Origin: Patescibacteria group bacterium
GTDB taxonomy: Bacteria > Patescibacteriota > Patescibacteriia > UBA10025 > JAHIVO01
Direction: 5' to 3'
Assembly (NCBI GenBank): GCA_041660605.1
Contig: JBAZWB010000002.1
Span: 305,940-347,065 of the forward strand
DNA length: 41,126 nucleotides
Shown: positions 1 through 41,126 of the stretch, piece after piece
Layout: the number at the start of each line of letters is the position of its first letter
Position numbering within the stretch: the first letter of the stretch is position 1
Notes under the pieces: generated by a model
Told to the model about the DNA's origin: nothing
Databases searched by the model: none
The model's input: only the letters and a program-made list of their open reading frames with translations
Translations under genes and position numbers: made by a program

Positions 1-2
1 CT

Positions 3-977
3 CTGATATTCTATACCGACGCCTCCCTGGGGCTGCAGGCCTTCACGCGCTACTGGCAAAACCTTGAAGATGATAAAAAAATCAATCTCACTGATAAATT
101 AATCGTAAAAATTACCGACCAGAATATCGGCATTGCTGAAAAACTGGCGCATCAGTCATACGAGGTGATCCATCCTAATTACATTTTACTGACCAGAAAA
201 GAAGCTCTTAACCCCATTTTTGAAAGTGACGATTATAATAAATTGATCGGTAATCTGGCCGACCGGGCCATTGAGTACAGGGTGATAGATTCCCGCAGCG
301 AAAAATCTCCGGCTTTTATTTTATCCCATGCCATCACCAATTTCATAACCAAGGGCATCCCCACCAATACTATTTATTTGTTGCTGGCTTACCCGTTTAT
401 CGTGCTGATCATAACTTTTTTCAGGCAGGTCGTCGGCATCGCTGCCTTCGGGATTTACACTCCCTCTGTCATCGCCCTGTCGTTGATTATTCTCGGGCTA
501 TATTTCGGCCTGGCAACCATATTGATCGTAGTGGCCGTCAGTTATATCCTGCGAATAATACTTAACCGGTTTAAGCTCATCTACATGGCCAAAACCGGAT
601 TGATACTGGCTTCCATCGGCCTGTCTTTTCTGGCCCTGATGTGGATATTGTCCTACTATCAGGTTTCATTGGCCATCTCGCTGGCTATCTTTCCGATGCT
701 GGTAATGTCCACTGTTTCCGAAAAATTTCTCTCCGCCCAATCAGAAGAGGGCTTACGAGGTGCTTTATTAGGGGTGGTTAAAACTATCTTTGTATCACTG
801 GTGGCCTATTATTTGGTGGTTTGGACAACTTTTAATAACTTGCTATTGTCCTGGCCAGAACTAATTCTGGTGCCGCTTGTTGGGCTGATTATTCTCGGGA
901 GGTTTACGGGTTTGCGCCTGAATGAATATTTCAGATTCAGATCACTATTCAAAGAAAAGAATATTGAGGAAGAATAG
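3..977 (+). CDS. 7-TM integral membrane protein, C-terminal part of a transglutaminase-like/7TM family protein; 5' end lies outside the window
   Basis: The frame is open from nt 3, with no stop before the GTG at 165 used by the ORF track. From about residue 60 the product is a run of roughly seven hydrophobic helices. It lies directly upstream of an alpha-L-glutamate-ligase-like ATP-grasp gene, the usual neighbour of this family. Confidence 0.5.
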   Translation: MIFYTDASLGLQAFTRYWQNLEDDKKINLTDKLIVKITDQNIGIAEKLAHQSYEVIHPNYILLTRKEALNPIFESDDYNKLIGNLADRAIEYRVIDSRSEKSPAFILSHAITNFITKGIPTNTIYLLLAYPFIVLIITFFRQVVGIAAFGIYTPSVIALSLIILGLYFGLATILIVVAVSYILRIILNRFKLIYMAKTGLILASIGLSFLALMWILSYYQVSLAISLAIFPMLVMSTVSEKFLSAQSEEGLRGALLGVVKTIFVSLVAYYLVVWTTFNNLLLSWPELILVPLVGLIILGRFTGLRLNEYFRFRSLFKEKNIEEE

Positions 978-1009
978 GCTGCCATTTGCCGGAAAGAATA
1001 ATGTCGTTT

Positions 1010-1089
1010 ACCCCGTTAGAAATTTGGACTAAGCTTACGTTATAGTAGATAAGAAAAAATTTCTAACGGGGTTTATCCTTTTTATTTTT
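1010..1089 (+). terminator. long stem-loop (16-bp perfect arms, 31-nt loop) followed by a T-rich tract; terminator or attenuator
   Basis: Arms accccgttagaaattt (1010-1025) and aaatttctaacggggt (1057-1072) are exact reverse complements, followed by ttatcctttttattttt. It lies between the 7TM stop and the ATP-grasp start. Confidence 0.45.
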
Positions 1090-1108
1090 CATATCTAATA
1101 TTGAAAGC

Positions 1109-3445
1109 ATGTCAATTTTTGGAAAAGCCTCGCAAATTTTAGGAATTAATGCCAGAAATTTATTGTATATAGTAAAGTACAATAGCAAAGCGCATAAAAA
1201 ACTGGCAGACGATAAAATCAGCACCAAGCATTTTTTACAGGCCAGGGGAATTGGCGTGGCACGCTTGTATTCATCTGTAAAAACTCTGGCTGAATTAAGG
1301 AATTTCAACCCAAGCACCCTCCCGAATAGTTTTGTCATCAAGCCGAATAAAGGCTATGGAGGGGAGGGAATATTGCCAATTAATAAAACTCAAAAAGGGA
1401 TTTACCACGGCGTTAATGGCGAAAAATATCGTTGGTCTGACCTTTACGAGCATTGCATCGGCATTCTCGACGGACGATATGCGATTTCCGGTCTGCGTGA
1501 TACGGTAATTTTTGAAGAATTGCTGGAACCGCATGACTATTTCAAAAAATTTGTGGAAATGGGCTTGCCTGACATACGTGTAATTGTCTTTAAATACGTC
1601 CCCGTGATCGCCATGCTCCGCTTACCGACGGCAGAATCGCAAGGCAAGGCAAATCTGCATTTAGGCGCTATCGGCCTGGGCATAGACATTGGCACTGGAC
1701 AGACGACTTTCGGGGTATATAAAAACAAACTGATAAAAAAAATGCCTTCCGGAGAATCAGTGCGCAGCCTCATCATCCCTCAATGGGACGAGATACTTAA
1801 TACCGCTTCCCGTACCCAGTTTTTGACGCAAATCGGTTATTTGGCGGTTGACCTGACTTTGGCAAAAAACGGCATTAAAATTCTTGAGGTCAATGCCCGC
1901 GCCGGCCTGGCTATTCAAATTTCCAACCAGACGCTGCTGCGAAAGCGCCTGGAAAAGGTGGCGGATTTAAAAGTGGTTTCAGCGGCAGAAGGCGTCAAGA
2001 TCGGTAAAACGCTTTTTACCAGGGTAGTAAAGGAAGAGAAAGCTACCAATACGAAGTTGGCTAGACCTATTATCGGGCTGTTTGAGCCGATAAATATTTT
2101 AAATGCCAAAGGCTTCAGCCACGTACAGGCAAAGATAGATCCGCATAGCGAAAGTAACTATCTGGACAAATCAATTCAAATACCTCCGGAGGACCGTTTA
2201 GCCAGTATTAAATTAAAAGATAGAAAAATCAAAATCCCCTTCATTTTATCTGACTTGTCCAATCAGCCATACAAAGTAATCTTATCCGGGAAACACCTGA
2301 CGGATTTTCTTATTGACTCTGCCAAAAAAACTTCCGATAAAATTGAAATCATCTCAGCTGAAACCAAGGAAGAAAAAATCATTCAGAATATTGATAAAAA
2401 AATTGTCGCCATTAACGACCAGATACATTTACTAGCCAGGCTGAAACCGCTTAACCTGGAAGAGGAATACAAAAAATTCATCAAGCACCCTTCTCATTCA
2501 CCGCAATTTTCCTACCAGAAGCATGATCTGAATATTGATTCAATAAAAAGTGATTTGAAAAAAATCCCTCGCCAGGTCAATCACCCTCTGATGCCGCTTT
2601 ATCAGAAAAAAATCGAAGAAATATATCATAAAATCGGGCTGGTGGAAAATATTGGCCGCCGGGAGATGAGTTATTATTCAAATAAAATATTCGGCGCAGT
2701 CAATGAAGAACTCTACAACCAGGCCGTTAATTTTCTCAAAAATGAGCCGCTGCAGAAAGATGCCAGCAAAAAACTAAGCCTTGACGAAGTAGTCAGGCAA
2801 ATCAGCGATTATTTAAATGCCAAGAAGCTGATCAAGTGGCGGATAAAAATACTTGATAACGCCACCTCGGGCATGCAGATAAATAAAAAAAATACCATCT
2901 TTATAAACAAAAAAGGCCGCTTTACCCAAAATCACGTCACTGCGCTGATTGCCCATGAGATTGAAACGCATATATTCAGGCTGGAAAACGGCCGACTGCA
3001 GCCATACCGGCTGTTTGAGCAGGGTACAGCCGGGTATTTGTTAGCTGAGGAGGGGCTGGCTATTTACAATCAAAATAAATTGAGACTGCCATTGGGAGAC
3101 AAATATTTTTCACCGGCACTTAACATTGTAGCTATTTACTTCGGTCAAAGAATGTCCTTCCTGGAAATCTATGATTTTCTGATAAAAAATTATAACATAC
3201 CAAAGGAAAAAGCCTGGAGAATCTGCGTGCGCACCAAAAGAGGCCTGGAGAATACCAATGAGCCCGGTTCTCTGACCAAGGACTTGGTTTATTTTTCCGG
3301 CTATAATCTGATCAACCGACTGATCAAAGACAAGGGCCTAAATGAAATGAAAAAACTGTACATCGGAAAAATCGGTTTTGCTGACCTGAAATACATCAGC
3401 GATCTCAAACAATGGAAAATTAAGTATCTGCCCGAATTTAAATAA
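1109..3445 (+). CDS. fusion protein: N-terminal alpha-L-glutamate-ligase-like ATP-grasp domain plus C-terminal DUF1704 / QEGLA-motif (MATCAP-like) zinc metallocarboxypeptidase domain
   Basis: The N-terminus has ILGINARNLLYI, FVIKPNKGYGGEGI, LPDIRVIVFKYVPVIAMLRLPTAESQGKANLHLGAIGLGID and LEVNARAG, typical of RimK-related ATP-grasp ligases. The C-terminus has AHEIETHIFR (HExxH) followed by AEEGLAIY (the QEGLA motif region). Confidence 0.7.
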   Translation: MSIFGKASQILGINARNLLYIVKYNSKAHKKLADDKISTKHFLQARGIGVARLYSSVKTLAELRNFNPSTLPNSFVIKPNKGYGGEGILPINKTQKGIYHGVNGEKYRWSDLYEHCIGILDGRYAISGLRDTVIFEELLEPHDYFKKFVEMGLPDIRVIVFKYVPVIAMLRLPTAESQGKANLHLGAIGLGIDIGTGQTTFGVYKNKLIKKMPSGESVRSLIIPQWDEILNTASRTQFLTQIGYLAVDLTLAKNGIKILEVNARAGLAIQISNQTLLRKRLEKVADLKVVSAAEGVKIGKTLFTRVVKEEKATNTKLARPIIGLFEPINILNAKGFSHVQAKIDPHSESNYLDKSIQIPPEDRLASIKLKDRKIKIPFILSDLSNQPYKVILSGKHLTDFLIDSAKKTSDKIEIISAETKEEKIIQNIDKKIVAINDQIHLLARLKPLNLEEEYKKFIKHPSHSPQFSYQKHDLNIDSIKSDLKKIPRQVNHPLMPLYQKKIEEIYHKIGLVENIGRREMSYYSNKIFGAVNEELYNQAVNFLKNEPLQKDASKKLSLDEVVRQISDYLNAKKLIKWRIKILDNATSGMQINKKNTIFINKKGRFTQNHVTALIAHEIETHIFRLENGRLQPYRLFEQGTAGYLLAEEGLAIYNQNKLRLPLGDKYFSPALNIVAIYFGQRMSFLEIYDFLIKNYNIPKEKAWRICVRTKRGLENTNEPGSLTKDLVYFSGYNLINRLIKDKGLNEMKKLYIGKIGFADLKYISDLKQWKIKYLPEFK

Positions 3446-3488
3446 TTAAAAAATATAATGCAGAAGCTAGCGCCGGCTGCTATTTTTT

Positions 3489-3863
3489 TTATTTAAAATA
3501 TCGCCGTGCCGTCTTTATGTCCTTTTTAATCCGGGCAATTAGTAGCTTTTCTTCGGTATATTTTTTCAACGGCCTGATTTTTTTGAATATTTTCACCACC
3601 AGCGTTCTACCATATAAATAGTTACTGTCCCTGCGTCCGATCAGATAAGTCTCAATCTTGCCCTTTTTAAAGCGTTTAAAGCCCGGTACGCCCATCACCA
3701 ACAAGGCAATATATTCCTTATGCCCTAAAACCGCTTTTGCCGCATAAACGCCCTTAGCGATTTTATTCCGTCCCAGCGAACGTTTGGAAAAATTCGCTGT
3801 GGGGTAGCCCAGCCTCTCCCCGATATTCTCTCCCCTGATTATTTTGCCGGAGATTTGCTTCAT
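3489..3863 (-). CDS. riboflavin kinase (monofunctional, RibF C-terminal-domain type)
   Basis: Motifs GENIGERLGYPTANF, GVYAAK, IETYLI and LYGRTLVVKIFKKIRP. The start was moved to the internal ATG (MKQISGK), which forms an ATGA overlap with the upstream gene stop at 3860-3863. Confidence 0.75.
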   Translation of the reverse strand: MKQISGKIIRGENIGERLGYPTANFSKRSLGRNKIAKGVYAAKAVLGHKEYIALLVMGVPGFKRFKKGKIETYLIGRRDSNYLYGRTLVVKIFKKIRPLKKYTEEKLLIARIKKDIKTARRYFK

Positions 3864-4636
3864 TTCAGCTTTTTTATTAATTGCTGATGAATCAGCCCGT
3901 TTGAAGCTACAACGCCTAGGCTGTTGAATTTCCAAGGCCGGCCGCGAAAATCAGATACCTGCCCGCCTGCCTCCTTAACAAGCAGCACCCCGGCAGCAGT
4001 ATCCCATAAATGCGACTCGGGCGGCACCTGAATGTAACTGTCAGTGCGTCCGGAAGCGACATAGGCCATATTCATGGAAGCGCTGCCGATGAATCTTATA
4101 TTGATTACATCCTTTCTTAATCTTTTCTGCAGTTTTAAAAAATTCTTATACACTGGCTTGCCATGCCCACGGCCAAGGAACAGAAATGCTTCTTTCAGCA
4201 CTTTTGTCCCGGAAACATGGATTCTTTTGTTATTTAGAAAAGCACCCTTGCCTTTTTCCGCGATAAAAAGCTCATTCAAATACGGAGCATAAATTACACT
4301 GATAATAATACTTCCTTTATGAACCAAAGATATGGAGGTGCAAAAAAGCGGTATGTGCATGGCATAATTGCTAGTCCCGTCTAATGGGTCGATTACCCAT
4401 TTATAAGAACCCGGCTTGTTTTTTAACCCGGTTTCTTCACTGTAAATATCATGATCAGGAAAAACCTTTTCAATCGCTTTTATAATGGCCGTATTGGTCA
4501 TCATATCCGCTTTGGTAACAATGTCGTGTTTGCCTTTCTTAATTATGCTGGTGCTTCTGATATCCGGATAGTATTTCATTAAAATCTGCCCGGCGGATTT
4601 TGCGGCCGCGACGGCGGTGCTGGTGAATCTGTTCAT
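3860..4636 (-). CDS. inositol monophosphatase family protein (SuhB/IMPase-like)
   Basis: Family motifs YSEETG, WVIDPLDGTSNY and WDTAAG. Confidence 0.8.
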   Translation of the reverse strand: MNRFTSTAVAAAKSAGQILMKYYPDIRSTSIIKKGKHDIVTKADMMTNTAIIKAIEKVFPDHDIYSEETGLKNKPGSYKWVIDPLDGTSNYAMHIPLFCTSISLVHKGSIIISVIYAPYLNELFIAEKGKGAFLNNKRIHVSGTKVLKEAFLFLGRGHGKPVYKNFLKLQKRLRKDVINIRFIGSASMNMAYVASGRTDSYIQVPPESHLWDTAAGVLLVKEAGGQVSDFRGRPWKFNSLGVVASNGLIHQQLIKKLK

Positions 4637-5133
4637 ATTAGTTCCAATATTTTTAATTCTAATTTTTCTGTGCTGGTGTCATAAACGGCGAAAGTTGCTT
4701 TGGTAAAGAGACCGGCTAATGTCCCTGGGTTAATCAGTCTGGTGTTTCCTGCCTTTTCCTCCCAGGGTTTATGATTATGGCCGTAAAATACCAAATCATA
4801 TTTTCCGCTGGCTGCTAATTTCTTGGCTTTTTCCGGATAATGGATAAAGGCGATCTTTTTTCCGCCAATCACCGCTTCGCCCAAATCACCATAATGCTTG
4901 ACGTTTTTGAACCCCTTGGCTATTTCCGGCAATAAATCACGGTCTTCCACATTGCCAAATACCATATGAATGGGTCCGGCAAATCCCGGAGCCAATACTT
5001 TGATCAAAATCGACGGCGCGCATAAATCGCCGCAGTGAATAATCTGCTCAACATTGTTTTCCTTCATCCATTTAAGCGCCTTTTCCATATTGGGCACATT
5101 ATCGTGCGTATCGGAAATAATTGCTATTTTCAT
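4633..5133 (-). CDS. YfcE/MJ0936-family metallophosphoesterase
   Basis: Motifs MKIAIISDTHDN, HCGDL and GHNH. ATGA overlap with the downstream gene. Confidence 0.75.
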   Translation of the reverse strand: MKIAIISDTHDNVPNMEKALKWMKENNVEQIIHCGDLCAPSILIKVLAPGFAGPIHMVFGNVEDRDLLPEIAKGFKNVKHYGDLGEAVIGGKKIAFIHYPEKAKKLAASGKYDLVFYGHNHKPWEEKAGNTRLINPGTLAGLFTKATFAVYDTSTEKLELKILELI

Positions 5134-5195
5134 AAGGTAATAAGTTTAATAAGGTGATACAGGATAATAGATAGTTAGGTCTATAATCAGCTTCA

Positions 5196-5603
5196 TTACT
5201 TATCGTGCTGCTTTCGAAGTCGATTAAGTGTTTCCTGAAGTTCCTGTAGCTCTTTTTGTCGTTGTTCTCGGATCGGAGCACGATCTTTTTCGTGCTGTTC
5301 ATCCGCTAACCGTATTTGTTCTCGTATTTTTTCTGTTCTCTGATCAACCTCTTCTCCAACACGGCGCCACTCATCAAGTGTAGTCGGAAACGGTATGTCC
5401 AGTTTATCCAACTGCTCCGCAATCAAGGGATTATCCTTTTTGGACAAGCTTGTTGCGGCTTTTAAGCTCTCTTCACTTAGCGGATCATACCCCGGGTTGT
5501 CGTGTGAAGTGTCGTCTTCACGCCGCTGCATGTTATCCATTCCACTAGCTAAACTTGATCCTTGCTCTCTAAACATATTTTTTATTGTATTAATAGTTAT
5601 CAC
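5196..5603 (-). CDS. hypothetical charged coiled-coil protein
   Basis: Clean ORF in an otherwise empty slot, with an E/R/K/Q-rich C-terminal half. No recognisable family. Confidence 0.4.
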   Translation of the reverse strand: MITINTIKNMFREQGSSLASGMDNMQRREDDTSHDNPGYDPLSEESLKAATSLSKKDNPLIAEQLDKLDIPFPTTLDEWRRVGEEVDQRTEKIREQIRLADEQHEKDRAPIREQRQKELQELQETLNRLRKQHDK

Positions 5604-5659
5604 TAATCAGATAACTTTCTATATGGTATTAGAAATAATTGCTATTTTCATATTATTAA

Positions 5660-6424
5660 TTAAATTTCGATCTCCATTAAATCCTCTGCTAAAACAATTT
5701 CCCCATTAAATGTTTTCCTGGCTTCCGCCATAATATCTATTCTTTCAACGACCGGATAAAAATGAGTTAACACGACTTTTTTTACTTTTGCTTCAGACGC
5801 CAATTTGCCCGCTTCTTGCGGCGTCAGGTGCCCATCCATTTCCTGCGTCGGCTTGGCTGATTCAATTAGCAATAAATCCGCTTTTTTTGCCAGCTTGATA
5901 ACGTCCTTATTATACCCGACATCCCCCGTATAGACGAATGACTTGCCGCCATGTTCAATGCGATATCCGATGGAATTTTTTACCAGCGTATTGCCCGGTT
6001 TATCTAGCGACCTCGTCTTTAACGTAAACTCTCCAATTTCCAGCTGCTTATTTCTAAGTTCGGTAATGCTTACTTTATACTTGGCTTTTTCTTCAAACTG
6101 CGGCCAAAAAGCGGCCAACATTTTCTTAAAAAATCTTTTAAAGCCTTTGGGGCCGAAAATTTCCAGCACCTTCGTCCGCGGCTGGTCGTGCCAGTTAAAT
6201 CCCCAGAGCAGAGCCGGCAGTTCTGCCACATGGTCAATATGCGTATGGGTGTAGTAAAAATAATCAATATAACGGGGGTCTTTTCCGGCTTCCATGAGAC
6301 GGCGTTTTGTCCCTTCACCGCTGTCCAGTAAAATTTGCTTGCCCGCCACTTCCAAAAGATAGGCTGGTGCAGAACGCTTGATTGAAGGCACGGTAGTGCC
6401 TGAACCTAATATTGTTAGTTTCAT
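5660..6424 (-). CDS. MBL-fold metallo-hydrolase (RNase Z/BN-like)
   Basis: HTHIDH motif (HxHxDH), later D and H ligands, and LTHF near the C-terminus. Confidence 0.7.
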   Translation of the reverse strand: MKLTILGSGTTVPSIKRSAPAYLLEVAGKQILLDSGEGTKRRLMEAGKDPRYIDYFYYTHTHIDHVAELPALLWGFNWHDQPRTKVLEIFGPKGFKRFFKKMLAAFWPQFEEKAKYKVSITELRNKQLEIGEFTLKTRSLDKPGNTLVKNSIGYRIEHGGKSFVYTGDVGYNKDVIKLAKKADLLLIESAKPTQEMDGHLTPQEAGKLASEAKVKKVVLTHFYPVVERIDIMAEARKTFNGEIVLAEDLMEIEI

Positions 6425-6428
6425 ATTA

Positions 6429-7007
6429 TTAATGATATTTACTATATAACCTTAAAAAATGTTTATTAAATCTCCTTAATTCATTTTTGATTTTATTACC
6501 TGCTTTAGTAATATAACGAGGATTGTAATTCTTAAGATAGCTAAGAGTGCTATTTAATGCTTTATCATTACTATACCCATTTTTTAATAAGTCCCCATAT
6601 TCACGTATTAAGCCAACCGGACCAAAGCAATCTAATTTGTCCGCTTCAAATATTATTTTACCTTCGAGTGTTTTTGCTAAATGGCGTCGCGCGCTATCAT
6701 GAAATCTAATTGCCAAGCAAACCTCATTAATAAAATTATTATTAATCTTTAATCGTTCCAAATACTTTTTAGCTAAGCTGGCTGATTGCTCTCCATGCGT
6801 CATGCCTCTTGTTTTCGGCGCTATATCATGCAAAAGGCCCGCAATTCGGCAAACGTCAACTTTTGCCCTTTCTCTTTTAGCAATATAAACGGCCATTCTG
6901 GAAACAAAAAAGGCGTGCCCAAAATCATGATACGGATCGTTGTTTCTCTTATATGCCCGCTTAACTAAAGCCTCAATCTTTTTATTTTGACTACTTGTCA
7001 ATTTCAT
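6429..7007 (-). CDS. HD-domain phosphohydrolase
   Basis: H...HD signature (GHAFFV ... LLHDI) with a later HD. Confidence 0.65.
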   Translation of the reverse strand: MKLTSSQNKKIEALVKRAYKRNNDPYHDFGHAFFVSRMAVYIAKRERAKVDVCRIAGLLHDIAPKTRGMTHGEQSASLAKKYLERLKINNNFINEVCLAIRFHDSARRHLAKTLEGKIIFEADKLDCFGPVGLIREYGDLLKNGYSNDKALNSTLSYLKNYNPRYITKAGNKIKNELRRFNKHFLRLYSKYH

Positions 7008-7022
7008 AATTTAAATTATACA

Positions 7023-7661
7023 CTAAATGCCCCACCTGACGAAATAATATACCGTGGCTAAATATTCTCGCATGATGGCGAAAAAATCCGTCAGCCTCCT
7101 GAAATGGTTTGATTTGAATGAGGATGGCTCAATGGCCGAAACGCAAACAACATTTACGTTAAATTTACGAAAAGTGTCGCAAGCCCGAGGCAAATGGTAA
7201 TCAGAGGTAACCACCAGAGCGGTAGACCAGCCTTTCTGCTTCATAATGGCCTGGCTGTTCTTGGCATTTTCATATGTGCTGGTTGATCTGTTCTCCTCAA
7301 TAATGTCACTGCTTGAAATACCGTGATCAACCGCATATGCCTTCATAAACTGGCTTTCAGTGTAATTTTGCCCTTTTACTATTCCGCCCGTAACAATAAC
7401 GTTTTTTGCATACCCAGCCTTGAATAATCTGTCTGCTTCATTCATTCTTTCCTGCACTGCCCAGGGTAAAATTTTTAGATCTGGAACGATCCCTCCGCCC
7501 AGCACGATTATCACGTCTGATTTGACTGGCGCTTCTTCATATAACAATGGCTTTATTAAAATATCATTAAAACCGGTAAATACCGCCAATAAAAAAATTA
7601 TAGAAACGGCAAACATCGCCCACAGAATAATTGACGGTAATTTGTGCAATAGCTTTTTCAT
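7023..7661 (-). CDS. YdcF/SanA-like DUF218 family membrane-anchored protein
   Basis: N-terminal TM helix, then DVIIVLGGG ... VTGG ... TSTYENA ... VTSDYHLPRA, typical of DUF218. Confidence 0.7.
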   Translation of the reverse strand: MKKLLHKLPSIILWAMFAVSIIFLLAVFTGFNDILIKPLLYEEAPVKSDVIIVLGGGIVPDLKILPWAVQERMNEADRLFKAGYAKNVIVTGGIVKGQNYTESQFMKAYAVDHGISSSDIIEENRSTSTYENAKNSQAIMKQKGWSTALVVTSDYHLPRACDTFRKFNVNVVCVSAIEPSSFKSNHFRRLTDFFAIMREYLATVYYFVRWGI

Positions 7662-7894
7662 AATTGAGACTTTGTAAAGCGTCGCCCCACAATCTTGTCA
7701 TTGCGAGGAACGAGCGGAGCGAGTGACGTGGCAATCTGATGCGAAGCATCATTCTGAGCTCGCGAAGGATCCCGTGTAATTATGCAGCGAGATACTTCAC
7801 TGGCGTTCAGTACGGTGCTGCGCACCGGATTCTCACGTCGCCCCGTCATGCGACGGGGCTCCTCAGAATGACAGTGAGTGGGCGGTGCTTGCAA
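7662..7894. repeat. GC-rich composite palindromic repeat cluster in an AT-rich spacer
   Basis: Three copies of the word (g/a)tcatt(g/c)(c/t)gag: 7697-7708, 7748-7759, and inverted at 7861-7872. Hairpin ccccgtcatgcgacgggg at 7841-7858. All three ORF-track ORFs here run through the repeats. Confidence 0.7.
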
Positions 7895-8731
7895 TTATTT
7901 CCTAAGATTCTTCAGCATCTTAATATCATTAATCTCCTGGCTGGCGCTGGGCGGCGTTTCTAAAATGAAATCAACATTTTTAAAAGCCTGATGATGCATC
8001 ATTGACCGGAAACCCTCCTGACCGATATTCCCGAAGCCAATGTGCTCGTGTCGGTCCTTGTGCGAATTTAATTCTGACTTGGTGTCATTGGCATGCACCA
8101 GAGCCAGGCACTCAAGCCCGATCTCTTTATCAAATTTGTGAAAAGTTTCTTCCACTGCTTTTTTACTGCTCAAATCATAACCGGAAACATAAGCATGGCA
8201 GGTATCAAAACAAACCCCGATTTTATACTGCGGCAGGGCTTTGATAATTTTACCGATTTCCTGAAATTCATCGCCAATAATCGTGCCACCGGCGCCGGCG
8301 GAATTTTCTATTAAAAATCGTGTTGCCCCTTTATAGCCGTCTAGTATCTTTTTTAAGCCTTCTATAACATTTTTCAAGGCTTCCTTGGCGCCTAAATCCT
8401 TAGACGAGCCCAAATGCGTCATCAGCGCCTTGGCGCCCAATAATGAGCCTCTTTCCAGTTCACTGCGTATTACGCTGATTGAACCGTAGCGGATACGGTT
8501 ATTGGAGGAAGCGAGATTAATGTAATACGGCGTATGGATGTAATAATCTTTCTGCTTGTTTGATTTAATCGCTTGTTTAAAGCTCAGGATGGTCTCTGCG
8601 TTGAGTTCTGGAGCCGGACCGCCCTGTGGCGAGCGAGTGAACATTTGGAAGCACTCACAGCCTATTTTAGCTGCGTTTGCGGGGGCGTTGAAGACCCCTC
8701 CGGCAATTGAAACATGAGCGCCAATGTTCAT
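7895..8731 (-). CDS. nfo: deoxyribonuclease IV (endonuclease IV)
   Basis: MNIGAHVSIAGG start, with the HLGS, CFDTCH and HANDTK metal-ligand motifs. The start was set at the internal ATG so that it does not overlap tig. Confidence 0.85.
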   Translation of the reverse strand: MNIGAHVSIAGGVFNAPANAAKIGCECFQMFTRSPQGGPAPELNAETILSFKQAIKSNKQKDYYIHTPYYINLASSNNRIRYGSISVIRSELERGSLLGAKALMTHLGSSKDLGAKEALKNVIEGLKKILDGYKGATRFLIENSAGAGGTIIGDEFQEIGKIIKALPQYKIGVCFDTCHAYVSGYDLSSKKAVEETFHKFDKEIGLECLALVHANDTKSELNSHKDRHEHIGFGNIGQEGFRSMMHHQAFKNVDFILETPPSASQEINDIKMLKNLRK

Positions 8732-8735
8732 TTGA

Positions 8736-10016
8736 TTAGCTATTATTTTTTTCCAGCCACTCAAACACTTTGCGGCTGCGCATCATATTCTGCAGATAAT
8801 CTCGGTATTCCTCGGAATCTATCTGGCCAAGCACTTCTTTATTATCGTGGTACTGGACTTTTTGCTTTTTTAATTCTGCTTCAACTTCCTGATCGCTGGC
8901 GTCAATCTTTTCTTTCTGAGAAATCTCGCGTAAAGCCAGAGCGATTTTAATGCGCTGCTCTGCTTTGGGAGCGAATTCTTTTTCCAGCTCTTCCTTCGTC
9001 TTTTTGATGCTGGCCAGATAATCCTCAAATTTCATGCCTTGGTTGACAACTTCGTGCTCTAACTCATGCATTATTTTATGCAACTCCGCGTCCGTTAAAA
9101 CCTGGGGTATCTCATCATATTTCGCCTTGGCCACGATTTTTTCAGTAATGGCCAGCTCAAGGCGCTGCTGTTCTTTCATTTCTTTTTCCCTGTGAATATT
9201 GTTTTCGATCTGCTGGCGCAATTCGTCCAACTTTTCAAACTTGCCGACCATTTTAGCGAATTCATCATTCAATGGAGGCAATTCTATCTCAAAAATATTA
9301 TTTATCTTTACTTTGAATTCCGCCGGCCGGTTAGCTAGTTCTTTTTTATGATACTCCTTGGGGAATTTCAGCTGGAATTCCTTGCTTTGGCCAATGCTTA
9401 GGCCGATCAGGCTTTCCTCAAAACCCGGGATAAAATGCCCTTCGCCGATTACGACCGCCTGATTTTTCGCTTTACCGCCGTCAATCGGCACTTTATCTAC
9501 GAATGTTTCCATATCAATTTCGACTTTGTCGGTTTTTTGGATAGGGCGCGTAACGCTTTTTTCCTTGCCAAACATCCTCTGCAGATTACTCATCGTATCT
9601 TCAATTTCCTTGGCCTCAACTTTCTGCTCTTTCCTGGCTATTTTTAGGCCCTGGTATTGTCCAATCACGATCTGCGGCAATAAAGCCACGGTAGCCTTAT
9701 AAATCAGGGGATTTTCTGGTGCAATTTTTTCAATGTGAATCTGGGGCGAGCCTACAGTAATTAATTTATTGTCCTTGACTGCCCGGGGATAAGTCCTGCT
9801 CACGGCCTTTTCCGCAGCCAACTGATAAATTTTCATAATGCCAGCCTGCCTGGCGACTATTTCAAACGGCGCCTTGCCTGGCCGGAAGCCTGGTATTTTA
9901 GTATCAGCGGAGATTTCTTCGACCGCCTGATTCAAATACGGCTTAAGCTCCTCGGGTGATAACTCAATAATTAACTCAGCCTGGCTTTTCGGTAATTTCT
10001 TTACTTCTACCTTCAT
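8736..10016 (-). CDS. tig: trigger factor
   Basis: MKVEVKKLPKSQAELIIEL start, the GFRPGKAP ribosome-binding signature, and a central FKBP-like region. Confidence 0.9.
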   Translation of the reverse strand: MKVEVKKLPKSQAELIIELSPEELKPYLNQAVEEISADTKIPGFRPGKAPFEIVARQAGIMKIYQLAAEKAVSRTYPRAVKDNKLITVGSPQIHIEKIAPENPLIYKATVALLPQIVIGQYQGLKIARKEQKVEAKEIEDTMSNLQRMFGKEKSVTRPIQKTDKVEIDMETFVDKVPIDGGKAKNQAVVIGEGHFIPGFEESLIGLSIGQSKEFQLKFPKEYHKKELANRPAEFKVKINNIFEIELPPLNDEFAKMVGKFEKLDELRQQIENNIHREKEMKEQQRLELAITEKIVAKAKYDEIPQVLTDAELHKIMHELEHEVVNQGMKFEDYLASIKKTKEELEKEFAPKAEQRIKIALALREISQKEKIDASDQEVEAELKKQKVQYHDNKEVLGQIDSEEYRDYLQNMMRSRKVFEWLEKNNS

Positions 10017-10029
10017 AGTTTATTATTTA

Positions 10030-10569
10030 TTATAATTTATTATCTTGTAATTTCATTATATAGGCGGTCAAGTTCACCAGCACGTGGAATAAGAAGCCGA
10101 GCAGTACGGCCGCTGAAACTATCTTCCAGCCTGGGAAATAAAAGAGGCTGACAAATAAAATTGCGCCAACCACATAGTCAATCTGATCAAACGGTACCCA
10201 GGTTTTGCCTGGCGTGATGTTTAGACGGCGCTTGAAATAACTTTTAACCAGGTCACCTAGAACTGCTCCTAAAGACAGTAGAAAACCAATATTCCAGTCA
10301 TTTTCCGTATAGCTGATTATACTTAATTTATTGAAAAAATCAAACTGGTGCAGGTATTGCTGCAGCCAAAAAAATAAAACACCAAAGATAATGCCGAATA
10401 TAAGGCCGCGCCAGGTTTTATGATCACCGAAAATTCGCTTGCTCCGGAAACTTTTACCAAAATCAACCGGATAATTGAAGCAGGGGAAGAACCGCGACAA
10501 TGACGCGGCGATATTTGCCGCCCCCGCTGGAAAGAAAAACCAGATTACCTGACCAATATATAACAGCAT
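10030..10569 (-). CDS. CarS-like (DUF46, CDP-archaeol synthase family) membrane cytidylyltransferase
   Basis: FFPAGAANIAASL ... PVDFGK ... RIFGDHKTWRGLIFG resembles the CarS family core. Polytopic membrane protein. Confidence 0.5.
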   Translation of the reverse strand: MLLYIGQVIWFFFPAGAANIAASLSRFFPCFNYPVDFGKSFRSKRIFGDHKTWRGLIFGIIFGVLFFWLQQYLHQFDFFNKLSIISYTENDWNIGFLLSLGAVLGDLVKSYFKRRLNITPGKTWVPFDQIDYVVGAILFVSLFYFPGWKIVSAAVLLGFLFHVLVNLTAYIMKLQDNKL

Positions 10570-10640
10570 AAATATTAAAAAATAGCCTGAATTAACTTAA
10601 TTCTAGCAGAAAACCCGCATTTTTGATACTTAAAGACGCT

Positions 10641-11447
10641 TTAAGGCCATTTTATTTTAACCGTCTCTTGGCTATGGAAAACTTTTTTAACCAAACTGCC
10701 CATTTGCTCCGCTGCTGCGATTATTACCTCTGGTTTGGTTTCAAAACGGCTTAATTCCCAGTCATTGTCAGGCAAAATTTCAAATATTGAATCATTGTCA
10801 AAACAATGCGTTTTCTGTTCGCGGTTATTATAAACGACTAAAATATCCGTGGCACCGGCATCTATGGCCTTCTGAACATGTAAAAAACCGCCATTATAAT
10901 TTCCCACATCCATATAGCGACTCCCATTAATGCTCACTGCTCCAGGATGCAGATAGGGAATGGAAATAGTTGCTTCCAGTAATTCGAAATATGCACTTGG
11001 CGCATAATCATGAATCTCTAAATATTTGATTTTATCGGTCTGAACATGGCGCAAGGCGACGTACACCTTTGTCTGACAGTTTAAAATATTCTGAACATTA
11101 AGCGGTTTTGTGTTTTTAAAAACCGAGATTAGATAATCTATATCAACTATCTTCCAGAAGCGCAGAAAATTAATGAATCTCCTGCCGATTAAATCCTGGT
11201 AATAGATAGATATCCCCAGCTGAGTGCCACCAGCCAATAAGTACGAAATGTTCGGCAGGCCGGCTGAGATAACATATACCTCATCAAAAACATTGGCTAA
11301 GCCAAGTTCATCCAAGGCAACTATGGCACCGCCTCCCCGCACTCCGGTAATCAAACCGCCAAAAAGCACCAGCGCTATTTTCCGGCCGTCATTTATTGGC
11401 ACTTTCTTGCCACGCCGGGCGAGAATATTTTCGATAACCGTGGACAT
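10641..11447 (-). CDS. patatin-like phospholipase family protein
   Basis: Glycine-rich oxyanion region LFGGLITGVRGGG, nucleophile elbow VISAG, and a later DVG. The first Gly of GxSxG is not conserved. Confidence 0.5.
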   Translation of the reverse strand: MSTVIENILARRGKKVPINDGRKIALVLFGGLITGVRGGGAIVALDELGLANVFDEVYVISAGLPNISYLLAGGTQLGISIYYQDLIGRRFINFLRFWKIVDIDYLISVFKNTKPLNVQNILNCQTKVYVALRHVQTDKIKYLEIHDYAPSAYFELLEATISIPYLHPGAVSINGSRYMDVGNYNGGFLHVQKAIDAGATDILVVYNNREQKTHCFDNDSIFEILPDNDWELSRFETKPEVIIAAAEQMGSLVKKVFHSQETVKIKWP

Positions 11448-11509
11448 AAATATAATTATAAATTTAGCGCTATAACGCCTTTAGAATAAATAATACTCCT
11501 AATTTACAA

Positions 11510-12967
11510 TTAAGTTTTCGGCCGGCTATCTACAATTCTTTTTTCCTTTAGTTCTGTTTCCATGCCCAGCATCTGCAGCAGCTCCGGCAGTTTTTTCTCC
11601 ACGACCGTAGCCGCGACAAAAACTTCGTTGCGCAGCCGTAAATTGATTTTGCTTTTCATTTCTTCAATATTAACGCCGGACTTAGGAGCCACATAAAGGA
11701 ATATTTCGTCAATTTCATAAGGATCATTGTTTTTTTTCTTTATTTCCACCTGCCATTCCTCAATTTCATTAATGCTGGACAGTAACGGATAAAACTGATT
11801 TAAATTCACCAGCTCGCCTTTCACTTTAGTCAGGTGGAATTCCTTAATTTCCGAAGTGCGTTGGATATCCATTTTAATGCGCGGTACGGTCTTGCCGCAA
11901 TGCGGACAGGGTTCATACTCAATGCCCTCGGTCATATCGCCGGTGCGGTAGCGGACCGCCACCGTGCCGCGCCAGCCCAGAGAGGTATAAACCAGCTCGC
12001 CCGGCTCTCCGTCCTTCACCCGATTGCCATTTTTATCAATCACTTCGAAATACTCCAAATCCGGATAAGTATGGTAGCCAGAACGCTCGTGGCACTGGAT
12101 CCAGGCGGTTTTACCCTCGGTAAAGGCGTAGGTGGAGAGGAAGCGTACATCCTTGGCACCCAGCTCAGACAGAAGCGCTTTTACTTTTTCCTTCAATCCG
12201 ATGCTGGCTCGCTCGCCGCCGCTAATAATCGTCTTGATGCTGGAAAAATCTTTTTTCTGCTTCAAAGCCTCCCGGAGCAGGTGGTAGCCGTAGCCGGGGA
12301 TGAAAACCACGATACCGGCTTTCAGGCTCTGGATAGCGTCCATTATTTTTTGCGTGCCCATTATCTTGCCGCCGCCGGTTTGCACGGAAGTCAGGCCGAG
12401 CTTGATAAAGGCGTTGTATGCCTGCCAAAAAGCCAGATGGGGAGCGTAAGGGAAGGCATTGATAGCTACCAGATCCCGCGAAATATTTGCCACATTGAGC
12501 ATCCTTTCGCCCGCCTCCTGCATGGTTTCAATGTCCTTGGCGGAATAAACGCAGGGCGTGGGAGTGGCAGTGCGGCCAGTGGTGAAATGCATATGTATCG
12601 GCTTATAATTCCATTCCAGCCTTCTTTTTACATCCTGCTTGGTCACTTTACCCCAAATAATTTTGGCTAGCATTTTTTTGCTGGCATGCTTTTTTATCAG
12701 CTGCTCATCCGGCTGGAGGATGAATTGGCGCGGCTTGGCCGGCTCTTCCGGGCTGGGAGCAATGTCGATTTTGGATGTAAAAGGGACTCTCTGCAAATCA
12801 TCAATATTTTTTATGGAACTGAAATTAATTTTATGCTTTTTAAATAATTCCCGGAAAAAAGGTGCATAAGGCAATTCATGCCGGAAAAAATACCGTAATT
12901 TCTGGTTTTGGACCTCTTTAATCTGCTCCAGAGGCAATTTTGAAAATTCTAGCCAATCTAATGCCAT
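11510..12967 (-). CDS. adenylate-forming enzyme, PaaK / F390-synthetase-like acyl-CoA ligase family
   Basis: FTTGRTATPTP (degenerate A3 motif), YAFTEG (A5), YRTGD (A7). Size and layout fit the PaaK-like family. Confidence 0.55.
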   Translation of the reverse strand: MALDWLEFSKLPLEQIKEVQNQKLRYFFRHELPYAPFFRELFKKHKINFSSIKNIDDLQRVPFTSKIDIAPSPEEPAKPRQFILQPDEQLIKKHASKKMLAKIIWGKVTKQDVKRRLEWNYKPIHMHFTTGRTATPTPCVYSAKDIETMQEAGERMLNVANISRDLVAINAFPYAPHLAFWQAYNAFIKLGLTSVQTGGGKIMGTQKIMDAIQSLKAGIVVFIPGYGYHLLREALKQKKDFSSIKTIISGGERASIGLKEKVKALLSELGAKDVRFLSTYAFTEGKTAWIQCHERSGYHTYPDLEYFEVIDKNGNRVKDGEPGELVYTSLGWRGTVAVRYRTGDMTEGIEYEPCPHCGKTVPRIKMDIQRTSEIKEFHLTKVKGELVNLNQFYPLLSSINEIEEWQVEIKKKNNDPYEIDEIFLYVAPKSGVNIEEMKSKINLRLRNEVFVAATVVEKKLPELLQMLGMETELKEKRIVDSRPKT

Positions 12968-13120
12968 ATAATTTATTATTAATTATCATTTAATAATCTT
13001 AGCTCTAAGCCTGCCGCTTGGCAAATTGAATATTTACTTAATATTCCGCTTCCTGCGCTTTAATAACAAAAACACTGTTCAGAGAATAAACTGTCAGTAT
13101 TTTTGTCATTTTGATAAGTT

Positions 13121-13762
13121 TTAAAACGGATAATTTTTTCCGCATAGCCGGCCGATGGCCTGCATTAATTTTTTGGTTGCCTCCTGCAACAGTGGCTTGT
13201 CTATTTCCCTGTTGGAAAATTCTGATAAATCAACGGCTGGCCCGAAATTAATATCCACCTTCTGGTCTTTGTGCCAGAGACTCCGAAACGCCTTGCCGAT
13301 ACGATGGCCGGTATTATTCCTAAGACCAACCGGAATTAGAGGTACTTTGGTAGCTAAAGCCATGCGCGCCGCGCCAGTTTTGGCTATAAGCAAATTATGC
13401 CGATCCTGATTTCTCGTGCCTTCGGGAAAAATACCGACTATCTCTCCGCGTTTCAGGACATCAATTGCCTCCCTTAATGAATCACCTCTCTTATCATCAA
13501 AAACCGGAATCATGCCCAGCCAATTCCTGGCTAATTTCTGGCCCCAGAGCTTCCACATCCTCTCATTAGTCAGATAAAAAGTTCGTCGGCCATTATATTT
13601 AAGATAAATATAAGTTACCAGGACCAGCCCGTCCATAAAACCGACATGGTTCAAGGCCAGGATAAACGGCGGTTTTGCGGGTAAAAATTGTTCACCCTCA
13701 ACCACGCCTATCTTATTGCGTATGAACGGGCCTAATATCTGGCGAAATCCTCCGTAAGCCAT
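13121..13762 (-). CDS. plsC: 1-acyl-sn-glycerol-3-phosphate (lysophospholipid) acyltransferase
   Basis: NHVGFMDG (HxxxxD) and FPEGTR motifs. Confidence 0.8.
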   Translation of the reverse strand: MAYGGFRQILGPFIRNKIGVVEGEQFLPAKPPFILALNHVGFMDGLVLVTYIYLKYNGRRTFYLTNERMWKLWGQKLARNWLGMIPVFDDKRGDSLREAIDVLKRGEIVGIFPEGTRNQDRHNLLIAKTGAARMALATKVPLIPVGLRNNTGHRIGKAFRSLWHKDQKVDINFGPAVDLSEFSNREIDKPLLQEATKKLMQAIGRLCGKNYPF

Positions 13763-13768
13763 ATCTGG

Positions 13769-15763
13769 TTAGATTATAAAACCAATTATCAGCAGGGCGA
13801 CAATGTTCAGGATCTTGATCATCGGGTTGATGGCTGGTCCGGCAGTGTCCTTATAAGGATCACCGACCGTATCACCGGTTACCGCCGCTTGGTGCGCTAC
13901 CGATCCCTTGCCGCCATGTGCCCCGGTTTCAATATATTTCTTGGCATTGTCCCAGGCAGCTCCGCCGGTAGTCATGGAAATAGCCACGAAGATTCCGGTC
14001 ACGATACTGCCGACTAACAAGCCACCGAGAGCCACTGGGCCCAGCAGCCAGCCGACTAAAATCGGGGCGGCCAGCGGTATCAAGGCCGGGACTATCATCT
14101 CGCGTATTGCTCCTTTGGTCACGATATCCACCGTCCGCGCGTAATCCGGCTTGGATGTCCCTGCCATGATACCTTTATCTTCTTTAAACTGGCGCCGTAC
14201 TTCGCTTACCACTTTGCCGGCAACTTTACCGACAGCCTGCATAGCCTGCGCGCCGAAAAAGTAGGGCAGCATGCCGCCGATGAATAAACCTATCAAAACC
14301 TTGGGATCATCCAAAACAAAAGAGAATAATTTTCCCTTAGCCATCAGTTCCTGGGAGTATGAGGCGAATAAAACAATAGCCGCTAAACCAGCTGAACCAA
14401 TGGCATATCCCTTGGTCACCGCCTTGGTGGTGTTTCCAACTGCATCCAGGGCATCGGTTGATTCACGCACGCTGGCCGGTAAACCTGCCATTTCCGCGAT
14501 GCCGCCGGCATTATCAGTAATTGGGCCGTAAGAATCTATAGTCACGATAATGGCAGTCAAAGACAACATACTCATAACCGCGATAGCCACTCCATAAATA
14601 TCAGCTAAAGTAAAAGCCGCCAAAATGCCGCCGCTGATTACTAGGACGGGCAGGGCGGTTGATTTCATGGAAACCGCCAGGCCGGTAATAATATTAGTCG
14701 CGTGTCCGGTTACCGAACTGTCGGCCACTGAACGCACAGGACCGTATTTCGTGGAAGTGTAATACTCGGTAATAATAACCAGTAGGGCAGTCACTACCAG
14801 ACCGACGATTGAGGCCAGATAAAGATTCATAACCGTATAAGTGCCGTTATCCTTCATCAGCCAATTGGTAATCGGATAAAAACCGGCCGCCGCCAAAACG
14901 CCGGTGACAATCAGGCCGCGATACAACGCGCCCATGATATTTTTTTTCTTGCCCAGGCGTATGAAAAATACCCCGATCACCGAACTGATAATGGCTAATG
15001 CCCCGATCAGCAGGGGAAATAATAAAGCGTTGTCAAAATTTTTAAAAATAAGAGAGCCCAGCAGCATGGTCGCCACGGCTGTGACTGCATAAGTTTCAAA
15101 TAAATCCGCGGCCATACCGGCGCAATCGCCGACATTATCACCGACATTATCGGCAATCACCGCCGGATTGCGTGGGTCATCCTCGGGAATGCCGGCCTCA
15201 ACTTTGCCGACTAAATCTGCACCAACATCCGCCGCTTTGGTATAAATACCGCCGCCCAGCCTGGCAAAAATGGAGATTAAACTGCCGCCAAATCCCAAGC
15301 CAATTAATGCTTTAATATCGTGGGTCAATGCAAAATAACCAGCCACGCCTAAAAGCCCCAAGCCTGCCACAAACAAGCCTGTTACCGCGCCGCCTCTGGC
15401 AGAAACGCTCAGTGCCTCAGCTAAACCTTTTTTGGCGGCTTCAGCGGTCCGGACGTTGGCGCGCACCGAGACGTTCATGCCGATATAACCGGCCAACGCG
15501 GATAAAACCGCGCCGATAATAAACCCAATAGCCGTTTTCAAATCTATAAACAGCCAAAGGAGAATAAAGATTACCGCGGCAATGACAGCAATAGTTTTGT
15601 ACTGGCGGTTTAAATAAGCGCGGGCGCCCTCCTGAATGGCTTTGGCGATTGACTGCATTTTTTCATCGCCCTTGGGCAGACGCAAAATCCAGCGGATTAA
15701 AAATAATCCATAGAGGATTGCCAAACCGGCTGAACACAGGGAAATAATTATCGGCAGTGACAT
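13769..15763 (-). CDS. hppA: membrane-bound pyrophosphate-energised pump, K+-independent type by motif
   Basis: About 16 TM helices; motifs [37 protein letters not shown] (Lys rather than Ala at the K+-dependence position) and [14 protein letters not shown]. Confidence 0.9.
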
Positions 15764-15786
15764 ACTTACTTTTTATTAATTATTAA

Positions 15787-17229
15787 TTATTTTGAGTCTT
15801 CCTTCTTTTCTTTTTTAGCTTCTGCGGTTTTTTCCTTTGCCTTAGGCTCTTCTTTTTTTACTTTTTTTTCTTCAACCGGCTGTTCTTCCTTTTTTTCTGC
15901 CTTAGCCGGCTTGGCTTTTTTTTCTTGCCCAGGCTCTTCCTCTGGCGCTTTAGCCACCTCTTCCGGCTTTTTTTCCTCATTAGACTTTGCTCCGTCCTTA
16001 ACCTCCGCTTTTTTGGCTCCGTCGGCCTGGGAGACCCTCCCGCTCTTGTCAGAAACTATATCAATTTTCCAGCCGGATAATTTGGCGGAGAGGCGGACAT
16101 TTTGCCCGGCCTTGCCGATAGCTAGCGACAGCTGATCTTCCTTTACTTCCGCCAAAGCAGTTTTATCACTTTCGTTTGTCTTCACATTCAAAACCTTGGC
16201 TGGCGATAAAGCATTAGTGATGAATTTAACCGGATCATCTTCCCATTCAATAATGTCTATCTTCTCTCCGCCTATTTCGGAAATTATCGTCTGCACGCGT
16301 GAACCGCGCTGGCCCACACAGGAGCCGACCGGATCAATATTCTTTTGGTTGGTGGCGACGGCAATCTTGGTGCGCGAACCGGCTTCCCTGGCTATAGCTT
16401 TTATTTCCACCGCGCCATTGGAGACTTCGGGCACTTCCAGGAAAAAAAGTTTTTTGACCATTTCCGGATGAGAGCGTGAAAGGATTATTTCCGGACCCTT
16501 AGGGGTGATATTAACCGCCACTACATATAATTTTAGGCGCTGGCCAGGCGTATATCTCTCCCGCGGAATTTGTTCTGATGGAGGCAATAATGCAGTGGCC
16601 GGCCCCAGATCAATCAACACCATTTTTCCTTCCTGGCGCTGAATGGTGCCGTTGATAACTTCGCCCTCCTTATTTTTGAACTCTTTGTAAATAGTATCTC
16701 GTTCCGCTTCCCGCAGACGCTGTATTATTACCTGCTTAGCCGTCTGGGCGGCCATGCGCCCATATGCAGCCGGGGGGAATAATTCAGTCTTGATGACATC
16801 ATCTAATTTCGCGCCTTTTTTCAGTTTCTTTGCTTCAGTTAAAGTTATTTCTGTTTTTGGGTTGAAGCGCTCAATTTTTTCCTCGCCCTCTTCTGTTTCT
16901 TCCTTTGGCGCCTCTTTAACTAGCCTCTCTTCATTTAAAGAATCCTTAGCCTCTGTTTCTCCGGCTTCTTCTTTGGCTTTTTTCTCCTCGCGTAATAGCT
17001 CGGTCAGGGCTGCTTTTTCATCGGTGACCACGGTTTTAACGTCAAAAACGCGGGCCTGCGCGCTATTGATATCGTATTCCACTTTTACATTCTGATTTTT
17101 TTCGCCGAAATCCTTACGATAAGCAACGGCTAAAGCCGCTTCAATTGTTTCAATTACCGATTCCAGGGTAATGTTTTTCTCCTCGCAAATTTGCTTCGCC
17201 GCCTGTAAGATCTCATTTGAATTAGCCAT
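15787..17229 (-). CDS. nusA: transcription termination/antitermination factor NusA with K/E-rich insertion and C-terminal tail
   Basis: N-terminal domain, S1 region and two KH regions (GSRVQTI, IGKAGQNVRL). The last ~85 aa are low-complexity K/E/A/P. Confidence 0.9.
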   Translation of the reverse strand: MANSNEILQAAKQICEEKNITLESVIETIEAALAVAYRKDFGEKNQNVKVEYDINSAQARVFDVKTVVTDEKAALTELLREEKKAKEEAGETEAKDSLNEERLVKEAPKEETEEGEEKIERFNPKTEITLTEAKKLKKGAKLDDVIKTELFPPAAYGRMAAQTAKQVIIQRLREAERDTIYKEFKNKEGEVINGTIQRQEGKMVLIDLGPATALLPPSEQIPRERYTPGQRLKLYVVAVNITPKGPEIILSRSHPEMVKKLFFLEVPEVSNGAVEIKAIAREAGSRTKIAVATNQKNIDPVGSCVGQRGSRVQTIISEIGGEKIDIIEWEDDPVKFITNALSPAKVLNVKTNESDKTALAEVKEDQLSLAIGKAGQNVRLSAKLSGWKIDIVSDKSGRVSQADGAKKAEVKDGAKSNEEKKPEEVAKAPEEEPGQEKKAKPAKAEKKEEQPVEEKKVKKEEPKAKEKTAEAKKEKKEDSK

Positions 17230-17333
17230 ATTTTTTAAGCTATTAATAAATTATCCAATAAAATAGACTAGTTTAATGTAAACTAGCCTCTATAAACAAG
17301 TATAAAACAACTGCTGAATAAAATCAACCTCTT

Positions 17334-17693
17334 TTAACCCAGATATATATTTTTATAATGGTAAAGCCTTGGCCGCCATGATTTAATGATCACTATCGCG
17401 TCAACACGGAAACTAGTAAAATCATTCTCCGCCAAATACTGGCCAATAACCTTTTCCAGCCTGGCCATTTTTCTCTGATCAATGGTTTCGTCGGGGCGGC
17501 TGAATCTGACCGATGATCTGGCTTTTACCTCTACAAAAACCAATTCTTTGCGGCTCCTGTCGTAGGCAATAATATCGATCTCGCCGCAATTCTTCTGCCA
17601 GTGCCCGGTAATGATTAAATATCCCTTGCTGACAAGATACTCCCTGGCTATGTCCTCGCCCCATTGACCCAGCTTCTGCCGGTAGTTTGCCAT
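17334..17693 (-). CDS. YraN-family (UPF0102) endonuclease-like protein
   Basis: GEDIAREYL ... GEIDIIA ... VFVEVKAR pattern. Confidence 0.8.
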   Translation of the reverse strand: MANYRQKLGQWGEDIAREYLVSKGYLIITGHWQKNCGEIDIIAYDRSRKELVFVEVKARSSVRFSRPDETIDQRKMARLEKVIGQYLAENDFTSFRVDAIVIIKSWRPRLYHYKNIYLG

Positions 17694-17783
17694 AAAAAAA
17701 TCCCCAATTATTAAAGGGGAAGTTCTTTTTCTGTCTCAATGCTATATGCTATTAGCCATAAGCCATACTCTATATACTATAAA

Positions 17784-18341
17784 CTACCGCTTCTCAAATA
17801 TCAAGCCAAAATGATACGGCCCGGCGTCCACTTGCTTGGTTAATATCAGGCCACTGGCAGCCGCCATTTGCTTGACTTCTTCCGGCTCCAGATAATTCAA
17901 TTGATGCGGAGTCAAATGCAATCCGCTTTTTTTCCAGTCCACCACCAGCAACTGGCCTTTGCGCTTCAGCATACGGCCGGCCTCCCGAAAAATCTCGTGG
18001 TGCTTCTGTGACTGAAAAAGTATCTGTACTAATAAAACCAAATCCAGCGATCCATCCTTAATTCTTTTTGCGCCGCCGTAAACCTCCGCGTTTGACCAGA
18101 CGCTTTGAATGTTAGTCAGGCCGAAAATTCGCGCCTTGCTGAGCAAAGAAGACAAGGCGGTTTTCAAAACGTCCACTCCATAAACCTGGCCGTGATCGCC
18201 GACCATTCTGGCCGCCTGCATGACGAAATAACCGCCGCCGCATCCTAAATCAGCCACCTTTGAGCCCAGCATAATATTTGTATGCCTCAGCAATTGCTCG
18301 GGATTTAAAAATGATTCACCTGATGGATTCTTTTGTGTCAT
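17784..18341 (-). CDS. class I SAM-dependent methyltransferase
   Basis: Motif I VADLGCGGGYF, with a later DLVLL. Confidence 0.7.
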   Translation of the reverse strand: MTQKNPSGESFLNPEQLLRHTNIMLGSKVADLGCGGGYFVMQAARMVGDHGQVYGVDVLKTALSSLLSKARIFGLTNIQSVWSNAEVYGGAKRIKDGSLDLVLLVQILFQSQKHHEIFREAGRMLKRKGQLLVVDWKKSGLHLTPHQLNYLEPEEVKQMAAASGLILTKQVDAGPYHFGLIFEKR

Positions 18342-18386
18342 ACAGTAGGTATTATATCACAATTCAATAAATTCATTAAGGAAAAT

Positions 18387-18995
18387 CTACCTAAATGATT
18401 TCATCGGCTCAAATGACAGCCGGTGCAAATCACAAATGCCCAGCGCTTTTAATTGCCGGTGATGCTGCCTGGTCCCATAGCCTTTATTCTCGTCAAAATT
18501 ATATCCAGGGTATTTTATATGATACTTTCTCATTATCCGGTCGCGGAATACTTTAGCGATTATGGAAGCGGCGGCGATAGAAAATATTTGAGAATCGCCC
18601 CTGATGACAGCCTGCGACTCAATGCTGCGAAAAATTAGAGGGAAGCCGTCAACCAAAACATAATGCGGTTTTGTTTTTAATTTGCTGACCGCTCCGCGTA
18701 AAGCCATTTTATTAGCCGGCGAAATTCCCATTCTATCTATTTGCTTCTGACTAATAACGCAGAAACTGTATTCAACGGCTGTTTTTATTATTTGAGGATA
18801 AAGTTTTTCGCGGTGCGCGGGAGTTAGCTTTTTTGAATCATTAACGCCTTTTATTTTACAGTTCGCTGGTAAAATAACTGCCGCGGCCACCAGCGGCCCA
18901 GCCCAGGCGCCGCGGCCGACCTCATCAACGCCGGCAATTAATCGATAGCCGCTTTTCCGTAATTTATTTTCTAACCGATGAGTTGGTTTTTTCAT
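18387..18995 (-). CDS. rnhB: ribonuclease HII
   Basis: Motifs GVDEVGRGAWAGPLV, DSKKL and IAAASIIAK. The ATG (MKKPTH) is preferred over the upstream GTG at 19019 used by the ORF track. Confidence 0.85.
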   Translation of the reverse strand: MKKPTHRLENKLRKSGYRLIAGVDEVGRGAWAGPLVAAAVILPANCKIKGVNDSKKLTPAHREKLYPQIIKTAVEYSFCVISQKQIDRMGISPANKMALRGAVSKLKTKPHYVLVDGFPLIFRSIESQAVIRGDSQIFSIAAASIIAKVFRDRIMRKYHIKYPGYNFDENKGYGTRQHHRQLKALGICDLHRLSFEPMKSFR

Positions 18996-19147
18996 ATAAT
19001 TTAAGTATACTCCATTCACTAAGCAGTGTCCTTACTTAATATATTAAAACCTTCTAAGTGGAAATAATTCTGACAATTATAGTATACTTAGAGTCAGAAA
19101 TACTTATAGTTATCGATTGATAAAGTAATCAATTAAAAAAATAAATT

Positions 19148-20317
19148 ATGCCGGGAATCGAATATGATGTGATAATTATTGGCGCAGGACCCGCAGGATC
19201 ATCTGCAGCTCAAACCTTAGCGACACATGGATTGAAAACATGCATTATTGACAAGGCGACATTCCCCCGGGATAAATTATGCGGTGGCCTCCTTACTCTT
19301 AGAAGTAAAAAAATATTTGAGGAAATTTTTAAAACAGATTTAAAACCTGCAATTGATTTTGTTTCAAGAGGCGTACGTTTTTATTACAAAAATCGGTTCC
19401 TCAATTCAGCCTCAGACTATAAGGATATATTTTTTGTCCAACGCCGGGTGTTTGATAATTTACTTCTTGATCTCGCCTGTGAAAGCGGTGTAACTCGGTA
19501 TCTTGGTGTCGGTGTCAAAACAATTAATTTTGATAATTCAAACGTTACCTTACTGGACGGAACGACTTTGAGTGGAAAATTTATCGTCGGGGCAGATGGA
19601 GTTAATAGCTATACGGCACGGAGTTTATTTAAAGAATCCTTTAATAAAGAAAATTTGGCATATGCCCTGGAAGTTGAGATTCCACGTGACGAGCACCTTG
19701 AAAATATTACCGAACCAGAAATATATTTTGGAGTAGTCAAATGGGGATATGGATGGGTATTCCCCAAACGCCATAGTCTGGCTGTCGGACTGGCTGGTCT
19801 ATATAGAAAAAATTTCCGAATTGATGATAATTTTAAAAACTTCTTTACGGCACGATTTGGTATTTCCGCGCCGCCCCCAAAGGGGCATTATATTCCCTTC
19901 GGCAATTATCGGCGTACAGCCGGCCGTATGAATGTTCTGCTCTGCGGAGATGCTGCCGGATTAGTCGAGCCAATCACGGGCGAAGGAATCTCTTTTGCTA
20001 TGCAAAGCGGACACTTTGCCGCTTTATCAATTATTGAAGCGTCCTCCGCTGGAAAACCACAGCGCGCTTACGAATATTACCAGCCGCGATATAAAAATAT
20101 TACACGGATATTTGATCACGCGAATCTTTTACGCTACCTTATTTTCCCCAAAATAGCCGAATCATTATTTATTAAAGCGCTTCCTCAAACAGAAAGTGTC
20201 CCCCAGAAACACATGGACTTAATGGCGGGCGAGATCGATTACAGACGTTATGAATTATTTTTATTACGAAAAGTGTGCAGTGCTTTTTTAAAAAAGATTT
20301 TCGGGGGAAAAAATTAG
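19148..20317 (+). CDS. geranylgeranyl reductase family FAD-dependent oxidoreductase
   Basis: YDVIIIGAGPAGSSAA dinucleotide fold, PRDKLCGGLL, GADG and CGDAAG motifs typical of the GGR/ChlP-like family. Confidence 0.65.
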   Translation: MPGIEYDVIIIGAGPAGSSAAQTLATHGLKTCIIDKATFPRDKLCGGLLTLRSKKIFEEIFKTDLKPAIDFVSRGVRFYYKNRFLNSASDYKDIFFVQRRVFDNLLLDLACESGVTRYLGVGVKTINFDNSNVTLLDGTTLSGKFIVGADGVNSYTARSLFKESFNKENLAYALEVEIPRDEHLENITEPEIYFGVVKWGYGWVFPKRHSLAVGLAGLYRKNFRIDDNFKNFFTARFGISAPPPKGHYIPFGNYRRTAGRMNVLLCGDAAGLVEPITGEGISFAMQSGHFAALSIIEASSAGKPQRAYEYYQPRYKNITRIFDHANLLRYLIFPKIAESLFIKALPQTESVPQKHMDLMAGEIDYRRYELFLLRKVCSAFLKKIFGGKN

Positions 20318-20373
20318 GGAAAAAAACAATAATAAAATCGCAAGCCCGCGGGTTTATAATACACCACTAGGTA

Positions 20374-20425
20374 GGCGGGGCTTTTATGCCCCGCCAAAAT
20401 CAGGCAAGGCATGAAAGCCTTGCCT
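20374..20425. repeat. two adjacent perfect GC-rich hairpins of a gtaggc-type palindromic repeat
   Basis: ggcggggc-ttttat-gccccgcc (20374-20395) and aggcaaggc-atgaaa-gccttgcct (20402-20425), bracketed by gtagg / cctac. Confidence 0.7.
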
Positions 20426-20594
20426 ACCCAATAATAAAATAATTGCGAACCTTGTAGGTGGGTAACTAGCTATACGATAAACTTTTCAAGCAATATAAAT
20501 TAATTCATGCCGAGCATCGACTTTACGTCGTGCGAGGCATAACCAAAAAGGAACGAGGAGCTGATGAGGGGAGAACTCTTAGTTCTCCCCTCAT

Positions 20595-20619
20595 AAATAA
20601 AAAAGGCGGTGTGTCCGCC
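20595..20619 (-). terminator. intrinsic terminator, read on the minus strand
   Basis: The minus strand reads ggcgg-acaca-ccgcc followed by tttttta. Confidence 0.6.
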
Positions 20620-20953
20620 CTTTTAATATATTACTTTTTGGCGACAACACCGCCTGGAAGCTATTCATCCTACCCGGCGTCCGCCAATGAAGGCAGGCGT
20701 CGAGATCTAATGGCGAATAGCTTTGACGTTTTTTGATGTTGGTGTCAAAAAGCAATATATTTTCTCTACCACCTTTTGGTGCTACCCAAGTATTTTATTA
20801 CTAAGGAAGTACCTTTTTGTTTTGTTTGATTTTTTTTGGGTGTCCAACTAACACCCTGTTTCGGGAGTAAAGAAAGATTTTGTCTAAAATCTATTTTTTT
20901 AGAAAAAATCTCTCTTTACCTGTGCATAAACTGTCAAAAATATCGATAAGCCT

Positions 20954-20982
20954 AGTATATCACATAAATTCGCACTTGTCAA
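20954..20982 (-). promoter_or_regulatory. consensus sigma-70-type promoter on the minus strand with no ORF downstream
   Basis: The minus strand reads TTGACA (20982-20977), a 17-nt spacer, then TATACT (20959-20954). Confidence 0.5.
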
Positions 20983-21010
20983 TAGCTTTTATAAGCTAAA
21001 GTTAGCCTAT

Positions 21011-21050
21011 TTTTAATTAAATTAAAAATAATCCGCTTTAACGGATTATT
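21011..21050 (-). terminator. intrinsic terminator of the cmk-like/pnp operon
   Basis: 9-bp stem aataatccg/cggattatt with a 6-nt loop, followed on the minus strand by a T-rich tract. It lies about 30 nt past the stop at 21080. Confidence 0.6.
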
Positions 21051-21079
21051 TTAGTTATCCACAGATAAATTAAGGCTTT

Positions 21080-21637
21080 TTACATATTCTTGATGTATCC
21101 ATGCACTACCTGATATTCCTCTTCTGGGGTTAAATTAGTTGTGTCCAAAAATAAATCGTAATTGTCCCTATTGAAAATATCTATACCGTAATACTTCTTG
21201 TACCGCAAGTAATCACTATCGATGCGCTCACGTACGCTGGCTAGAACATCCTCGTATGTCGATAAGTCCCTACCCTCATTGCGATTGGACTGCTTTTTGT
21301 CCCGTAAAGCCTTCCAGATACGCTTTGCGCCTTCTTCTGGGGTGACGTCCAGAAATATTTTCACTGAATGCGGAATGAAATGAAAGGCGGTGCGGCTCTC
21401 AATGACTATCTTATCTCTTGTGGCACCAATCTTCCCGACTTCCTCGTCAAATATTTTATCGGTTTCATCGCTGGACTCTCCCAACTTGTTAAACTCAGCC
21501 AGCGTCATACCTCTGGCCCTGGCCGCTTCCCGGCGCAAACCGCCGATATAAATACGTTCCAGCCCAAAATCCTGCGCGATTTTTTTTGCTACCGTGCTTT
21601 TGCCAGAGCCTGGTTTTCCACTAAGACTGATTATCAT
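21080..21637 (-). CDS. cytidylate kinase-like nucleoside-monophosphate kinase (short, archaeal-like form)
   Basis: P-loop ISLSGKPGSGKSTVAKKIA at the N-terminus. Size and layout fit short CMP/AMP kinases. Confidence 0.6.
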   Translation of the reverse strand: MIISLSGKPGSGKSTVAKKIAQDFGLERIYIGGLRREAARARGMTLAEFNKLGESSDETDKIFDEEVGKIGATRDKIVIESRTAFHFIPHSVKIFLDVTPEEGAKRIWKALRDKKQSNRNEGRDLSTYEDVLASVRERIDSDYLRYKKYYGIDIFNRDNYDLFLDTTNLTPEEEYQVVHGYIKNM

Positions 21638-21639
21638 GA

Positions 21640-23931
21640 TTAGAAAGGCTTACGTGGTGAAAATTTCCTGTCGCGAAATGGCGGGCGGGTTGGTTTAGAA
21701 TTGCGGAAACCACCGCCGTGCCCTCGGTCAAAACCGCCAGTCTCGATGGCTGAGCTGGGAATCACCAGATTGCTTTCCGCTCCCAGCGCTTTTACTGACA
21801 GGCTGATGCGGCCGCGCTCTTTATCGACTTCCAGCACTTTGACTTTCAGTTTCTGCCCGACCGACACTACGTCGGAAACATTGCGGATACGTCCGCTGGC
21901 AAATTCGGAAATATGCACCATGCCGTCCTTGCCCGGCGCCAGTTCAACGATCGCTCCGATTTCCCCGCCGCTGTTGCGGTCCTTCATGATCTGCGTAATG
22001 GTGCCTTCAAATACCTCGCCTACTTTAATTTCCCGAGTGATATCTTTGACCCAATTTTCCGCCTTGGTAGCCATCTCGGCGTTGGTAGAGGTAATGAATA
22101 TCAAGCCATCATCTTCAATATCAATCTTAGTTACATCCTGTCCTCCGCATTCGTCAATAATCTTGTTGATAGTTTCGCCGCCCTTACCAATGACATCGCG
22201 GATCAGTTCAGGATTAATTCTCACTGTGGTAATACGCGGCGCATATTTAGATAATTCCGGGCGCGGACTAGCAATAGCCTTATCCATTACGCCCAATATC
22301 TGCAGCCTGGCCAATCGCGCCCTTTCCAGGGCCTGCTCTATTACAGAAAAATTAATGCCATGCAATTTTACGTCCATCTGAATGGCGGTAATGCCGTTTT
22401 TCGTGCCGGCTACTTTGAAATCCATGTCGCCATTATGATCTTCAACACCCTGAATGTCGGTGATGAGCTTAAAATTATCAGGATTATCATTTTCAGTAAT
22501 CAAGCCGATGGCAATGCCAGCGACCGGATTTTTGATCGGCACGCCGGCGTCCATCAGGGCTAAACTCGAACCGCAGCAGGATGCCTGCGATGAAGAGCCA
22601 TTTGAAGATAAAACTTCGGAAACAACCCGAATAGTATAGGGGAATGACTCCTGATCCGGTAAAACCGGCGTCAGAGCTTTTTCCACTAGAGCACCATGTC
22701 CAATTTCGCGGCGTCCGGGCGATCTGACTGGCTTGGCTTCGCCAGTGGAAAATCCGGGGAAATTATAATGATGCATAAACCTTTTTTTGCCACTTTCCTC
22801 CATAGTGTCCAGCAGCTGTTCATCTCCGGGAGAACCGAGTGTAACGACTGATAAGACTTGCGTTTCCCCGCGTAAAAACACTCCGGAACCGTGGGTGCGG
22901 GGCAGGACGCCGGCTTCCGCGTTTAATTCGCGGATCTCGTCCAATTTACGGCCGTCAACCCTCTTTTCTTCTGTTAAAACCATCTGCCGGGCGGCCTCCT
23001 CATATATCTTATCAACCATGGTTACACCCTTGAGGCGTGCTTCCTTGGTCACTTCATTGTCTTTCTTCAGTGTTTCCTCCAGTTCGTCCTTCAGCTTGAC
23101 GATCTGCTCTGACTGCTCTTTTTTGCCTTTGCCAAAGACCTCCTTTATTTTATTCAGGCAAAAGCTTTCTACTTTCTCCTGGAGCTTGGCAATTTCTTTC
23201 AGCTCTTCTTCGGACGGCTCTCCCAGCTGTACGATTTTTTTCGGTTCGCCAATTTTCGACTGGATTTCTTTTACAAAACTAACTATTTTTTTCAGGTGCT
23301 TGTGTCCGAACTGCACGGCGGCGAGAATGTCTGCTTCCTGAACTTGCTGGCCGGAAGCTTCTATCATCAGCACCTTTTCCTCGTTGCCGGCCACTACAAT
23401 CTCCATGTCCGCCTTATCACGTGCTTCATAAGTAGGATTCAGCACCCACTCATTATTTATCCGGCCGACCCTGACTCCGGCAATGGGGCCGTTCCAGGGA
23501 ATCCGGGAAATCGACAGGGCGCAGGAAGCAGCCAGTAATGAAAGCATATCGGAATCATTTTCCTGGTCAACGGACAAAACCGTCAACACCACCTGCACGT
23601 CCTGCCTGATTTCATCGCTGAAAAGCGGGCGAACCGAGCGGTCAACCAGGCGGGAGGTCAAAATCGCTTCATCCGAAGGCCGGCCTTCGCGCTTGATAAA
23701 ACGCGAACCCTTGATTTTCCCGGCAGCATACAGCCGCTCTTCATAGTCAACCATCAAAGGGAAATAATCAATTCCCTCGCGAGTGGATTCATTCATGACG
23801 GCGGTCGCTAAAACTACGGTATCACCGTATTGAACCGTACAGGCGCCATCCGCCTGATTGGCAAAATGGCCAATTTCGAAGATTAATTTTTTTCCGGCGA
23901 CCTCGGTTTCGAACTTCTGGATTTTTTTCAT
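21640..23931 (-). CDS. pnp: polyribonucleotide nucleotidyltransferase (PNPase)
   Basis: Two RNase PH-like domains, KH (IGKGGETINKI) and S1 (GEVFEGTITQI) domains, plus a G/R-rich C-terminal tail. Confidence 0.92.
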   Translation of the reverse strand: MKKIQKFETEVAGKKLIFEIGHFANQADGACTVQYGDTVVLATAVMNESTREGIDYFPLMVDYEERLYAAGKIKGSRFIKREGRPSDEAILTSRLVDRSVRPLFSDEIRQDVQVVLTVLSVDQENDSDMLSLLAASCALSISRIPWNGPIAGVRVGRINNEWVLNPTYEARDKADMEIVVAGNEEKVLMIEASGQQVQEADILAAVQFGHKHLKKIVSFVKEIQSKIGEPKKIVQLGEPSEEELKEIAKLQEKVESFCLNKIKEVFGKGKKEQSEQIVKLKDELEETLKKDNEVTKEARLKGVTMVDKIYEEAARQMVLTEEKRVDGRKLDEIRELNAEAGVLPRTHGSGVFLRGETQVLSVVTLGSPGDEQLLDTMEESGKKRFMHHYNFPGFSTGEAKPVRSPGRREIGHGALVEKALTPVLPDQESFPYTIRVVSEVLSSNGSSSQASCCGSSLALMDAGVPIKNPVAGIAIGLITENDNPDNFKLITDIQGVEDHNGDMDFKVAGTKNGITAIQMDVKLHGINFSVIEQALERARLARLQILGVMDKAIASPRPELSKYAPRITTVRINPELIRDVIGKGGETINKIIDECGGQDVTKIDIEDDGLIFITSTNAEMATKAENWVKDITREIKVGEVFEGTITQIMKDRNSGGEIGAIVELAPGKDGMVHISEFASGRIRNVSDVVSVGQKLKVKVLEVDKERGRISLSVKALGAESNLVIPSSAIETGGFDRGHGGGFRNSKPTRPPFRDRKFSPRKPF

Positions 23932-24077
23932 ACTTAAATTTTCCTTTTTCAGCCAGCCTGCCCGATCGCCTCATAAACTTATATCTGGCTTGGCGCTGCC
24001 TGGCCAGATAAAAGTCTACGAACGGCAATAAGGCAATTTATTATTAAAAGAACTGGCTAAATTATTAATTATTATTT

Positions 24078-24593
24078 TTATCTATTTTTTCTGGTTGTAT
24101 TGAAGAGGAATCTGGATTTTTCCTGGCTCAAATCGATGAATAGGTCTGCCCGGTTGGTCAGCTGCGAAGAAGCCGAGCCGCCAAAGGCGATTATTTCCAC
24201 GAACTGTCCGTGATTCTGCAGATATTCCACCAGGGGGGAAAAATCACCGTCGCCTGTGGCCAAGACAACAACATCTAGCTTGTCTGACATCCTGATCACA
24301 TCCATAGCAATGCCCACGTCCCAGTCGCCTTTCATGTTACCGCCGTAAAAAATCTGGAGATCCTTCATTTTTACCTCGAACCCCTGGCTGTCCAGGGCTT
24401 CAAAAAATTTCTGTTCATCAACATTTTTTGCCTTGATGACATAGGCGATGGCGCGAATCAACTGGCGGCCGGAGACCGCTCTTTTTAATATCTCCGCAAA
24501 ATTTACCTTTGAGCGGTATAAATTCTTTGCCGAGTAGTACATGTTCTGCACGTCTACAAACAGTCCGACGCGCTGGTTCTTATGCTTGATCAT
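24078..24593 (-). CDS. NYN-domain (LabA/DUF88-like) putative ribonuclease
   Basis: VGLFVDVQNMYYS ... VVLATGDGDFSPLV pattern of LabA-like NYN/PIN-fold proteins. Confidence 0.7.
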   Translation of the reverse strand: MIKHKNQRVGLFVDVQNMYYSAKNLYRSKVNFAEILKRAVSGRQLIRAIAYVIKAKNVDEQKFFEALDSQGFEVKMKDLQIFYGGNMKGDWDVGIAMDVIRMSDKLDVVVLATGDGDFSPLVEYLQNHGQFVEIIAFGGSASSQLTNRADLFIDLSQEKSRFLFNTTRKNR

Positions 24594-24697
24594 AGTTATT
24601 TTGCTAATGGCGAATAGCTTATGGCTAATTGTTCATTAAAAACTTTAAAAAATTATTTTAATCATACGCTATAAACTATAGGCTATGTGCTATAAAT

Positions 24698-24964
24698 CTA
24701 TTTCTTCAATTTAAGCTTCTTTATCAGATTCTCATAACCTTTTGGATCTTCCTTCTCCATATATTTCAGCAGGCGCCGGCGCAAACCGACTTTCTTCAGC
24801 AGCCCGCGGCGGGAAGAAAAATCCTTTTTATGGGATTTCAAATGCTCTGTCAGCCTTTCAATTTCCGCAGTTAAAATAGCGATCTGGACTTCCGAAGAGC
24901 CAGTATCGTCTTTATGGGTCTTGTACTTGTCTATTAGCTTGTCTTTCTCTTTTTTAGTTAGCAT
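24698..24964 (-). CDS. rpsO: 30S ribosomal protein S15
   Basis: [13 protein letters not shown] ... [18 protein letters not shown] signature; 88 aa. Confidence 0.95.
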
Positions 24965-25123
24965 TTGATTGCCCTTTCGTCCGCGAATCCCGAGTTTTGG
25001 TTAACTACTCCCGGCCTACATTGCCATTTCGGCGGGCAGGCCAAAAAACCAAGAATTCGTATGATTACTTATTAGTAGTCTATATTATAGGGAAAACGGG
25101 GGAGATGTCAAGCCCGTTAATGA

Positions 25124-25156
25124 ATAAAAAAAGAGGGACTAGTGACACTAGCCCTC
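25124..25156 (-). terminator. intrinsic terminator after the STAS gene
   Basis: The minus strand reads gagggctagtgtcactagtccctc (9 bp, one bulge) followed by a run of T. Confidence 0.6.
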
Positions 25157-25182
25157 ACGGATTAGTTAGATATGCCGGTAAA

Positions 25183-25548
25183 TCAGGCAACTGGCTGAGC
25201 TTCGCAAAAATGCCGGTAAGCTTCGTCCTCGCTGTCAAAACATAGAAAAACTTCCTTTAATCTGGAAATGATCAGTATCCGCTCAATCTTGTCGGTAATT
25301 GAGCAAAGGACCAATTCCAGGCCAGCTTCTTTGAATTTCTTGTAATGGAATATCAAGATGGAAAGAGCAGAAGAGCCGAGCCACTCGCATTTTTCCAAAT
25401 TGAGAATGCAGGGCTTCCTTTCTCCAATCGCTGAAAAGAGTTTTTCGTCCAGACCACTGACATCAGGACCGCCAACATACTTGCCAATAAGCTTTAATAC
25501 CATAACCTCTTTCGTTCCATCTTTTCTTTCGCTTACTACTATTCTCAT
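25183..25548 (-). CDS. STAS-domain protein (anti-sigma-factor antagonist-like)
   Basis: SpoIIAA-like length and pattern (LNLEKCEWLGSSALSILI). Confidence 0.55.
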   Translation of the reverse strand: MRIVVSERKDGTKEVMVLKLIGKYVGGPDVSGLDEKLFSAIGERKPCILNLEKCEWLGSSALSILIFHYKKFKEAGLELVLCSITDKIERILIISRLKEVFLCFDSEDEAYRHFCEAQPVA

Positions 25549-25582
25549 TTATCCCTCCAAACGTAATGTTCAAGTTTACGTT

Positions 25583-25611
25583 AACTTAGTAAAATTTGAA
25601 TATTTTGTCAA
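25583..25611 (-). promoter_or_regulatory. sigma-70-type promoter for the STAS gene
   Basis: The minus strand reads TTGACA, 17 nt, TAAGTT; a GGAGGG RBS lies before the ATG. Confidence 0.4.
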
Positions 25612-25645
25612 CCCTATGCTATAAACTTTATAAAGCTAAAGTTCT

Positions 25646-25675
25646 TTGACTTTTCCGGTCTTAGTGTCGTAGAAT
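25646..25675 (+). promoter_or_regulatory. sigma-70-type promoter for the recombinase gene, possibly giving a leaderless mRNA
   Basis: TTGACT, 18 nt, TAGAAT. The -10 box ends 6 nt before the ATG at 25682. Confidence 0.4.
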
Positions 25676-25681
25676 GTATAT

Positions 25682-26566
25682 ATGGAAAATAATATTGACC
25701 AATATTTCAAAAGCTTCCTGGAATATTTGGCCGCGCAAAAGCAGGTCTCGGCTTTGACTATACAAAACTATAAATTTTATCTTTCGCGTTTTAATTTATT
25801 GATACAAGTAAAAGAGCCGGCTGACATTAATATTGAAACGGTAAATAAATTCCGCGAACTCCTCGGCCAGATACGCAACCAGCGCGGGGAGCTGATGAAA
25901 CCCGTCACCCAGAACTACCACCTCATTGCCCTGCGTGCTTTTCTGGCTTATCTGAAAAATCTGGGCCTAACCGTGCTCGGTCCAGAAACTATCATCCTTA
26001 ATAAAATTGGAAAAAATATAATCAGCACTGTTGAACCTCAAAATATTGAGAAACTGCTGGAATCGCCTCTACACGCCAAGAATCCCAGCCTTATACAAAA
26101 ACGGGACAAGGCTATCCTGGAGCTGCTCCTCAGCACCGGCCTGAAAGTCTCCGAACTCTCCGCCCTGAAAAAAGGCCAGATTGATTTCCTGAAAAATTCG
26201 CTGACTATCCGGGGGCTGGGTGACCGTTTGCGCACGGTGGAGCTGACTAACCAGGCGAAATACTGGATCAAGCAGTATCTGGAATCGCGCCAGGATAATT
26301 TCCCCGCGCTTTTCATCCGTCATGACAAGGCAAAAACCAAACAGCTGAACAAAATCCTGCCGGAAGCCTACCAGCTGACGCCGCGGACTATCCAGCGCAT
26401 TATCAAGAAATACGCCAAAGCCGCCCAGCTCGATCCCGGCATTACTCCACAAACCCTGCGCAACTCCTACGCCAAATACCTCCTGGAAAAAGGCGAAGAC
26501 ATTAAAACTATCCAATCAATACTCGGGCACGCCTCAGTAGTAACTACCCACTTATACACCAAATAA
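25682..26566 (+). CDS. tyrosine site-specific recombinase, XerC/XerD family
   Basis: N-terminal SAM-like core-binding domain. The C-terminus has ...TPRTIQR..., LRNSYA, and LGHASVVTTHLYT with the catalytic Tyr. Confidence 0.8.
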   Translation: MENNIDQYFKSFLEYLAAQKQVSALTIQNYKFYLSRFNLLIQVKEPADINIETVNKFRELLGQIRNQRGELMKPVTQNYHLIALRAFLAYLKNLGLTVLGPETIILNKIGKNIISTVEPQNIEKLLESPLHAKNPSLIQKRDKAILELLLSTGLKVSELSALKKGQIDFLKNSLTIRGLGDRLRTVELTNQAKYWIKQYLESRQDNFPALFIRHDKAKTKQLNKILPEAYQLTPRTIQRIIKKYAKAAQLDPGITPQTLRNSYAKYLLEKGEDIKTIQSILGHASVVTTHLYTK

Positions 26567-26569
26567 CGA

Positions 26570-26598
26570 TTGACTTTATTGGCAATCCTTGATAATTT
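26570..26598 (+). promoter_or_regulatory. promoter-like element ahead of the tRNA-Arg remnant ladder
   Basis: TTGACT at 26570-26575, then tgataattt (an extended -10-like box) 15-17 nt downstream. Confidence 0.3.
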
Positions 26599-26640
26599 TC
26601 TATCATTAATCACGCACCTCCCGAGTTCCCCGCCAACCAT

Positions 26641-26724
26641 GCCCCTGTAGTTTCCGCCAGAGGCGGATCACCCGCCCGCCCGCTCCGACTCGCGGAGCGA
26701 TGTCGGGCGCGGCAGGGTGACAAC
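26641..26724 (+). pseudogene. tRNA-Arg 5' remnant a (tRNA nt 1-16) split by a 68-nt GC-rich structured insert
   Basis: gcccctgtagtt (26641-26652) plus caac (26721-26724) equal nt 1-16 of the intact gene at 27131. The insert at 26653-26720 consists of nested hairpins (tccgcc/ggcgga, tcaccc/gggtga, cgctccg/cggagcg). Confidence 0.6.
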
Positions 26725-26748
26725 TGATTCATATCTTTCATCGCCCTC

Positions 26749-26847
26749 GCCCTTGTAGTTCAACGTCCCGTCCCAGCCGCTTCGCGGCGGGACGAGGATC
26801 CTCGCTCCGCCTCCGGCGGAGCGGGAGATAGAACGCCAGCCTTCTAA
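26749..26847 (+). pseudogene. tRNA-Arg(TCT) 5' remnant b (nt 1-38) with a 61-nt GC-rich insert in the D-loop
   Basis: gcccttgtagttcaacg [61 nt, 26766-26826] gatagaacgccagccttctaa. Removing the insert restores the intact gene sequence with one mismatch. Homology stops in the anticodon loop, where the GIY-YIG segment begins. Confidence 0.7.
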
Positions 26848-26861
26848 AATTTATTTTCAAA

Positions 26862-27119
26862 ATGAATTATTTCACTTATATACTAAGAAGTCTCAAAGAT
26901 AATTCATATTACATTGGTTCAACCGATAACTTAAATAAAAGAGTTGCCCAGCATAATCAGGGTAGCGTACGGTCAACAAAAGGTAGGTTACCATGGGAAC
27001 TTATTTACACAGAAGAATTTAATACACGGGGTGAAGCATTTATTAGAGAGAAATATATTAAATCCAGAAAGAAACGAAAATATATTGAGCAGCTTATTAA
27101 CAAGAAAGATAAACAATAA
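26862..27119 (+). CDS. small stand-alone GIY-YIG nuclease (UPF0213/YhbQ-like)
   Basis: YTYILRS..DNSYYIGSTDNLNKRVAQHNQG ... WELIYTEEF ... EAFIREKYIK, the canonical GIY-(10-11)-YIG, R and E pattern. Confidence 0.85.
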   Translation: MNYFTYILRSLKDNSYYIGSTDNLNKRVAQHNQGSVRSTKGRLPWELIYTEEFNTRGEAFIREKYIKSRKKRKYIEQLINKKDKQ

Positions 27120-27130
27120 CTCACTTTTCT

Positions 27131-27202
27131 GCCCCTGTAGTTCAACGGATAGAACGCCAGCCTTCTAAGCTGGACATAGAGGTCCGATTCCTCTCGGGGG
27201 CA
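27131..27202 (+). tRNA. tRNA-Arg (anticodon TCT), no encoded CCA
   Basis: Manual cloverleaf: acceptor gcccctg/cgggggc, D-stem gttc/gaac, anticodon arm ccagc-cttctaa-gctgg, T-arm agagg-tccgatt-cctct, discriminator A. T-loop position 55 reads C instead of T. Confidence 0.8.
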
Positions 27203-27218
27203 AATAAACAATAAGTTC

Positions 27219-27340
27219 GATTCTCAAAAACATTAATACAATAAAATGATGAGATCCCGCTCTGAGCGAAGTCGAAGGGGCGGGGTTCCTGGGGACACTT
27301 TGCGAGTTTAAGAATACTAACTTTAAGATTCTCGAAAACA
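27219..27340 (+). repeat. 14-nt direct repeats flanking a 94-nt segment with a GC-rich hairpin core
   Basis: gattctcaaaaaca (27219-27232) and gattctcgaaaaca (27327-27340) match at 13 of 14. The interior contains cccgctctgagcgaagtcgaaggggcggg. Confidence 0.45.
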
Positions 27341-27355
27341 ATAACTTAATAAATT

Positions 27356-27727
27356 ATGGGAAGCAATATAGAAATAAATGATACTTTGCAGCTCACGACC
27401 AAACAGGGATTTCCGGCTGAGCTTAACCTGGAAACGCATTTGAAAACGCCCTACCAAACTGAGAATTTTAAGGGCAAAATATTTGAATTTAAAAATAAGC
27501 CTGGTATCAGAGTATATCAGTCTCCGCCAATCAGAAATTTCCTGGTGGAAAATAAGGATGGCAAGTGGATTTACTGGGGGTTAGTTCATATACTCGAAAT
27601 AACTTATGATTATGTAAACAAATCCACCTCCGGAAAATTCGAAATTATATATATAAATAAACCAGAAGAAATGCCAAAGGCCCATGAACTGATTGACCAC
27701 AGGAAAGATACGCAATTCTTCAGTTAA
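27356..27727 (+). CDS. hypothetical protein
   Basis: Clean 123-aa ORF; no family recognised. Confidence 0.45.
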   Translation: MGSNIEINDTLQLTTKQGFPAELNLETHLKTPYQTENFKGKIFEFKNKPGIRVYQSPPIRNFLVENKDGKWIYWGLVHILEITYDYVNKSTSGKFEIIYINKPEEMPKAHELIDHRKDTQFFS

Positions 27728-27858
27728 AGACTTAAATCAATTTCTGAGACTAATTTTAGAGAATCAAAATACCTTAGGATTATTAATTAACTGAGGTTAT
27801 TTTATTATATTTTGGCTAATATTAAATATATTTAGCCTCCAGATGTGGATATCCAGTC

Positions 27859-27887
27859 TTGACAAAAAGCCTGCCCAGGTATATACT
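27859..27887 (+). promoter_or_regulatory. consensus sigma-70-type promoter
   Basis: TTGACA (27859-27864), 17 nt, TATACT (27882-27887). Confidence 0.5.
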
Positions 27888-28186
27888 CCTTAGTTACGCT
27901 AAAAAACCACAACTTATCGGGTAATTCGAACTGAAGGAGAGAGCAGTAAGAATACCCAAATTTAGATGTCATCAAGGCACTCTCTCCGAGTACCTCGTTT
28001 TATTTTCCTGGCGTAATATCGGCCCTTTGAAAATAGGATACGAACACATAGAAAACTCTGATGTTTGGGAGCAGTCTGTTGGCGGTTAAGCAATTGACCA
28101 CAGCAAACTGTTCTCAAACTATTTGTACAAAGTGGAGCAGTCGAATGATTGTTCTGTGATGTACATAACATTACAGGAGGTTTCAG

Positions 28187-28711
28187 ATGATTAACAAAAG
28201 AATCACAAAGGATGTAATCAAGCAGATTGAAACTCTGCCGATTACGGTTAATCGCAAGATTGACGCTAAAGATGCGATGAGAGATTGTAGAAGATTTGGA
28301 TTTCCGAAAGTTAATGGTGATGCTTTTTCGGTAAAATTCCCTCAGCACTATCACCACATTGGAGACGAAATAATCATAGTCTCCATTGAAGAAGACCTGT
28401 CAATGGATGAAGTCCTTGAAGCCTTTGCGTTGTGTGAATTGAAGCCGGCAGATGTCCTTGATCTGATTGCCTTGGTAAATCAACATCCCGACGCGATTAA
28501 AGAAAGTAAGGCAATCTATGCATTATTTTCCTTCGTGCAAGGATCATGGTTTTCGGGCGTACCATGGGTTTCTTCAATCGTGTATCGCTATAAGAGCCAG
28601 ATCACTTCTCGGGATATTTGGCTCAATATACGTCATGAACGCTTTGGCTTTCAATTCAAAAAGGGTACGCAGTTTGCAGCGTATCGCATTCATCACAATC
28701 TTGGCCGGTAA
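28187..28711 (+). CDS. hypothetical protein
   Basis: A strong AGGAGG RBS lies 7 nt before the ATG. 174 aa, no family recognised. It lies about 300 nt downstream of the consensus promoter. Confidence 0.55.
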   Translation: MINKRITKDVIKQIETLPITVNRKIDAKDAMRDCRRFGFPKVNGDAFSVKFPQHYHHIGDEIIIVSIEEDLSMDEVLEAFALCELKPADVLDLIALVNQHPDAIKESKAIYALFSFVQGSWFSGVPWVSSIVYRYKSQITSRDIWLNIRHERFGFQFKKGTQFAAYRIHHNLGR

Positions 28712-28982
28712 AGACAGTGAGTAAAAATTTCATCCATTAAAGGCGCAGTTTAGTCAGTGTTTTGTTCGGTTGGTAGGCATTGATACTTCTCTCAAGAGAA
28801 TTATCACAAGTTTGTATCGGGAGGTAATGTGTACCTCATTAGTTGTTCGTTAAATCGTTCCATGAGTAATTCGGAACGTGGCGAAAATTTATACTTTCAC
28901 CCTTTGATCTTTATTTCTCTCAAGACCTGCTCCGGTAACTGTTGCATAGGTCTTTTTTCTTTTCCAAAAAATTCTTACCCGC

Positions 28983-29011
28983 TTGACTAAATTTTATTTC
29001 CAAACTAATGT
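28983..29011 (+). promoter_or_regulatory. sigma-70-type promoter ahead of the tRNA-Lys array
   Basis: TTGACT (28983-28988), 17 nt, TAATGT (29006-29011). Remnant A starts at 29024. Confidence 0.4.
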
Positions 29012-29023
29012 TTAATTACTACC

Positions 29024-29156
29024 GGGACGTTAGCTCCCCGCACCATACTCACTCCGTTAGTAGGTACGGGGCAGGCAGCTTGCCCCGCCAAGAACTGGCG
29101 GGGTGAAGTAGAGCAGCTGCCTCTTACTTGTCCCGTCTGAATAGACGGGGAGCAAC
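29024..29156 (+). pseudogene. tRNA-Lys(CTT) remnant A with a D-loop insert and a 24-nt insert at position 37/38; T-arm decayed
   Basis: gggacgttagctc [67 nt GC-rich] tgaagtagagcagctgcctctta [cttgtcccgtctgaatagacgggg] agcaac. No T-arm or 3' acceptor follows. Confidence 0.65.
29036..29071. repeat. hairpin element H1, copy 1 (in the D-loop of remnant A)
   Basis: ccccgcaccatactcactccgttagtaggtacgggg. About 28 of 36 positions match the reverse complement of the copy at 29697-29734. Confidence 0.65.
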
Positions 29157-29220
29157 AGGTCGCCTTGCGTCATCAGAAGAATCAAAAAAAATAATTAATA
29201 AATACTAATTTTCATATTAT

Positions 29221-29326
29221 GGGACGTTAGCTCAGTTGGTAGAGCAGCTGCCTCTTAAGCAGCGGGTCGCAGGTTCGCCCGGTCATCCGACCGGGCAGCC
29301 CGGGGTTTATCCCCGGGCGAGTCCTG
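29221..29326 (+). pseudogene. tRNA-Lys(CTT) remnant B: intact from nt 1 to the T-loop, 41-nt double-hairpin insert in the T-loop, 3' end missing
   Basis: gggacgt ta gctc agttggta gagc a gctgc ctcttaa gcagc gggtc gcagg ttcg [29278-29318] gagtcctg. Homology then ends 9 nt short of a complete tRNA. Confidence 0.7.
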
Positions 29327-29336
29327 ATGAAATTAT

Positions 29337-29597
29337 ATGACATACATTTACTTTCTACATCTATCAAATGGTGATATTTATAAAGGACTGACTGATCGGT
29401 TAAAAGAGAGAATCTCCGAGCATCAACAGGGCAAAGTGAAATCAACAAAAAACTACCGCCCTTTTAAATTAATCGGTTATGAATACTATTCACTAAAAAG
29501 TGATGCGGAACGCAGGGAAAAATTTCTTAAAACGACTGAAGGCCGGCGTTTATTAAAACAACAATATCGGGATATTATCAATAATACGCGCCCATAG
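29337..29597 (+). CDS. small stand-alone GIY-YIG nuclease (UPF0213/YhbQ-like)
   Basis: YIYFLHLSNGDIYKGLTDRLKERISEHQQG ... FKLIGYEYY ... AERREKFLK. The last 10 nt, including the TAG stop, overlap the 5' end of tRNA-Lys. Confidence 0.8.
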   Translation: MTYIYFLHLSNGDIYKGLTDRLKERISEHQQGKVKSTKNYRPFKLIGYEYYSLKSDAERREKFLKTTEGRRLLKQQYRDIINNTRP

Positions 29598-29659
29598 CTC
29601 AATGGTAGAGCATCTGCCTCTTAAGCAGGGTGTTGCAGGTTCGAATCCTGCTGGGCGCA
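29588..29659 (+). tRNA. tRNA-Lys (anticodon CTT), no encoded CCA
   Basis: Manual cloverleaf: gcgccca ta gctc aatggta gagc a tctgc ctcttaa gcagg gtgtt gcagg ttcgaat cctgc tgggcgc a. Confidence 0.9.
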
Positions 29660-29692
29660 TTTTAAAAAATATTTAAAATCAGCTGCCTCTTA

Positions 29693-29734
29693 CTTGCCCC
29701 GTACCTAACGAACAGCGTGAGTTATGGTATGGGG
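29693..29734. repeat. hairpin element H1, copy 2 (inverted relative to copy 1), inserted at tRNA position 37/38
   Basis: cttg ccccgtacc taacgaacagcgtgagttat ggtatgggg, with a 9-bp stem. Confidence 0.65.
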
Positions 29735-29758
29735 AGCAGCGGGTCGCAGGTTCGCCTG

Positions 29759-29776
29759 CCCCGTCGCATGACGGGG
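29759..29776. repeat. hairpin element H2 (ccccgtc-gcat-gacgggg)
   Basis: Exact reverse complement of 7841-7858. The same cccgtc/gacggg stem with another loop occurs at 29132-29149. Confidence 0.7.
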
Positions 29777-29921
29777 AGCCCTGCACGCCCCACCAATTAA
29801 TAATAGAATAAAACGAAGTAAACCCTTGCGCTTGCTCAAAGCCAAATTTTCGGCTATATTATTATTATATTATAGCGATTTTTTTATTCAAAAGCAGGCA
29901 TAATATTTTTCTAAAAAACGT

Positions 29922-31268
29922 ATGATCCAGACTGAGAAGATAAGAAAGTATTTTCCGGCTATACAGGCAGGCAGGATTGTCTCCAATAACGCGGCGAGCT
30001 CGCAAGTCCCCATTCAATTGATGGACTTGATGAAAGAGCTTATTGTCCAGTATGACAATGTCCATCGGGGCCAGTCCCGGTCTTCAATACTGACGACCGA
30101 AAGATTTGAGTCCGCCTACGATACTATCGCGCAATTTATCGGCGCGCCCTCCAGAAAAAACATCATCCTGTACAGAAACACCACCGAAGCGATTAATTCA
30201 GTCGCCTATTCTTTGCTGACTGAATTCCGGGATGGCGATAATGTGGTGACGACATATATGGAGCATAATTCAAATTACGTTCCGTGGTATGGATTATGCA
30301 GGGAAATATTGCCGAAATTCGGCATCAAGGTTGAATACCGGATCGCGCGGTTTGACAAAGAGACGGGGCAGCTTGACCTTGAGCATTTGAAATCCCTGGT
30401 TGACGAAAAGACCAAGCTGGTTTGCTGCAATGGCGCGTCAAATTTTCTAGGAACGAAAAATCCCATCGGGAAAATAAGGGCTATCGCCGACTCCAGCGGA
30501 TATGTCCAGCCGAGCGGTGAAAAAAAATCATATTTACTCATAGATGGGGCGCAGTTTGTCCCCAATATGTACGTCAATGCCGAAGAACTGCAGGCGGATT
30601 TTCTGGCCTGGTCTTTTCATAAAATGCTCGCGCCGTTCGGGGTGGGAGTTTTGTACGCCAGGGAAGAACTGCTGGAAAAAATGAAACCTTTTCTTTACGG
30701 CGGGGATATGATTGCCGAGGGGAAAGTCAGTCCGGAAAAAGTCGAGTATAATACGCTGCCCTGGAAATTCACGGCCGGTACTCCTAATATTCTAGGGGCG
30801 ATTGTTTCCGCCCAAGCCATGAGATTATTAATGGATTTTTCCCTGAACCCCGGGGAATATAATTATTTCATGACCGATAAAAAACTGGAGTCGCCAGAAA
30901 TTAAAAAGGCCATGGACATCGTTGAAGCCCACGAAAAGATTGTCATCGGAGAAGCGCTGAAGATATTAGGCGGCATACCGTCATTAACTATTTTCGGCCC
31001 GAAGAAACCTCAGGACAGGACTTCTTTAGTAGCATTCAACTGCCAGGGCATAAGCCCGTTTACCATCGCTGAGGAATTAAGCGCCAAGGGCGTGGAAGCC
31101 AGAGCGGGCTGCCATTGCGCGACATTAGCGCATTATTATTATGAATTGGATCCTCCAGCCAGCTGCCGGCTGAGTTTTTACATTTATAATAATATGGATG
31201 ATGTAAAAAAAGCGTGCCTCGCGGTAAAAGATTGCGTCGAAGCGAAAAATATAAATAATAAAAATTAA
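29922..31268 (+). CDS. class V aminotransferase, cysteine desulfurase (SufS/CsdA-like)
   Basis: PLP-lysine motif SFHKMLAPFG, a GGDM region, and RAGCHCA with the candidate catalytic Cys. Confidence 0.7.
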   Translation: MIQTEKIRKYFPAIQAGRIVSNNAASSQVPIQLMDLMKELIVQYDNVHRGQSRSSILTTERFESAYDTIAQFIGAPSRKNIILYRNTTEAINSVAYSLLTEFRDGDNVVTTYMEHNSNYVPWYGLCREILPKFGIKVEYRIARFDKETGQLDLEHLKSLVDEKTKLVCCNGASNFLGTKNPIGKIRAIADSSGYVQPSGEKKSYLLIDGAQFVPNMYVNAEELQADFLAWSFHKMLAPFGVGVLYAREELLEKMKPFLYGGDMIAEGKVSPEKVEYNTLPWKFTAGTPNILGAIVSAQAMRLLMDFSLNPGEYNYFMTDKKLESPEIKKAMDIVEAHEKIVIGEALKILGGIPSLTIFGPKKPQDRTSLVAFNCQGISPFTIAEELSAKGVEARAGCHCATLAHYYYELDPPASCRLSFYIYNNMDDVKKACLAVKDCVEAKNINNKN

Positions 31269-31279
31269 CTTACTGCCTT

Positions 31280-31747
31280 ATGAAACAGTGCCAAATCTAT
31301 GACGGTTCCCTGAAATTTTCCAGAGCCACCTACGGGGTTCTGACGTTAATCGCCTTTTTTACTCGCAGTGAATGGCTGGTGCTGGCGGTCAGTCTTTTGA
31401 TAATCCTCGGCGCTTTTTCCTTGAAACTTAATATTCCCTATCAATTCCACACCTTAGTCATAAAAAAAATGATGAAAAACCAAACAGCGCCGGTGCAAAA
31501 GGAATCGGGGGAGCTGAATTTCGTCGCTGCCATGACGGGCGCGCTGCTTTTATTCGGATTTTTACTGCTCTATTTCAATGTCTGGGTTAATTTCGCCTGG
31601 ATATTCATTCTATTAGTGGCCTTGCTGATCTTTTTGGCCTGCTTTGTCGGATTTTGCGTGGCTACCTTAATGTACGTTTTAATGAAAAAAATGTTTAAGA
31701 GAAAGAGTGAAGATACGGCCAATATCAATCAAGAAAAAAGCCAATAA
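31280..31747 (+). CDS. small polytopic membrane protein (DUF4395-like)
   Basis: Four hydrophobic helices. The family assignment is from general resemblance only. Confidence 0.4.
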   Translation: MKQCQIYDGSLKFSRATYGVLTLIAFFTRSEWLVLAVSLLIILGAFSLKLNIPYQFHTLVIKKMMKNQTAPVQKESGELNFVAAMTGALLLFGFLLLYFNVWVNFAWIFILLVALLIFLACFVGFCVATLMYVLMKKMFKRKSEDTANINQEKSQ

Positions 31748-31758
31748 GCCTGATAAAA

Positions 31759-32910
31759 ATGCCAACAGAAGCAGAAACAAAAATAGGAGAAAATAAATAT
31801 CTAAACTACGATTGCTGGCTGGTCAAAAATCTCAATTACGCTCCGTATAGGCGCTGCCGCTACTGTAAATTCAGGTTTCGCCATTGCTTATTTTTGCACT
31901 ATCAAATCGTCAGCCTAGTGCTGGTCGCCGTCATTCTCTCCCTCTTTCTGATATTTGAAGGCAAAATTTCCACTCTGGCAATTATCTCCGTCTTTACTTC
32001 GGTCATTGTTTTTGGCTACTTTTTTAATTTAAGTACGGAAAAAATCATAAAAGCAAATTTTGCCCAGGAAAAGTCCAGACAAGCACTGCAGGAATTGACT
32101 GATACGCTTGAGATCAAAGTCAATGATCAGACACAGGACATCACAGCGAAGAATGCGCGTTTGGAGAAACTCCTGGAGGTCCGCTCCGAATTCCTGGACA
32201 TTGCCTCGCACCAGCTCAGGACGCCGGTCTCTATGATACGGGGAGTCTTGTCTATGATCCGGGATGGCGACTTGCAGCGTCTGCCCAAGGAAAAGCAGAT
32301 TCAATTCATTGAAAACGCCTGGCAAAAAGGGGACAAGCTGGACATTATCATCAACGATATTCTGGCCGCCTCCGAATTCGACACTCAGGCCTTCGTGGTT
32401 GATTCAAAAACGCCCAGAATATCCCTGGAAGACGTGGTTAGCCAGGTAATCAAGGAATTCCAGCTGGAAGCGGAACAGCGCGGCATTGAGCTGAAATGGC
32501 GCCCTCCTAAAAAACATCTGCCCAAAATCAAAGGCCGCGCCAATTTCCTGGAGCAGGCCATAAGTAATTTGATCGGCAATGCCTTCAAATACACCCCCTC
32601 CACCAATATGGTAAAAGAAGCGAGATCGCGGCGGAAGAAGAAGGGCGTAGTGGAAGTAACCATCAGCCAGATAAAGCAGGACATAGTGGTAAAGGTAGCT
32701 GACAATGGCATCGGCATTCCCAAAGACGAGGTAAGAAAATTATTTGACAAATTTGTCCGCGCCTCCAATGCTACGGCCATGTACACCGACGGGAGCGGGC
32801 TGGGGCTATTCATTGTCAGGGAAATCGTGGATGGGCACCACGGAAAAGTATGGGTGGAAAGCGAGCTGAACAAAGGCTCCACATTTTCTTTCAGTATTCC
32901 TGTCGCATAA
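31759..32910 (+). CDS. sensor histidine kinase
   Basis: HisKA H-box ASHQLRTPV; N, G1 (DNGIGI) and G2 (GSGLGL) boxes; two TM helices; Cys-rich N-terminus. Confidence 0.85.
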   Translation: MPTEAETKIGENKYLNYDCWLVKNLNYAPYRRCRYCKFRFRHCLFLHYQIVSLVLVAVILSLFLIFEGKISTLAIISVFTSVIVFGYFFNLSTEKIIKANFAQEKSRQALQELTDTLEIKVNDQTQDITAKNARLEKLLEVRSEFLDIASHQLRTPVSMIRGVLSMIRDGDLQRLPKEKQIQFIENAWQKGDKLDIIINDILAASEFDTQAFVVDSKTPRISLEDVVSQVIKEFQLEAEQRGIELKWRPPKKHLPKIKGRANFLEQAISNLIGNAFKYTPSTNMVKEARSRRKKKGVVEVTISQIKQDIVVKVADNGIGIPKDEVRKLFDKFVRASNATAMYTDGSGLGLFIVREIVDGHHGKVWVESELNKGSTFSFSIPVA

Positions 32911-32932
32911 ATTATATCCGCTATATAATAGT

Positions 32933-33310
32933 ATGGATAAAAAACTGAAAATATTGCTCATTGAGGACGATCCTGATCAGGTATTTTTGTACCAAAGCAA
33001 ATTTGAGCTGGAAGGCTTCGAGCTGGCAGCCGCCCGTTACGGATCGGAGGGCCTGCGGCTGGCTCGCGAGCAAAAACCCGACATCATTCTGCTGGATCTG
33101 GTGCTGATCGCGGAAAGCGGCCTGGACGTCCTGGCTAAATTAAAAAAAGATCCGCTCACGAAAAACATTCCCGTGGTGATCCTCACAAATTTAGTGCAGG
33201 AAGATTCCGTAATCAAGGCCAAAAAGATGGGCGCTACGGACTTCCTGACTAAAACAGACGTAATGCCGTCGGACGTGGTCAGCAGGATCAGGGAAATTTT
33301 GAAAAAATAA
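32933..33310 (+). CDS. single-domain response regulator (CheY-like receiver)
   Basis: Motifs IEDDPD, the phospho-acceptor region IILLDLVL, and LTNL ... K. No output domain. Confidence 0.85.
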   Translation: MDKKLKILLIEDDPDQVFLYQSKFELEGFELAAARYGSEGLRLAREQKPDIILLDLVLIAESGLDVLAKLKKDPLTKNIPVVILTNLVQEDSVIKAKKMGATDFLTKTDVMPSDVVSRIREILKK

Positions 33311-33379
33311 CCATCCACCAGTGCTGACGGTTCTAATGCGGTACTGGCGCTGTTTGAATCCCCTTGGCCGCAATAAAAA

Positions 33380-33823
33380 CTATTTGATCAATTCATTCAA
33401 ATCCTTAAGGACCTGCTCCGCATGCTCCGCCGGTTTGACGCTTTTATAGACTTTTTTTATTACGCCTTCAGGGTCAATCAGGAAAGAAACGCGCTTGGGA
33501 AAAATCAAGCCGTTGGCTCCATAAGACTTGATAATCTCATACTGCGGATCGGCTAATAGATCAAAAGGCAGATGATACTTTTCAGAAAATTTCTGGTGGC
33601 TGCCAACAGAATCCGCACTGACGCCCATCACCTTGGCTTTCTTTTTCAGTTCAGAAAAATTATCCCTGAGAGTGCAGGCCTCGGTGGTACAGCCAGAGGT
33701 AAAATCTTTCGGGTAAAAATACAAAAGCAGCCAGGAACCGTGAAATTCCTCGAGATTTCTCTGCTTACCCGTTTGGTCAGCTGCAGCCAACGCCGGTGCT
33801 TTGTCTCCGATTTTGAGTTCCAT
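33380..33823 (-). CDS. bcp: thioredoxin-dependent peroxiredoxin (Bcp type)
   Basis: Active site region FYPKDFTSGCTTEAC. Confidence 0.85.
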   Translation of the reverse strand: MELKIGDKAPALAAADQTGKQRNLEEFHGSWLLLYFYPKDFTSGCTTEACTLRDNFSELKKKAKVMGVSADSVGSHQKFSEKYHLPFDLLADPQYEIIKSYGANGLIFPKRVSFLIDPEGVIKKVYKSVKPAEHAEQVLKDLNELIK

Positions 33824-33904
33824 ATGATTAAAATTAATAATTATATCTAAAAGTATATAACACCATTATTAGCATATAATGAAGAGTTGATAAAAATAAC
33901 TTAA

Positions 33905-33938
33905 CCCAAAAACTCCTTTTATTTTGAAAGGAGTTTTT
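33905..33938 (-). terminator. intrinsic, structurally bidirectional terminator
   Basis: 10-bp stem aaactccttt/aaaggagttt with a 7-nt loop, an A-run on one side and a T-run on the other. It lies just past the stop at 33949. Confidence 0.6.
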
Positions 33939-33948
33939 GTGCTGCACC

Positions 33949-34185
33949 CTAGACTTCCTGCAAAAGGGTGCCGGTTTGCTTTCCCAGCTTCACTTCCGCG
34001 TTGGCTTCATAAAAAACGCGGTTATTGCGCGATTCCCCGATAGTCAGCTTTGCGCCTGACTTAACCACGAAGGTGGAATTCTCCGCCAGTTTAACCGTCA
34101 GATGCTGTCCAGTCGGGATTGATTTATTGCCTTTGACGATTTTATCCTCGGTAACTTCGTTTAATGTTTGATTTTTATCTGCCAT
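33949..34185 (-). CDS. hypothetical small protein
   Basis: 78-aa ORF with its own terminator; no family recognised. Confidence 0.4.
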   Translation of the reverse strand: MADKNQTLNEVTEDKIVKGNKSIPTGQHLTVKLAENSTFVVKSGAKLTIGESRNNRVFYEANAEVKLGKQTGTLLQEV

Positions 34186-34347
34186 TGTTTATTTTCCTTT
34201 GCTTGGATTATTATATCATACTTTTTTCAAACAATAAAAGCTCGTCATATTAAGCCAATAACGCTATATTTAAGCTATCACTATGCTAAATCCATCGCAC
34301 GCTTTCTTTATTTAAAGCAGGGTTCTATATAATCTCTATATAGCCAC

Positions 34348-34376
34348 TTGACAAGCGTTTATATAGGGACTAATGT
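34348..34376 (+). promoter_or_regulatory. consensus sigma-70-type promoter of the GC-rich island
   Basis: TTGACA (34348-34353), 17 nt, TAATGT (34371-34376). A ~200-nt hairpin-rich leader follows. Confidence 0.5.
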
Positions 34377-34581
34377 TGGATGAAGAACAAAAAAGAGTCC
34401 TTTGACAACGTGGTCAAGGATACCCAAAAACAGCGCATGGAGCGTTCTTATATAGGAGAATTCAACCATCACACAACAGAGCAAGAAAGGAGTTGTGTAT
34501 ATTCATGATTAAGAGAGCCAAGGGGGATTGGTTGCTCTTTTGATTTATGCACATTTGAAACACCTTTTTCAGGAGAAAAAA

Positions 34582-35205
34582 ATGAAAGAATACCTTGCAG
34601 CAATTGCCGCACTGCTCCTCTTGGGTGCCCCTGGAATTCGGGCAGCCAATAATAACTCTGCCGATACAGCAATAACGCAGTTATCGCAGCAGTTTTCCAC
34701 TGTTGATCAGGCGGCAAGAGCAATCTGGTCAGCACGAGTCGGGAGAGGAACTTGCACGCCCTTTGTGCTTGGACCTATTCCAGGAAAGACGAATTTCTAT
34801 CTGGTGTATTTCCTGACGCCCGACTACAGGTCATTCTTCGGAATCGCGACCATCGTCGTGGAAGGCACGCACTTCTGCGTACCGCCCATGGGTTGCTGCT
34901 TCTTTTACCAGAGCGGCAAAGCCGAAGGTACGTTTAACCTTTCCCTGTACGATGCAGGTAAAGTGAAGAAGTACGTCGCGGATCGCTATTCCACTATCGG
35001 ATTAGTGAAAAATGTTCGGTTGATCCAGCCGGGCATCAGCATCTTCACCTGGCTGTGGGAAATCACAACCCAGTCACAGACATACTACCTGTATGTCGTT
35101 GATGATCAAGGATATGGCCAGCTCCTGTCGCAGGCAGAGCTTGATCACGCACGGGCTGCCGACGTAGTGAAGGTTGACAGTGTGATCACTGACAGGAGGA
35201 AGTAA
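34582..35205 (+). CDS. secreted hypothetical protein (signal peptide)
   Basis: The start was moved to MKEYLAAIAALLLLGAPGIRAANN, a signal peptide preceded by an AGGAG RBS. The stop lies 1 nt before the next ATG. Confidence 0.55.
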   Translation: MKEYLAAIAALLLLGAPGIRAANNNSADTAITQLSQQFSTVDQAARAIWSARVGRGTCTPFVLGPIPGKTNFYLVYFLTPDYRSFFGIATIVVEGTHFCVPPMGCCFFYQSGKAEGTFNLSLYDAGKVKKYVADRYSTIGLVKNVRLIQPGISIFTWLWEITTQSQTYYLYVVDDQGYGQLLSQAELDHARAADVVKVDSVITDRRK

Positions 35206-35206
35206 G

Positions 35207-36925
35207 ATGAAGAACCGTAAACATATCTTGCGAGGACTGTGCATTGCAGTTCTGCTCCTCATTGTCTCAGCATTATGCTCAGGTTGCATATTTCCTTTCA
35301 GCATCATTGGCAACTGGGGTTATGTCCGGGCACCGGGTGTCTCCATCGAAGTTGTCAATTTTAATGGTGATCCGGTCACCTACCTCTCCCAGCCCAACAA
35401 CATTACCTGCGCTGCCACCACGGCCTGCATGATTGGCAATTTCTATGGCTTATCGTGGTACACTTCCGATGCAGACATCCTGCAGGTTCATGACTTCATG
35501 ACCAATGGGAATCCAAACCGGCGTGCTACCTACGGGGAATTTGTAAGTTACTGCCAAATGCAGTTCCTGGCACTCAATTGGGCGACCATCGGCGCTGGAA
35601 CGGCAGATGGGATCATTAACTCCCTTCCTGATGTCATTGAAGCAGGCGACCCCGCGACGCTTGATGGGGGCACGGCTGGCGACGAACACATCTTGCCATG
35701 TGTTGGGCTGGTTTACGACTCTAATAAATACTACAATCCTGTCTTTCCGGAAAAGTACGTCACCGACTTAATCGTTGCTGATCCATTGCAACGCGGCCGT
35801 TGGAATGGTGGTATGACGCTGAAGAGTCGTAATGATATTGCCACCTGGATGGTCCGTCACAGCACGGCACAAGGTAACCTCTATTTAACATTCCACCGGG
35901 TTAACTTTTACAAAAGCCCGCTACCAGAAGGCCTGCAATACGTTACTACGCAATCAATTGCTTCCGGACATCAGGATTCGTATGAGCTGCAACCATTGCT
36001 GCGCAACCGGCCGTGGGAAGATTACGAAATCGCCTTTATGCATAACGACGATGCTTTTCTGCCGCCGGCGCCAGATAATTTAGCCGACACCATGACCTGT
36101 GTCGCGCTGGTGCTGATGCAGAAATCCGGCTTACTGAATGACGTTGCCCAATTCCCATGGCTGGCGGATGTATTGGCGAATTCCGAGATAACGCAGGCCT
36201 TCCAGGTAGACAAACTCGGACAGGCTAAAGACATGCCGGACTACCGCTGGTATTGCCAGGTCATTACACATACGGGCAATGGTTCTACGTTAACGGTCGG
36301 CGAGACGGTGTTTGATTATGACCGATTCAATCGAACGATTACACCTAAATGGTGCGCGCTCTTCGCAACTCCATACAGTGATGGCATACCGCAGTACTCG
36401 AAACGTGCGACTGCACACATTCTCTCCGCTGACGCATACAATCGAAAAGAGGACGTGCAACGCAAGTATCCGGGCTCAACGGCGATTCCATTCAATATGG
36501 CGAAAGATGAATGGCCCGGAAGTCTCAAGTGGCACATCAGTGGCGGAGATTTAGCGGAACCGATCATTATGAGCCGTGGCGGCTTACAAATGGTTTGGGA
36601 TATCACGCGTCAGGACTTTGTCTTCCTCGAGGATTTGAAACATGCCTCTGACCGTGGTCCTATTCCTTCTGAATTCCAACTCTCGCAGAATTTCCCGAAT
36701 CCCTTCAATCCGACCACGACCATTCGCTTTAGCCTGCCGGCACAAGTGCCTTGGACTCTGGATGTCGTCAACATCCTCGGCCAAACCATTCAAACGTATA
36801 TTGGCGAAGGAATTGGCTCGCAACAGGTCAGTTGGGACGCGCAGGGTCAATCGTCCGGCGTCTACTTCTACCGGCTTATGGCTGGTGACTTCACGGAAAC
36901 CAAAAAGATGGTTCTGCTGAAGTAG
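35207..36925 (+). CDS. secreted protein with a putative C39-like papain-fold peptidase domain and a T9SS type-A C-terminal sorting domain
   Basis: N-terminal signal/anchor MKNRKHILRGLCIAVLLLIVSALCSGC. QPNNITCAATTACMIGNFYG resembles the C39-like catalytic-Cys region. The last ~80 aa (LSQNFPNPFNPTTTIRFSLP ... SGVYFYRL ... TKKMVLLK) match the Por/T9SS sorting domain consensus. Confidence 0.7.
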   Translation: MKNRKHILRGLCIAVLLLIVSALCSGCIFPFSIIGNWGYVRAPGVSIEVVNFNGDPVTYLSQPNNITCAATTACMIGNFYGLSWYTSDADILQVHDFMTNGNPNRRATYGEFVSYCQMQFLALNWATIGAGTADGIINSLPDVIEAGDPATLDGGTAGDEHILPCVGLVYDSNKYYNPVFPEKYVTDLIVADPLQRGRWNGGMTLKSRNDIATWMVRHSTAQGNLYLTFHRVNFYKSPLPEGLQYVTTQSIASGHQDSYELQPLLRNRPWEDYEIAFMHNDDAFLPPAPDNLADTMTCVALVLMQKSGLLNDVAQFPWLADVLANSEITQAFQVDKLGQAKDMPDYRWYCQVITHTGNGSTLTVGETVFDYDRFNRTITPKWCALFATPYSDGIPQYSKRATAHILSADAYNRKEDVQRKYPGSTAIPFNMAKDEWPGSLKWHISGGDLAEPIIMSRGGLQMVWDITRQDFVFLEDLKHASDRGPIPSEFQLSQNFPNPFNPTTTIRFSLPAQVPWTLDVVNILGQTIQTYIGEGIGSQQVSWDAQGQSSGVYFYRLMAGDFTETKKMVLLK

Positions 36926-36943
36926 AATCTTATGAACTTTCGA

Positions 36944-36975
36944 AAAACCCGATGCGGTTGCACCGGGTTTTATTA
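36944..36975 (+). terminator. intrinsic terminator of the island operon
   Basis: aaaacccg / cgggtttt stem with an inner tgc/gca extension, followed by a T-rich tract. Confidence 0.6.
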
Positions 36976-37004
36976 TCGAATAAATAAATTATTAAACTCT
37001 GTGC

Positions 37005-37033
37005 TTGTCCAAAAAGCTTTTTTTAGCTATGGT
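37005..37033 (+). promoter_or_regulatory. promoter-like element for the CCA-adding enzyme gene
   Basis: TTGTCC, 17 nt, TATGGT. It lies 13 nt before the ATG. Confidence 0.3.
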
Positions 37034-37045
37034 TAAGTCGTACCT

Positions 37046-38527
37046 ATGCAAAAATTAATTAAATTACTCCAGCAAAAACAATTTTCTTTTATAAAAAGAC
37101 TGCAAAAAGCCTTTCCGCCTTCTGAAGTTTTTCTGGTTGGCGGAATTATCCGGGATGTTATCTTAAATCGCCAGTCAAAAGATTACGACTTCGTGGTTCG
37201 CCAGGTGCCGATCAACAGGCTCCAGGCCTGGCTGAAAAAACAGGGCTGGATGGATCTGGTGGGCAAAAACTTCGGCGTACTTAAATTCCTACCCCACAAC
37301 GCACAACCAATAACCCACAACCAACAACCCACCGAGCCATTTGATATCGCCCTCCCGAGGACAGAACACGCTTTTGATACCGGCGGGTATCGGGATTTCA
37401 AAGTGCAATCAGACGCAAAACTGCCGATTGAGAAGGATCTGGGGCGCCGCGATTTCACCATTAACGCATTAGCTTATGACATTAAAAATAAAAAATTGAT
37501 TGACCTCTTTGGCGGGCTTAAGGATATCAAGGATAAAAGGATTAAAACCGTTGGTAAGCCAGAACAGCGGTTTCGGGAAGATTATTCTCGTATGCTGCGG
37601 GCTTTGCGCTTCGCCTGCCAGTTGGAATTTAAAATTGAACCAAAAACCTGGCAGGCCATAAAAAAACTGATGAAAAACATTAATAATAAAAATGGCGGGG
37701 ATTATATTGTTCCACGTGAAACTATTGCGAAAGAAATGGCCAAGGCTTTTACCGCCAACCCAGCCCGCGCTTTTGGGCTATTTGACTCTTCCGGCGCGAC
37801 CAAAGCGCTAATGCCGGAAATGCTGAAAATGAAAGGCTGTCCACAGCCGAAAAATTTCCACTCCGAAGGGGACGTCTGGAAACATACTTTAATTTGCCTG
37901 AAAAATCTGGAGACAACCGCTTTTAAAAAAGAATTTGGCAAGGAAAAAAACTCGCCGGAACTTATTTTCGCTCTGGTTATCCATGATTTGGGCAAGCCCT
38001 ACACTATTGAGAAACTGGATAGATTAAGATTCAATAACCACGATGCGGTTGGCGCGGACATGGGCGAGTCCATCATGAAACGGCTGAAAATCTCCAGCGC
38101 CGGCGTTGACGTGGACAAAGCCGCCTGGCTGGCCAGGAAGCATATGATCGTCACGCATACGAAAAAATCGCCAATGAAAAAAACAACTCTGGAAAAATAT
38201 TTCTTCAATGAACTGCTGCCCGGCCGTGACCTGCTGAAAGTAACCTATGCCGACATCATGGCTACCATTCCTCCTAATGGCCGGCCCGACTTCACTGAAT
38301 ACCGAAGCCTAAAAAAGCAGATCAGCAAACTGAAAGGCCTGACGCGCCGAAAAATCAATCTGCCTCCGGAAATCCTGGATGGCGATGAAATAATGAAAAA
38401 ATTTAAACTGTCTCCCGGCCCGAAAATCGGTGAACTGAAAAACCTCTTACGTGAAGAGCAGCTGAAAGGGAACATTAAAACCAAGAAACAAGCTTACGCT
38501 TTATTAAAAAAAGAGGGACGTACTTAA
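37046..38527 (+). CDS. cca: CCA-adding enzyme / tRNA nucleotidyltransferase with HD domain
   Basis: GGIIRDVILNR..KDYDF head motif, RRDFTINA, RALRFA, and an HD region (VIHDLGKP). Confidence 0.8.
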   Translation: MQKLIKLLQQKQFSFIKRLQKAFPPSEVFLVGGIIRDVILNRQSKDYDFVVRQVPINRLQAWLKKQGWMDLVGKNFGVLKFLPHNAQPITHNQQPTEPFDIALPRTEHAFDTGGYRDFKVQSDAKLPIEKDLGRRDFTINALAYDIKNKKLIDLFGGLKDIKDKRIKTVGKPEQRFREDYSRMLRALRFACQLEFKIEPKTWQAIKKLMKNINNKNGGDYIVPRETIAKEMAKAFTANPARAFGLFDSSGATKALMPEMLKMKGCPQPKNFHSEGDVWKHTLICLKNLETTAFKKEFGKEKNSPELIFALVIHDLGKPYTIEKLDRLRFNNHDAVGADMGESIMKRLKISSAGVDVDKAAWLARKHMIVTHTKKSPMKKTTLEKYFFNELLPGRDLLKVTYADIMATIPPNGRPDFTEYRSLKKQISKLKGLTRRKINLPPEILDGDEIMKKFKLSPGPKIGELKNLLREEQLKGNIKTKKQAYALLKKEGRT

Positions 38528-38559
38528 TGACGACCCTCAGATACCCATATGTCAGCGTA

Positions 38560-39120
38560 CTACAACTTAGCCGCTTCATTAGACAGGACAAAATCTGTGA
38601 TGGCTTCGCGGAAATCAATGAATTTTTCCGCTACCTTTTCAAGGTAATTAGCGATAACCGTTCCGACAACCAGTGGCACAGTTAAGCCTTCTCCCCGTTT
38701 TTTCTCCTCACCGAATTCAACCACTAACTGCGCTACTGCCCCTTTACGAAGTGTATCTTGTACATTGCTGGAAAAAGGGAAATATTTCCCGGATCCTCGC
38801 GGCCAATCCTCATTGAAATCAACCTGGAATAACCGGGAAGCATCTTGTTCTAAGAAATCATCAATTCCCTCGATTCCCCTGTCAAGACTGCGGTCAACCT
38901 CCGGCCAGATAACTGTTTCTACATATTGATTCAGCAGGCGATATAGTCTAGCGCCAGGATCTTCTTTAGACGGGTCGAGATCCAGATCCAGTTTAGGATC
39001 CTTACGGGGATATTTTCTCTTGAACCATTGCTCGAAATCCGCACTAATCTCATCGTTCTGCCGTATTAGCTCATATACCAAAAAAACAGCCAATACTCTA
39101 AAGAACTTTTTGCACTTCAT
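38560..39120 (-). CDS. hypothetical protein with an N-terminal hydrophobic segment
   Basis: 186-aa ORF; no family recognised. Confidence 0.4.
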   Translation of the reverse strand: MKCKKFFRVLAVFLVYELIRQNDEISADFEQWFKRKYPRKDPKLDLDLDPSKEDPGARLYRLLNQYVETVIWPEVDRSLDRGIEGIDDFLEQDASRLFQVDFNEDWPRGSGKYFPFSSNVQDTLRKGAVAQLVVEFGEEKKRGEGLTVPLVVGTVIANYLEKVAEKFIDFREAITDFVLSNEAAKL

Positions 39121-39163
39121 GCTCTCTCCTCTGAAAATTTGTTTTCCTTTTTAACTTCATACT

Positions 39164-40153
39164 ATGTTATCACCAGGCAATAAAATTGTCAATAAAACAG
39201 TAACTTCAGCGGATTCCGGCCAGCGGCTTGATAAAATTCTGGTTAAACTCCTGCCCGACGTCTCCCGCTCGCAAATCCAGAAGCTGATAAAATCCGGCAC
39301 TGTTTTGGTTAACGGGAAAATTCCCGTAGTCCATCAGTTTTTAAAAACAGGCGATATTATTAATATTAACCGAGCGCAGGTGTCTCTGCCTGCGCGAGGC
39401 GACGAAATGCCTAAAACGGAAAACCAATCCCAGGCACGGAGACCTGGGCTTGGACTTATACTGGATGTAATTGCCGACACGCCCGACTATCTGGTCATCA
39501 ACAAACCCGCCGGCCTGCTGGTCCACGAGGCCCCGAATACTAACGAACCGACGGTGGTGGATTTAATTCTGAAAAAATATCCGGAAATTAAAAAAGTTGG
39601 TGAAGATCCCCAACGGCCGGGCATTGTCCACCGGCTGGACAAGCAAGTCTCCGGCCTTTTGGTGATTGCCAAAACGCAGAATATGTTCGACCATTTAAAA
39701 AACCAATTTAAAACCCGCCAGACCAGAAAAGACTATCTGGCTTTGGTCTATGGCCAGCCGCAAAAAAATGCGGGAGAAATTTCTTTCAACATTGACCGCA
39801 GCAGCACTATTGACCATAAAATGGCCGCCGTCCCCACACACGAAGAACGGGGCCGCCGGGCCGTCACAAAATTTGAAGTGGCTGAAAGCTTTCCCCAGTA
39901 TTCATTGCTGAAAATTTCGCCGCTGACCGGCCGCACCCACCAGATCCGCGTGCATCTGAACGCCTACGGATTGCCGATTGTCGGGGACGAAACTTATAAG
40001 CCAAAAAAGCTGAAAACTAAGATAAGAATGCCGAGAATTTTCCTCCATGCCTATCGTTTGGGATTTTTTGACCTAAAAAATGGATGGCAGGAATTCACCG
40101 CGCCGCTGCCGCCGGAACTGGAGCAGCTGCTGAAAAAATTGAGAAATCATTGA
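39164..40153 (+). CDS. rluD: RluA/RluD-family 23S rRNA pseudouridine synthase with N-terminal S4 domain
   Basis: S4-like start (RLDKILV...SRSQIQKLI), catalytic HRLDKQVSGLLVIAK, and GRTHQIRVHL. Confidence 0.8.
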   Translation: MLSPGNKIVNKTVTSADSGQRLDKILVKLLPDVSRSQIQKLIKSGTVLVNGKIPVVHQFLKTGDIININRAQVSLPARGDEMPKTENQSQARRPGLGLILDVIADTPDYLVINKPAGLLVHEAPNTNEPTVVDLILKKYPEIKKVGEDPQRPGIVHRLDKQVSGLLVIAKTQNMFDHLKNQFKTRQTRKDYLALVYGQPQKNAGEISFNIDRSSTIDHKMAAVPTHEERGRRAVTKFEVAESFPQYSLLKISPLTGRTHQIRVHLNAYGLPIVGDETYKPKKLKTKIRMPRIFLHAYRLGFFDLKNGWQEFTAPLPPELEQLLKKLRNH

Positions 40154-40178
40154 CAAAATGTCATTAAATAGCTATGCT
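40150..40178 (+). promoter_or_regulatory. sigma-70-type promoter for rplS
   Basis: TTGACA (40150-40155, overlapping the rluD stop), 17 nt, TATGCT (40173-40178). Confidence 0.45.
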
Positions 40179-40210
40179 GAATTCTACAAATAATTAACTA
40201 ATTGAATTTT

Positions 40211-40549
40211 ATGCCCACAATCTACAAATTGAATCAGGAAAAATTAAAAAAAGATCTGCCTGATATCGGACCAGGCTGCACGGTCGTAGTCCATCAGAAA
40301 ATCAAGGAAGGCGAGAAAGAAAGGGTGCAGAAATATGAAGGGATCGTCATTTCCCGCCGCGGTAAAAAGGGCCTGTCAGACACCATCACCGTCAGGAAAA
40401 TTTCTGAAGGCATCGGCGTGGAAAAAATATTTCCCGTGCATTCACCGACCATCACCAAAATCGAGGTGCTGAAAAAAGCCAAGGTACGGCGGGCCAAGCT
40501 TTATTTCCTGAAGGATTATAAAAAGCGCCTCAAAGAGGTGAAAGCTTAA
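40211..40549 (+). CDS. rplS: 50S ribosomal protein L19
   Basis: GPGCTVVVHQKIKEGEKERVQKYEGIVI ... ITVRK ... GVEKIFPVHSP pattern. The ATG at 40211 is preferred over the TTG at 40202. Confidence 0.9.
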   Translation: MPTIYKLNQEKLKKDLPDIGPGCTVVVHQKIKEGEKERVQKYEGIVISRRGKKGLSDTITVRKISEGIGVEKIFPVHSPTITKIEVLKKAKVRRAKLYFLKDYKKRLKEVKA

Positions 40550-40555
40550 TATTTC

Positions 40556-40603
40556 GCGGACGTGGCCCTACACCACTTCGCTACCGCTCCGGATGCAGGG
40601 CAA
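40556..40603 (+). pseudogene. tRNA-Leu 5' remnant (nt 1-15) split by a 33-nt insert
   Basis: gcggacgtggc [40567-40599] gcaa equals the first 15 nt of the intact tRNA-Leu 46 nt downstream. Confidence 0.5.
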
Positions 40604-40648
40604 ACTCCATTTGCTATAGTTTTTTACAATCAATCCGAATAACTCTAT

Positions 40649-40736
40649 GCGGACGTGGCGCAATTTGGTAGACGCGCTAGCTTGAGGTGCTAGTGCCCTC
40701 ACGGGCTTGGAGGTTCAAGTCCTCTCGTCCGCACCA
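40649..40736 (+). tRNA. tRNA-Leu (anticodon GAG), class II long variable arm, CCA encoded
   Basis: gcggacg tg ... ctagc ttgaggt gctag, variable arm tgccctcacgggctt, T-arm ggagg ttcaagt cctct, acceptor cgtccgc, then a cca. Close to the E. coli tRNA-Leu layout. Confidence 0.9.
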
Positions 40737-40856
40737 TAATAAGTTTATAAAAATACCGAGTCCGCCCTTGGGCGGACGAGGAAAAGGAGAAATGGTACGA
40801 AGGGTGTAGTGACCGGCGATCAGCCGGATACGGAACCCACAGTACCATTTGGACGT

Positions 40857-40932
40857 GGTGGCTATAGCACAGTGGTCAGTGCACTGGTCTGTGGCACCAG
40901 GAACGAGGGTTCAAATCCCTCTAGCCACCCCA
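40857..40932 (+). tRNA. tRNA-His (anticodon GTG) with encoded G-1 and CCA
   Basis: g gtggcta ta gcac agtggtca gtgc a ctggt ctgtggc accag gaac gaggg ttcaaat ccctc tagccac c cca. Confidence 0.9.
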
Positions 40933-41109
40933 GAACAGCCCATTTAAACAGGAAGTGGTTTGTTTTGGTATTAGAGAAATTTTACGGCTCGGGATTTGAA
41001 CGGGCAGAAGCGAGTCAACACTGAGTAAAACGAAGTGGCAGACGAGCGTCGACGAGCTGCCGGTGGCAGGTCGTCGCTGCCCAGGACGAGTCCCCGCAGG
41101 GGACGAGAT

Positions 41110-41126
41110 AATCCCTCTAGCCACCC
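41110..41126 (+). pseudogene. tRNA-His 3' remnant (T-loop to acceptor) at the window edge, preceded by GC-rich hairpins
   Basis: aatccctctagccaccc is identical to 40914-40930 of the intact gene. It is preceded by gacgagtccccgcaggggacgag, so the break lies inside the T-loop. Confidence 0.5.

Follow-up and report, generated by a model that had tools for sequence, protein, structure and literature searches.

Small GIY-YIG nuclease genes beside tRNA genes and hairpin-bearing tRNA fragments: a candidate selfish cassette at two loci of a Patescibacteria genome

At two tRNA loci of a Patescibacteria genome we observe a short, stand-alone GIY-YIG nuclease gene flanked on one side by a working tRNA gene and on the other side by disabled, hairpin-bearing copies of the same tRNA. 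About 70 further genomes, spread over many phyla, show the same arrangement beside tRNA genes, so that it looks like a widespread selfish cassette. On balance, each of the two loci is probably a small selfish nuclease cassette, co-transcribed with the tRNA and spreading by break-stimulated homologous recombination via tRNA homology, with one working tRNA always kept, although our confidence in this is modest. The core of the cassette is best explained as a gene of the SLX1/UPF0213 type residing inside a tRNA transcription unit.

The tRNA-Arg and tRNA-Lys loci

The window (the whole stretch of 41,126 nucleotides analysed here) comes from a small groundwater genome. Downstream of a gene for an Xer-like recombinase it contains two 5' fragments of tRNA-Arg (R1 and R2), an 85-aa GIY-YIG ORF and a complete tRNA-Arg(TCT), in this order; all these elements had been listed in the first-pass annotation and are indeed present there. 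The features of the locus are as follows.

25682-26566, forward strand: Xer-like tyrosine recombinase gene (294 aa; Pfam Phage_integrase 1.3e-29), a neighbour judged to be outside the system
26579-26606, forward strand: promoter-like site TTGGCA-16-TATCAT, 5' of the remnants; weak, such sites being no more frequent here than expected from shuffling
26640-26724, forward strand: remnant R1, consisting of tRNA-Arg nt 1-12 with the preceding T (26640-26652), a 68-nt insert (26653-26720) and CAAC (26721-26724)
26749-26847, forward strand: remnant R2, consisting of tRNA-Arg nt 1-17 (26749-26765, 16/17), a 61-nt insert in the D-loop (26766-26826) and nt 18-38 (26827-26847, 21/21)
26766-26826, forward strand: the composite insert of R2, two tandem hairpins TCCCG...CGAGGA and TCCTCG...CGGGA (-29.1 kcal/mol, z -5.8)
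26862-27119, forward strand: GIY-YIG ORF 1, 85 aa (Pfam GIY-YIG 3.1e-18; GC 30.6%)
27109-27119 and 27204-27214, forward strand: 11-nt direct repeat ATAAACAATAA, copy 1 at the end of ORF 1 and copy 2 directly after tRNA-Arg
27131-27203, forward strand: complete tRNA-Arg(TCT), the functional copy (ARAGORN; Rfam 66.6 bits)
27204-27286, forward strand: region 3' of tRNA-Arg, with repeat copy 2, a T-loop-like GTTCGATTCTC (27215-27225) and a GC-rich stretch (27254-27286)

The first part of R1 (26640-26652, TGCCCCTGTAGTT) matches the start of tRNA-Arg at 13/13 positions; its 4-nt continuation CAAC is weak taken alone. R2 ends in the anticodon loop (...CCTTCTAA, A37/A38) and is identical to the tRNA at 37/38 positions in total, so that the near-identity of the tRNA 5' part to the remnants, as claimed earlier, is borne out, although the count then given was 35/36. 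The 21-mer of R2 alone has a chance expectation of E=5e-7 within the window and, as it is accompanied by a collinear 17-mer and 13-mer, coincidence is negligible. The inserts of both remnants are GC-rich and fold into strong DNA hairpins (for R1, -27.9 kcal/mol, z -5.0). ORF 1 is separated from R2 by 14 nt and from tRNA-Arg by 11 nt, and the promoter-like site, if real, would place R1, R2, ORF 1 and tRNA-Arg on a single transcript. The T-loop of the complete tRNA is TCCGATT, with C at position 55. In a search for a 3' remnant of tRNA-Arg downstream, only the T-loop-like 11-mer and the GC-rich stretch, which has no significant fold (z -0.7), were seen; the region 27204-27286 may tentatively be read as such a remnant in a decayed state.

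Two kinds of intron were considered and rejected. A group I intron with a homing endonuclease does not fit, as the Rfam scan of the window (E<=1) yielded tRNAs and noise only, the downstream tRNA is complete and uninterrupted, and all but 25 nt of the interval from R2 to the tRNA are taken up by the ORF. Nor do archaeal-type bulge-helix-bulge introns or split tRNAs, since R1 and R2 have no 3' half and PNPase and S15 mark the host as bacterial.

A second copy of the same design, absent from the first-pass annotation, is situated at tRNA-Lys(CTT), 2.4 kb downstream of the Arg locus.

29024-29164, forward strand: pseudo-tRNA-Lys A1 (version A), with nt 1-13, a 71-nt insert (29037-29107), nt 19-37 (29108-29126), a 24-nt hairpin at 37/38 (29127-29150) and a degenerate continuation
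29221-29324, forward strand: pseudo-tRNA-Lys A2, with uninterrupted nt 1-59 (29221-29279) followed by two GC hairpins (29280-29324)
29337-29597, forward strand: GIY-YIG ORF 2, 86 aa (Pfam 3.1e-12; GC 35.6%)
29588-29659, forward strand: complete tRNA-Lys(CTT), version B (ARAGORN; Rfam 75.6 bits)
29680-29795, forward strand: pseudo-tRNA-Lys A3, version A nt 27-76 with CCA, and hairpin inserts at 37/38 (29693-29734) and in the T-loop (29757-29778)

A2 is still recognized by the Rfam tRNA model (33 bits at 29221-29290; fold z -4.7). ORF 2 is 33% identical to ORF 1, and its 3' end overlaps the first 10 nt of tRNA-Lys. At this locus the outer fragments are of version A, unlike the tRNA between them, which is version B and has an acceptor stem resembling that of tRNA-Lys in the relative L082; we count this difference against the cassette reading. 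The foreign-looking version A fragments have no informative match among the loci compared that would point to their source.

That these repeats were wrongly joined in assembly is hardly credible. The Logan contigs of both available runs do break at 26694, about 27150 and about 29240, that is, solely at repeated words (26694, 27145-27166, 29226-29255), where the joins are k-mer overlaps and not long reads. However, the two runs (2018 and 2022) come from different studies and samples four years apart, and their contigs tile 25600-30000 with zero differences; moreover, a single Logan contig (L001) covers R2, ORF 1 and tRNA-Arg and goes onward to 29255, and about 70 unrelated assemblies, among them long-read MAGs and an isolate, show the same architecture. 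Empty-site variants were not seen in the two metagenome runs, where many apparent joints were tRNAs of other organisms at 90% likeness.

The nuclease and the neighbouring recombinase

Both ORFs belong to the GIY-YIG superfamily (PF01541) at the Pfam values given above. In the alignment, residues Y6, Y17, G19, R27, H31 and E63 are invariant, and thereby the catalytic Tyr, Tyr, Arg, His and Glu are all kept. The AF2 model (pLDDT 92.5) has the order beta-beta-alpha-beta-alpha-alpha. The best sequence and fold matches are the UPF0213 family (BH0048, 1zg2; EF2693, 1ywl; also YhbQ of E. coli and YazA of B. subtilis) and SLX1: hmmsearch against PDB yields 1zg2 at 1.6e-15, 1ywl at 3.2e-13 and SLX1 at about 1e-6, and in Foldseek 1zg2 and SLX1 are matched at 34-39% identity (E<=2.7e-3), I-TevI and UvrC being weak (E 0.2-0.5). 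The alignment has no invariant Asn after E63, unlike the UvrC/I-TevI lineage, and absence of this C-terminal Asn is a trait of the Slx1 clade (PMC1564403). Sequence and predicted structure thus agree in placing the protein in the UPF0213/SLX1 clade, not in the I-TevI/Seg clade.

The protein is a minimal stand-alone GIY-YIG domain, whereas SLX1 has a RING/PHD finger and needs SLX4; being 85 aa long, entirely occupied by the GIY-YIG domain and devoid of the zinc finger, it is not an orthologue of eukaryotic SLX1. A Seg-type architecture was rejected as well, since there is no C-terminal region and the fold is nearer to SLX1 than to I-TevI. A catalytic domain of 85 aa has no DNA-binding domain that would find tRNA genes, and this is a point against the cassette reading; so is the 2006 phylogenomic study, in which prokaryotic Slx1-like proteins are vertically inherited repair factors (PMC1564403).

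The family comprises 9,703 clusters (50% identity, E<=1e-10), whose members are usually annotated only as 'GIY-YIG nuclease family protein', and its distribution is patchy. It is nearly absent from phages: among 50,697 phage records there were 14 weak matches only, with no phage Seg match at E<=1e-3, and we discarded a phage origin. In the window, the ORFs are compositional outliers, with GC of 31-36% compared to 46-50% in the neighbouring genes, in line with the earlier suggestion that a nuclease-carrying segment had come in from elsewhere.

The first-pass annotation had named the recombinase as one of two enzymes that could be responsible. In that case the enzyme would have integrated a small element into tRNA-Arg, producing classical attL and attR; its gene indeed lies just 74 nt upstream of R1, and islands carried by integrases are known to leave partial tRNA copies (PMC9897764). 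The explanation is nevertheless effectively refuted. The enzyme is Xer-like (it resembles XerD, XerC and XerA, the best NCBIfam scores being below cut-offs) and lies outside the repeats, its homologues are present in only 2/80 other GIY-YIG loci and absent from the remaining 78, and the Lys locus has no recombinase. In two relatives, L082 and L083, the order of the Xer gene and tRNA-Arg is kept and the nuclease gene is absent from the orthologous site; these are the ORF-less relatives that had been anticipated. The adjacency of the Xer gene to tRNA-Arg is hence ancestral synteny, and the recombinase is not involved in the cassette.

Homologous loci, tRNA fragments and hairpins

For comparison we considered 80 loci from other genomes, 75 of them bacterial, that encode homologues found with a five-sequence alignment. 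A tRNA gene lies within 160 nt of the ORF (<=160 nt) in 70/75 bacterial loci, all 76 tRNAs so placed are on the strand of the ORF (76:0), and the density of tRNA genes is 1.61 per kb beside the ORF against 0.066 per kb elsewhere in the same loci; the linkage, suggested as a test on first inspection, is thus confirmed. Strict concordance of strand and tight spacing imply co-transcription. The loci span many different isoacceptors, and the proteins cluster by tRNA isotype across phyla.

Two arrangements are observed, pseudo-tRNA-ORF-tRNA, as in the window (type I), and tRNA-ORF-pseudo-tRNA (type II); in the protein clustering, the Asp loci of type I form the sister group to those of type II. In most loci the ORF has partial copies of the neighbouring tRNA beside it, in support of the earlier interpretation. 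These fragments are often 100% identical to the tRNA, and cover for example nt 1-36 (L020, L059, L005), nt 36-88 (L022) or nt 44-77 (L025, L046, L053). Most pseudo-tRNAs of the other loci have no nt 1-6 or no nt 43-76 and, lacking the acceptor strand or the 3' half, cannot be tRNAs. Near-identical tandem arrays are formed in L069 (4x) and L055 (3x), and L081, from the cultured Flavobacterium ustbae T13, carries six pseudo-tRNAs.

Fragment boundaries cluster at nt 27 (15 ends) and nt 44-46 (17 starts), with smaller clusters in the three loops. The commonest breakpoints are therefore at the base of the anticodon arm, and the anticodon loop, as proposed earlier, is not the only place where they fall. 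Breakpoints at cloverleaf junctions fit the activity of SLX1, an enzyme that cleaves branched and stem-loop DNA.

Most homologue loci contain a TCCCG...CGGGA hairpin, by which the anticodon arm is usually replaced. The hairpin is most often 17 nt long, with covariation at stem positions 6 and 7, and within 200 nt of the ORFs (<=200 nt) it is enriched 14-fold (1.05 vs 0.074 per kb). With its conserved TCCCG/CGGGA ends and covarying stems it may be a MITE/REP-like palindromic element mobilised by a dedicated nuclease; no target-site duplication was seen. The junction motif GAGGATCCTC lies within 200 nt (<=200 nt) of a GIY-YIG gene in 6/7 occurrences, and an insert built like the composite one of R2 is present in L087, the closest homologue locus. 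In L005, two hairpin arms bracket the entire ORF and tRNA cassette. In many type II loci the stop codon of the ORF is inside the hairpin loop (TCCCGRTGA), and hence the ORF and the hairpin are physically fused. On the earlier view, hairpins simply gather in decaying remnants. This is not supported, as the hairpin is conserved and integral across phyla, with a covarying stem, and already stands beside remnants fully identical to the tRNA.

These observations bear on an alternative that we regard as unlikely, namely that the partial tRNA duplications and GC hairpins stem from another process (for instance palindromic mini-elements mobile on their own, slippage of replication at cloverleaf DNA, or a nuclease encoded elsewhere and acting in trans) and that the ORF merely settles there, tRNA operons offering it expression and a tolerated place of insertion. 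In L083 a 5' remnant with a D-loop hairpin, as well as inverted arms around the tRNA, is present without a nuclease gene; tRNA-His and tRNA-Leu of the window likewise have remnants or hairpins with no nuclease gene nearby; a similar hairpin, CCCCGTC...GACGGGG, occurs at 7832-7866, in an unrelated intergenic region of the window; and in L011 and L054 remnants are also seen at tRNAs 400-900 nt from the ORF. A remnant without the nuclease in relatives had been named in advance as refuting the proposal, and L083 does provide one. Because of L083, causality between nuclease and remnants cannot rest on a single locus. Still, the enrichment of the hairpin beside the ORFs and its conservation with them across phyla, and the fusion at the stop codon, argue against a mere passenger, and remnants lacking an ORF are equally explained by loss of the ORF or by action in trans, the latter having been shown for SegB.

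It is also conceivable, but improbable, that the protein has been domesticated together with the tRNA-like structures into a module that is not primarily selfish, involved for example in tRNA or RNA metabolism, in control of tRNA-gene copy number, or in defence or counter-defence against tRNA-targeting toxins. The strand concordance and tight spacing are consistent with this, and the hairpin has the size of an anticodon arm, so that the pseudo-tRNAs could fold like tRNAs. Moreover, there is a report of a TrmH-type tRNA methyltransferase fused to a prokaryotic Slx1-like domain (PMC1564403), tRNA amplification driven by SegB helps its phage (PMC13096335), and the Hadarchaea homologues reside in conserved synteny without any tRNA. 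On the other hand, a host function agrees poorly with the patchy distribution and the missing ORF at the orthologous site in relatives, with the many different isoacceptors, the near-identical tandem arrays and the aberrant GC, and with the fact that most pseudo-tRNAs have no acceptor strand or no 3' half.

Proposed route of spread, precedents and implications

For the selfish cassette, we infer DNA cleavage and its position, co-transcription and the recombination route from the anatomy of the loci. The ORF would be expressed by read-through from the tRNA promoter, with the ends of the mRNA set by tRNA processing. The nuclease would break the DNA of tRNA genes at cloverleaf junctions or loops, and homologous recombination with the tRNA-like arm of the cassette itself would repair the break and thereby insert or amplify the ORF and pseudo-tRNA beside the cognate tRNA. 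Exchange 5' or 3' of the hairpin would determine whether type I or type II arises, and only outcomes retaining one intact tRNA would survive, while unequal exchange between direct tRNA repeats would generate ladders and tandem arrays. One difficulty is that the working tRNA beside the ORF, being identical to the remnant, should stay a target; no immunity mechanism is evident.

A bolder version, which we put forward only tentatively and consider rather doubtful, is that of a hitherto unrecognised class of minimal mobile element, in which a bare SLX1-like catalytic domain is aimed at tRNA genes by nucleic-acid structure instead of a DNA-binding domain. The element would put its own hairpin where one tRNA copy had its anticodon arm, with tRNA homology serving as interchangeable targeting arms. 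The guiding structure might be the TCCCG...CGGGA hairpin, cloverleaf DNA, or a tRNA-like transcript pairing with the tRNA gene. Such aiming would explain closely related 85-aa proteins at >15 isoacceptors in >10 phyla.

The closest precedent is SegB of phages T4 and T6, a free-standing GIY-YIG homing endonuclease in a tRNA cluster, which cleaves inside tRNA genes, is statistically tRNA-associated across genomes, and produces ladder-like tandem amplification of nuclease and tRNA by homologous recombination (PMC2330249; PMC13096335). Like SegB, the cassette gene adjoins tRNA genes and differs in presence between relatives. SegB, which we take to be about 220 aa long, is nevertheless a phage protein of the I-TevI/Seg clade with a C-terminal part beyond the GIY-YIG domain, whereas the cassette proteins are 85-86 aa, of the SLX1/UPF0213 type, and chromosomal; hairpin-bearing pseudo-tRNAs, present in the cassettes, are not described for SegB.

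Mobile free-standing GIY-YIG ORFs in fungal mitochondria bring a duplicate end of the host gene (e.g. Allomyces atp6). As in the cassettes, a part of the host gene is supplied anew and its former version is left as a displaced pseudogene remnant, but the targets are organelle protein-coding genes and the nucleases are of another clade. Short GC-rich palindromes with conserved ends and genome-wide spread, in some cases accompanied by a dedicated nuclease gene, are known as REP/RAYT, mitochondrial GC clusters and double-hairpin elements; RAYT is an HUH enzyme. Unlike REP/RAYT and GC clusters, the cassette hairpins are placed at defined tRNA positions without visible target-site duplication. Compared to tRNA islands carried by integrases, the cassette has no integrase, its insert is only about 0.3 kb, it duplicates either the 5' or the 3' half of the tRNA, and the anticodon arm of the partial copy is replaced by a conserved hairpin.

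In open-access full text we found no description of the GIY-YIG/pseudo-tRNA arrangement, absence there being no proof of novelty, and no report of linkage between UPF0213/SLX1 and tRNA genes; the related matches were only SegB, fungal mitochondrial homing endonuclease genes and tRNA fragments made by integrases, and the 2006 phylogenomic paper likewise does not contain the arrangement (PMC1564403). The tRNA-linked GIY-YIG cassette is thus apparently undescribed.

There are practical consequences for annotation: tRNA finders call some of the pseudo-tRNAs real ('tRNA-Phe(gaa)' in L070 and L072, 'tRNA-Cys(aca)' in L068), and gene callers run ORFs on through tRNA remnants. For enzymology, a bare nuclease of 85 aa that is guided to its target by structure or homology would be interesting as such. 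If most members of the family are selfish cassettes linked to tRNAs, a large class of hypothetical genes would be explained. The prokaryotic SLX1-like branch, so far seen as a repair lineage (PMC1564403), would, if this is true, gain a selfish side, and tRNA amplification in the style of SegB would reach from phages to cellular chromosomes.

In Patescibacteria each isoacceptor probably has a single tRNA gene, and an element that breaks and rebuilds tRNA genes would be a relevant force in the evolution of these genes in this group.

The tRNA-Arg and tRNA-Lys loci

The window sequence originates from groundwater metagenomes (GC 44%), and the PNPase, S15, NYN and STAS genes show it to be bacterial. 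The layout of the tRNA-Arg locus described in the first-pass annotation, that is, a recombinase gene, tRNA remnants, a GIY-YIG ORF and a complete tRNA, was confirmed, as all elements were located.

Elements of the tRNA-Arg locus
25682-26566: Xer-like recombinase gene, 294 aa; the first element, upstream of remnant R1
26640-26652: R1, start of tRNA-Arg (13/13 identity), then a 68-nt insert, then CAAC
26749-26765: 5' piece of remnant R2, tRNA nt 1-17 (16/17), with a 61-nt insert next
26827-26847: second piece of R2, nt 18-38 (21/21), terminating at A37/A38
26862-27119: 85-aa ORF 1, with a 14-nt spacer before it (from R2) and an 11-nt spacer after it
27131-27203: tRNA-Arg(TCT), complete copy

ORF 1 encodes a clear GIY-YIG domain (3.1e-18), and the inserts of both R1 and R2 form strong hairpins (folding z -5.0 and -5.8). 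The region 25600-30000 is covered by Logan contigs with zero differences (two runs from different years and studies), and a single contig (L001) extends across R2, the ORF and the tRNA to a point 2 kb further on.

An exact 11-nt direct repeat, ATAAACAATAA (27109-27119 and 27204-27214), flanks the 11-nt leader together with tRNA-Arg, and deletion of the bracketed piece would leave the stop of ORF 1 directly before the T-loop-like GTTCGATTCTC. Given this bracketing and the excision product, the tRNA-Arg itself may have been inserted or duplicated here. The T-loop of the working tRNA-Arg (27184-27190) is TCCGATT and so has C in place of the nearly universal U (pseudouridine) at position 55; TTCGAT is found in the T-loops of two relatives, L082 and L083, and in the possible remnant downstream of tRNA-Arg.

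A second GIY-YIG ORF, ORF 2 (29337-29597), is 33% identical to ORF 1 and overlaps the start of tRNA-Lys(CTT) (29588-29659). This locus, absent from the first-pass annotation, also contains three fragments of a differing tRNA-Lys(CTT) sequence (version A), in which a D-loop hairpin is seen as well (29024-29795).

Version A fragments around ORF 2 and tRNA-Lys
29024-29164: nt 1-13, insert, nt 19-37, hairpin at 37/38
29221-29279: nt 1-59, then two GC hairpins
29680-29795: downstream of tRNA-Lys, nt 27-76 and CCA, with hairpins at 37/38 and in the T-loop

Between the two loci, 27204-29023 is approximately 1.8 kb of low-GC (36-41%) DNA, probably inserted, with two ORFs of 123 and 174 aa, neither having Pfam matches. 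Near the end of the window, 178 nt downstream of tRNA-His, lie a 72-nt GC-rich insert and a 17/17 copy of nt 57-73 of that tRNA, truncated by the window end (41037-41126), and an 11/11 copy of the first 11 nt of tRNA-Leu lies ahead of that gene (40556-40566); no nuclease ORF is present at these remnants. The 233-nt intergenic region 7662-7894 is packed with GC-rich palindromes, one of which, GCCCCGTCATGCGACGGGGC (7841-7860, inside GC-rich 7832-7866), is almost identical to a hairpin of a tRNA-Lys fragment (29757-29778). Thus, the hairpin family extends beyond tRNA loci.

Linkage to tRNA genes and hairpins across genomes

Five query homologues were searched against one genome per species, yielding 273 confirmed matches, from which 80 loci were kept. 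The enrichment of GIY-YIG ORFs beside tRNA genes, which the first-pass annotation had suggested looking for, is evident: in 70 of the 75 bacterial loci ARAGORN places a tRNA at most 160 nt from the ORF, and all tRNAs within this distance (76/76) share its strand. The tRNA density is 1.61/kb beside the ORFs compared to 0.066/kb in the rest of those loci. Four of the remaining five bacterial loci have tRNA-like pieces beside the ORF, and one (L007) has hairpins only. The hosts include Patescibacteria, Bacteroidota, Acidobacteriota, Ignavibacteriota, Margulisiibacteriota, Neomarinimicrobiota, WOR-3 and Spirochaetota.

Two arrangements are observed, pseudo-tRNA-ORF-tRNA (type I, n = 40, as in the window) and tRNA-ORF-pseudo-tRNA (type II, n = 28), with both present in two cases. 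At its 3' end the ORF reaches up to, or into, the 5' part of whichever tRNA or pseudo-tRNA follows it. In type II the start codon is situated 6-13 nt past the tRNA 3' end in the loci inspected, and 37-130 nt in some others. Tandem arrays comprise four near-identical 332-nt units of an ORF and a pseudo-tRNA-Asn (L069), three units (L055) and, in the cultured Flavobacterium ustbae T13 (L081), six 83-nt pseudo-tRNA-Ala units. Hence, the "ladder" of remnants noted at the tRNA-Arg locus is a recurrent feature of the system.

The TCCCG...CGGGA hairpin is concentrated near the ORFs, with 57 copies within 200 nt (1.05/kb) versus 25 in the remaining sequence of the loci (0.074/kb). Across 50 distinct copies, most stems have 7 bp, with covariation at positions 6 (A-T, G-C, C-G) and 7 (T-A, C-G, G-C), and the modal length, 17 nt, is that of an anticodon arm. 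It is usually the anticodon arm that the hairpin replaces: fragments most often end at nt 27 (15 cases) and most often begin at nt 44-46 (17 cases), with minor clusters in the anticodon, D and T loops. The R2 insert consists of two tandem hairpins, TCCCG...CGAGGA directly followed by TCCTCG...CGGGA, a design shared by an insert at the locus of the closest homologue (L087, 62% identity), which adjoins tRNA-Lys; the junction 10-mer GAGGATCCTC occurs within 200 nt of a GIY-YIG gene in six of seven instances. In many type II loci the ORF and the hairpin form one physical unit, since the stop codon falls inside the loop of the hairpin (TCC CGR TGA). In one locus (L005), arms TCCCGA and TCGGGA enclose a whole cassette of the ORF and tRNA-Ala, and this cassette splits an outer, dead tRNA-Ala precisely at nt 36/37. 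The hairpins belong to the design of these loci. The earlier suggestion that they collect in decaying remnants did not hold: partial tRNA copies are frequently 100% identical to the adjacent tRNA, and the hairpin is already beside such copies, which argues against simple accumulation in old debris.

Some pseudo-tRNAs are called by ARAGORN as tRNA-Phe(gaa) (L070, 2701-2777; L072, 1323-1399) or tRNA-Cys(aca) (L068, 2178-2252), since their hairpin passes for a 5-bp stem carrying a 7-nt loop; this is a trap for annotation.

The protein and the probable mobility of its gene

Six residues (Y6, Y17, G19, R27, H31, E63) are invariant in 29 sequences. Among solved structures, sequence comparison places the UPF0213 proteins BH0048 and EF2693 nearest and the SLX1 nuclease domain next; a confident model (pLDDT 92.5) matches these proteins at 34-39% identity and 2.0-3.5 A, versus E of only 0.2-0.5 for I-TevI and UvrC. 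Judging by sequence and the predicted fold, the protein belongs to the stand-alone "minimal" Slx1-like branch. In a 2006 survey (PMC1564403) this branch was taken to be vertically inherited and repair-related, and the selfish GIY-YIG enzymes were traced to the other (UvrC+) lineage. The family comprises 9,703 cluster representatives at E<=1e-10 and is almost absent among phage records. Many database members (P0034-P0182) are annotated as 100-130 aa, with 20-50 additional N-terminal residues, probably due to start codons called inside upstream tRNA remnants; ORF extension in the present analysis had the same effect.

The proteins group by tRNA isotype across phyla, the Ser(GGA)/Tyr group, for example, uniting Neomarinimicrobiota and Patescibacteria. 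Among the Asp loci, types I and II form sister groups, evidence that the two arrangements are alternative outcomes of one process. Homologues from Hadarchaea and Methanobacteriota (L009, L013, L014, L018, L049), 54-63% identical to the bacterial protein (Hadarchaea, 58-63%), reside in conserved synteny with no tRNA or hairpin nearby; for Hadarchaea, this suggests transfer followed by fixation.

Relatives lacking the GIY-YIG ORF, whose comparison had been proposed, were found in L082 (Xer 54% identical, S15 upstream) and L083 (Xer 61% identical). Both retain the Xer gene followed by tRNA-Arg(TCT). The recombinase, which the first-pass annotation had considered a possible agent, is not involved. 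In L082 tRNA-Lys lies about 150 nt (151 nt in sequence) past tRNA-Arg, the distance in the window being 2.4 kb; the intervening DNA and both nuclease ORFs have 31-41% GC versus 46-50% in the flanking genes.

Remnants in relatives without a nuclease gene had been named as refuting the first-pass interpretation, and L083 has a 5' remnant with a D-loop hairpin, positioned like R1. At 400-580 a complete tRNA-Arg, directly after an older 5' half ending at the anticodon, is enclosed by inverted arms CCCGCTCACCTCAAC ... GTTGAGGCGAGCGGGG, a lone tRNA nested in a hairpin with no ORF. Such a locus fits the possibility that the ORF is a passenger, the hairpins and duplications arising independently of the nuclease. 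It can also be explained under a selfish nuclease cassette, either by ORF loss or by a nuclease copy elsewhere working in trans; the phage nuclease SegB acts in trans (PMC13096335).

A proposed model of cassette spread

The proposed mechanism draws on the locus anatomy, on kinship with SLX1, which cuts branched and stem-loop DNA in a structure-specific manner, and on the behavior of SegB. The latter, also a GIY-YIG enzyme, was shown experimentally to cleave tRNA genes internally at a T-loop-like motif, and it drives ladder-like, homologous-recombination-dependent amplification of segB with tRNAs (PMC13096335). If the resident tRNA recombined once with a tRNA-like arm borne by the cassette, type I would result from an exchange 5' of the hairpin and type II from one 3' of it; the direct repeats so created would then give rise to arrays by unequal exchange.

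Neither tRNA-linked stand-alone Slx1-like GIY-YIG genes nor hairpin-bearing pseudo-tRNAs turned up in full-text searches of the open-access literature, and the 2006 phylogenomic paper describes neither (PMC1564403). By analogy with SegB as the precedent, the system would be of a known kind, nuclease-driven, tRNA-associated selfish DNA, and there is a fair chance that its targeting principle is new.

Follow-up and report, generated by a model that had tools for sequence, protein, structure and literature searches.

Hairpin-plugged tRNA remnants beside domain-only GIY-YIG nuclease genes in Patescibacteria and other bacteria

Introduction

The Seg family of T4-like phages, especially SegB of the tRNA cluster, shares with the locus described here the GIY-YIG nuclease core and the position of the gene between or against tRNA genes, and in both the nuclease genes show a selfish pattern of presence, absence and decay. 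For SegB, one study reports a nuclease-linked segmental amplification of the tRNA region (PMC13096335). Seg proteins, which include a DNA-binding domain, reach ~200 aa or more, whereas the proteins considered here have 80–91 aa and no domain besides the catalytic one; and Seg genes belong to phages, whereas the cassettes of Patescibacteria and Bacteroidota treated here are chromosomal, and the double-hairpin element that accompanies them (termed E, below) was absent from viral contigs. To our knowledge, Seg loci show neither partial tRNA duplication nor a hairpin plug. In 1994 Paquin, Laforest and Lang reportedly described a mobile GIY-YIG open reading frame of fungal mitochondria, in Allomyces atp6, that carries a replacement gene end. 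The likeness to that element lies in the insertion into a conserved gene, the supply or regeneration of a functional end, and the resident end which, once displaced, persists as a pseudogene fragment; its target, however, is a mitochondrial protein-coding gene without a loop-specific hairpin plug, and the targets here are bacterial tRNA genes. Integrative elements that target tRNA genes likewise carry or duplicate a segment that restores function, so that displaced partial copies accumulate, but these are islands with an integrase and att sites, in contrast to the ~0.3 kb nuclease-containing insert found here, where 5' parts are duplicated as often as 3' parts and the junctions lie in loops.

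Several classes of short palindromic DNA are comparable with the hairpins themselves. Mitochondrial elements of the double-hairpin (DHE) type are short and GC-rich, consist of two stem-loops, and are dispersed, apparently mobile and sometimes located inside RNA genes; they lack target-site duplications and reside in an AT-richer genome (PMC2800124, PMC10085805). Together with the yeast GC clusters and the GC-rich palindromes flanking Neurospora mitochondrial tRNA genes, they resemble the present hairpins at the level of form, i.e., the features of a DHE (GC-rich, ~26–79 bp, two stem-loops, no flank duplication) were found here, which is a likeness of form only; DHEs are mitochondrial, whereas the bacterial family has a core and ends conserved across phyla and a nuclease gene as partner. 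REP/BIME/REPIN sequences, MITEs and the Rickettsia palindromic elements are, as is E, multi-copy intergenic palindromes, and the Rickettsia elements also insert inside genes; but REPs and REPINs have RAYT transposases, none of which recurs near E, and REPs are species-specific where E is conserved across phyla. Finally, the introns of archaeal and eukaryal tRNA genes are short and occupy position 37/38 and, as non-canonical archaeal introns, the D-loop and T-loop; they differ from the inserts described below, whose host is bacterial, whose host genes are truncated and show no bulge-helix-bulge, and whose relatives occur also outside tRNAs and in both orientations.

Results

Organization of the tRNA clusters

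The window analysed, i.e., the whole 41,126-nucleotide stretch from a Patescibacteria group bacterium, contains two places where a small GIY-YIG gene lies directly upstream of an intact tRNA gene, one for tRNA-Arg and one for tRNA-Lys, with tRNA remnants beyond the nuclease gene (Table 1). PNPase places the organism in Patescibacteria (CPR); membership of the FCB group, to which a Por_Secre_tail match had pointed, was rejected. The 85-aa gene is situated 10 nt upstream of the intact tRNA-Arg; the 86-aa gene starts 10 nt after the end of Lys remnant B and terminates at a TAG codon inside the intact tRNA-Lys (tRNA positions 8–10). The Lys remnants represent a different Lys-CTT allele (GGGACGT...) from that of the intact gene (GCGCCCA...). 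The tRNA fragments were assigned by k-mer match and alignment, and remnant B gave a partial Rfam tRNA match of 33 bits. The two halves of the Arg remnant R2 are colinear once its insert is deleted.

Table 1. Coordinates of tRNA genes, tRNA remnants, inserts and nuclease genes in the window.
Feature	Positions	Strand	Description
Second H2 copy	7841–7858	−	exact reverse complement; within larger palindromic intergenic element 7749–7870
tRNA-Arg remnant R1	26641–26652	+	tRNA positions 1–12; exact 12-mer match to intact tRNA-Arg
GC-rich hairpin and composite hairpin	26653–26667; 26668–26720		directly 3' of R1; DNA fold −27.9 kcal/mol, z = −5.0
tRNA-Arg remnant R2, 5' part	26749–26765	+	positions 1–17, one mismatch
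Canonical E element in R2 D-loop	26766–26826		61 nt; fold −29.1 kcal/mol, z = −5.8
tRNA-Arg remnant R2, continuation	26827–26847	+	positions 18–38; exact 21-nt match; stops in anticodon loop
GIY-YIG nuclease gene	26862–27119	+	85 aa, UPF0213/SLX1-like; Pfam PF01541, 3e-18
Intact tRNA-Arg (TCT)	27130–27203	+	ARAGORN; Rfam 66.6 bits
Lys remnant A	29024–29175	+	old tRNA-Lys(CTT) allele; 29024–29036 = positions 1–13; 29108–29126 = 19–37; then 38 to ~50; degenerate 3' part
Lys A D-loop insert	29037–29107		inverted H1 29037–29071 and second hairpin 29083–29103
Lys A 37/38 insert	29127–29150		24-nt hairpin
Lys remnant B	29221–29326	+	old allele; 29221–29277 = positions 1–57; 29320–29326 = 58–64
Lys B T-loop insert	29278–29319		42-nt double hairpin, fold z = −6.0
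GIY-YIG gene	29337–29597	+	86 aa; Pfam PF01541, 3e-12; translation
Intact tRNA-Lys (CTT), Lys C	29588–29659	+	ARAGORN; Rfam 75.6 bits; no encoded CCA
Lys remnant D	29680–29795	+	old allele, positions 25–76 + CCA; 29680–29692 = 25–37; 29735–29754 = 38–57; 29777–29795 = 58–76 + CCA
Lys D 37/38 insert	29693–29734		H1, 42 nt
Lys D T-loop insert	29755–29776		H2, 22 nt
tRNA-Leu remnant	40556–40566	+	positions 1–11, 11 nt only
GC-rich hairpins	41040–41109		upstream of tRNA-His remnant; fold z = −3.3
tRNA-His remnant	41110–41126	+	positions 57–73; begins inside T-loop; cut by window end

The GIY-YIG proteins (80–91 aa) correspond to the catalytic domain only, and no separate DNA-binding domain was found in them. 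The catalytic residues Y6, Y17, R27, H31 and E63 were invariant in an alignment of 29 sequences. The nearest solved relatives were UPF0213 proteins and the nuclease domain of the structure-specific endonuclease SLX1, the PDB relatives being 1zg2, 1ywl and SLX1. As in a homing endonuclease, the catalytic residues are intact, the gene lies flush against a tRNA at every locus, and the distribution is patchy and decaying; the separate DNA-binding domain that would confer site specificity is the feature that they lack.

The inserts are DNA hairpins placed in cloverleaf loops

The inserts range from 22 to 94 nt, and those in the Lys and Arg remnants of the window folded far better as DNA than shuffled sequence (z of −2.9 to −6.0). 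When loci were pooled, all 14 inserts after which the tRNA resumed exactly occupied unpaired positions of the cloverleaf. The hairpins lie in the D-loop (16–21), the anticodon loop (34–38) or the T-loop (55–58). An earlier note on this DNA had placed inserts exactly between positions 37 and 38 in Lys A and D and after TTCG in the T-loop of B and D; our fragment alignment agrees with the former (A37/A38), and sets the latter at 57/58 with an ambiguity of 1–2 nt. A break of the His remnant inside the T-loop, also described in the note, was found, and every insert-bearing copy in the window was truncated, also as proposed. Its D-arm inserts were seen in Lys A and in the Arg remnant R2; the claim failed for the Leu remnant, since only 11 nt of tRNA are present there and the neighbouring sequence (40567–40603) forms no hairpin (fold z = +0.38). 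The proposal that deleting each insert restores the tRNA sequence held at 7 of the 8 sites, where the flanking parts became colinear, but not at the D-loop of Lys A, where AGTTG is replaced and extra bases are left behind.

Two of the hairpins recur. The two copies of H1, aligned as reverse complements, agree at 31 positions, better than the 28 of 36 first noted and a score reached by none of 2000 shuffles, and they sit in two different loops in opposite orientations; the recurrence of H2 was likewise borne out (Table 1). Conversely, the same loop site has received different hairpins independently (position 37/38 in Lys A and D, the T-loop in B and D). When GC-rich hairpins with a stem of at least 7 bp and a loop of at most 9 nt were counted, 9 of the 12 in the window lay inside the tRNA clusters, which make up ~2 kb. 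That hairpins interrupt the loops of the broken tRNA copies is confirmed, and chance does not account for it.

The E element family

The insert of Arg remnant R2 belongs to a conserved family, E, of structure TCCCG-hairpin-CGAGGATCCTCG-hairpin-CGGGA, whose pattern gave a single match, that insert, where 0 were expected. The Lys inserts of the window do not have the E core, so that their link to E rests on architecture and position, not on sequence homology. A motif scan of genome contigs located E at no fewer than 120 loci in other genomes, with several loci per metagenome-assembled genome; ~15 of the matches, in high-GC genomes, look like chance. Among the matches listed, about one-fifth of the copies lay exactly in tRNA D-loops, 18–20 of them immediately after G18-G19; next came either a GIY-YIG open reading frame within ~30 nt (8 loci, 9 copies) or a short spacer, and an intact tRNA of the same isoacceptor followed in 14 of the 14 loci evaluable on the contig. 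The distance between E and the cassette-side end of the remnant was fixed at 8–21 nt. The remaining ~80% of the copies among the matches listed were outside tRNAs with no GIY-YIG gene within 8 kb, which means that E can spread or persist without the nuclease gene in cis. Within one genome, the same E was present at L028, L064 and L127, loci unrelated to one another, and in both orientations.

The ends of E (TCCCG/CGGGA) are inverted repeats of 5–6 nt, and the preferred flanks are TAG on one side and CTA on the other. No target-site duplication was seen: the tRNA resumes exactly, without duplicated bases, so that E shares with MITEs the inverted-repeat ends and multi-copy dispersal but not the duplication. 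Both strands of E fold equally well and both hairpin orders occur; because there is no strand bias, a function of E at the RNA level was rejected on present evidence. The E sequence matched no Rfam family.

Among the matches listed (at least 120 loci), the small GIY-YIG gene was the only open reading frame family recurrent within 1.5 kb of E, and in that interval no transposase, RAYT or other candidate mobilising gene recurred. An integrase was considered as mobiliser, there being a XerC/D-like gene near the Arg cluster of the window and at L131 and L132, and was rejected: no recombinase recurs near E. Carriage by phage was also rejected, with 0 matches in viral contigs. A motif of the T-loop type (TCCCG..GGACTCTCG..CGGAG) returned ~124 metagenome matches, among which only L209 and L147 were real elements; the others were chance matches in high-GC soil contigs.

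Recurrence of the nuclease, tRNA and remnant layout

The layout of a nuclease gene with a flush intact tRNA and an insert-bearing remnant of the same tRNA was present at 7 of 7 independently sampled GIY-YIG homologues (P0002, P0007, P0008, P0013, P0014, P0016, P0030), i.e., the GIY-YIG-associated remnants examined carried an insert at each of these unbiased loci and in the window; at one of the seven, L132, only remnants of the tRNA are present in place of the flush intact copy. The same layout appeared at ~20 further loci in Patescibacteria, Bacteroidota and Ignavibacteriota. Across loci the stop codon of the nuclease gene is often inside the tRNA. Units are repeated in tandem at L007 (4 copies) and L111 (at least 2); at L071 the local tRNA duplication includes ~85 nt of leader; and deleted or decayed versions of the nuclease gene are found at corresponding loci (L068 versus L089, L066 versus L071) and at L209. 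Two short-read contigs (L001, L002) end exactly in the Lys B and Leu remnants. The arrangement of nuclease, tRNA and hairpin is widespread in bacteria and apparently undescribed; no description of it was found in Rfam or in the literature searched, which did not extend to subscription journals.

Discussion

The architecture, its recurrence across phyla, the precision of the loop positions, the strand-neutral character of the hairpins at the DNA level and the exclusive partnership with GIY-YIG genes are established. As to their origin, we lean, by a modest preference, toward the hairpins accompanying a selfish cassette of the homing type, in which a domain-only GIY-YIG nuclease would invade tRNA genes, regenerate the tRNA and leave plugged remnants. 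The hairpins would then be short palindromes of DNA, in many cases double hairpins, that go with a cassette which targets tRNA genes and is seated flush against them. The cassette may duplicate part of the resident tRNA locally, as the window Arg cluster and L071 suggest, or may bring a divergent complete allele, as Lys C suggests, and by either route a working tRNA would always be regenerated beside the GIY-YIG gene. What is displaced of the old tRNA, its 5' or 3' part, would stay as dead fragments on the far side of the nuclease; repeated rounds may build up tRNA graveyards (Lys A, B and D) and tandem arrays; and later decay of the nuclease gene would leave hairpin-plugged fragments beside an intact tRNA. 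The nuclease presumably makes breaks in tDNA, plausibly in a structure-specific manner on extruded or single-stranded cloverleaf loops, and the duplications may arise from repair of those breaks, with the hairpins either inserted at the break sites or kept because they block re-cleavage or recombination between tRNA pieces. Several observations count against the cassette: the 85-aa protein has no obvious DNA-recognition domain; most E copies lie outside tRNAs and away from any GIY-YIG gene; the Lys inserts of the window have no E core; graveyards without a GIY-YIG gene occur (L075); and the intact tRNA beside the cassette shares its loop sequences with the remnants and is nevertheless uninterrupted.

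A further and tentative step, which we would put at perhaps a chance in four, is that the SLX1-like GIY-YIG genes and the TCCCG...CGGGA double hairpins together constitute an unrecognised class of bacterial mobile element with a shape-recognising nuclease. Such a nuclease, having no DNA-binding domain, would recognise branched or cruciform DNA, i.e., both its own palindrome and the extruded cloverleaf of tDNA, and would cut in the loops, the hairpin element being installed at the cut. Choice of target by DNA shape and not by sequence would explain why many tRNA species are hit at D-, anticodon and T-loops.

The strongest alternative, though we think it less probable, treats the hairpins as miniature palindromes that are autonomous (MITE-, REP- or DHE-like) and whose target preference tDNA loops happen to fit, whether this be the TAG/CTA sequence in the case of E, or single-stranded loop structure, or both. 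Insertions in live tRNAs would be purged, so that the elements would be seen only in redundant copies, and the GIY-YIG cassette would matter only by creating such copies. The flank logo (T-A-G/E/C-T-A) does fit the D-arm GG/CTAGAGC, one and the same site holds different hairpins from one window copy to another, and the dispersal of E, mostly outside tRNAs and far from any GIY-YIG gene and, within a single genome, in either orientation at loci unrelated to each other, is of the kind expected. Against this, inserts at all seven homologue loci and in the window exceed what neutral accumulation would give; E keeps its fixed distance from the cassette-side remnant end and is co-amplified with the unit in the L111 and L007 arrays; and no mobilising gene recurs near it. 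The earlier note had likewise favoured mobile hairpins in tDNA loops over intron-like sequences, and this is partly supported and is the closer of its two readings: the hairpins are dispersed, multi-copy, present in both orientations and independently in the same loops, and the proposal holds as far as it goes, but it missed the GIY-YIG context, in which the dead copies would be no ordinary pseudogenes but displaced parts of tRNA genes that a small nuclease gene abutting the intact tRNA has invaded, or that were duplicated around it.

It is a good deal less probable still that the cassette has recruited the hairpins as functional signals, i.e., that as DNA or RNA structures they terminate, insulate or process read-through transcription starting at the promoter of the old tRNA, stabilise the mRNA of the nuclease, or keep the truncated tRNA from folding and so from titrating tRNA enzymes. 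The remnant and its hairpin do follow the promoter region of the old tRNA and precede the start codon of the GIY-YIG gene, and the frequent position of the nuclease stop codon inside the tRNA implies co-transcription. G18-G19 and T54-C56 form the tRNA elbow, and the D- and T-loop inserts adjoin these very residues. Such a role is nevertheless at odds with the want of strand asymmetry, with the occurrence of both hairpin orders, with the lack of a T-run after the hairpins, and with the abundance of the same family in unrelated intergenic contexts.

The intron reading, by which the inserts would be removed by an unknown bacterial mechanism and insert-bearing copies would yield mature tRNA, is not supported and we consider it very improbable, despite the confinement of the inserts to loops that include the canonical position 37/38 and the closed hairpins that bring their own ends together. 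The host copies are without the acceptor strand or more; every evaluable insert-bearing copy is partial with an intact copy of the same isoacceptor adjacent; and deletion of E gave an ARAGORN-complete tRNA in only 1 of 124 E-hosting sequences, and in that one the acceptor stem is poor and an intact twin lies upstream. Nor does E show a strand bias or a confinement to tRNAs. Minimum-free-energy RNA folds, by inspection, revealed no bulge-helix-bulge at the 37/38 inserts of Lys A and D, these inserts contain no segment complementary to anticodon-loop bases, and no insert matched an Rfam intron even at E-values up to 10, nor any other Rfam family. The lack of an Rfam intron match also speaks against a group I intron, for whose ribozyme core of ~200 nt or more, with conserved helices, the inserts, at 22–71 nt, are too short.

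If the homing-type cassette is correct, then a minimal nuclease cassette would routinely invade the tRNA genes of two very large bacterial groups, Patescibacteria and Bacteroidota, and of Ignavibacteriota as well, keeping the tRNA functional and leaving hairpin-plugged debris. This would account for the clustered tRNA pseudogene fragments of these genomes, for the assembly breaks at tRNA loci (such as those of the two short-read contigs above), and for mis-annotated GIY-YIG open reading frames that run into tRNAs, and loop-positioned inserts in bacterial tRNA-like sequences should not be taken as introns. It would also suggest what the uncharacterised UPF0213 proteins, which consist of a GIY-YIG domain only, may do in the cell, or that their origin is a selfish one; and it would represent a bacterial counterpart of the mitochondrial double-hairpin elements and a testable case of target choice guided by DNA structure.

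tRNA remnants and nuclease genes in the window

In both tRNA clusters that hold insert-bearing remnants (Arg and Lys), a small GIY-YIG nuclease gene separates such remnants from the intact tRNA. The nuclease ATG begins 14 nt after Arg R2, which breaks off in the anticodon loop, and in the other cluster 10 nt after Lys B; Lys D lies 3' of the intact tRNA-Lys. An earlier note made from the sequence had described the remnants with their inserts, and k-mer and alignment analysis of the window, by which the remnant limits were fixed, confirmed that the fragments exist; the nuclease ORFs beside the intact tRNAs had been missed. Four intact tRNAs were found by ARAGORN and Rfam. When both ORFs were aligned with 27 homologues, the catalytic residues Y6, Y17, R27, H31 and E63 were invariant, and a profile of the family run against solved structures matched the UPF0213 proteins BH0048 (1e-15) and EF2693 (3e-13), followed by the SLX1 structure-specific endonucleases (~1e-6). 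Judged from the identity of its PNPase, the window is bacterial DNA of the CPR, part of a contig of ~960 kb; 35207-36925 encodes a protein of 572 aa that matches the Por_Secre_tail domain (type IX secretion sorting), which is unexpected in Patescibacteria.

Features of the window and their positions
Feature	Position	Details
PNPase gene	21640-23931	Product shares 72-75% identity with proteins from metagenome-assembled genomes of Patescibacteria and Kerfeldbacteria
Arg R1 (remnant)	26641-26652	12-nt fragment
Arg R2 (remnant)	26749-26765, 26827-26847	tRNA 1-17, 61-nt insert, tRNA 18-38
85-aa ORF	26862-27119	Ends 10 nt before intact tRNA-Arg; GIY-YIG catalytic domain, PF01541 3e-18
tRNA-Arg-TCT, intact	27130-27203	ARAGORN, Rfam
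Lys A (remnant)	29024-29036, 29108-29126	tRNA 1-13; tRNA 19-37, 24-nt insert, then 38 to ~50
Lys B (remnant)	29221-29277, 29320-29326	tRNA 1-57, 42-nt insert, tRNA 58-64
Weak extra tRNA match	29221-29290	ARAGORN/Rfam
86-aa ORF	29337-29597	Overlaps start of intact tRNA-Lys; GIY-YIG catalytic domain, PF01541 3e-12
tRNA-Lys-CTT, intact (Lys C)	29588-29659	ARAGORN, Rfam
Lys D (remnant), 5' portion	29680-29692, 29735-29754	tRNA 25-37, 42-nt insert, tRNA 38-57
Lys D, 3' portion	29777-29795	After tRNA 57: 22-nt insert, then tRNA 58-76 plus CCA
tRNA-Leu-GAG, intact	40649-40736	ARAGORN, Rfam
tRNA-His-GTG, intact	40858-40932	ARAGORN, Rfam

As a correction to the earlier description, the Lys remnants and the intact tRNA-Lys are different alleles (acceptor GGGACGT in the remnants vs GCGCCCA in the intact gene); given this divergence, Lys C was imported or converted. 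CCA is unencoded in both nuclease-adjoining tRNAs (Arg, ending at 27203, and Lys C, ending at 29659) and encoded in old Lys D (29793-29795), tRNA-Leu (40734-40736) and tRNA-His (40930-40932); this difference may hint that the cassette-linked alleles are of separate origin. A T-arm-like fragment GTTCGATTCTC and a GC-rich segment GATCCCGCTCTGAGCGAAGTCGAAGGGGCGGGGTTCC 3' of the intact tRNA-Arg (27210-27300) could be what is left of a further tRNA or element. In two other samples, contigs of this organism assembled from short reads (L001, L002) have ends matching window ~29218 and ~40690, breaking exactly inside Lys B and, for L001, also at the Leu region, so the tRNA-remnant repeats fragment assemblies.

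The TAG stop of the 86-aa ORF (29595-29597) is formed by tRNA-Lys positions 8-10. Nuclease stop codons often lay within the downstream tRNA elsewhere also (L089, L111, L062, L130, L005, L129, L131), supplied by a D-arm TAG or by the TAA of a tRNA-Tyr anticodon loop. When RNase P cuts at the 5' end of the tRNA, the nuclease mRNA would thus lose its stop codon, and this could limit how much nuclease is made.

Hairpin inserts of the window

The fragment limits agreed with the earlier placement of the Lys A and Lys D inserts between A37 and A38, and of the Lys B and Lys D T-loop inserts after TTCG. As DNA the inserts were much more stable than shuffled sequence (z = -2.9 to -6.0). Hairpin H1 does occur twice in opposite orientations (31 identical positions, a score reached by 0 of 2000 shuffles), once in a D-loop and once at 37/38, and the second copy of hairpin H2, at 7841-7858, is an exact reverse complement. 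Two other claims failed: removing the insert does not cleanly restore the Lys A D-loop, where AGTTG is replaced by the insert and extra bases remain, and the supposed insert-bearing Leu remnant is 11 nt only, followed by non-hairpin sequence (z = +0.38). Since site 37/38 was struck twice by different hairpins (Lys A, Lys D), the T-loop was likewise struck twice (Lys B, Lys D), and H1 sits in two loops in opposite orientations, the inserts were independent insertions aimed at loops. GC-rich palindromic segments are also stacked in the intergenic region 7690-7880, where no tRNA fragment was found; within this stack a ~120-nt element with inverted repeats TCATTCTGAG (7749-7758) and CTCAGAATGA (7861-7870) holds the second H2 copy.

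Units at nuclease homologue loci

The choice of seven nuclease homologues (P0002, P0007, P0016, P0013, P0014, P0008, P0030) took no account of tRNAs or hairpins. At all seven loci the nuclease gene was flush with an intact tRNA (Lys, Glu, Ser, Thr, Tyr or Ala) or, at L132, with tRNA remnants only, and all seven held a partial copy of the same tRNA carrying a GC-rich palindromic insert in the D-loop, the anticodon loop or arm, or the T-loop. The units fall into two classes that mirror each other: Class 1, tRNA(1-19) / E / tRNA(20 to ~30), nuclease gene, intact tRNA (window Arg cluster, L062, L071, L081, L089, L108, L111 tandem), E being the double-hairpin element described below; and Class 2, intact tRNA, nuclease gene, short tRNA piece / insert / rest of tRNA (L004, L007, L073, L115, L132). 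L007 carries four tandem units of nuclease gene plus 3' tRNA-Ser fragment with T-loop insert, and remnants flank both sides in the window Lys cluster, L005, L129, L131 and L209. At L071 ~85 nt of leader was duplicated along, so the duplication there arose locally.

Across loci, inserts after which the tRNA resumes exactly were all at unpaired cloverleaf positions (14/14); the 81 internal fragment ends as a whole were divided between loops (49) and stems (32). At L129 (~1440-1500, ~1822-1890) and L054 (~1010-1060) the whole anticodon arm is swapped for a hairpin with TCCCG...CGGGA ends, and the L129 replacement TCCCG-CCTTTGG-CGGGA is exactly 17 nt, the normal length of that arm. The same type of tRNA graveyard occurs without a nuclease gene in Sungbacteria (L075), where a tRNA-Lys(TTT) copy carries E at 25/26 and a double hairpin at ~37/38. 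Four tRNA-Lys(TTT) copies lie at L075 1860-2350, their unit junctions at the start of the T-loop and the intact copy bracketed by an inverted repeat, CCCCGACACTC / GAGTGTCGGGG.

The E element family

The Arg R2 insert (26766-26826) has the form TCCCG-hairpin-CGAGGATCCTCG-hairpin-CGGGA, and L004 and L005 are built alike. A motif scan of one genome per species gave at least 120 loci; ~15 matches in high-GC genomes look like chance. Among the matches listed, the hosts were mostly Bacteroidota (Bacteroidales, Rikenellaceae, Saprospiraceae, Cyclobacteriaceae), Patescibacteria (Saccharibacteria, Yanofsky-, Sung-, Magasanik-, Kerfeld-, Taylorbacteria and others) and Ignavibacteriaceae. The ends and 12-nt core are kept across phyla, and the two hairpins are variable and nearly perfectly paired; the element folds as two bulged hairpins or a four-way junction. 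Its flanks prefer T-A-G / E / C-T-A, and no target-site duplication was found at E. No Rfam family matched it, nor did any of 2.9 million viral contigs. A second, unexplained habitat is found in Bacteroidales, where many copies are flanked on each side by 6-8-nt units repeated in tandem (L034, L058, L080, L091, L101, L104, L107, L118, L119, L127), such as TTCACAG, CCAACTG, GTGACGG and CCTTAG/CCTCAG.

Among the matches listed, 18-20 of 124 copies lay in a tRNA D-loop right after G18-G19 (...AGTTGG/E/ATAGAGC...), in Arg, Pro, Ala, Met, Val and other types. The host was almost always a 5' tRNA fragment, followed by a GIY-YIG ORF within ~30 nt (8 loci, 9 copies) or a short AT-rich spacer, and then by an intact tRNA of the same isoacceptor (14/14 loci checkable on the contig). 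Comparison of L068 with L089 and of L066 with L071 identified the spacer versions as derivatives with the nuclease gene deleted; L209 keeps only the last ~23 codons of that gene. Deleting E in silico gave an ARAGORN-complete tRNA in one of the 124 listed copies (L073, with an intact twin upstream).

Within 1.5 kb of the listed matches, small GIY-YIG was the only recurring ORF family, and no transposase or recombinase family recurred. Three cassettes have a tyrosine recombinase gene at most a few hundred bases away (window 25682-26566, L131 2278-3189, L132 52-1254), those of the window and L131 being XerC/D-like; because no recombinase family recurs across the at least 120 E loci, this may reflect only that integrases as a rule favour tRNA loci.

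Interpretation

The evidence best supports a selfish cassette of the homing type, with a domain-only GIY-YIG nuclease at its core, that invades or duplicates tRNA genes. The cassette would always leave a functional tRNA beside itself, displaced tRNA parts would be left plugged by palindromic hairpin elements, and the nuclease gene would decay afterwards. The nuclease presumably makes the breaks and, being SLX1-like, may recognise structure, namely extruded cloverleaf or cruciform DNA; the hairpins would be installed at breaks, or persist by blocking re-cleavage or recombination. The earlier preference for mobile hairpins in dead tRNA copies is right, though incomplete without the nuclease cassette.

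In the main rival reading the hairpins are autonomous elements, with a preference for targets (TAG/CTA and/or single-stranded loops) that fits tDNA, and the cassette only supplies safe targets. Some 80% of the listed E copies are indeed far from any nuclease gene, but every cassette-associated remnant is occupied by an insert, the spacing between E and the cassette is short and fixed, and the listed copies share no other neighbouring gene that is a candidate for mobilising them. The other earlier suggestion, intron-like sequences, fails because the tRNA copies concerned are truncated and redundant, the 37/38 inserts show no bulge-helix-bulge motif, most E copies lie outside tRNAs, and there is no strand bias (mean folding difference between strands 0.02 kcal/mol for 18 tRNA-oriented copies).

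The GIY-YIG ORFs of fungal mitochondria that come with a substitute for one gene end are among the systems closest to the cassette, together with REP and MITE elements and tRNA-targeting integrative elements. Also among the closest are mitochondrial double-hairpin elements and GC clusters (PMC2800124, PMC10085805) and the T4 Seg endonucleases, especially SegB, which lies in the tRNA cluster and is reported to be linked to segmental amplification (PMC13096335). In none of these does a domain-only nuclease occur in bacterial chromosomes together with partly duplicated tRNAs and with double-hairpin plugs specific to loops, and no description of the nuclease-tRNA-hairpin arrangement was found in Rfam or in the literature searched, which lay outside subscription journals. 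That it forms a distinct, structure-targeted class of mobile element we consider unlikely, though a serious prospect; we rate it as selfish nuclease cassettes combined with palindromic elements, both of known kinds.
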